From the NCBI RefSeq assembly GCF_000803625.1, contig NZ_CP007496.1:150001-182000 (forward strand): 32,000 nucleotides of DNA. Direction: 5' to 3'. The notes beneath the pieces were generated by a model. It was not told the origin of the DNA. It made no database searches and worked only from the letters and a program-made list of their open reading frames with translations. Each line of letters opens with the position of its first letter. Position 1 is the stretch's first letter. The position numbers and the translations under genes were made by a program. Source of the DNA: Candidatus Nanosynbacter lyticus. Lineage in GTDB: Bacteria > Patescibacteriota > Saccharimonadia > Saccharimonadales > Saccharimonadaceae. Of this stretch, positions 1 to 32,000 are shown one piece after another.

Positions 1-2
1 CG

Positions 3-1010
3 CTAACGCCTACGTCGTTATCAACTCCAGGGCGAACCATCGGGGACTCAGCAATTAAATTACGTGCCGAATATGCAAAAAAGGGTAGCGCGGTGACATG
101 TTCAGCAGTTAATGGGGCGGCTTGGCGGGCTATTAATGGAGCGGCAAAACTTAGGTACGCCACAAACGGTCCAGCAGATGGTACGGCTATAACTAAGATT
201 TCAGATGATCCAGCATTACCAGATAATACCGTTGGTACGCGCCCGCAGACGATTGTCAGAAAGAATAGTCCCTGGACAACGTTTGTGAATACCCAAGATA
301 TAGCTGCTGGCGAAGTGGGGGTTTGGGATTTGGTACTGGCTGATAGGGGTCTTGATAGGAATGAAAATTATTGTGTTCGTTTAGTTACAGACACTACTGC
401 TGCGCCGGGCACCAGTGTTGATACGTATGATGTATACCCAGAGTTTAAGACGGCCCCTGGGTCGCTGGATCTTCGTTTTGCGAACAGCGCGGGAACAACA
501 GTGGTTAATCCAACCGCGAGATTTGCTGATGCGACCACGAGCAGAAACAGTGTAATCACGGGCGCTTCTCTATCGGACTCTAATTCAAAGCAAATTGAGG
601 TGGTCAATACGCAGACTGATGCTGGATGGAGTGTGGTGTTATCGGCTTCTAATGGGTCGACTGCTCGCTGGCAGCAGTCAGGTGGCACGAAGTCCTACAT
701 GTTCAATGGCAATAGTGACACCCAAGGGTTCTTGTCGGTTAAGTTTGCGGCTGCCTCTGTCATCACGTCGGGCAATTCATTGAGTGGATCGTCGTGTAAC
801 ACTAGTGGTGTACAAAAGGGTTCTGATTTGCAATTCCAAGCGGGAGGAGCAAATGCAAATAGTATTACGCTGATGAGCAGCAGTAGTTCAACCGGTCAGT
901 TAGGCTGTGCATTTTTATTGCGTAATGTTAGGCTAAACCAGACTATTCCGGCATATCAGAGTCCTGGCGTGTATAATTTACCAATGACATTAACGGTGAC
1001 GGCGCAGTAG
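3..1010 (+). CDS. Surface/secreted protein, 5' end outside window; C-terminal ~180-aa WxL-like domain
   Basis: This reading frame is open from nt 3, with no stop before the GTG at 93 used by the ORF track. No signal peptide follows position 93, so the gene starts upstream of the window. The part encoded by ~459-1007 aligns by eye with the mature 1770-2399 protein (GW[ST].L, GGKSY.[FY]NG, IPA..Q.G.Y.LPMT.TV). Stop is TAG at 1008-1010. Confidence 0.6.
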   Translation, partial: LTPTSLSTPGRTIGDSAIKLRAEYAKKGSAVTCSAVNGAAWRAINGAAKLRYATNGPADGTAITKISDDPALPDNTVGTRPQTIVRKNSPWTTFVNTQDIAAGEVGVWDLVLADRGLDRNENYCVRLVTDTTAAPGTSVDTYDVYPEFKTAPGSLDLRFANSAGTTVVNPTARFADATTSRNSVITGASLSDSNSKQIEVVNTQTDAGWSVVLSASNGSTARWQQSGGTKSYMFNGNSDTQGFLSVKFAAASVITSGNSLSGSSCNTSGVQKGSDLQFQAGGANANSITLMSSSSSTGQLGCAFLLRNVRLNQTIPAYQSPGVYNLPMTLTVTAQ

Positions 1011-1018
1011 GGGGTGTG

Positions 1019-1711
1019 ATGAGCAGAGTAAAAAAATTATTCACTACTATCACACTACTTGTTGCAGTGAGTATTCCTTCATCGGTTTTTGCGACTGCAG
1101 ATTCGACGTTGTCGCAGGTGATTCGGGATATTGATTGTACACACACTACACTGGAGAACGGTAATCAATTAAATCATCCAGATTGTCAAATCTTTGCACC
1201 AAAGTTTATGAAGCTCGATTTGGTGGATAAGAAACATCCAGTTTTATATGGCGTATATGATGCGGTCCATACAGTCACTAATCCCATAACAGGTCAACAT
1301 AATCTGACGGTGGAGTTTAACGGGCGGACGTTTGTATTGGGGCGAGATAGTGAGCTTCGGGTGAATGGTAACGTTTGGACATTAGATTTCTCAAATTGGC
1401 AAAATGACCATCCAGGGGACAATTTTATGCCACTAACTCCAGGCCATACTTATAATGGGCGAGCTACAGCCAGGATGAAGGCTAGTCCTTCATCGCCAGA
1501 GGTAACCCAGTTTGCTGATTTTTCAGTCACTATTCCAAAACAAACTATTGGGGAGATTATTGCTATTCCGAATATATTTAAGAAAGTCGGCCGAGTTTTA
1601 GCGAGTACGGGCGTTAGCATGTGGCTAATGATTGTCATTAGTGCCACCGCAATTTTTGTAGCATCTATTCTGCTGTTGATTCATAAAAAAGAAAAGGAGC
1701 GGGATGGATGA
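1019..1711 (+). CDS. Cell-wall-anchored surface protein with LAxTG-type sortase sorting signal
   Basis: The ATG at 1019 is 8 nt after the upstream stop and is preceded by GGGG. The N-terminal signal peptide is MSRVKKLFTTITLLVAVSIPSSVFATA. The C-terminus is LASTG, then a hydrophobic stretch (VSMWLMIVISATAIFVASILLLI), then a basic tail (HKKEKERDG), which is the tripartite sortase signal. Confidence 0.65.
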   Translation: MSRVKKLFTTITLLVAVSIPSSVFATADSTLSQVIRDIDCTHTTLENGNQLNHPDCQIFAPKFMKLDLVDKKHPVLYGVYDAVHTVTNPITGQHNLTVEFNGRTFVLGRDSELRVNGNVWTLDFSNWQNDHPGDNFMPLTPGHTYNGRATARMKASPSSPEVTQFADFSVTIPKQTIGEIIAIPNIFKKVGRVLASTGVSMWLMIVISATAIFVASILLLIHKKEKERDG

Positions 1712-1769
1712 AGAAATAAGCGTAATAGTTTACGATAAACAAATTAAATTCACAAAACAAGGAGGGAAA

Positions 1770-2399
1770 ATGAAAAAATTAAAATTATTGGCAGCTGTCG
1801 GATTCGGAGCAGTTAGCTTTGCTGGATTAGCTGGCTCTGCTGTTTATGCGGCGAATACCGCCAACTCTACTTTGACTCAAACAATTAATGCCGGCGCATT
1901 AAGTACTGATATCCGTAACTCAAGCAATGCGGTTGTCAGTAACCCAACATTTGCGATGGGTGCCGTGACATTGTCTACGTCAGCTCAGACCTCAACAGGT
2001 ACGTTTGGTGAAAATGACAAGCGTATTTCCGTTGATAACCCTGGCGGTGCTAATAACGGCTGGACGCTGACCTTGAACGCAACCACTCCAGGTACTGGCA
2101 AATGGACAGACGGTGGCAAAAGCTACAAATATAACGGTACTGCCGCTGATGGTCGTCTAACGGTTGATCCATCAACTGGCACAGTTACTCCGGTAATTGG
2201 TACAGCTACTGGTATCACTAAAGGTAGTTCAATGGCGTTTTCTGGTAGCAACCCAGTTACGCTAATGAGTGCCTCAGCGGGTGCCGATGCTGTCTGGAAT
2301 GGCTACATCACAGGTGTTAGCTTGAAACAAGATATTCCAGCTGGTCAGCAAGCAGGTACATACACCTTGCCAATGACACAAACTGTTGCTGCTATCTAA
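1770..2399 (+). CDS. Secreted WxL-like domain protein (paralog of the C-terminus of the 3-1010 product)
   Basis: I prefer the ATG at 1770, preceded by GGAGGG at 1761-1766, over the ORF-track start at 1704. Signal peptide is MKKLKLLAAVGFGAVSFAGLAGSAVYA. It has a GWTLTL motif (WxL motif 1) and the C-terminal AGTYTLPMTQTVAAI. Confidence 0.7.
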   Translation: MKKLKLLAAVGFGAVSFAGLAGSAVYAANTANSTLTQTINAGALSTDIRNSSNAVVSNPTFAMGAVTLSTSAQTSTGTFGENDKRISVDNPGGANNGWTLTLNATTPGTGKWTDGGKSYKYNGTAADGRLTVDPSTGTVTPVIGTATGITKGSSMAFSGSNPVTLMSASAGADAVWNGYITGVSLKQDIPAGQQAGTYTLPMTQTVAAI

Positions 2400-2416
2400 A
2401 TAGTTAAGACATTTAT

Positions 2417-2448
2417 AAAAACGGGCACCCCTGCGGATGTCCGTTTTA
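2417..2448 (+). terminator. Intrinsic terminator after the WxL-like gene
   Basis: Stem ACGGGCA (2421-2427) pairs with TGTCCGT (2438-2444), including one G-U pair. It is flanked by AAAA upstream and TTTT (2445-2448) downstream. Confidence 0.5.
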
Positions 2449-2483
2449 ATTTGCGTAAGACAGTAGTCATAAGCAGATTATCT

Positions 2484-2492
2484 TGGTATAAT
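2484..2492 (+). promoter_or_regulatory. Extended -10 promoter TGGTATAAT for the 2519 gene
   Basis: TGn plus TATAAT, 26 nt upstream of the ATG at 2519. SD AAGGAGGG lies at 2509-2516. Confidence 0.5.
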
Positions 2493-2518
2493 AGGTAGTA
2501 TAGTTTGTAAGGAGGGTT

Positions 2519-3505
2519 ATGAATAGTTTATTGTGGCGTAAAATAGTTGGAGCAGCTATTATTGTAGGGCTGATTTTACCCGCGTCAGTATCCGCTGCGG
2601 GAATTGGTGGTCGGCCAGCTAATCCAGATCCAAACAACCCGAGGACCCAATCAATTTTTATATACAATCTATCTGGTGGCGCCGCAAAATCAGATCAACT
2701 ACATCTTCAGAATGGACTAGATGAAAAAGCAACGGTTGAGGTTTATGCGGTTGATGGCACGGTAACGGCGACTGGTGATATGACCTGCAAGCAAAAAGTG
2801 GAGGATAAGGTTGACGCTGGTAAATGGGTTAGCATCCCTAAACAGGAGATAACGCTCGAGGCAAAGGAAAGTAAGCTGGTGGACTTTACGGTTAGGGTTC
2901 CTAGTAAGGTGGATGTTGGTGAACATAACGCCTGCATTGTTGTGCAGCGTAAAAATACTCAACCTGTAGCAACGGGCGGCGTCCAGGTACAAACCCGTCA
3001 GGCGATTCGCATGGCGATAGTTGTTCCTGGAAATATTCATCGTGATGTGACAATTGATAAATTTGATATTAAGAATGAAAACGGTAATCAGTTGTATGAA
3101 ATTGCGCTGAAGAATTCTGGTAATGTATCTGCTGATGTCGATATTAAATTGGTAGTCAAGGATGCGGCAGGTAATGTTGTTTATAAGAATGGTGGCGTAA
3201 ATGCAACGATTGCTAATGAAATACGTCAATTCCGCTATGAAAGTAAGCTGGCGCCTTTCTGGGGAGGTAAATATAAAGCAGAGCTCTCGATTTCTTACAA
3301 GAAAAAGGCTGGCGAATGGGGGATTGGTCAGAATCAGAGTGAACTAATAACGAAGGACATTGAGCCCAAAGAACTGTTTTTCTGGCCGTCAATTATGGCT
3401 TTGGCGATAATTGGTGGCGCCTTGTTGTTGGTTATTCTGCTATTGATTGGCTTTATTGTCGCAATTAAGCGCCGCAAAAAATCAGTTAAATTTGGTAATC
3501 GTTAG
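2519..3505 (+). CDS. DUF916/DUF3324-like (WxL-locus-associated) surface protein with C-terminal membrane anchor
   Basis: It has a signal peptide followed by two beta-rich modules. The first resembles DUF916 (PANPDPNNPRTQSIFIYNLSGG...ATVEVYAVDG). The second resembles DUF3324 (DVTIDKFDIKNENGNQLYEIALKNSGN...GGKYKAELSISY). A C-terminal TM helix and KRRKK tail follow. Confidence 0.6.
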   Translation: MNSLLWRKIVGAAIIVGLILPASVSAAGIGGRPANPDPNNPRTQSIFIYNLSGGAAKSDQLHLQNGLDEKATVEVYAVDGTVTATGDMTCKQKVEDKVDAGKWVSIPKQEITLEAKESKLVDFTVRVPSKVDVGEHNACIVVQRKNTQPVATGGVQVQTRQAIRMAIVVPGNIHRDVTIDKFDIKNENGNQLYEIALKNSGNVSADVDIKLVVKDAAGNVVYKNGGVNATIANEIRQFRYESKLAPFWGGKYKAELSISYKKKAGEWGIGQNQSELITKDIEPKELFFWPSIMALAIIGGALLLVILLLIGFIVAIKRRKKSVKFGNR

Positions 3506-3535
3506 TATTTTAGCAGGGTTGGAAATAAAAATATC

Positions 3536-3564
3536 TTGGGATTTTGGTAAAAACGCGCTACAAT
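3536..3564 (+). promoter_or_regulatory. Sigma-70-type promoter for the ileS leader (TTGGGA-17-TACAAT)
   Basis: -35 TTGGGA at 3536-3541, a 17-nt spacer, and -10 TACAAT at 3559-3564. The predicted leader of ~270 nt is typical for a T-box. Confidence 0.5.
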
Positions 3565-3570
3565 GTGAGT

Positions 3571-3822
3571 AGGGCGTTTTTGCGTGTGTCTGAGGAGGTT
3601 TTTCTCTGATGAAGCCAACGCAAAATGAGCGGCTATCAACCGCGAAGTCTGCGGGAAGAAATCGGTATGATTTTGAATCAGCTGAGATTAGACCCCGCCG
3701 CGACTCACTGCGACAAAGTGAACAATTAAGCGCTAAAAGAATCACTTCTTTTGGAATCGAGATGGTACCGTCCGTTTGAAACACCTCCAGCGGATTCTCG
3801 AAATCAAAAGAGGTGATTTTTA
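3571..3822 (+). promoter_or_regulatory. T-box leader riboswitch (tRNA-Ile specifier ATC) with terminator/antiterminator
   Basis: T-box core AATCGAGATGGTACCG lies at 3755-3770. The antiterminator has helix A1 at 3758-3762/3796-3800, the 7-nt bulge TGGTACC at 3763-3769, and helix A2 at 3770-3774/3791-3795. The competing terminator pairs CACCTC (3782-3787) with GAGGTG (3810-3815), followed by T5 at 3817-3821. ATC followed by A lies at 3635-3638. It sits directly upstream of ileS. Confidence 0.8.
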
Positions 3823-3842
3823 TATTTAAATAAGGAGATACA

Positions 3843-6800
3843 ATGAAATTCAAACACGGCACACGCCGCCGGGCGGCAGAATACGAAAAGGATTGGGTGC
3901 AGCGATGGAAGGACGATCAGACGTTTGAAAAGTCGGTGGCACAGCGGTCGGCAGATAATGCCTACGTTTTTTATGACGGGCCACCGTTTATTACTGGCGT
4001 ACCGCATCATGGTACGTTACTGAGCTCAATCGTCAAGGACGCCGTGCCGCGTTACTGGACGATGAAAGGCAAGCGCGTGGAGCGCCGCTGGGGGTGGGAT
4101 TGCCATGGCCTACCGGCAGAGAATTTCGTCGAAAAGCAGATGAATATCGTGGACCGGCGGCAGATTGTGGCGAGTAGTGATCAGCCAGCGCCGCTGGATA
4201 AAGACGGTAATCCTTTGCCAACCATCAGCCTGGAAAAATACATCATCAAGGCGCGCGAAAGCATGGTAGCGAACAGCGAAACCTGGCAGGGCGTGATCGA
4301 TCGAATCGGCCGCTGGGTAGACTTTACGGGTGCCTACCGCACTATGGACAAGGACTTTATGGAGAGCGTCTGGTGGGCCTTTAAGCAGTTGTATGAGGCT
4401 GGCAAAATCTACGAAGGCGAAAAGGTACTGATGTACGACACGAAGTTTGCTACCCCTGTCAGCAAGGCCGAAGTGACCATGGACAACGACGCCTACCAAA
4501 CGGTGACCGACCCGAGTGTGTATGTGAAGTTTAAGCTGCCTGATGAAGACGTTGCTGTTTTGGCTTGGACTACCACGCCATGGACATTGCCAGCTAACCT
4601 GATGTTGGCCGTCAATCCGGAGATGACGTATTGCGAAGTGCTGGTGGGGGGTGAAAAGCTCATTATCGCCGAAGAAGCCCTCGAGCGCACCCTGCAGGAC
4701 GAAAAGCATCAGCCGCTTGATTACAAAGTATTACGCAAATTCCCCGGTAGCGAATTGGTGGGTAAAACCTATCAGTCGCTCGATACGGGCTCGGCCTGGC
4801 CAGATAACGACAAGATCCACACCATTTACGCGGCGGATTTCGTCTCGCACGAGTCAGGTACGGGCATCGTGCACATCGCGCCGGCTTATGGTGAGGACGA
4901 CTTTGAGCTGGCCAAACGCCACGGCATTAGTGCCTTCCATGTCATTGATGATAACGGCTACTATACCGATGGCAATTACAAAGGCCTCGAGGTGTGGGAT
5001 AATAACAAGTTCATCGCCAAAGACCTGAAGGAAAAGGGCGCGGTGTGGAAGATCGAGTACATTCGTCACGAATACCCGTTCAACCCGCGTAGCAAACAGC
5101 GCATCATGTACCGGGCCATCCCCAGCTGGTTCTTTGACATTCAGGGGCAAAAGCCGCTGATGCTGGAGCAGAACGAGCATATTAATTGGTTCCCGGCTCA
5201 TCTGAAACATGGTCGTTTTGCCAAAAATATCGAGCAGGCACCAGACTGGAACCTGAGCCGTGACCGCTTCTGGGCGACGGCTATGCCAGTGTGGAAGGGT
5301 GACCGCGGCACGGTGAGGGTGGTTGGCTCGTATGCGGAGCTGAAGGAATTGAGCGGCGTGGAGCTGGATGATTATCACCGCCCGTGGGTGGATGACATTA
5401 CTTTTGAAATCGACGGCGAAACGTTTACCCGCATTGATAAGGTACTGGACTGTTGGTTTGAGAGCGGTAGTATGCCGTTTGCCCAGCTACATTATCCGTT
5501 TGAAAACCAGGCCAAGTTTGAGCAGAATTACCCAGCGGATTTCATCGTTGAGTACATTGGCCAAGTGCGGGCATGGTTTTACTATGTACATGCTGTCAAC
5601 GCCGCCTTGGCCGAAATCGGTGCCTTTGGCGAGGCTGGCGCGCAGCACAAAAACGCCTACAGTAATGTCATCACTACTGGTGTGGTGGCGGGCAATGACG
5701 GCCGCAAGATGAGTAAATCCCTGGGTAACTTTACTGATCCGAACGAGCTGATGGATAAGTTTAGTGCTGATTCCTTACGCTTCCTATTACTGAGTAGCCC
5801 GCTACTTAACGGCGAGGACTTTGCTCTGCATGACAAGGACGTAGGTGATGTGGCACGCAAGCTCAGTATGATTTGGAATATGTATGATTTCTTTACCATG
5901 TACGCGGAGGTTGACGGCTGGGAATTTGATGGTGAATTGAGAGATCCACTCAGTGATCTGACCAACCCGCTTGATATCTGGATCGTCAGTCGGCTGCATC
6001 AGTTGGTGGCAGAGGTTGAGCGTCACATGGATACCTACAATATTCCTGATGCGCTGAGCCCGATTTTGCCATTCCTGGATGACGCGTCCAACTGGTACGT
6101 TCGTCGCGGTCGCCGCCGCTTCTGGAAGTCTGAAGATGATGGCGATAAGAACGATGCTTACCGGACGCTGCATTATGTTCTGGTGTGTCTGAGCTACATT
6201 TTGGCGCCATTTACACCGTTTTTGGCTGAGGAGTTGTATCACAATTTGACAGGTGATGATGAGTCGATTCATTTGAAGGATTGGCTGCCAGCAGGTGAAA
6301 TCAATAGAGCAATATTGCGTGATATGAATGCTTTGCGCGTTGCCGTGAATGACGGCTTGTCGAAGCGCGCCGCAGCTGGAATTAAGGTTCGTCAGCCACT
6401 AGCGTCCGCCAAGCTTGTCAGTACTATTTCTGGTAATACAACTGATGAAGTCAGGCAGTTCTTAGTTGATGTTGCGTGTGACGAGTTGAACGTTAAATCA
6501 GTAGAAGTTGCCACCGACTCAGAGCTTGAGGTTAATGAATCATCAGTACAGCCAAGCGTTGTCTATGATTTCGTCATTACTCCTGAACTGAAGCGTGAAG
6601 GATTGGTGCGTGAGATTATTCGCCACGTCCAGAGCGCACGTAAGAAAGCTGGGCTGCAGGTAGACGATCGGATTGAGCTTGCTATTTTTAGTGCGGATAC
6701 AGAAATTACTCAAGCTATCAATACGTTTGCCGAAGTTATTACTGCCGAGACATTGGCTGTAAAATTAGACTCTACAGTAAATGATGCGGAAAAATATGAC

Positions 6801-6851
6801 GTTAAAATTGACGATAAAATGGTAGCAATATCATTGCAAAAGGCTAAATAA
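3843..6851 (+). CDS. ileS: Isoleucine--tRNA ligase, type 2 (eukaryote-like, no C-terminal Zn-finger domain)
   Basis: 1002 aa. Motifs: YDGPPFITGVPHHGT (HIGH region), GRKMSKSLGN (KMSKS, 5706-5720), and a C-terminal REIIRHVQSARKKAGLQVDDRI motif typical of type-2 IleRS. SD AAGGAG precedes the ATG. Confidence 0.97.
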   Translation: MKFKHGTRRRAAEYEKDWVQRWKDDQTFEKSVAQRSADNAYVFYDGPPFITGVPHHGTLLSSIVKDAVPRYWTMKGKRVERRWGWDCHGLPAENFVEKQMNIVDRRQIVASSDQPAPLDKDGNPLPTISLEKYIIKARESMVANSETWQGVIDRIGRWVDFTGAYRTMDKDFMESVWWAFKQLYEAGKIYEGEKVLMYDTKFATPVSKAEVTMDNDAYQTVTDPSVYVKFKLPDEDVAVLAWTTTPWTLPANLMLAVNPEMTYCEVLVGGEKLIIAEEALERTLQDEKHQPLDYKVLRKFPGSELVGKTYQSLDTGSAWPDNDKIHTIYAADFVSHESGTGIVHIAPAYGEDDFELAKRHGISAFHVIDDNGYYTDGNYKGLEVWDNNKFIAKDLKEKGAVWKIEYIRHEYPFNPRSKQRIMYRAIPSWFFDIQGQKPLMLEQNEHINWFPAHLKHGRFAKNIEQAPDWNLSRDRFWATAMPVWKGDRGTVRVVGSYAELKELSGVELDDYHRPWVDDITFEIDGETFTRIDKVLDCWFESGSMPFAQLHYPFENQAKFEQNYPADFIVEYIGQVRAWFYYVHAVNAALAEIGAFGEAGAQHKNAYSNVITTGVVAGNDGRKMSKSLGNFTDPNELMDKFSADSLRFLLLSSPLLNGEDFALHDKDVGDVARKLSMIWNMYDFFTMYAEVDGWEFDGELRDPLSDLTNPLDIWIVSRLHQLVAEVERHMDTYNIPDALSPILPFLDDASNWYVRRGRRRFWKSEDDGDKNDAYRTLHYVLVCLSYILAPFTPFLAEELYHNLTGDDESIHLKDWLPAGEINRAILRDMNALRVAVNDGLSKRAAAGIKVRQPLASAKLVSTISGNTTDEVRQFLVDVACDELNVKSVEVATDSELEVNESSVQPSVVYDFVITPELKREGLVREIIRHVQSARKKAGLQVDDRIELAIFSADTEITQAINTFAEVITAETLAVKLDSTVNDAEKYDVKIDDKMVAISLQKAK

Positions 6852-6874
6852 GCTTAAGTCTGTCAATTGAAATA

Positions 6875-6910
6875 AGTAGCCTCCTTAGCGTAAGAGGCTA
6901 CTTTATTGAC
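6875..6910 (+). terminator. Intrinsic terminator after ileS
   Basis: A 9-bp stem pairs AGTAGCCTC (6875-6883) with GAGGCTACT (6894-6902) around a 10-nt loop. A T-rich tract follows. Confidence 0.65.
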
Positions 6911-6964
6911 TTTTTATAATATTTATGTTAATATTGTAATCAGTTACAAGTAAAGATAAAAATT

Positions 6965-7162
6965 ATGCAAAATTTATTTAATAAATTATTTGGTCGTAAA
7001 GTAGGATTTTTGCCGGTTGATCCACTTGCTGATGGTCTTGCCGAGGAAATTATCAAGGAGCAGCAGGAGCCGCAGGCAATTCATTTGGATGTCGATGAGA
7101 TAGAGGATATTCGTCAATTCTGGTCTCGTGTTGGTAGTGGTTATGATGACTATGGTTTATAA
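6965..7162 (+). CDS. Hypothetical small acidic protein (65 aa)
   Basis: An ORF in otherwise empty intergenic space with a protein-like, acidic composition. A TATAAT lies at 6915-6920. There is no recognisable SD, so coding status is uncertain. Confidence 0.35.
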   Translation: MQNLFNKLFGRKVGFLPVDPLADGLAEEIIKEQQEPQAIHLDVDEIEDIRQFWSRVGSGYDDYGL

Positions 7163-7217
7163 TTAGCCTATAGATGATGAGTATACTTATAAAGAGTTGA
7201 AGATATGGGAGGTAAGT

Positions 7218-8045
7218 GTGATCACTAAAGCTATCATTCCAGTTGCCGGTTGGGGTACGCGGATGCTACCGATTACCAAATCAATCGAAAAGTGTATGCT
7301 GCCGGTGGGGACGCGGCCGGTTGTTGATTATATCGTGCAAGATATTGTTCGGGCGGGCGTGAAGGATATTTATTTCGTGGTCGGTGAACAAAGCACTCAG
7401 GTACAGAGTTATTATCGGTCAAATATTCAGCTGAACGATTATTTGCGGCGCGCTGGTAAACAGGACAAATTAGCTCTGGTAGCGCCGCTCCGTGACGTGC
7501 GAATACATTTTTTAACCCAGCCAAGTACTGGGGGTTATGGCACGAGCATCCCGGTGGGATTGGCGAGTGAATTCATTGAGCCGGGTGAGTCGGCGTTTGT
7601 GGTGATGGGCGATCAATTTTTCTGGCGTGTTGACGGCGGTTCAAATGCCGCAGACTTGGCAGAGCTGGTGAAGTCGCGTGGGCTGTCGGCTGGTTTGTTG
7701 GGTAATCCTGTTGAAGAAGCTTTTATTCCTCAGACGGGTATCATCGAAACTGACGAGCAGGGCAATTTTGTCCGCATCATTGAGAAGCCAAGATTAGAAG
7801 AAGCGCCAAGTAACCTCAGCAATTCAAGCTTTTACGTTCTCAACAAAGAAATTTTCGAACTGGCACGGACATTGCCTGCCAATCCACAGCGCGGTGAATT
7901 TGAGCTGACTGACGCCATCAACGCGTACATTGCGAGTGGCGGTATCATCGCGGTGGGCGAGGCCAAGGGCGACTATATGGAATGCGGTTCGCCCAGTGGC
8001 TGGTTGCGGGCAAATAACGCCATGGCTGAGTTACAGAGAAACTAG
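7218..8045 (+). CDS. galU: UTP--glucose-1-phosphate uridylyltransferase (sugar nucleotidyltransferase)
   Basis: N-terminal KAIIPVAGWGTRMLPITKSIEKCMLPV matches the GalU signature. I prefer the in-frame GTG at 7218, with GGGAGG at 7207-7212, over the TTG at 7197. Confidence 0.85.
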   Translation: MITKAIIPVAGWGTRMLPITKSIEKCMLPVGTRPVVDYIVQDIVRAGVKDIYFVVGEQSTQVQSYYRSNIQLNDYLRRAGKQDKLALVAPLRDVRIHFLTQPSTGGYGTSIPVGLASEFIEPGESAFVVMGDQFFWRVDGGSNAADLAELVKSRGLSAGLLGNPVEEAFIPQTGIIETDEQGNFVRIIEKPRLEEAPSNLSNSSFYVLNKEIFELARTLPANPQRGEFELTDAINAYIASGGIIAVGEAKGDYMECGSPSGWLRANNAMAELQRN

Positions 8046-8065
8046 TTGCATGTATCGTCCGTCTC

Positions 8066-8074
8066 TGTTATAAT
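8066..8074 (+). promoter_or_regulatory. Extended -10 promoter TGTTATAAT for rplU
   Basis: TGn plus TATAAT, 35 nt upstream of the ATG at 8110. An AAGGAA SD is present. Confidence 0.5.
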
Positions 8075-8109
8075 TAGATACTGATAGTAAATATATATTA
8101 AGGAACGAA

Positions 8110-8415
8110 ATGAAAGCAGTCGTAAAAATCTCTGGCAAACAGTATATTGTCAGCGAAAAAGAGTCCCTCTTGGTGGATCTCCTCCCTGAAGGCACAAAAG
8201 AACTCACTCTCGACGCACTTTTAGTGATTGATGGTGATAAAACAAAAGTTGGCACACCAACCGTAAAAGGCGCGGTGGTGAAGGCAAAAGTTGTTGAGGC
8301 GGAAGTCAAAGGCGATAAAATCCGCGTTATCCGCTACAAGAGCAAAAAACGCGTTCACAAAGAAACTGGTCATCGCCAGAAGTACACCAAGATTCAGATT
8401 ACGTCAATCAAATAA
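8110..8415 (+). CDS. rplU: 50S ribosomal protein L21
   Basis: MKAVVKISGKQYIVSEKESLLVD...RYKSKKRVHKETGHRQKYTKIQI is a typical L21. Confidence 0.95.
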   Translation: MKAVVKISGKQYIVSEKESLLVDLLPEGTKELTLDALLVIDGDKTKVGTPTVKGAVVKAKVVEAEVKGDKIRVIRYKSKKRVHKETGHRQKYTKIQITSIK

Positions 8416-8424
8416 TTGAAAGAG

Positions 8425-8451
8425 CCGCTTCCATCAGAGAAGCGGTTTTTT
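8425..8451 (+). terminator. Intrinsic terminator after rplU
   Basis: Stem CCGCTTC (8425-8431) pairs with GAAGCGG (8439-8445) around a 7-nt loop. T6 follows at 8446-8451. Confidence 0.75.
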
Positions 8452-8477
8452 GGTGTCTGTTATTTCTGTTTCGCTCA

Positions 8478-8486
8478 TGCTATAAT
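8478..8486 (+). promoter_or_regulatory. Extended -10 promoter TGCTATAAT for parAB
   Basis: TGn plus TATAAT, 24 nt upstream of the ATG at 8511. SD is AAGGGGA. Confidence 0.5.
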
Positions 8487-8510
8487 TAGGGCAGGTAAAA
8501 AGGGGAACGA

Positions 8511-9275
8511 ATGACAAAAATCATTGCGGTGACAAATCAAAAAGGTGGCGTCGGCAAAACAACGACGTCAATTAACGTAGCATATTTTTTGGCAAAGGCT
8601 GGAAAAAAAACATTGTTGGTGGATTTTGATCCGCAGGGCAACGCAACCAGCGGTCTGGGGGTTGATAAGCAGAATCTGGGCGCAACGATATCTGAGGTGA
8701 TTATGCGACAAATTGATTTGGCGAATATTGTCCTGCCGACCGAATATAAAAATCTGTCGATTGCACCAGCCACGCCTCACCTGGCAAATACAGAAGTTGA
8801 ACTAGCCCAGGCGGAAGGCAGGTTTATTCGTTTGCGTGAGGCGTTAAAAAAAGCAACAGACTATGATTATATCATTATTGATAGCCCGCCGAGTCTGAGC
8901 TTGTTGACCGTTAATGGCATGATTGCCGCTAATTATGTACTGCTGCCAGTTCAGGCGGAATTTTATGCGCTGGAGGGATTGGGGCAACTACTTGAAAGTA
9001 TGAAATTGATAAAGAAGGGGCTTAATCCACCTTTGGAATTATTGGGTGTTTTGCTGACGATGATGGATTCTAGAACTACATTGTCTGGGCAAGTTCATGC
9101 GGAAATTAAGAAGTATTTTCCGGATAAAATTTTTAAGAATAACATTCCACGAAATATTCGCTTGGCAGAGGCACCTAGTCACGGCGCGCCAGTTGGCGCC
9201 TATGATCGATTTTCAAAGGGCTCTCGCGCCTATAAAGCATTAACGAAGGAAATTATAGAGAGGGTGGAGCGATGA
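8511..9275 (+). CDS. parA: Chromosome partitioning ATPase ParA/Soj
   Basis: Deviant Walker A KGGVGKTTT, then LLVDFDPQGNATSGLG. The stop overlaps the parB start (ATGA). Confidence 0.93.
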   Translation: MTKIIAVTNQKGGVGKTTTSINVAYFLAKAGKKTLLVDFDPQGNATSGLGVDKQNLGATISEVIMRQIDLANIVLPTEYKNLSIAPATPHLANTEVELAQAEGRFIRLREALKKATDYDYIIIDSPPSLSLLTVNGMIAANYVLLPVQAEFYALEGLGQLLESMKLIKKGLNPPLELLGVLLTMMDSRTTLSGQVHAEIKKYFPDKIFKNNIPRNIRLAEAPSHGAPVGAYDRFSKGSRAYKALTKEIIERVER

Positions 9276-10150
9276 AAAAAGGTTTAGGTAGGGGTTTCGA
9301 GTCGTTGATCCCAACTAATTTGATTGATGAAACATTTGATCCGACAGCGCAACAGGATGAAAAAGTGTCGCGCTTGAGAGATATTGCAATTGATAGAGTT
9401 GTTCCAGATCCAGATCAGCCGCGTCGCTTTTTTGATGAGGCCGCCCTGAATGAGCTGGCAGAGTCGGTGCGTGAGCACGGTGTGGTCCAGCCAATTGTGG
9501 TGACGCCAAAGGGCGATAAATATTTGATTGTGGCGGGAGAAAGGCGCTGGCGTGCTGCTAATAAGGCTGGATTAACAGAAGTGCCTTGTATTGTTAGGAG
9601 CATGAACGACCAGAATCGTTTGGAGATTTCTTTGATTGAGAATTTGCAGCGGCACGATTTGAATGCGTTGGAGACAGCTACAGCCTATCAGAAACTACGT
9701 GACCAGTTTAATATGACTTTAGAGGAGATTGGTAAGCGTTTAGGTGGTAAGTCCATTAGCGCCGTCAGTAATACGCTGAGACTACTGAAATTGCCAAAGT
9801 CTGTACAGAAAGCACTGTTTGAGGGAAGGCTGAATGAGGGCCAGGCTAGGCCGCTTATTGGTCTACCTGAAGAAGCGGCGGAAGATATTATGGAGCGGGC
9901 GATTCGTGAAGAATGGTCGGCGCGTCGGGTTGAGCAGGTGGTGACGCTGTGGAAGCAGGCTAAGGATAGTCCAATTGAGAATAAACGTCGTCCGGCGGAT
10001 ATGCCGCATGCGGACGTGGTGGCGAGCCTATCTAAGAGGTTTGGCACAGGTGTGAAGATCCGTACTAACGGGCGTGGAGCGGGTCAGATTAGTATCAAAT
10101 TTAAGGATGGTCTTGAGTTTGAGCGAATACGAGAATTGCTTGAAAGATAG
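9272..10150 (+). CDS. parB: Chromosome partitioning protein ParB/Spo0J
   Basis: Motifs GLGRGFESLIP, DPDQPRRFFDE, VVQPIVV and AGERRWRAA. Confidence 0.93.
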   Translation: MKKGLGRGFESLIPTNLIDETFDPTAQQDEKVSRLRDIAIDRVVPDPDQPRRFFDEAALNELAESVREHGVVQPIVVTPKGDKYLIVAGERRWRAANKAGLTEVPCIVRSMNDQNRLEISLIENLQRHDLNALETATAYQKLRDQFNMTLEEIGKRLGGKSISAVSNTLRLLKLPKSVQKALFEGRLNEGQARPLIGLPEEAAEDIMERAIREEWSARRVEQVVTLWKQAKDSPIENKRRPADMPHADVVASLSKRFGTGVKIRTNGRGAGQISIKFKDGLEFERIRELLER

Positions 10151-10161
10151 TTTTATTGGTA

Positions 10162-10767
10162 TTAGAAAGAGCGAATTTTATTGAAGGGGAATATCCGCAA
10201 ACTAACGGGACCAACTATGTCGTATAGAGGTATTGGTCCCATGCAGTTTCGGGAGTCGCATGAATAGCTACCTTGTCGGTGGTCGCCCATAACGAACACG
10301 GTGCCATCGGGCACGGTTGAATCAACATCGCCAGAAGTTGGTTGACCTGGCTCATTTTTATTAACAGAGGTGTCTGGATTGAAGCCATTAGGGTTTTCTT
10401 TATTGTAGACTGTCACGGTACCGTTTTTAACTGTTACTCTTTCTCCGGCAAATGCTATAATTCGCTTAACAATGTATTCATCCTTACCGGTTGAGGCGTT
10501 AAAATTAGGGTTCTTAAAAACAATAATCTCACCGCGCTTGGGAATGTAGTTCTTATTCTGTAATTTTGAAGATGTAACTGGCAAGCGATTGACGATTAAC
10601 CGGTCACCGGTATACATGGTAGTTTCCATACTGGCGCCTTCGACGTTAAATGTTTGAAACACAAATGTGTTCAATAAAATAGTGCCAATCACCACTCCTA
10701 CAACGAAAATGACCATTCCCAGGCCATCTTGTAACTTTGGATGACGATCCATAAAAGTAGCGTCCAT
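10162..10767 (-). CDS. lepB: Signal peptidase I (S26)
   Basis: GASMETTMYTGDRLIVNR (catalytic Ser box) and GDHRQGSYSCDSR. I prefer the start at 10767 (MDATFMDRHPK... followed by a TM helix). The ORF-track start at 10818 would translate the promoter region and overlap the divergent gene. Confidence 0.9.
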   Translation of the reverse strand: MDATFMDRHPKLQDGLGMVIFVVGVVIGTILLNTFVFQTFNVEGASMETTMYTGDRLIVNRLPVTSSKLQNKNYIPKRGEIIVFKNPNFNASTGKDEYIVKRIIAFAGERVTVKNGTVTVYNKENPNGFNPDTSVNKNEPGQPTSGDVDSTVPDGTVFVMGDHRQGSYSCDSRNCMGPIPLYDIVGPVSLRIFPFNKIRSF

Positions 10768-10774
10768 TGCTTTA

Positions 10775-10780
10775 ATTATA
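10775..10780 (-). promoter_or_regulatory. -10 element TATAAT 7 nt upstream of the lepB ATG (leaderless candidate)
   Basis: The minus strand reads GCTTATAAT-TAAAGCA-ATG. No SD is possible in that space. Confidence 0.45.
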
Positions 10781-10791
10781 AGCGTTTCGTG

Positions 10792-10800
10792 TGCTATAAT
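10792..10800 (+). promoter_or_regulatory. Extended -10 TGCTATAAT 8 nt upstream of the LCP gene ATG (leaderless candidate)
   Basis: TGCTATAAT-CAATAGAT-ATG(10809). Confidence 0.5.
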
Positions 10801-10808
10801 CAATAGAT

Positions 10809-12455
10809 ATGAAATCACGCAAACAGTCGATGGACGGTTTTGTCACCGGACGACCGCAGCGAGCTTCGTTGGGGGAAATTTCTAGTAAGAAAACGACCAC
10901 AATCGGGCGTGTTAGTGATACCCAGGACAAGCCACGTGCTTTGAGTAATATTCAAGGTAATGTTCAACGTCCAGCTTCTACTGCCAATAAATTAAAGCAG
11001 AATATTAGCGAATCATTGGCAGCTATTGATGAGAGCGCCAAGCCATCACATCGACAGGAGCGGAAGCAAAAACGTAAGAAAAAGCTTATCGTGAGGGTTA
11101 TTCTTGCGATTATTGGGATTATAATAGCGATTGTTGCTGGCTGGTTACTCTTGAAGATATGGCAAACAATGCACAGTGTATTTGGTAATGGTAATATCTT
11201 CGATTTATTCTCGCAGCAGAAATTAAAAGAGGATTCTTATGGACGAAGTAATGTGCTGATTCTCGGTACAACTGATGACGATCCAGATCATCCGGGTGCA
11301 ACACTCACTGACTCGATGATGGTCCTTAGTGTTAATCAGACGAAAAAGGATGCTTACATGTTTAGTATTCCACGGGACCTATACGTTAAGTTTGGCATGG
11401 CATGTAATTCCGGCTATGCTGGTAAAATTAACGAATATTTTGGCTGTGTAAATAATGGCAATAGTCCGGAGGCCGAGACTGAGCGGATGGACAAAACAAA
11501 GAAATTCATCGGCGATATTTTTGGTATGGATATTCAATATGTGGCACATATCAATACAGCAGTGATTCGTGACGCGGTTAATGCGGTTGGTGGCGTTACG
11601 GTCAATGTGCAGAGTCGCGATCCGCGAGGAATTCTCGATCCAAGCATGGACTGGATGTGCCGTGCTAGGGAATTAAATGCTCAGCAGCGTCGAGCGCGTT
11701 GCCCAACTGGACATTACATGCAGCTGACTAATGGTAGTCATGAGATGGACGGTGAAAAGGCTATGTGGTTCTCTAGGGCTCGTGGACTGGTCGCACCGAC
11801 ATACGGCCTGGAACAGTCTAACTTTGACCGTGAGAAGAACCAGCAGTTGGTATTGATGGCTCTTAAGAGTAAGGCAACCTCTACTGGTACTTTAACAAAC
11901 TTTGGTAAAGTGACTTCACTAATGGATGCTATGGGTAAGAATTTGCGTACCAATATAGATACGAAAGAGATTCGGACTATTATGAACCTGGCGTCAGAAA
12001 TCAAGGAATCCGATATTCATCGGTTGAGCTTTGTGGAGTCAGACAATACATTGATGACAACTGGTACAGCAGGTGGTGCAAGTATAGTTCAACCAGCCGC
12101 AGGACTGTATGATTATAGCGATATTCGTGCTTATATAAAGTCAGAAATTTACTCCACGCCGCTATCCAAGGAAAAGGCAACGGTTGCTGTCTTGAACGGT
12201 AGCGGCATAAGTGGCGCTGCGCAGAAAGAGGCGGATAGACTGTCGGAGTTAGGTCTAAAAGTAGTTCATGTTGGCAACGCCCCGGGCAACGAGAAGTCGA
12301 CAAAAACTCGCGTCTATCAATTGCCAGCCGGTAAAGAAAAATCTGCTACAAAATCGAAGTTTGAGGAAATGTATGGTTCAGTTTCGTCTGACTCTCCAAA
12401 ATATAACCTAAGCGTTGACGCCCAGTTTATCGTTGTGGTGGGATCTGGATCATAG
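10809..12455 (+). CDS. LytR-CpsA-Psr (LCP) family cell-wall glycopolymer ligase with LytR_C-like C-terminal domain
   Basis: A basic or disordered N-terminus and a TM helix are followed by NVLILGTTDDD...TDSMMVLSVNQTKKDAYMFSIPRDLYV. The C-terminal part reads ATVAVLNGSGISGAAQKEADRL. Confidence 0.9.
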   Translation: MKSRKQSMDGFVTGRPQRASLGEISSKKTTTIGRVSDTQDKPRALSNIQGNVQRPASTANKLKQNISESLAAIDESAKPSHRQERKQKRKKKLIVRVILAIIGIIIAIVAGWLLLKIWQTMHSVFGNGNIFDLFSQQKLKEDSYGRSNVLILGTTDDDPDHPGATLTDSMMVLSVNQTKKDAYMFSIPRDLYVKFGMACNSGYAGKINEYFGCVNNGNSPEAETERMDKTKKFIGDIFGMDIQYVAHINTAVIRDAVNAVGGVTVNVQSRDPRGILDPSMDWMCRARELNAQQRRARCPTGHYMQLTNGSHEMDGEKAMWFSRARGLVAPTYGLEQSNFDREKNQQLVLMALKSKATSTGTLTNFGKVTSLMDAMGKNLRTNIDTKEIRTIMNLASEIKESDIHRLSFVESDNTLMTTGTAGGASIVQPAAGLYDYSDIRAYIKSEIYSTPLSKEKATVAVLNGSGISGAAQKEADRLSELGLKVVHVGNAPGNEKSTKTRVYQLPAGKEKSATKSKFEEMYGSVSSDSPKYNLSVDAQFIVVVGSGS

Positions 12456-12457
12456 TT

Positions 12458-12466
12458 TGGTATAAT
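12458..12466 (+). promoter_or_regulatory. Extended -10 TGGTATAAT 10 nt upstream of the ATG at 12477
   Basis: TGGTATAAT-AGAAGGAGTT-ATG. The AAGGAG in the spacer could serve as an SD only on read-through transcripts from the LCP gene. Confidence 0.45.
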
Positions 12467-12476
12467 AGAAGGAGTT

Positions 12477-13241
12477 ATGGAGTTACTAAAAACAGTTAAA
12501 CGCAGGACATTTTGGAGTGAACTGGTTTACTATGTCTTAAATATTGGCTTAGCGGCGGTACTATTTGCTATTGCCCAGACTATTCAGTCGCCATATCCAG
12601 CATTAGCGCTTGTTGTGCTGAGTAAATGGCGCATAATCGCCGTACGGCCACGTTTTTGGTGGGCAAACATGCAGGCTAATTTGGTTGATTTAACTGTTGG
12701 TGTCGGCGTGGTTGGCTTGATGTATTTATCTACGTCAAGTTTATATTTCCGAGCTTTCTTAGCGGTACTCTACGCTATTTGGCTGATTGTAATTAAGCCA
12801 ATGTCGAAGCGTTGGCAAGTGGCTTTGCAGTCAGCTATCGCTATTTTTATTGGGGTTACCGCACTAATGGCCGTATCTTATGATTGGCCAGTTTCTGTGG
12901 TCGTTTTCCTAATGTTCTTAATCGGCTATAGTACGGCACGTCATTTCCTACACAGCTACGACGAGAGACAAACTGTACTATTGTCTGCAATTTGGGGGGT
13001 CGTCTTTGCTGAATTAGGCTGGTTGGCTTATCATTGGGCGTTTGTCTACGGTGGTTTGTTATTCGGTGGTGTTCCGCAAATTACCATAATTTTGCTGTTG
13101 CTATCGCTCGTTACCAGCAAGGCTTATCAGTCGTATAAAAAGCATAAAATTGTTCGTTTTTCAGATATATCCGGGCCGGTAATCCTTACAATTGCTATTA
13201 TATTCGTGATGTTTGCGTTTCTCAATTCGGTGACTATTTAA
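12477..13241 (+). CDS. Polytopic integral membrane protein of unknown function (about 8 TM segments)
   Basis: A 254-aa ORF that is hydrophobic throughout. It sits between the LCP and HtrA genes with 20-21 nt gaps. I recognise no family motif. Confidence 0.7.
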   Translation: MELLKTVKRRTFWSELVYYVLNIGLAAVLFAIAQTIQSPYPALALVVLSKWRIIAVRPRFWWANMQANLVDLTVGVGVVGLMYLSTSSLYFRAFLAVLYAIWLIVIKPMSKRWQVALQSAIAIFIGVTALMAVSYDWPVSVVVFLMFLIGYSTARHFLHSYDERQTVLLSAIWGVVFAELGWLAYHWAFVYGGLLFGGVPQITIILLLLSLVTSKAYQSYKKHKIVRFSDISGPVILTIAIIFVMFAFLNSVTI

Positions 13242-13261
13242 TTGATAGGGGGTGAAAATAT

Positions 13262-14377
13262 ATGCAAAATTCTGGCAAACAGAAGAGATTAGCCTTATGG
13301 TTGGTTGGTGGTGTGGTGGGCGCTGCCACACTGGTTAGCATAATATTCTTAACGAGTTGGATAACGCTTCAGCTGGCTAATCGTCTATCTCAAGACGTAA
13401 AGCATGACGGTAATTCAATAACAGTAAGCGATGGCGACGTCTCAAAAGTTGTTGATAAAGTTTCACCTAGTGTCGTTTCTATAGTTGTCTCTAGTGAGGA
13501 TTCTGAGAAGATGGGCGCCGGGACTGGCGTTATTATTAGCGCTGATGGTTATGTTTTGACAAATAAGCATGTTGTTAAAAATTCTCAAAAAATTAGAGTA
13601 GTTACACATAATGGAGACCAATTTACCGACGTTTCATTGGTCGGTGTCGATCCACTTAATGACATTGCGTTTTTAAAAATCAAAGATGCTAAGAAGCTGC
13701 CAGTGGCAGAGCTTGGTAATTCTGGCACGGTAAAAGTTGGGCAAAAAGTTGTTGCTATCGGGAATTCTCTGGGGCAATATCAGAATACTGTGTCCAGCGG
13801 TATAATTTCCGGTAAAGGACGACCAGTTGTAGCAAGTTCTGACTCTAGGGGTTCTAAAACAGAAAGCTTAACTGACCTGTTGCAGACTGACGCGCCGATT
13901 AACCTTGGCAATTCTGGTGGGCCACTTATTAATATGGCAGGACAGGTGATTGGCATCAACACAGCTATCGCCTCTGACGCACAAAGCATCGGTTTTGCTA
14001 TTCCAATTAACGCCGTAAAAGGTATGGTGAGAGGCGTTATAAGCGGCAAGGGTGTCCAGAAGGCTTATCTGGGCGTCCGCTACGCATCTATTACGCCAGA
14101 CATTCAGTCAGAATATAAGCTGCCGGTAAAGTCTGGCGCTTACATCAATGGAGGGTCGGAGTCCACTATAGAAAAAGATGGTCCAGCCGATAAAGCTGGT
14201 ATAAAAAGTGGTGACATCATCACTAAGATTAATGATAAAAATGTTGGTGAGGACGGTAGTTTATCGACTTTAGTGTCTGAGTTTTTGCCGGGAGAGACAG
14301 TTAAGGTTACGGTTTTGCGCAATAATAAAGAGCTGGTTTTAGATTTGGTTTTGGGTACATATGAGCCGCAGAGCTAG
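13262..14377 (+). CDS. htrA: HtrA/DegP-family serine protease with PDZ domain, membrane-anchored
   Basis: N-terminal TM helix. The catalytic triad contexts are TNKHVV, NDIAFLKI and GNSGGPLIN. A C-terminal PDZ-like region reads GAYINGG...AGIKSGDIITKIND. SD GGGGGTG is present. Confidence 0.9.
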   Translation: MQNSGKQKRLALWLVGGVVGAATLVSIIFLTSWITLQLANRLSQDVKHDGNSITVSDGDVSKVVDKVSPSVVSIVVSSEDSEKMGAGTGVIISADGYVLTNKHVVKNSQKIRVVTHNGDQFTDVSLVGVDPLNDIAFLKIKDAKKLPVAELGNSGTVKVGQKVVAIGNSLGQYQNTVSSGIISGKGRPVVASSDSRGSKTESLTDLLQTDAPINLGNSGGPLINMAGQVIGINTAIASDAQSIGFAIPINAVKGMVRGVISGKGVQKAYLGVRYASITPDIQSEYKLPVKSGAYINGGSESTIEKDGPADKAGIKSGDIITKINDKNVGEDGSLSTLVSEFLPGETVKVTVLRNNKELVLDLVLGTYEPQS

Positions 14378-15169
14378 AATATAGTTAAGCCTTTTTTCTT
14401 CTTTGAATCCGTTTTTTATAGCAGTATCGATAATTCTACTATGTTGGCAGGGGTCGGCCTCAATGAATAGTAGTCCATTTGAAGTGAGACACCGTGACGC
14501 CTGTGATATTAATTCTAAGATTAGTTTAAGTCCTTCATCCTCAGCAAAGAGGGCAATTTCTGGCTCGTATTTGAGCTCTGGTGAAACGTCCCAATCCTTA
14601 TCAACATAGGGTAGATTAGCAAAAATATAGTCAACTGGTCTAATTTGCCCATTAAGTAAAGACTGCTGCTGAATTGTGACGTCTGCTTTCAGTGTGTCGG
14701 CGTTTTTTTCGGCAATTTTCAGAGCTGGTTTGCTAACATCGGACAAAATAACAGACAGGTTATTCCTCTCTAGTTTGGCGATTATTCCCAGACAACCAGA
14801 ACCAGTACCTACGTCAATGAGGGTTTTTTCAGTAATTTCACTAGCGGTCAATTCTAAGAATAAAGAAATCAAATCTTCGGACTCTGGGCGGGGAATTAGA
14901 ACTGATGGCGATACGGTAAATCTGCGGCCATAAAATTCTTTGTAGCCCAGAATATAAGCGATTGGTACGCGGTCTAATCTTAAATCTAATCTGGCATTGG
15001 CGATGTCAAATTTTCTGGGGTCAATTTCTTCATCCAGGTAAGCGTGTAGGTAAGTGCGGTTTTTCCGCAAAGTGTTGGCTAATATTAATTCAGCGTCTAA
15101 TCTGGCGGACGAAATTCCAATATTTTTCAGGGATTTGGTCGCTGTTTTTAACCAGTCAGAGATAATCAT
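14339..15169 (-). CDS. prmC: Release-factor glutamine N5-methyltransferase PrmC/HemK
   Basis: SAM motif DVGTGSGCLGI and the catalytic motif region FANLPYV (NLPY in place of the canonical NPPY). It neighbours prfA. Its 3' end overlaps the htrA 3' end by 39 nt. Confidence 0.88.
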   Translation of the reverse strand: MIISDWLKTATKSLKNIGISSARLDAELILANTLRKNRTYLHAYLDEEIDPRKFDIANARLDLRLDRVPIAYILGYKEFYGRRFTVSPSVLIPRPESEDLISLFLELTASEITEKTLIDVGTGSGCLGIIAKLERNNLSVILSDVSKPALKIAEKNADTLKADVTIQQQSLLNGQIRPVDYIFANLPYVDKDWDVSPELKYEPEIALFAEDEGLKLILELISQASRCLTSNGLLFIEADPCQHSRIIDTAIKNGFKEEKRLNYILALRLICTQNQI

Positions 15170-15176
15170 ATAGTTA

Positions 15177-15185
15177 ATTATAACA
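15177..15185 (-). promoter_or_regulatory. Extended -10 TGTTATAAT 7 nt upstream of the prmC ATG (leaderless candidate)
   Basis: The minus strand reads TGTTATAAT-TAACTAT-ATG(15169). Confidence 0.5.
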
Positions 15186-15247
15186 TATATCTATGGAATG
15201 TAAAAAGTGAAAGTACTTGCAAAATTACAGCAAGATTGTAGAAGATA

Positions 15248-15276
15248 TTGACAAATAAAGCCAAAGATAGTATTAT
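15248..15276 (+). promoter_or_regulatory. Promoter TTGACA-17-TATTAT upstream of the 15322 ORF
   Basis: -35 TTGACA at 15248-15253, a 17-nt spacer, and -10 TATTAT at 15271-15276, in an AT-rich 150-nt divergent region. Confidence 0.45.
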
Positions 15277-15321
15277 ATTGTTTATATTATTAAGCAAAAG
15301 AAATGGACGATATTAAATAGT

Positions 15322-15663
15322 ATGGTAGAAAGAAAGTATGAACTTCCCACCACCAGTAATGTGATTATGGGAATAGGCCTTGGTCTGGGGAGTGATGGAG
15401 GTGGAATAAGGCCTATGGATACAATAACCGAAGGGACAGCAACAGAGAGCGATACTGAAAGGTTGTTGAGCCGGTGGGAAGAGGCGCGTAGAAATATGAC
15501 TCCTGAAGAACAGAGAACTGCTAATGAAGCTGCTATCCGGGCTCTATATGAAAAGTATATGAAGCGTGCAGGTAATGAATCTTTGAGTCCGGAGCATCGA
15601 GAAAAATGGGATAAGGCTGCACGTGATCTAGAAGATAAATATACAGATTTATTTAATGATTAG
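15322..15663 (+). CDS. Hypothetical protein (113 aa, or 82 aa from the ATG at 15415)
   Basis: This ORF fills the gap between prfA and prmC on the opposite strand. The C-terminal two-thirds have a helical, charged composition. There is no SD at 15322. GGAGG/AAGG precedes the internal ATG at 15415. Its 3' end overlaps the prfA 3' end by 11 nt. Confidence 0.45.
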
Positions 15664-16723
15664 CGTTCTTCGCTTTTAATTCACGCTCATATCTCTGTAG
15701 ATTCTCAATCAAATCGTCGATATCCCCGTTCATTGCAGCGGGGATATTGCTGCGGCTGTAGTGAATGCGGTGGTCGGTAATGCGATCTTGTGGGAAGTTG
15801 TAGGTGCGAATCTTCTCTGAGCGGTCGCCAGTTCCAACCAGAGAGCGACGCTCGGCGGTTAATTTTGCGTTTTCCTCATCAATTTTCATTTGTAATAGGC
15901 GTGAACGTAGCACACTGAGTGCTTTTTCCTTGTTTTTAATCTGAGATTTCTCGTCTTGGTTGGTAACGACAATACCGGTCGGCAGGTGGGTGATACGCAC
16001 TGCTGAGTCGGTGGTGTTGACGCTCTGACCACCATGTCCGCCTGAGCGGAATACGTCGACCCGGAGGTCGTTCGCATTTATCTCGACATCAGCCTCTTCA
16101 GCTTCTGGCAATACCGCAACCGTGGCGGTTGAAGTGTGAACTCGTCCTTGACTTTCGGTAACTGGCACACGTTGGACTCGATGTACGCCGCCCTCAAATT
16201 TTAATTGAGCGTATGGTGAGTCTCCCTTAATACTAAAGATTACTTCTTTATAGCCGCCAGAATCGTTGGGTGATTGGTCGATCAGTTTAGTTCGGTAATT
16301 GTGTGCCTCGCACCAGCGTAAATACATGCGGTATAGTTCCGCCGCGAATAATGACGCTTCGTCGCCGCCTGCACCGGCACGTATTTCCATGATGATATTT
16401 TTTTCGTCGTTAGGGTCTTTGGGGGTGAGTAGGATAAACAACTCTTCTTCAAGTTCTGCCAACCTCGCTTCGGTTTCAGCAATTTCCACTTTTGCTAGTT
16501 CTGCCAATTCATCACCGCCAGTAGCGAGTTCTTTGGCTTCCGCTAAATTGCTAGTTAACTGCTGACGCTCAGTTGCTTTTGCAATCAAGGTTTCCAACTC
16601 TGAAAATCGCTTATTTTTTGCTGTAAAATCTGGTGCATTATAAGCGTCTGGTCGTGCTAAAAAATCGCCCAGCTCGGATCGCTCAGCGTTTAATGCTTCT
16701 ATATCTAGTGCGATTTTAGTCAT
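15653..16723 (-). CDS. prfA: Peptide chain release factor 1
   Basis: GGQ motif ([23 protein letters not shown]) and the RF1-type PVT tripeptide ([14 protein letters not shown]). Confidence 0.97.
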
Positions 16724-16731
16724 ACTATAAA

Positions 16732-16740
16732 ATTATACCA
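16732..16740 (-). promoter_or_regulatory. Extended -10 TGGTATAAT 8 nt upstream of the prfA ATG (leaderless candidate)
   Basis: The minus strand reads TGGTATAAT-TTTATAGT-ATG(16723). Confidence 0.5.
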
Positions 16741-16828
16741 CAGGCAAGCTGACTTATGTGCTGCAAAGATGTGCGGAGATTGTGATATATTATGTCGTGG
16801 CGTAACGATTGTCACGTTGGACTAGCCG

Positions 16829-16837
16829 TGCTTTAAT
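16829..16837 (+). promoter_or_regulatory. Extended -10 TGCTTTAAT 6 nt upstream of the ung ATG (leaderless candidate)
   Basis: TGCTTTAAT-GAGAGT-ATG(16844). Confidence 0.45.
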
Positions 16838-16843
16838 GAGAGT

Positions 16844-17506
16844 ATGAAGTTTGCAACCTGGCGTGAGTTTGTTGAGGATCAGGCTGAACAGCCTTATTTT
16901 CGGGCGTTGATGAATCGGGTTGATGCGGAGCGTGAGAGATTTGATATTTATCCGCCACGTCAGGATATGTTTTCATGTTTCGCGGCTTGCTCGCTGGACA
17001 GAGTGAAAGTGGTAATCATTGGGCAAGACCCGTATCACGGGCCAGGGCAGGCGCATGGTATGAGTTTTTCGGTGCGTCCTAGCGTGAAATTGCCACCAAG
17101 TTTGCAAAATATATTCAAAGAGCTTGTGGATAATATCGGCGGTGATATGCCGACTAGTGGTTTTTTGGAACCGTGGGGCAAGCAGGGCGTGCTGATGATG
17201 AACACTAGTTGGAGCGTTCGTCGTGGCCAGGCGGGTAGTCATGCCGGATATGGTTGGATGGAATTTTCCGAAAATTTACTAAAAATGCTTAATAATTATG
17301 ATCAGCCGCTAGTATTTATCCTTTGGGGTGCGCACGCTCAAAAAGTTGGACAGGCGATTACTAATCCGAAACATTTGAAAATATCTAGTGCGCATCCGTC
17401 GCCGTTTTCGGCGCATCGAGGGTTCTTTGGTAGTCGGCCGTTCTCGCGTGCTAATGATTTTCTGGTGCAACAGGGTCGCGAGGCAATTGACTGGCAGCTG
17501 CCTTGA
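16844..17506 (+). CDS. ung: Uracil-DNA glycosylase (family 1)
   Basis: Motifs GQDPYHGPGQAHGMSFSV and HPSPFSA. Confidence 0.95.
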   Translation: MKFATWREFVEDQAEQPYFRALMNRVDAERERFDIYPPRQDMFSCFAACSLDRVKVVIIGQDPYHGPGQAHGMSFSVRPSVKLPPSLQNIFKELVDNIGGDMPTSGFLEPWGKQGVLMMNTSWSVRRGQAGSHAGYGWMEFSENLLKMLNNYDQPLVFILWGAHAQKVGQAITNPKHLKISSAHPSPFSAHRGFFGSRPFSRANDFLVQQGREAIDWQLP

Positions 17507-17550
17507 TTGATGAAGGACAAGTTTTATGTGGTATTACGCTACTTATTAAT

Positions 17551-17580
17551 AAAAAACCACCCAACTATTGGGTGGTTTTT
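17551..17580. terminator. Bidirectional intrinsic terminator between ung and rpmE
   Basis: A6, then CCACCCA (17557-17563), a 5-nt loop, TGGGTGG (17569-17575), then T5. It lies between convergent genes. Confidence 0.75.
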
Positions 17581-17596
17581 AAAGCGCAATACCTTA

Positions 17597-17953
17597 CTAT
17601 TTGCTAGATTTCTTAGCCTTTTTATCTGATTTTGGAGAATCAGCTTTTGTGGCTTTATTGGCGTTAGCTTTCTTGGCTTTATTTGCCAATTCGGCACGGC
17701 GAGCTTCAGCTGCTGCCTGACGTGCCTTAAAGCGATCAACACGACCTTCGGTGTCGATAATCTTTTCCTCGCCAGTAAAGAATGGGTGTGAAGCTGACGA
17801 GATGTGGACTTTCACGAGAGGGTAGGTATTGCCGTCTTCCCATTTGATGGTGTCTGTTGTCTGCGCTGTTGACTGAGTCAAGAACGCAAAGCCCGCTTGA
17901 TCGTCGCTAAATACGACAGGGCGATAGTTCTGTGGGTGAATACTGCTTTTCAT
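17597..17953 (-). CDS. rpmE: 50S ribosomal protein L31, type B (no CxxC), with Lys/Ala-rich C-terminal extension
   Basis: [29 protein letters not shown]...[20 protein letters not shown] with no Cys pairs. It carries about 40 extra residues ([39 protein letters not shown]). Confidence 0.9.
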
Positions 17954-17962
17954 AACCTTGGT

Positions 17963-17991
17963 ATTTTAGCAAAAAACCGCAGGTATTGCAA
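17963..17991 (-). promoter_or_regulatory. Promoter TTGCAA-17-(TGC)TAAAAT, 9 nt upstream of the rpmE ATG
   Basis: The minus strand reads TTGCAA (17991-17986), a 17-nt spacer ending in TGC, TAAAAT (17968-17963), ACCAAGGTT, then ATG(17953). Confidence 0.5.
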
Positions 17992-18019
17992 TATTTACCG
18001 AAAGGGGAGTGCGGACGCC

Positions 18020-18049
18020 TTGACGTATACGTAAAAAGTAGCGCATAAT
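18020..18049 (+). promoter_or_regulatory. Promoter TTGACG-18-CATAAT for the 18085 gene
   Basis: -35 at 18020-18025 and -10 at 18044-18049. The -35 overlaps the palindrome ACGTATACGT (18023-18032). Confidence 0.4.
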
Positions 18050-18084
18050 TACAAATGAGATATCCTAATTTAGGAGGAGGAATC

Positions 18085-18741
18085 ATGCAAGAGAGTTCTA
18101 CTATATATAATAAGAACATAGGTGTTAGATCGGGGTATTTAACAGGAGAAGCTCTCCGTCGTTCTAAGGAGTTGGCTATGGCGAAAGAGGTAGGGATGAT
18201 ATTAGAAAATCCTGATAAAACCGAATCTTTTGAGCTATATAATTCGGGAGAGCCAGAGCATATGATAGCGCTAGTTGGCGGTGAGTTTGGGGTTAGAATG
18301 GAGCAGACGCCGGGTAGGCCTAAAGAGGTAACTGCAAAATTATTTAGGCCTCATGAGACGATTCAAGATTCATATAGAGAAGTGTTGCTAGATATCCACA
18401 CTTCGGTTGTAGCCTTTGATGCGCGTCGTATATGCGTAGAAGATGGAGTTCCTTCGGGAGAAAAAGTTTCATTGCTATTCTTTAAGCTGTCAGCAAACGT
18501 ATCGGGTGAGCCAACTCCGCCTATGACCGTGGAAGATTTGAACCGTAAGACTAGTACTTATGGCGCCGTCGTTTCGGATAGTGGAATTGAGTATTTTGAG
18601 TTTACTGAAGATTGTGATGTTAAAAAGGTATCTTCTATAAATTCGCCTCTAGATACTAGTTTAGAAAGAATAGAGCTTAGCGAGGAATTGGAAAAATTCG
18701 TTCAATCTCGTCAAGGGGTGGTTGCCTCTGACGGTGATTAG
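18085..18741 (+). CDS. Hypothetical cytoplasmic protein (218 aa)
   Basis: A strong SD AGGAGGAGG (18072-18080) lies 4 nt before the ATG at 18085, which I prefer over the ORF-track start at 18055. I recognise no family motif and see no TM helix or signal peptide. Confidence 0.65.
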   Translation: MQESSTIYNKNIGVRSGYLTGEALRRSKELAMAKEVGMILENPDKTESFELYNSGEPEHMIALVGGEFGVRMEQTPGRPKEVTAKLFRPHETIQDSYREVLLDIHTSVVAFDARRICVEDGVPSGEKVSLLFFKLSANVSGEPTPPMTVEDLNRKTSTYGAVVSDSGIEYFEFTEDCDVKKVSSINSPLDTSLERIELSEELEKFVQSRQGVVASDGD

Positions 18742-18750
18742 TGGTACAAT
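18742..18750 (+). promoter_or_regulatory. Extended -10 TGGTACAAT for rpsB-tsf
   Basis: TGn plus TACAAT, 77 nt upstream of the rpsB ATG. The leader contains a hairpin at 18778-18808. Confidence 0.45.
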
Positions 18751-18827
18751 TGCCAAGTAACTAATTTTAATGACACAATCCGTTTCACACTCCAAATCGT
18801 GAGCGGATGAGGCAAAAGGAGAAGGAA

Positions 18828-19556
18828 ATGTCTGTAAAGGTAGACATTAAGGCTTTGCTGGAGTCAGGTGTTCACTTTGGACACAAAACCAGCCGCTGGC
18901 ACCCAAAGATGGCGCCATATATTCACAGTAAGCGTCAGGACAGTCACATCATTGACTTGGTCAAGACGGTTGAAGCTTTGGACAAGGCGCTACCAGAACT
19001 AACAAAAATTGCAGCATCAGGCCGCAAAGTATTGTTTGTTGGTACGAAAAAGCAGGCTAAAGACGTTGTGCGTCAGGCAGCTGAAAAAATCAATCAGCCA
19101 TATGTGGTTGAGCGCTGGATTGGTGGTATGTTGACCAACGGTTCAACGATTACTCAGCAGATCAAGAAGCTGAAGAACCTGGAAAAGCGCATGGCGTCAG
19201 GTGATTTGGAAAAGCGCTACAACAAACTGGAAGTGCAGCGTTTCCAAGAGGAAATTGATAGCTTGAACATTAAGTATGGCGGCATCAAAGACTTGATGGG
19301 CAAGCCAGGCGCAGTGGTCGTGGTTGATGCATTGACTGATGCAAATGCAGTTCGCGAAGCTCAGACGTTGGGCGTGCCAGTATTTGCTATCGTTGATACC
19401 AATGTCAATCCAACTGGCATTGACTACGTTATCCCAGGTAACGATGACGCCATCAAGGGTATTCAATTGTTGTTGGATTATTTCACCGAAGCTGTTGCTG
19501 AAGGTGCGGGTAGTGTAAAAACTGAAGAAAAACCAGTGAAAAAAGAGGAGAAATAG
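18828..19556 (+). CDS. rpsB: 30S ribosomal protein S2
   Basis: MSVKVDIKALLESGVHFGHKTSRWHPKM. SD AAGGAGAAGG lies at 18816-18825. I prefer the ATG at 18828 over 18807. Confidence 0.96.
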   Translation: MSVKVDIKALLESGVHFGHKTSRWHPKMAPYIHSKRQDSHIIDLVKTVEALDKALPELTKIAASGRKVLFVGTKKQAKDVVRQAAEKINQPYVVERWIGGMLTNGSTITQQIKKLKNLEKRMASGDLEKRYNKLEVQRFQEEIDSLNIKYGGIKDLMGKPGAVVVVDALTDANAVREAQTLGVPVFAIVDTNVNPTGIDYVIPGNDDAIKGIQLLLDYFTEAVAEGAGSVKTEEKPVKKEEK

Positions 19557-19557
19557 G

Positions 19558-20154
19558 ATGGGCGTTTCTGTTGATGACATTAAAAAATTGCGCGAATTGA
19601 CAGGTGTAGGTTTGACTGATGCCAAAAAAGCGTTGGTTGAAGCTGATGGCGACTTTGATAAGGCACTGGAAGAGATGCGCAAAAAAGGTTTGACCAAAGC
19701 TGAGAAAAAGGGCGACCGCGAAGCGCGTGAGGGTTTGATTGAGAGCTATGTTCACTCTGGTCGAATTGGCGTGATTGTCGAGGTTAACTGTGAGACTGAC
19801 TTTGTGGCACGTTTAGATGATTTTAAGACATTGGCGCACGAAATCGCTATGCAGATTGCAGCCATGAACCCGAAGTATGCTTCTACGGAGGATATTCCAG
19901 CTGAAGAGATGGAGCGGGTGAAGGCTGAGTTGATGGCGAGCGAAGCACTAGCAAGCAAGCCTGAAGAGATGCGCGAGAAGATCGTAGCTGGTCAGCTGAA
20001 CAAGCACTTTGCTGAGCAGGTTCTTATGAGTCAGGCGTACATTTTGGACGATTCTAAGACTGTTGAACAGCACATTAAGGAAGCGATTGCTAAATTGGGC
20101 GAGAACATTGTGGTTCGCCAATTTAAGCGAATTGAACTTGGTGTCAGCGAATAG
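19558..20154 (+). CDS. tsf: Elongation factor Ts (short form, 198 aa)
   Basis: IKKLRELTGVGLTDAKKALVEADGDFDKALEEMRKKG. It starts 1 nt after the rpsB stop. Confidence 0.95.
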   Translation: MGVSVDDIKKLRELTGVGLTDAKKALVEADGDFDKALEEMRKKGLTKAEKKGDREAREGLIESYVHSGRIGVIVEVNCETDFVARLDDFKTLAHEIAMQIAAMNPKYASTEDIPAEEMERVKAELMASEALASKPEEMREKIVAGQLNKHFAEQVLMSQAYILDDSKTVEQHIKEAIAKLGENIVVRQFKRIELGVSE

Positions 20155-20172
20155 ATTTTACGCACAGAAAAG

Positions 20173-20208
20173 AAATCGGTTGCAGCAATGTGGCCGATTT
20201 TTTGTTTT
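20173..20208 (+). terminator. Intrinsic terminator after tsf
   Basis: Stem AAATCGG (20173-20179) pairs with CCGATTT (20194-20200). The tract TTTGTTTT follows. Confidence 0.55.
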
Positions 20209-20272
20209 GTCAATAGTTACCATAAGTATATTGACAATATCACAAATATATTCCAGCATGACGATAAAACGC

Positions 20273-20298
20273 ATCCGCCTTCTTATGAGAGGGCGGAT
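20273..20298 (-). terminator. Intrinsic terminator immediately after the recF stop
   Basis: A 10-bp stem pairs 20273-20282 with 20289-20298 (ATCCGCCTTC/GAGGGCGGAT, one G-U pair). On the minus strand it is followed by GCGTTTTAT. The recF TAA lies at 20301-20303. Confidence 0.6.
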
Positions 20299-20300
20299 TT

Positions 20301-21353
20301 TTATTGCGTGGAAATAATGAGACAGCCATCTTTTTGGTGGCGTGAGTCTGTCGTGGTGACGATGAATTGATGATGCTGAATGGTTTCCTGGAGGAGTTTT
20401 TCGCGGGTGGCGTCTAGCTCCGAGAAAACGTCGTCTAGTAGAATTAATGGTCGCGATTGGCTGATTTCTGTTTGGAGCTCCAATTCTAGTAGCTTAAAGG
20501 CTAGCATAATAGTGCGCATTTCGCCGCGCGAGGCGACCTTAATGGCGGGCTGGTCATGGAGAAAAATTGTGAAATCTTCACGGTGTGGGCCGACAGAAGT
20601 GAAGCCTGTAGCAATTTCATATTCGCGAGCTTTCTCTAGGTGGTTAAGTAAAGATTGGTCGTAGTTTTTTAGGGGTGCAGTGGTGCTATACTCTATTGAT
20701 AATTGTGTGTTTTTTCCTGCTAGTGATTCGTATAAGTTTTTTATACGAGGCTCGTTAGCTTGGAGAAATTTAGCTCTTTTTTGGGCGATGTTGGTTGCGT
20801 ATTGAACAAATTTTATATCCCATGCAAACAGGTTATCGCGCCAGATTTGCGAATCTTCTTGATGTGATTTTAGGAGCTCGTTACGCTGTAATAGTGTGCG
20901 ATTGAAGGCTCGCAGGTCAGTGTCGTATTTGGAGTCAAGCCGAGCAATTAGCCCATCTAGAAAATCACGCCTGCGGGAAGGAGAGGAGGAAATTAAACGT
21001 AGCTCACTTGGCTCAAATAAGACTACGGGAAGACGACTTTTTCTGGTCAAGGCTTTTGATTTATTATCGTTAATGATGAATTCTTTGCTAATTTTTCCTG
21101 ATGCTGTGTTTAATTTAATTCGCCTTGCGCCAAAGTCTCCCTCTAGGTGAATAACTGTTTGAGGGGCATTAAATGTCATGCAGTCACTAAGACTGCCACG
21201 AAAACTGCTACCGCGTAAGGCTACGTAAACCGCTTCAAGTAGATTTGTTTTGCCGGTGCCGTTTGGTCCAACGATAACTGTGCCAGAATCACTAAAAGTT
21301 GCTTCATGTAGGCTGTAAGATCGGAAATTATATAGCTTAATCTTAGAAATCAC
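20301..21353 (-). CDS. recF: DNA replication and repair protein RecF
   Basis: IKLYNFRSY, Walker A GPNGTGKTNLLEA and Walker B LILLDDVFSELD. It has a GTG start. Confidence 0.92.
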   Translation of the reverse strand: MISKIKLYNFRSYSLHEATFSDSGTVIVGPNGTGKTNLLEAVYVALRGSSFRGSLSDCMTFNAPQTVIHLEGDFGARRIKLNTASGKISKEFIINDNKSKALTRKSRLPVVLFEPSELRLISSSPSRRRDFLDGLIARLDSKYDTDLRAFNRTLLQRNELLKSHQEDSQIWRDNLFAWDIKFVQYATNIAQKRAKFLQANEPRIKNLYESLAGKNTQLSIEYSTTAPLKNYDQSLLNHLEKAREYEIATGFTSVGPHREDFTIFLHDQPAIKVASRGEMRTIMLAFKLLELELQTEISQSRPLILLDDVFSELDATREKLLQETIQHHQFIVTTTDSRHQKDGCLIISTQ

Positions 21354-21359
21354 TCTGTT

Positions 21360-21368
21360 ATTATATCA
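21360..21368 (-). promoter_or_regulatory. Extended -10 TGATATAAT 6 nt upstream of the recF GTG (leaderless candidate)
   Basis: The minus strand reads TGATATAAT-AACAGA-GTG(21353). Confidence 0.45.
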
Positions 21369-21409
21369 CGGGCCAATAGGTGAAATTAGCAGACAAGGCG
21401 CCTGAAGTT

Positions 21410-21418
21410 TGGTATAAT
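21410..21418 (+). promoter_or_regulatory. Extended -10 TGGTATAAT for the frr operon
   Basis: TGn plus TATAAT, 25 nt upstream of the ATG at 21444. SD GGAGG lies at 21434-21438. Confidence 0.5.
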
Positions 21419-21443
21419 AGCGGTAGATAAATTGGAGGAATAT

Positions 21444-21998
21444 ATGTTTGATACAAACCCTTATGAAGAGAAAATGAATGCCGCATTTGGCTTTTTCCAA
21501 GATGAATTGAAGAAAGTTCGAACGGGCCGAGCGCATGCTGGAATGTTGGATGGTGTTATGGTTGAGGCTTATGGTACAAAAATGCCGCTTAATCAAGTGG
21601 CTAATATTACTGCACCAGAAGCTCAGATGCTGCTGGTGACGCCATTTGATCCAGGAAATATTACTGCAATTACTTCTGCAATTCGCGACAACCAGAGTCT
21701 AGGATTTAATCCGTCTGACGATGGGCGAGTGGTGCGCGTGCCAGTTCCAGCCTTAACTGAAGAGCGTCGTCGTCAGCTAGTAAAACAGGTGAGCGAGAAG
21801 GTTGAGGAAGCCCGAATTGCGATGCGAAATATTCGTCAGGATGCATTAAAGGACGCCAAGCGAATGAAGGATGCAAAAGAGCTAAGCGAAGATGACTTGA
21901 AGTTGGTCGAGAAGGAAGTTGATAGCTTAATGAGTAAAATGCAGGCGCAAATTGATGAGGCGTTTAAGGCGAAGGAAAAGGACGTCTTGACTGTTTAA
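21444..21998 (+). CDS. frr: Ribosome recycling factor
   Basis: MFDTNPYEEKMNAAFGFFQDELKKVRTGRAHAGMLDGVMVEAYG. I prefer the ATG at 21444 with its SD over the TTG at 21432. Confidence 0.95.
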   Translation: MFDTNPYEEKMNAAFGFFQDELKKVRTGRAHAGMLDGVMVEAYGTKMPLNQVANITAPEAQMLLVTPFDPGNITAITSAIRDNQSLGFNPSDDGRVVRVPVPALTEERRRQLVKQVSEKVEEARIAMRNIRQDALKDAKRMKDAKELSEDDLKLVEKEVDSLMSKMQAQIDEAFKAKEKDVLTV

Positions 21999-22417
21999 TG
22001 AGCGAAACTTTTGCTGATAGAGTAAAAGAGTTGGGGCTGCCTCTTGAGCAGATTATTGTTATTGGCAGTGGTATTTTAGACCAATTAGGAATTCGTCGGG
22101 CTGAAGATGTTGATATTGCAGCGAGCTCTGAGTTGATAAAAAAACTTTCTAAAGATTATGGCGATTGGACCAGAAAACTTGATGGTAATCAGCGTCCGTA
22201 TTTTGTAAAGACTGATGGTTCGGCTGAGCTGTGGGACGGTTGGGAGTTTGACGGTCAGGTTGTTGGTTATGACGATTTATTGAGCCATTCAGTGGTGTAT
22301 GATAACGTTAGGTTCGTTAATCTGGAATTTCTACGAAGATGGAAAAATTGGCGCGGGCGAGAAAAAGATATTCGAGATGTTGAATTAATTGATGAGTGGA
22401 GGGTGAGAAATGAATAG
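21998..22417 (+). CDS. Nucleotidyltransferase-fold (Pol-beta superfamily-like) protein, function unknown
   Basis: GSGILDQLGIRRAEDVDI fits the hG[GS]x9-13Dh[DE]h motif (22064-22117). The C-terminus carries GREKDIRDVELI. It overlaps the frr stop (TAATG) and the uppS start (ATGAATAG). Confidence 0.65.
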   Translation: MSETFADRVKELGLPLEQIIVIGSGILDQLGIRRAEDVDIAASSELIKKLSKDYGDWTRKLDGNQRPYFVKTDGSAELWDGWEFDGQVVGYDDLLSHSVVYDNVRFVNLEFLRRWKNWRGREKDIRDVELIDEWRVRNE

Positions 22418-23105
22418 AAAATCAGAGTTGCCGCAACATATTGGTTTTATCGTGGATGGAAATCGGCGATGGGCCAAACAGCATGGTTTACCGGCGTACG
22501 AAGGTCACTTGGCGGGCTATAATGCACTGAAAGATGTGGCTTTAGAAACGCTTCAGAGTGGCGTAAAATATGTCAGTGCTTATGTTTTTAGTACGGAAAA
22601 TTGGAAACGGTCAGAGGACGAAGTTGGCCACTTGATGAAATTGCTATTAAAGATGCTGAAGGCTGATTTGCCGGCATTTATTGAGAACAATATACGCTTG
22701 AGGGTGATTGGATCTAGGGATGAGTTGTCGGATGCACTAGTTGAGGCAATTGACGATGCTGAAGCAAAGACAGCTAATTTAGATAGTGGCGAATTGGTCT
22801 TATGTCTAAATTATGGTGGACATTTGGAGATCGCTGATGCGGTTAAAAAGATTGTTCAATCTGGGGTTCTTGCCGAGGATGTTACACCGGAGTTAGTAGC
22901 GAAAAATATATATGCACCAGATGTGCCGCCTTGTGATTTGATTGTTAGGACTTCTAGTGAGCAGCGTCTCAGTAATTTTATGTTGTGGCGTTCGGCCTAT
23001 AGCGAGCTGATGTTTGTGGAGAAAAACTGGCCAGACATGACGACTGACGATGTGGCGGTGATTTTAGAGGAGTATGCTAATCGGAATAGGCGGTTTGGCA
23101 AATGA
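22410..23105 (+). CDS. uppS: Undecaprenyl-diphosphate synthase (cis-prenyltransferase)
   Basis: Motifs GFIVDGNRRWAK, FSTENWKR and RTSSEQRLSNFMLWRSAYSEL. Confidence 0.95.
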   Translation: MNRKSELPQHIGFIVDGNRRWAKQHGLPAYEGHLAGYNALKDVALETLQSGVKYVSAYVFSTENWKRSEDEVGHLMKLLLKMLKADLPAFIENNIRLRVIGSRDELSDALVEAIDDAEAKTANLDSGELVLCLNYGGHLEIADAVKKIVQSGVLAEDVTPELVAKNIYAPDVPPCDLIVRTSSEQRLSNFMLWRSAYSELMFVEKNWPDMTTDDVAVILEEYANRNRRFGK

Positions 23106-24262
23106 TTGTTTGGGGGATTCTTTTAGGCTTATTTGTACTTATATCACTGGTGGTTTTGCACGAGTTGGGTCATGCGCTAGTGGCTAAGCGAAACGGCGTT
23201 AAGGTTGAGGAATTTGGGATTGGATTTCCGCCAGCCGCAAAGAAATGGAAAGTTAAGCGGAGCTTTTTAGGTGAAGACGTGATTTTCAGCCTAAACTGGT
23301 TGCCGCTTGGTGGATTTGTTCGTCTAAAAGGCGAGTATGATTCAGCGAAGGGCAAAGGTACGTATGGTGGTTCGACATTTTGGGTGAAAACCAAAATTTT
23401 ACTAGCCGGCGTTATGATGAACTGGTTGACGGCAATTATTTTGTTTACGGTTCTGGCGGTAATTGGACTGCCGAAGGTGTTGTCGAATCAGGTTCAGTTG
23501 CCATTTGACACTGAAGTGCGCCGCTCTCCGGTATCGGTGGTAAAAATTACTCCCGACTCGCCAGCTGATAGAGCGGGGATTAAAGTGGGCGATCAATTGA
23601 TTGACATAAATAACCAGCCACTTACTGAGGCGGAAAAATTGCCAATTATAACTAAGCAGAACGCTGGCAAAAAAGTGCCGATTAAGTATAGTCGTGATGG
23701 CGAAGAGTCGTTAATTGATGTGCAGTTAAATTCTGAACAGACTGCCAAAGCTGGTGGATATTTGGGGGTTGTTCCTAGTCAATCAGAAAAAATATACAGC
23801 ACTTGGTCGGTACCTATTATGGGAGTAGCAACGACCGGACAACTGTCTTATGAGACTATAAAAGGTGTTGGCGTACTGCTGGTAAAAACCACTCATGGTT
23901 TATTTGGGCAGATTTTTGGCTCTGAACAGTCAAAGCAGTCAGCCCGTGCTGATTTGTCCTCTGTTGGCGATAGTGTGGCCGGACCAATTGGTATATTGGG
24001 CGTGCTGTTTCCGTCGGTGGTCAATTCTGGAATAGCCCAAGTCATTTTTGTGGCAGCGTTGATTTCACTGACGCTGGCGGTGATGAATATATTGCCAATC
24101 CCAGCACTTGACGGTGGACGCTGGTTTACGATGGCGATATTCCGTCTTTTTAAGAAAGAGCTGACGAAAGAGCGTGAAGAAAATATTCAAGCTACCGGCA
24201 TGTTGATTTTATTAATATTAACAATTTTGGTGACTGTGAGCGATGTGGGGAAGCTTCTATAA
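23102..24262 (+). CDS. rseP: Site-2 (RIP) zinc metalloprotease RseP/RasP family with PDZ domain
   Basis: HELGHALVAKRNGV (HExxH), a PDZ-like region ITPDSPADRAGIKVGDQLIDIN, and NILPIPALDGG. It overlaps uppS by ATGA. Confidence 0.9.
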   Translation: MIVWGILLGLFVLISLVVLHELGHALVAKRNGVKVEEFGIGFPPAAKKWKVKRSFLGEDVIFSLNWLPLGGFVRLKGEYDSAKGKGTYGGSTFWVKTKILLAGVMMNWLTAIILFTVLAVIGLPKVLSNQVQLPFDTEVRRSPVSVVKITPDSPADRAGIKVGDQLIDINNQPLTEAEKLPIITKQNAGKKVPIKYSRDGEESLIDVQLNSEQTAKAGGYLGVVPSQSEKIYSTWSVPIMGVATTGQLSYETIKGVGVLLVKTTHGLFGQIFGSEQSKQSARADLSSVGDSVAGPIGILGVLFPSVVNSGIAQVIFVAALISLTLAVMNILPIPALDGGRWFTMAIFRLFKKELTKEREENIQATGMLILLILTILVTVSDVGKLL

Positions 24263-25043
24263 GAAATTAAAAGGCCGAAAGTGGTGGCTATTGGTGGCAC
24301 TGCCAATTTGGGTTTACGGTGCGTTCTTGATAGTGGAAATAATTATTTCACTTTTGGTTAATCAGCTGGTTGGGCTTGGCGTACCTCTAAAATCGATAAA
24401 CCCAGTTATTTTTAATACTGCGATTTCAGTTTTTGTTTATGGCATATCCTTGGCTGTAGTTGTTGGTGTACCAATATACATTAAAAAACGGCGAACGTCT
24501 CTTCAGGATTTAGGGGTAAATGACTGGCCAACGTTTCTGGAGATATTTATTTCACCGTTGGCTTTTGTGGCTTATTTTCTCTTGACGATAGTCACGATGA
24601 GCATCGCTAGTGGTGTCTTCTCGGTTGATGTGCAGCAGCGACAAGCAATACCCTTTAGTCAGAGTATGCTTGCGTCACACTGGCAGCTCTTAATGGCATT
24701 TACGGTAATGGTGGTATTGGGCCCGATTGTTGAGGAATTGTTATATCGTGGATATCTTTACGGTAAACTACGCAATTCATTTTCAATTTGGCTGTCGGTT
24801 CTTATGACGAGCATAACATTTGGCTTGGCGCATCTTTGGGTCGGTCCGGGCGCGCCTTTGCAGTGGGCAGTGGCAGTTGATACATTTACTTTAAGTTTGG
24901 TCATGTGTGCCGCCAGGGAGTATACTGGGGCAGTTTGGGTGCCGATGATGATGCATATGATGAAAAACGGTATAGCTTTTTATTTTCTGTTTATCAATAC
25001 AAACGCCGTCGACCAAATAGGTGCTTTATTTCCATTTATATAA
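24243..25043 (+). CDS. CPBP-family intramembrane glutamic endopeptidase (CAAX protease-like)
   Basis: A polytopic protein with EELLYRG, FGLAHL and HMMKN motifs. It overlaps the rseP 3' end by 20 nt. Confidence 0.8.
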   Translation: MWGSFYKKLKGRKWWLLVALPIWVYGAFLIVEIIISLLVNQLVGLGVPLKSINPVIFNTAISVFVYGISLAVVVGVPIYIKKRRTSLQDLGVNDWPTFLEIFISPLAFVAYFLLTIVTMSIASGVFSVDVQQRQAIPFSQSMLASHWQLLMAFTVMVVLGPIVEELLYRGYLYGKLRNSFSIWLSVLMTSITFGLAHLWVGPGAPLQWAVAVDTFTLSLVMCAAREYTGAVWVPMMMHMMKNGIAFYFLFINTNAVDQIGALFPFI

Positions 25044-25055
25044 AGGAGGAAAAAT

Positions 25056-26303
25056 ATGCGAATGACACAACTTTTTACCAGAACTTTGAAGCAGGCTCCA
25101 GCAGGTGAGGTGGCTCGTAACGCTCAGCTGCTAATCCGTGCTGGCTATGTGCATAAGACGATGGCAGGCGTCTATTCTTTCTTGCCGCTTGGTCTGCGGG
25201 TGCTTGAGAATATTAAGCAGATTGTTCGTGAGGAAATGGATAAGGTTGATAGTCAAGAGCTAACAATGAGCACTTTGCAACGTAAAGAGTTATGGCAGGA
25301 AACCGGTCGTTGGAGCGATGAAGTTGTTGACGTCTGGTTCAAGTCTAAACTGCAAGACGGCACTGACGTTGGTTTTGGCTGGACGCACGAAGAGCCGATT
25401 GTTGATTTATTGCGCAATTATCTAAAGAGTTATAAAGATTTGCCAATTAGTGTTTATCAATTTCAGAACAAATTGCGTAACGAGCTGCGCGCCAAGAGCG
25501 GAATTATGCGTGGTCGTGAATTTGTCATGAAGGATATGTACTCGGTACATGCTAGTAAAGAGGACTTAGATAATTACTATAACACCGTCATTGAGGCGTA
25601 TAAGCGCTGTTATGATCGTTTTGGTATCGGTGATGAGACATATGTGACTTTTGCTTCTGGCGGCGCCTTTACTAAATTTAGTCACGAATTCCAGACAATT
25701 TGTGATGCTGGCGAGGACTACATTTATTTACATCGTGGTAAAAATATTGCGGTGAATGAAGAAGTCTTGGATGAGGCAGTTGCGGAGCTTGGCGTTGACC
25801 GTAGTGAGTTGGAAAAAGTGAAGACGGCTGAGGTTGGCAATATCTTTAATTTTGGTACGCAGAAGTCAGAGGAGATGAAGCTGGTATTCACCGATGCCGA
25901 CGGCAAAGAGCAATATGCATATATGGGTAGCTATGGCATCGGCATTACTCGGGTGATGGGGGTGATTGTTGAGAAATTTGCTGATGAGAAAGGGCTAGTT
26001 TGGCCAGAAAATATTGCACCGTTTAAGGTTTATATTGTCGCAATCGGTGACAAGGGTAAAGAGTTAGCGGGTAAGCTTTATGGCGAACTAGCGGATAGCG
26101 GCATGGATACACTTCTTGATGATCGCGATGAGCGGCCGGGCGTGAAATTTGCTGATGCAGAATTAATGGGTCTACCGTGGCGGATTACGATTGGCGATCG
26201 GGCGATTGATGGCGATGGATTATTTGAAGTAACTGAGCGAGCAACCGGCGAGATGAAAAAGATGAACTATCAGCAGCTACTTGAGTTTTGTTTAAGTCGT
26301 TAA
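25056..26303 (+). CDS. proS: Proline--tRNA ligase, bacterial-type but lacking the INS editing domain (415 aa)
   Basis: N-terminus MRMTQLFTRTLKQAPAGEVARNAQLLIRAGYV, motif 2 RNELRAKSGIMRGREFVMKDMYSVH, and motif 3 region YMGSYGIGITRVMG. Only about 35 residues lie where the INS domain would be. SD is AAGGAGGA. Confidence 0.93.
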   Translation: MRMTQLFTRTLKQAPAGEVARNAQLLIRAGYVHKTMAGVYSFLPLGLRVLENIKQIVREEMDKVDSQELTMSTLQRKELWQETGRWSDEVVDVWFKSKLQDGTDVGFGWTHEEPIVDLLRNYLKSYKDLPISVYQFQNKLRNELRAKSGIMRGREFVMKDMYSVHASKEDLDNYYNTVIEAYKRCYDRFGIGDETYVTFASGGAFTKFSHEFQTICDAGEDYIYLHRGKNIAVNEEVLDEAVAELGVDRSELEKVKTAEVGNIFNFGTQKSEEMKLVFTDADGKEQYAYMGSYGIGITRVMGVIVEKFADEKGLVWPENIAPFKVYIVAIGDKGKELAGKLYGELADSGMDTLLDDRDERPGVKFADAELMGLPWRITIGDRAIDGDGLFEVTERATGEMKKMNYQQLLEFCLSR

Positions 26304-26314
26304 GCTCGGCTATA

Positions 26315-26343
26315 TTGACATAATAAATGGCGGTTGTTATACT
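26315..26343 (+). promoter_or_regulatory. Strong promoter TTGACA-17-(TGT)TATACT for greA
   Basis: -35 TTGACA at 26315-26320, a 17-nt spacer ending in TGT, and -10 TATACT at 26338-26343. The leader to the ATG at 26435 is 91 nt. Confidence 0.6.
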
Positions 26344-26434
26344 CAGATAGACTTCATTAAGACTAGATAGAACACTATATTTAGTGTAGTTTATAAGACT
26401 AATACCGCTATATGTAATAGAGGAGGAGATTTTT

Positions 26435-26890
26435 ATGAAAAAAACTTACCAGATTACCGAAACTGGAAAAGCTGACTTGGAAGTCGAGCTAGCGGAGCTA
26501 AAAGGTCGCCGTGGTGAAATTGCTGAAAAAATTGCGGTAGCGCGAGATTTTGGCGATTTAAGTGAGAACGCAGAATATGACGCTGCGCGTGAAGAGCAGG
26601 GCTTGGTGGAGACACGGATTTTAGAGATTGAGGATATTTTGCAGAATGCTGAAATCATTAAATCAAGCGGCACTTCAAGTGTTGGCTTGGGCAGTACGGT
26701 TGAATTGCAGTGTCCAGAAAGAACCGTGTCCTATACGGTGGTTGGTCCGGTTGAGGCTGATCCATTGGCAGGAAGAATTTCTGATCAATCACCAATTGGT
26801 AAAGAGCTAATTGGTAAGAAAATTGGTGATGAAGTAACGATTAAAACCCCCAAAGCGGAAATCACTTACGTTGTTAAGTCCATCTCTTAA
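26435..26890 (+). CDS. greA: Transcription elongation factor GreA
   Basis: DLSENAEYDAAREEQG and a C-terminal ISDQSPIGKELIGKKIGDEV. SD is GGAGGAG. Confidence 0.93.
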   Translation: MKKTYQITETGKADLEVELAELKGRRGEIAEKIAVARDFGDLSENAEYDAAREEQGLVETRILEIEDILQNAEIIKSSGTSSVGLGSTVELQCPERTVSYTVVGPVEADPLAGRISDQSPIGKELIGKKIGDEVTIKTPKAEITYVVKSIS

Positions 26891-26917
26891 GCCCTCTAAA
26901 ATAATTTACAGATAATG

Positions 26918-26926
26918 TGCTATAAT
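26918..26926 (+). promoter_or_regulatory. Extended -10 TGCTATAAT 10 nt upstream of the lysS ATG (leaderless or very short leader)
   Basis: TGCTATAAT-TATCTCTGTT-ATG(26937), with no SD. Confidence 0.5.
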
Positions 26927-26936
26927 TATCTCTGTT

Positions 26937-28439
26937 ATGGCCACACTTCAAGATTATCGAAATGAACGATTAAGAAAATTAGAGACATTACGCCAATTGG
27001 GCGTTGATCCGTATCCAGCAAAGTCGGAGCGGACGCATGGTTGCGGCGAGGTTTTGGCACGGTATGATGAATTGGCGGGTCAAGAAGTGGTGGTCGCAGG
27101 GCGTATCGTTTCAATTCGCAGCTTTGGTAAGCTGGCGTTCATCAAACTGCGCGACCAGTCTGGTGAAGTACAGTTATATTTGCAGCGCGATGATGTGGCG
27201 GAATTGGACGCTAGCCGCGGCATATTGGGCATGAAACAACTGAAGCTTCTGGATACGGGTGATTTTGTCGAGGCACGCGGGGTGATGACGACGACGCAGA
27301 CTGGCGAAAAGTCGGTTGGCGTACATGAGCTAAGGCTACTGACCAAATCGCTCAGGCCGATGCCTGAAAAACTAGAGAACAAAGAAGAGCGTTTCCGCCG
27401 CCGCTATGTTGATATGAACGTCAATCCAGAGGTGCGCCTGCGGTTTATTCGTCGCAGTAAGTTTTGGCGGGCGACACGTGATTATCTGAACCAGCATGGC
27501 TTTACTGAGGTGAATGTACCGGTATTGGAACACACCACCGGCGGCGCTGATGCTAATCCGTTTGTGACGCATATGGACGCGCTGGATAATCAGCAGTTTT
27601 ACTTGCGTATTTCTCACGAGCTGCCGCTGAAGCGGTTGATTGGTGCTGGGTTTGAGAAGGTGTATGACCTCGGGCCGCGTTTTCGCAATGAGAATTATTC
27701 AGACGAGCATTTGCCAGAGCACATCGCCATGGAGTGGTACGCCGCGTATTGGGACTGGCGAGCTGGCATGCGTTTCATGGAAGATATGTATAAATATGTT
27801 CTGCAGGAAACGTTTGGTACGCTGCAATTTCAGCTGGGTAAATTTAATATTGATATGAGTGGTGAGTGGGAAGTTTGGGATTATGCTGAAGTTATTCGTA
27901 AGCACTATGGGATTGACGTGTACGATACGACGATTGACGAGGTGGCCGCCAAGTTGAAGGAGCATGGTTTAGAGGTTGAAAAGACTGATTCCATTCCGCG
28001 TGGTATTGATAAATTATGGAAGAATATTCGTAAAGATGTAGCGGGGCCGGTGTGGTTGGTGAATACGCCGAAGTTTATCAGCCCGCTGTCTAAAACCAAC
28101 CCTGAAAATCCGCAGACAGTGGAGCGTTTCCAGCCGGTAATCGCTGGGTCGGAATTGGGCAATGGCTTTTCGGAGTTGAATGACCCGATTGACCAGCTGA
28201 ACCGCTTTGTTGAGCAGCAACAGATGCGCGATGCGGGCGATGACGAGGCGATGATGTTGGACATCGACTATGTGGAGATGTTGGAGTACGGTATGCCGCC
28301 AGCTTGCGGTTGGGGTTACTCTGAGCGGGTGTTTTGGATTTTTGAAGGCGTGACGGCGCGCGAAGGTGTGCCATTCCCACAGCTACGTCATGAGATTGAT
28401 GAGACGACGCGAGCGATCTACCCGCAGGTGAAGTTGTAA
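26937..28439 (+). CDS. lysS: Lysine--tRNA ligase, class II
   Basis: An OB-fold N-terminal domain (VVVAGRIVSIRSFGKLAFIKLRD), motif 2 YDLGPRFRNE, and motif 3 region GWGYSERVF. Confidence 0.96.
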   Translation: MATLQDYRNERLRKLETLRQLGVDPYPAKSERTHGCGEVLARYDELAGQEVVVAGRIVSIRSFGKLAFIKLRDQSGEVQLYLQRDDVAELDASRGILGMKQLKLLDTGDFVEARGVMTTTQTGEKSVGVHELRLLTKSLRPMPEKLENKEERFRRRYVDMNVNPEVRLRFIRRSKFWRATRDYLNQHGFTEVNVPVLEHTTGGADANPFVTHMDALDNQQFYLRISHELPLKRLIGAGFEKVYDLGPRFRNENYSDEHLPEHIAMEWYAAYWDWRAGMRFMEDMYKYVLQETFGTLQFQLGKFNIDMSGEWEVWDYAEVIRKHYGIDVYDTTIDEVAAKLKEHGLEVEKTDSIPRGIDKLWKNIRKDVAGPVWLVNTPKFISPLSKTNPENPQTVERFQPVIAGSELGNGFSELNDPIDQLNRFVEQQQMRDAGDDEAMMLDIDYVEMLEYGMPPACGWGYSERVFWIFEGVTAREGVPFPQLRHEIDETTRAIYPQVKL

Positions 28440-28458
28440 TTGTAGTGTGATTTTAGTT

Positions 28459-28467
28459 TGTTATAAT
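28459..28467 (+). promoter_or_regulatory. Extended -10 TGTTATAAT 6 nt upstream of the ATG at 28474 (leaderless candidate)
   Basis: TGTTATAAT-TAGAGT-ATG. The context AAT.AGAGTATGAAG is nearly identical to the ung start. Confidence 0.5.
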
Positions 28468-28473
28468 TAGAGT

Positions 28474-30228
28474 ATGAAGCGATTTATATTGGGGATACTA
28501 ATCGCTGGATCTCTGTTGGTTGGATCTGGCCAGGCGGCGTTTGCGGCACAGGCGGACAATTTTACTATCACTAAATTTGACGCAGAGTATTCGCTAGGTC
28601 GCGACAGCGAAAATCGTTCAGCCTTGGCGGCAACGTGGCGAATTACTGCTCATTTTCCGCCTAACCAAAACCGCGGCATTGTGCCAATATTTGTGAAGAA
28701 GTATGATAATCATCCGACGAACTTTTCGTTGCAGTCGGTGACTGATGGACAGGGTGTGTCGCTGGATCATACATGGAACGGCGACGAGTTACGAATTGGC
28801 AAGAAAGACGTTTACGTTCAGGGTGAAAAAACCTACGTCATCAAGTTCACCCAGCGTGATGTGACTAAGCATTATGACAATACGGGGCGTGATGAGTTCT
28901 ACTGGGACGTCATCGGCAATGAGTGGCGCGTGCCGATGCAAAATGTACGCGTGTCTGTAAAATTTGACGAGTCACTTCAGGCGGCGCGAGCGGGTGAAGC
29001 GTTTTGTTATACTGGTGCGCATGGTTCAACTAAGCGGTGTAATATCAGCGGTGATAAGGGCGAAATTGTGACAAATGTGAGCCGCCTGAATCGCCGTGAA
29101 GGCATAACGATGGCAGTCGGCTTTACTAGCGGTACATTTACTGGATATCAAGAGACGCTGAGTGAAAAGTTGCTAAAAATTTGGGCAATGGTGCAGACGA
29201 TAGCAAGTAGTTTGGCGGTTATATTGATGTTGTTATTGGGTTGGCGTTATAAGCGTTTATTTGGCAGACATAATGAGCTTAAGCCAATTCCGCCAGAGTA
29301 TTTGCCGCCAAAACAGGCGAGTGTGATGATATCAACATATATTTTGAAAAGGTATGATCTCTTTATAGTTAAAGGTTCGGCCAAGGTGGCGCAGTTGTTG
29401 GATTTAGCGGTGCGGCATTATATCAAATTGTACGAAGTGAAAAAGGCGTCATTTTTGCGGTCGGCGCAGTATGAAATTGAAATTGTCAAAGATTTGACAG
29501 AGCTGAGGCCTGAAGAGTCTGAAGTTATTCGGGACATGTTTGGCGAGTCGATGCCAAAACCAGGTCAGCGGCTAAATCTGAAAAAGCTACAGAATAATTT
29601 GTCGTATGCGGCGCGAACAGGTGATGATGATAATAATTTGAAGAGTTTGGCTCGCGGTAAGTATGCTTTGTGTGAGCAAAAACCAGAAAATAAGCGAATT
29701 GTACAGAAGTGGGCTTTGTGGGTTTTTGTTATCAGTGTATTGTTGCTGTCACCGATGCTACTGATCGTGGCGGGGATAGTGTTTGCTTTGTCATTTGGCT
29801 GGTCGCTGACTGACGAGGGCTTGGTACTCAGGCGGTATTTGGCAGGACTTAAAATGTACATTGGCGTGGCTGAAGCTGAGCGTTTACAGATGCTACAAAG
29901 TCCTGAGGGTGCGGAAAAAGTGAAGATTAATACGGCTGATGAGCGGCAATTGGTGAAGTTGTATGAGAGAATCTTGCCATACGCGGTGCTGTTTGGACAG
30001 GAAAAAGAGTGGAGTAAGCAGTTGGGAAAGTACTATGAGCAAGTTGGTGAGCAGCCAGATTGGTACAGTGGTCAGGGCGCGTTCAATGCGGCGGCATTTG
30101 CGGCTGGGATGAATAGTCTGTCAAGCGTGGCCAGTAGCGCCAGCGACTATTCATCGACCTCTGGTGGTTCGACTGGTGGTGGCTTCGCTGGTGGTGGCGG
30201 AGGCGGTGGCGGAGGCGGCGGCTGGTAA
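28474..30228 (+). CDS. DUF2207-family membrane protein with C-terminal poly-glycine tail
   Basis: Signal peptide, an extracytoplasmic domain, TM helices, LRRYLAGLKMYIGVAEAERLQMLQSPEG, and a GGGFAGGGGGGGGGGGW terminus typical of this family. Confidence 0.8.
   Translation: MKRFILGILIAGSLLVGSGQAAFAAQADNFTITKFDAEYSLGRDSENRSALAATWRITAHFPPNQNRGIVPIFVKKYDNHPTNFSLQSVTDGQGVSLDHTWNGDELRIGKKDVYVQGEKTYVIKFTQRDVTKHYDNTGRDEFYWDVIGNEWRVPMQNVRVSVKFDESLQAARAGEAFCYTGAHGSTKRCNISGDKGEIVTNVSRLNRREGITMAVGFTSGTFTGYQETLSEKLLKIWAMVQTIASSLAVILMLLLGWRYKRLFGRHNELKPIPPEYLPPKQASVMISTYILKRYDLFIVKGSAKVAQLLDLAVRHYIKLYEVKKASFLRSAQYEIEIVKDLTELRPEESEVIRDMFGESMPKPGQRLNLKKLQNNLSYAARTGDDDNNLKSLARGKYALCEQKPENKRIVQKWALWVFVISVLLLSPMLLIVAGIVFALSFGWSLTDEGLVLRRYLAGLKMYIGVAEAERLQMLQSPEGAEKVKINTADERQLVKLYERILPYAVLFGQEKEWSKQLGKYYEQVGEQPDWYSGQGAFNAAAFAAGMNSLSSVASSASDYSSTSGGSTGGGFAGGGGGGGGGGGW
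30193..30216 (+). repeat. Perfect 12-nt tandem duplication (GGTGGCGGAGGC x2) inside the poly-Gly tract
   Basis: 30193-30204 is identical to 30205-30216. Both lie within the Gly11 run at 30190-30222. Confidence 0.9.
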
Positions 30229-30231
30229 GTT

Positions 30232-31185
30232 ATGTCTGATATTTTACTGTGGTTGATGGCCGTTTTACTATTGGCATTATCTGGGATATTTTCGGGCCTG
30301 AATATTGGCTTGATGATGGCGCGACCAGACGACTTAAAGCGAAAGGCTGGGCAGGGTGATGAGATTGCTAAGCGAGTCTATCGCTACCGTAAGGATGGCT
30401 ACTATTTGATATTTTGTATTTTGCTGGGCAATGTCGGTGTAAATACGGCGATGTCAATTTTGCTGGGTAATATGACTAACGGCGTGGTTGGCGGGTTGAT
30501 TGCCACATTACTGATCACTATGTTTGGCGAGATTTTGCCGCAAGCGATTTTTACGCAGCGCGGTTATCGTTTCGTGCGGTATTTCTTCTGGCTGCTTAAT
30601 GTAATTTATGTGCTATTTTGGCCACTGGCTCGGCCGATGTCGAAATTGCTAAATCATTGGCTAGGTAAAGAGACGCCTCAGCTTTATTCTCACCAGGAGC
30701 TGGAGGAAATTATTCATGAACATGCTGAGCGTTCGGATAGCCCAGTCGATTATGATGAAAGTCGAATCGCGGCGGGAGCGCTGCAGTTTAGTAAAAAGAC
30801 GGCTGGTGATTTGGTAACGCCGATGAGTGAGGTGTTTACTGTGAATCTGGATGATGAGCTGGACGCGACACTACTAGCGCGAATTAAACATGCTGGGCAT
30901 TCGCGGATCCCGGTGTGTGATGATGAGCGGCTGGTAGGGATTTTGTATGTCAAAGATGTAGTGGGGCGTGAGCTGCCACTGCCAGTCAGTCAATTGTACC
31001 GAGACAAGATTCACGACATCGATGCACGGTCGCGGCTGGATACGGTGCTTAGTCGATTCATCCAAACCCGCAATCACTTGTTTGTGGTAATGGATAATGA
31101 AACGGAACTGGGAATTATTACACTGGAAGATGTGATTGAGGAGATTTTGGATCAGGAGATTGAGGATGAATATGACGAGGAGTAG
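30232..31185 (+). CDS. CNNM/DUF21 plus CBS-pair membrane protein (hemolysin/CorC-like divalent cation transporter family), lacking the CorC_HlyC domain
   Basis: An N-terminal four-TM DUF21 domain with GEILPQAIF, followed by a CBS pair (TPMSEVFTV...HSRIPVCDD...VGILYVKDV; LFVVMDNETELGIITLEDVIEEI). The protein ends at 317 aa. Confidence 0.85.
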   Translation: MSDILLWLMAVLLLALSGIFSGLNIGLMMARPDDLKRKAGQGDEIAKRVYRYRKDGYYLIFCILLGNVGVNTAMSILLGNMTNGVVGGLIATLLITMFGEILPQAIFTQRGYRFVRYFFWLLNVIYVLFWPLARPMSKLLNHWLGKETPQLYSHQELEEIIHEHAERSDSPVDYDESRIAAGALQFSKKTAGDLVTPMSEVFTVNLDDELDATLLARIKHAGHSRIPVCDDERLVGILYVKDVVGRELPLPVSQLYRDKIHDIDARSRLDTVLSRFIQTRNHLFVVMDNETELGIITLEDVIEEILDQEIEDEYDEE

Positions 31186-31205
31186 GACGTTCGGATTCTG
31201 TTTCG

Positions 31206-31214
31206 TGGTATACT
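31206..31214 (+). promoter_or_regulatory. Extended -10 TGGTATACT for the 31260 gene
   Basis: TGn plus TATACT, 45 nt upstream of the ATG at 31260. A G-rich SD region GGTGGTGGGTAGGGAG is present. Confidence 0.45.
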
Positions 31215-31259
31215 AAAAGATAATTTTAATAATAAAGGTGGTGGGTAGGGAGATTATAT

Positions 31260-31868
31260 ATGTCTAGGATAGGCTATGAAGGAGAGGGTGTTCCTGATCA
31301 CCTACAAAATAAGACCATTGAAACGATGTTTCCCGACACACTTTACGTGCCGGCTGTCGATTCTTTTACAGACATGAATGAGATATTTTATATTGATAAA
31401 AATCAAGCTAGTGGTTTGGGTAGGTTGGTTGTCGATGGTAGGCAGGATCTAAGATTGGTCGAGTCGGACGATTCGTTGGATGAGATGGTTGTATTGATGA
31501 AGGTGTGGGTGCAGGACAGTAAAGGGGAATTGCGCGAATATATTATTGCGGATTGCCGATATTGTGATGATCAATTTGACTTGATTGGTGATGATTCGGA
31601 AGTTGACTTTACTGACCAGGAAACCGCTTGGGGTGAGATTGACTATATGCAACATCGGGTTACAGTTTCTGCGGTAATTGACAATATAGATAAGGGAAAA
31701 ATTGGAGTTTGGGGCGATCCAGATCTTTATGATACTGCAATACACATGGCAAGGGTGGTGGACGAAGCGGTTAGTGGTCGCGACCGTGCTGCGATTTCGG
31801 AGGTTTCTGGAAAAGAGGATGGTACTAGTCAGCTAAAGTTAAGAACGAGGGATTCGCAGCAGGATTAG
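31260..31868 (+). CDS. Hypothetical acidic cytoplasmic protein (202 aa)
   Basis: A long ORF with its own promoter and SD. I recognise no motif and see no TM helix or signal peptide. Confidence 0.6.
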   Translation: MSRIGYEGEGVPDHLQNKTIETMFPDTLYVPAVDSFTDMNEIFYIDKNQASGLGRLVVDGRQDLRLVESDDSLDEMVVLMKVWVQDSKGELREYIIADCRYCDDQFDLIGDDSEVDFTDQETAWGEIDYMQHRVTVSAVIDNIDKGKIGVWGDPDLYDTAIHMARVVDEAVSGRDRAAISEVSGKEDGTSQLKLRTRDSQQD

Positions 31869-31966
31869 TTTGCGATGTGTCAATTAAAATTAGTTTAGGT
31901 ACTTGACTATTTACAGTACCTTGTATAACATAGTACTATGTATAGCAAAACTATAAGGAGCGTAGT

Positions 31967-32000
31967 ATGAGAAGAATAGATATTATTAAGCGAGCCGGGC
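31967..32000 (+). CDS. Start of a gene running off the window (MRRIDIIKRAG...); N-terminus resembles FtsX/MacB-type ABC permeases
   Basis: AAGGAG (31955-31960) lies 6 nt before the ATG at 31967. Only 11 codons are visible, so the family guess is weak. Confidence 0.3.
   Translation, partial: MRRIDIIKRAG

Follow-up and report, generated by a model that had tools for sequence, protein, structure and literature searches.

The best described relatives of the locus reported here are the WxL or Csc clusters of the Lactobacillales and Bacillales, in which four roles have been distinguished: CscA, the WxL-interacting protein or WxLIP, which carries DUF916 and DUF3324 domains; CscB, the small WxL protein; CscC, the large WxL protein; and CscD, a small protein with an LPxTG motif (Siezen 2006; Hassan & Williamson 2022; Hassan et al. 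2023). In the classical system, insertion of a strand has been described from the solved complex of a WxLIP with a long WxL domain from E. faecium, as well as from earlier AlphaFold work.

Here we present an analysis of four genes at the left edge of a window of 32,000 nt (the whole stretch of DNA that was analysed), which shares 89% identity with Ca. Minimicrobia vallesae. The source organism is a Saccharibacterium, epibiotic and with a reduced genome, as an earlier note made from the sequence had suspected. With a probability of roughly 70%, we read the four genes as a WxL/Csc cell-surface locus in its Saccharibacteria form, a conserved core locus that is passed on vertically.

Composition and genomic setting

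All four ORFs lie on the same strand, with the positions and features that had been described for them. They are listed here with the elements discussed below:

3..1010, + strand: g1, 3' part of its gene; C-terminal 335 aa of a secreted 'large' protein of 808 aa
459..1007, + strand: C-terminal WxL-like domain of g1, from BLASTP to g3 and the CPR-domain HMM (1.1e-35)
1016..1711, + strand: g2, secreted, 231 aa; signal peptide, ~165-aa domain and C-terminal sorting signal
1598..1711, + strand: sorting signal of g2; LASTG (nt 1598-1612, residues 195-199), hydrophobic helix and basic tail HKKEKERDG
1770..2399, + strand: g3, the 209-aa 'small' protein; signal peptide, N-terminal extension and WxL-like domain
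2061..2069, + strand: first Trp-x-Leu motif of g3, W-T-L, within VDNPGGANNGWTLTLNAT; aligns with classical v-D-x-R-G-t-x-a-G-W-x-L
2379..2387, + strand: equivalent of the second Trp-x-Leu motif in g3, Q-T-V, within GTYTLPMTQTVAAI; aligns with classical Y-s-S-T-L-T-W-x-L
2464..2492, + strand: sigma-70-like promoter match (TAGTCA, 17 nt, TATAAT, TG extension) in the 119-nt gap 5' of g4; a consensus match only, with 12 such sites found and 8 expected
2519..3505, + strand: g4, 328 aa; WxLIP with signal peptide, two beta-sandwich modules, TM helix and KRRKK tail
g4, by residue: PGBD/DUF916 ~30-175, HBD/DUF3324-like ~176-290, transmembrane helix 292-325

The earlier note had recognised the parts list of a WxL/Csc locus, and the composition indeed fits the way in which Hassan et al. 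2023 (PMC10599100) define such clusters. As in the Lactobacillales and Bacillales, the same four roles stand in one same-strand block, all with signal peptides; the WxLIP combines two Ig-like domains with a C-terminal helix; the anchor domain invariably stands at the C-terminus and has one small and one large carrier, the latter with an N-terminal binding module; and the first W-x-L motif is conserved together with the turn that precedes it. The differences are also considerable. The locus is found in Patescibacteria (Saccharibacteria) rather than Firmicutes, and as a fixed-position core locus rather than a multi-copy niche island. Its domain lies below Pfam WxL detection, the Trp of the second motif being replaced by Gln (g3) or Leu (g1), and both carriers use the same WxL1-like domain, whereas the classical clusters have a WxL1/WxL2 pair. 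Many of the orthologous WxLIPs have a LysM domain after the membrane helix. Finally, the putatively wall-anchored g2, with a folded domain and LAxTG, is much larger at 231 aa than the classical CscD proteins with LPxTG (90-140 aa), which counts against the WxL-locus reading.

A plasmid locus of Paenibacillus urinalis (NZ_CP118110) shares three core parts: a DUF916 protein, a small WxL protein and an RCC1 large carrier, the last with a weak, sub-threshold WxL match and with RCC1 regions that resemble those of g1 at the repeat level only. It differs in that its small protein scores above the Pfam WxL threshold (30.1 bits), in having no LPXTG gene, and in being plasmid-borne.

The remainder of the window encodes housekeeping functions, in agreement with the earlier description (IleRS, ParAB, RF1, S2, EF-Ts, RRF, UppS, ProRS-like, GreA, LysRS and others); no sortase gene was found within it, a further point against the WxL-locus reading. 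The block itself had been called accessory and a candidate horizontal acquisition. However, it occupies the same syntenic place, between ftsZ-nrdR-VKOR and ileS, in ~60 of 79 Saccharibacteria species genomes, and positions 1-4000 have a GC content of 42-49%, no different from the window remainder. Given the conserved synteny and the base composition, which is not atypical, neither description is supported. In our reading, the locus is inherited as a core locus of Saccharibacteria and was not recently acquired.

The WxLIP and the WxL-like domain

By Pfam, hhalign, Foldseek and family HMM, g4 is a WxLIP, as its earlier description as a DUF916/DUF3324 membrane-anchored protein implied. It scores 38.4 bits against PF06030 (WxLIP_PGBD; cut-off 27.3), and alignment with seven classical DUF916-DUF3324 proteins by hhalign is full-length, with 98.3% probability and E 1.1e-14 over 279 columns (reversed control, E 0.05). 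Its AF2 model has a pLDDT of 91.9, and the top PDB matches of this model in Foldseek were the solved E. faecium protein EfmWxLIP1, 9I25_C and 9I1Y (E 1.3e-13 to 8e-13), the former deposited as 'WxLIP from E. faecium locus A bound to long WxL'; the g4 family HMM reaches 9i25_C at E 2.4e-6. The match to EfmWxLIP1 (9I1Y alone, 9I25 with long WxL) extends over ~270 aligned columns, but sequence identity is only 15-18% and the TM-score 0.4-0.5, probably because the inter-domain angle differs. Two Cys of g4, C90 and C139, are invariant, and a lower-confidence loop at ~145-160 is followed by the conserved strand TRQAIRMAIVV.

The large protein had been seen only as a truncated gene ending in a ~180-aa domain; the full gene was recovered from contigs of 98-99% identity (L001:6066-8492). 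It encodes a signal peptide, a 7-repeat RCC1 beta-propeller between beta-rich segments (Pfam WD40_RLD 3e-89, RCC1 3e-69), and the WxL-like domain. The last ~183 aa of g1 are 32% identical to g3 (BLASTP, E 6e-17); behind its signal peptide, the secreted 209-aa protein consists of the same domain, as had been proposed. This domain forms the C-terminal end of 255 of the 261 family members, its carriers being either ~210-aa proteins or proteins of 340-1438 aa with varied N-terminal binding modules (RCC1, LamG, lectins, BNR). For g3, 384 homologues were found, those with a source name all being Saccharibacteria, and the family has 703 representatives at 50% identity. The g3 signal peptide is predicted to be cleaved after VYA, leaving the N-terminal extension NSTLTQTI. 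The second WxL motif had rightly been called degenerate: Trp-x-Leu is lost in both Q-T-V of g3, where the Q is nearly invariant, and LTV of g1, where the first motif reads GWSV; this loss tells against the WxL reading.

Here the profile-HMM check proposed in the earlier note gave a divided result, since g4 passes Pfam DUF916 whereas the Pfam WxL model has no match in g1, g3 or any of 70 relatives (72 sequences). What carries the WxL assignment is profile-profile comparison, together with the motifs and the gene context. Compared with mature classical small WxL proteins by hhalign, the domain scores 30.5-36 (E 4e-4 to 5e-5; probability 34-68% after signal peptide removal), in a full-length alignment of 141-155 collinear columns that contains both motif regions. 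Reversed templates scored 12.5-13.1 and other beta-rich families 13.8-16.8; 100 column shuffles gave 11.5 +/- 2.0 and at most 19.4, placing the domain ~9 standard deviations above the shuffle null. By these comparisons, a remote relationship of the g1/g3 domain to the small-WxL (WxL1/CscB) domain is supported.

It is very unlikely, in our judgement, that the domain is instead a Patescibacteria-specific anchor, non-homologous to WxL, that merely stands beside a DUF916 protein and resembles WxL by convergence. Besides the Pfam result and an hhalign probability below 70%, such an origin would accord with the failure of both HMM and profile to match the domain to classical large WxL or to the long WxL chain 9i25_A, the WxL2 partner bound in 9I25, and with the absence of 9i25_A among the best 50 of 436 Foldseek matches of the g3 model. 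By the same method, however, classical small WxL is itself barely relatable to solved long WxL (E 0.027 only). Convergence would also have to account for the collinear alignment and for the reciprocal ranking of the HMMs, in which the four top plasmid-ORF matches of the CPR-domain HMM are all annotated WxL proteins and the eight top Saccharibacteria-ORF matches of the classical HMM are all g3 homologues. The constant C-terminal position, the consistent presence alongside of a true WxLIP and a protein of LPXTG type, and the likeness of the mature N-termini (ETKLTQSITGG in Bacillus small WxL, NSTLTQTINAG in g3) likewise argue against it.

Proposed wall anchoring and assembly

The make-up given for g2 (signal peptide, LASTG, TM helix, basic tail) was borne out. 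The protein has no Pfam or NCBIfam match; its mature N-terminus is ADSTLSQVI, and the ~165-aa domain has two Cys, C41 and C57. Class E sortases recognise LAxTG. For this reason, and because the motif is conserved across the g2 family, we do not regard it as a degenerate LPxTG: all of 17 orthologues have L195, T198 and G199, and the variants across Saccharibacteria are LANTG, LASTG, LADTG, LSSTG and LSPTG. Class E sortase substrates of Actinobacteria likewise have LA(S/N)TG, then a hydrophobic stretch and a tail of basic residues, with the difference that the putative cognate sortase of g2 lies outside the window. A class E sortase is annotated in Southlakia epibionticum, a Saccharibacterium in culture, with the same Tn-seq class (NE/GA/GA) as the LPXTG-like protein of the DUF916/WxL-like locus there.

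We infer a physical complex at the cell surface. All four products would be exported by Sec, and g4 would be tethered to the cell's own membrane through its C-terminal helix, its DUF916 domain capturing the WxL-like domains of g3 and g1 by inserting a strand into their incomplete beta-sandwich. A class E sortase would cut g2 at LA(S/N)TG and link it covalently to peptidoglycan, providing a covalent foothold for the complex. Thus tethered and anchored, the complex would display the seven-bladed RCC1 propeller of g1 outward as a ligand-binding module; our best guess at its ligand is a component of the actinobacterial host's surface.

The same parts might be put together as a donor-strand-assembled fibre or stalk, by a chaperone-usher-like logic without the usher, a possibility that we consider doubtful. 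Here g4 would be a membrane-tethered PapD-like chaperone and g1 a two-domain tip adhesin, made of a binding module and an extension-less acceptor domain; the g3 extension STLTQTI would complete the fold of the next subunit, and g2 would donate the same extension and end the chain by its sortase link to the wall. The resemblance to chaperone-usher systems is one of fold class: both pair a PapD-like protein of two domains with an Ig-like subunit in need of a partner strand. Behind the WxLIP, the g4 model has strong matches to chaperones (E 3e-9 to 1e-6), namely CfaA (2.9e-9), CsuC (1.7e-8) and Caf1M (5.6e-7). For the g3 model (pLDDT 87.7), the best PDB matches are the pilins or donor-strand fibres FimA, CfaE, CsuA/B and CanA, with probabilities up to 0.99; among the best 50 of 436 matches (E <= 10), however, these are weak, with E at least 0.013 (0.013-0.05) and TM 0.3-0.5. 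Table S2 of Wang et al. 2023 assigns the S. epibionticum counterparts to the ECOD domains Caf1M (4b0m_M) and CsuE (6fjy_B). In every locus examined, a mature N-terminal motif, [ST]x[LF]xQxI, is common to g2 and g3, being among the most conserved parts of g3, and the g1 domain has no such LxQxI extension; two classical E. mundtii loci show the same N-terminal mimicry between LPXTG protein and small WxL. The shared motif and the chaperone-usher-like models of g3 and g4 thus suggest donor-strand assembly. On the other hand, the hhalign score for the g2/g3 N-terminus takes in some of the signal peptide, the extension lacks regular secondary structure in the monomer model, and polymerisation, here putative, is not known from any WxL system. 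Unlike chaperone-usher systems, moreover, this one has neither usher nor outer membrane, and g4 is membrane-anchored.

Possible roles at the cell surface

The host-attachment complex envisaged in the earlier note stays an inference, and one to be tempered. In published co-culture Tn-seq, SEML1_0623-0628 of S. epibionticum, a locus likened to the present one by its composition, was non-essential, and loss of its LPXTG-like protein was advantageous. By this analogy, an indispensable role in host attachment is unlikely, at least in that pair.

That the complex serves the organism's own envelope rather than host binding, in wall organisation or division, or in capture of carbohydrates or other nutrients (a role proposed for Csc clusters by Siezen et al.), appears to us unlikely. 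Such a role would suit a locus whose S. epibionticum analogue is non-essential for growth on the host, as well as the fixed position directly after ftsA-ftsZ-nrdR and a thioredoxin-like/VKOR pair, the strong conservation of g3 (60-70% identity across genera), and the LamG and lectin modules of relatives. The ftsZ neighbourhood is not kept in S. epibionticum, though, where another gene follows VKOR; the large proteins have variable N-terminal modules of adhesin- or lectin-like appearance, and the TM7x minor pilin PilX2 also bears an RCC1 propeller.

The reading that we prefer thus retains from the earlier interpretation the parts list of a WxL locus, the WxLIP and the epibiotic genome, and replaces an accessory block of putative horizontal origin by a core locus. 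Descriptions of the WxL cell-surface complex have so far been confined to lactic acid bacteria and bacilli; the present locus would probably represent a very divergent version of it in Saccharibacteria.

Genomic setting of the four-gene locus

The four genes g1-g4, taken here as a putative WxL-type cell-surface locus, are present as the earlier note had described them, as open reading frames on a single strand across positions 3..3505 of the window.

3..1010, + strand: g1, large protein, cut by the window edge
1016..1711, + strand: g2, 231 aa, with a signal peptide and, at its end, LASTG, a hydrophobic helix and a basic tail
1770..2399, + strand: g3, 209 aa, a signal peptide plus the domain common to g1 and g3
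2519..3505, + strand: g4, 328 aa, with a signal peptide, two beta-rich modules, a C-terminal helix and KRRKK

The missing part of g1 was recovered from contigs 98-99% identical to the window, on which the whole protein has 808 aa: a signal peptide, a seven-repeat RCC1 propeller (Pfam WD40_RLD 3e-89, RCC1 3e-69) and a C-terminal domain of ~183 aa.

It had been proposed that these genes form an accessory block, possibly of horizontal origin, in a window that otherwise holds housekeeping genes. The rest of the window is indeed housekeeping, but a synteny survey of 79 loci from species-representative genomes revealed the gene order ftsZ, nrdR, VKOR, g1, g2, g3, g4, ileS in ~60 of them, and the GC content of the block is unremarkable against the window; on these two grounds recent horizontal acquisition was rejected. 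The conserved order, together with 60-70% identity of g3 across genera, argues against such an acquisition. In deeper lineages g3, g4 and a large protein are kept and g2 is variable, often still between VKOR and ileS. The locus is thus core, not accessory, in Saccharibacteria. The related loci all carry a Saccharibacteria label, and the window is 89% identical to Ca. Minimicrobia vallesae. Among plasmids, the nearest non-Patescibacteria matches to the WxL-interacting protein (WxLIP) came from Actinobacteria, Deinococcus and Paenibacillus.

Several features of individual contigs were recorded in the survey. In Ca. Minimicrobia vallesae IHU2 (NZ_CP076459, labelled a complete genome; locus L025, 7211-13075) two or three ORFs stand in place of each of g2, g3 and ileS. 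All three genes are intact on every related contig, and pseudogenes are less likely here than frameshifts from assembly or sequencing. A contig from a MAG labelled Acidobacteriota (L084, 7992-9348) bears two tandem g3 homologues with 57-59% identity; the contig probably belongs to Saccharibacteria and was mis-binned. Paralogous loci exist as well: in one Saccharibacteria MAG the separate loci L079 and L083 both carry g3 homologues.

Downstream, g4 and ileS are separated by 337 nt (window 3506-3842) that hold a 56-aa ORF (3609-3779), reported by gene callers on all related contigs and with no Pfam hit on record. An Rfam search over the whole window found no family, and thus no T-box or other leader upstream of ileS. 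Four other window ORFs of 139-254 aa (12477-13241, 18055-18741, 21998-22417 and 31260-31868) had no Pfam match at E <= 0.001. Upstream, in conserved synteny, the locus directly adjoins a small protein and a VKOR homologue (L001:5115-5973); the S. epibionticum counterpart of the small protein beside VKOR is annotated as thioredoxin-like. Conserved cysteine pairs occur in g2 (C41/C57), g4 (C90/C139) and the g1 fragment (C265/C302), and none in g3. Extracytoplasmic disulfide formation may be linked to the folding of g1, g2 and g4.

The WxL-interacting protein and its predicted partners

The product of g4 is a WxL-interacting protein. Pfam PF06030 (WxLIP_PGBD, DUF916) scored 38.4 bits against a cut-off of 27.3 (E 1.4e-9), bearing out the DUF916 assignment put forward from sequence. 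PF11797 (DUF3324/HBD) did not match g4, although a second Ig-like domain after the PGBD was found both by profile alignment and in the structural model. When an alignment of 120 homologues was compared by hhalign with seven classical "DUF916 and DUF3324" proteins from plasmids of Pediococcus, Enterococcus, Bacillus, Companilactobacillus and Paenibacillus, residues 30-311 aligned with a probability of 98.3% (E 1.1e-14), against E 0.05 for the reversed control. The AlphaFold model is confident (pLDDT 91.9), with the second beta-sandwich at residues 176-290. Its best PDB matches, at E 1.3e-13 to 8e-13, were chain C of 9I25, entitled "WxLIP from Enterococcus faecium locus A bound to long WxL", and 9I1Y, on both of which it superposes across ~270 columns; the next were the chaperone-usher chaperones CfaA, CsuC and Caf1M (E 3e-9 to 8e-7). 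The family HMM also reached 9i25_C among PDB sequences (E 2.4e-6). Sequence and model agree on an N-terminal signal peptide and a C-terminal helix (292-325) followed by KRRKK.

In ~70 of the 120 Saccharibacteria WxLIP homologues a LysM domain follows the TM helix and basic stretch (proteins P0159-P0240; e.g. P0180, P0207, P0219); g4 of the window is without it. A simple N-out anchor would place this peptidoglycan-binding module on the cytoplasmic side.

The C-terminal ~180 aa of g1 and the domain of g3 had been read as one and the same WxL domain. That they are the same domain was confirmed (32% identity, E 6e-17). Membership in the Pfam WxL family was not: PF13731 gave no hit at its gathering threshold for g1, g3 or any of 70 diverse relatives, and Pfam and NCBIfam scans of g1, g2 and g3 yielded nothing usable. 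Of the two Trp-x-Leu motifs, the first is present (WTL in g3, WSV in g1), in a region where g3 reads VDNPGGANNGWTLTLNAT against the classical v-D-x-R-G-t-x-a-G-W-x-L, and the second is lost (QTV in g3, LTV in g1). Alignment of the second region of g3, GTYTLPMTQTVAAI, with the classical Y-s-S-T-L-T-W-x-L indicates that the second Trp is replaced by a nearly invariant Gln in g3.

On profile evidence, the shared domain is best described as a probable remote relative of the small WxL domain, outside Pfam WxL membership. Its mature form was compared by hhalign with the mature domains of annotated WxL proteins from plasmid loci. Against small WxL the score was 30.5-36, with E values of 4e-4 to 5e-5 and a probability of only 34-68%, over 141-155 collinear columns, covering the domain from end to end. 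The scores were 12.5-13.1 for reversed templates, 11.5 +/- 2.0 (maximum 19.4) for 100 column shuffles and 13.8-16.8 for unrelated beta-rich families, which places the small-WxL score ~9 SD over the shuffle null. An E value of 1.8e-9, obtained by global hhalign with signal peptides kept, was set aside because hydrophobic N-termini inflate the score; the comparison was recomputed on mature domains with the reversed and shuffled controls. When the shared-domain HMM was run against plasmid ORFs the top matches were annotated WxL proteins, and the reverse search gave the same picture.

Narrower comparisons were negative. BLASTP of g3 against the Paenibacillus small WxL protein detected no similarity, and an hhalign comparison between the narrow g3 alignment and one WxL sequence gave too weak a result, which improved only once both sides were broader profiles. 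Searches of PDB sequences with the g3 family profile and a broader domain profile returned chance hits only. Against classical large WxL proteins and the solved long WxL chain 9i25_A, HMM and hhalign comparisons matched the first-motif turn only, or nothing. Even the profile of classical small WxL matches 9i25_A at no better than E 0.027, so the shared domain would lie within the spread of the superfamily, on the side of WxL1/CscB, the small WxL proteins of classical clusters. A 208-aa neighbour of a DUF916 gene in Clavibacter, considered as a relative of g3, had no detectable relatedness to it.

The architecture of the family is that described for WxL proteins, with small and large carriers. 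The family comprises 703 representatives at 50% identity. The domain is flush with the protein C-terminus in 255 of 261 members and has ~180 aa, within the 160-190 aa expected of a C-terminal WxL domain. It is carried by proteins of ~210 aa and by others of 340-1438 aa, whose N-terminal parts include RCC1 propellers, LamG, DUF7483, lectin or BNR modules. Under the rule of Hassan et al. 2023, by which a WxL gene cluster holds at least one WxLIP and at least two WxL proteins within four genes, g1-g4 is such a cluster (WxLIP, small and large carrier, all adjacent) if the shared domain counts as WxL-type. Most Saccharibacteria loci long enough to show it contain all three, the small protein, the WxLIP and the large protein. 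The core composition recurs on a Paenibacillus urinalis plasmid (NZ_CP118110; locus L007, 5851-10783), where genes for a DUF916 protein and a small WxL protein are joined by one for an RCC1-repeat large carrier of 1048 aa; towards the C-terminus this carrier matches WxL weakly (20.8 bits).

The remaining member, g2, is a predicted sortase substrate of the LAxTG type. Its C-terminus consists of LASTG, 23 hydrophobic residues and HKKEKERDG; L195, T198 and G199 are invariant in 17 orthologues, and after every variant of the motif (LANTG, LASTG, LADTG, LSSTG and LSPTG) come a hydrophobic stretch and a basic tail. Class E sortases of Actinobacteria recognise LAxTG, so the signal in g2 is a regular one, not a decayed LPxTG. 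No sortase was found in the 32 kb; a class E sortase, SEML1_0711, is listed in S. epibionticum (Wang et al. 2023 supplement, PMC10633639). Classical clusters often, though not always, include CscD, a small LPxTG protein of 90-140 aa; g2, by its sorting signal a candidate for that place, is longer, with 231 aa, a folded region and two conserved cysteines.

Common N-termini and a possible donor strand

The mature N-termini of g2 (ADSTLSQVI, window 1094-1135) and g3 (NSTLTQTI, 1851-1895) are alike, and the motif [ST]x[LF]xQxI is common to both proteins in every Saccharibacteria locus examined; g1 is without it. In two classical loci of E. mundtii the LPXTG protein and the small WxL protein likewise start alike, with KEVRSVETEGEIGFTG and DEVRNVTTDGTIEFTP in one and KEVWQVETEGSISFTG and DEVRKVTTEGQIEFRP in the other.

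L011:5490-5858, LPXTG protein; L011:5863-6651, small WxL protein
L013:6287-6643, LPXTG protein; L013:6644-7444, small WxL protein

Such a shared start within each locus suggests that both proteins dock at a common site, perhaps as a donor strand. CscD proteins have been described as having no mutual similarity, with interactions "as yet unknown" (Siezen et al. 2006). The g3 model (pLDDT 87.7) gave PDB matches that were weak, all of those listed being chaperone-usher pilins or other donor-strand fibres. Taken with the common N-termini, the chaperone-usher-like folds of the g3 and g4 models raise the idea of donor-strand docking in which the wall-anchored protein gives the strand, to which we assign a probability of about one in four. 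The wider proposal, that WxL loci in Saccharibacteria and Firmicutes alike work by donor-strand assembly and form a counterpart, in monoderms, to chaperone-usher pili, is put forward as a similarly long shot. The WxLIP would then act as a membrane-tethered PapD-like chaperone, and the large protein, with an acceptor domain free of any N-terminal extension, as a tip adhesin; the small protein would bear the donor extension, and the LPXTG/LAxTG protein would serve as a wall-anchored donor strand, fixing the assembly to peptidoglycan. Donor-strand assembly would explain why, within each locus, the LPXTG protein copies the mature N-terminus of the small WxL protein; in classical loci the LPXTG protein is little besides that extension and an anchor. 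Against chaperone-usher systems, the likeness is in fold only: g4 is membrane-anchored, and no usher-like gene was found in the locus or its conserved neighbourhood. A literature search on WxL and donor-strand complementation returned nothing linking them, only an unrelated review. If true, donor-strand assembly would give Saccharibacteria a conserved stalk offering an RCC1 propeller to the host.

Possible host attachment and implications for Saccharibacteria

By analogy with the classical system, g4 would be held in the membrane by its C-terminal helix; on the same analogy, and that of the solved WxLIP-WxL complex, it would bind g1 and g3 by inserting a strand into their WxL-like domains. A class E sortase would join g2 to peptidoglycan, and the RCC1 propeller of g1 would face outward.

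The suggestion that the locus mediates host attachment needs tempering. S. epibionticum has a locus with the same parts list (SEML1_0623-0628), namely a large FN3 protein, a protein of 188 aa with a "WxL domain-containing protein" as its top Foldseek match, a DUF916 protein and an LPXTG-like protein, matched to one named "LPXTG cell wall anchor" (Wang et al. 2023, PMC10633639). This locus, on its parts list the putative counterpart of g1-g4, was non-essential in co-culture Tn-seq, and loss of either the LPXTG-like protein or the class E sortase was classed as advantageous for growth (Wang et al. 2023, PMC10633639). The two, SEML1_0625 and SEML1_0711, fall in the same unusual class, NE/GA/GA (Table S1 of Wang et al. 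2023, PMC10633639), as would fit an enzyme and its substrate. The Tn-seq data also suggest that the locus can be deleted and is therefore genetically tractable.

A literature search found no paper on WxL or DUF916 in Saccharibacteria; automated names for such proteins and the Foldseek hits in the supplementary table of Wang et al. 2023 were already present. WxL clusters have been described as essentially limited to Lactobacillales and Bacillales. A divergent Saccharibacteria family with 703 representatives and a fixed genome position would mean that the system reaches the candidate phyla radiation, and that current WxL models miss a whole branch of it. For classical loci, the N-terminal motif that LPXTG-type and small proteins have in common and the chaperone-usher-like folds hint jointly at a concrete, testable mechanism by which the complexes hold together. 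The surface proteins of Saccharibacteria epibiosis are largely uncharacterised, and the locus provides a defined, conserved four-protein module for testing: an RCC1 display protein, a sortase-anchored protein, a small carrier and a WxLIP.
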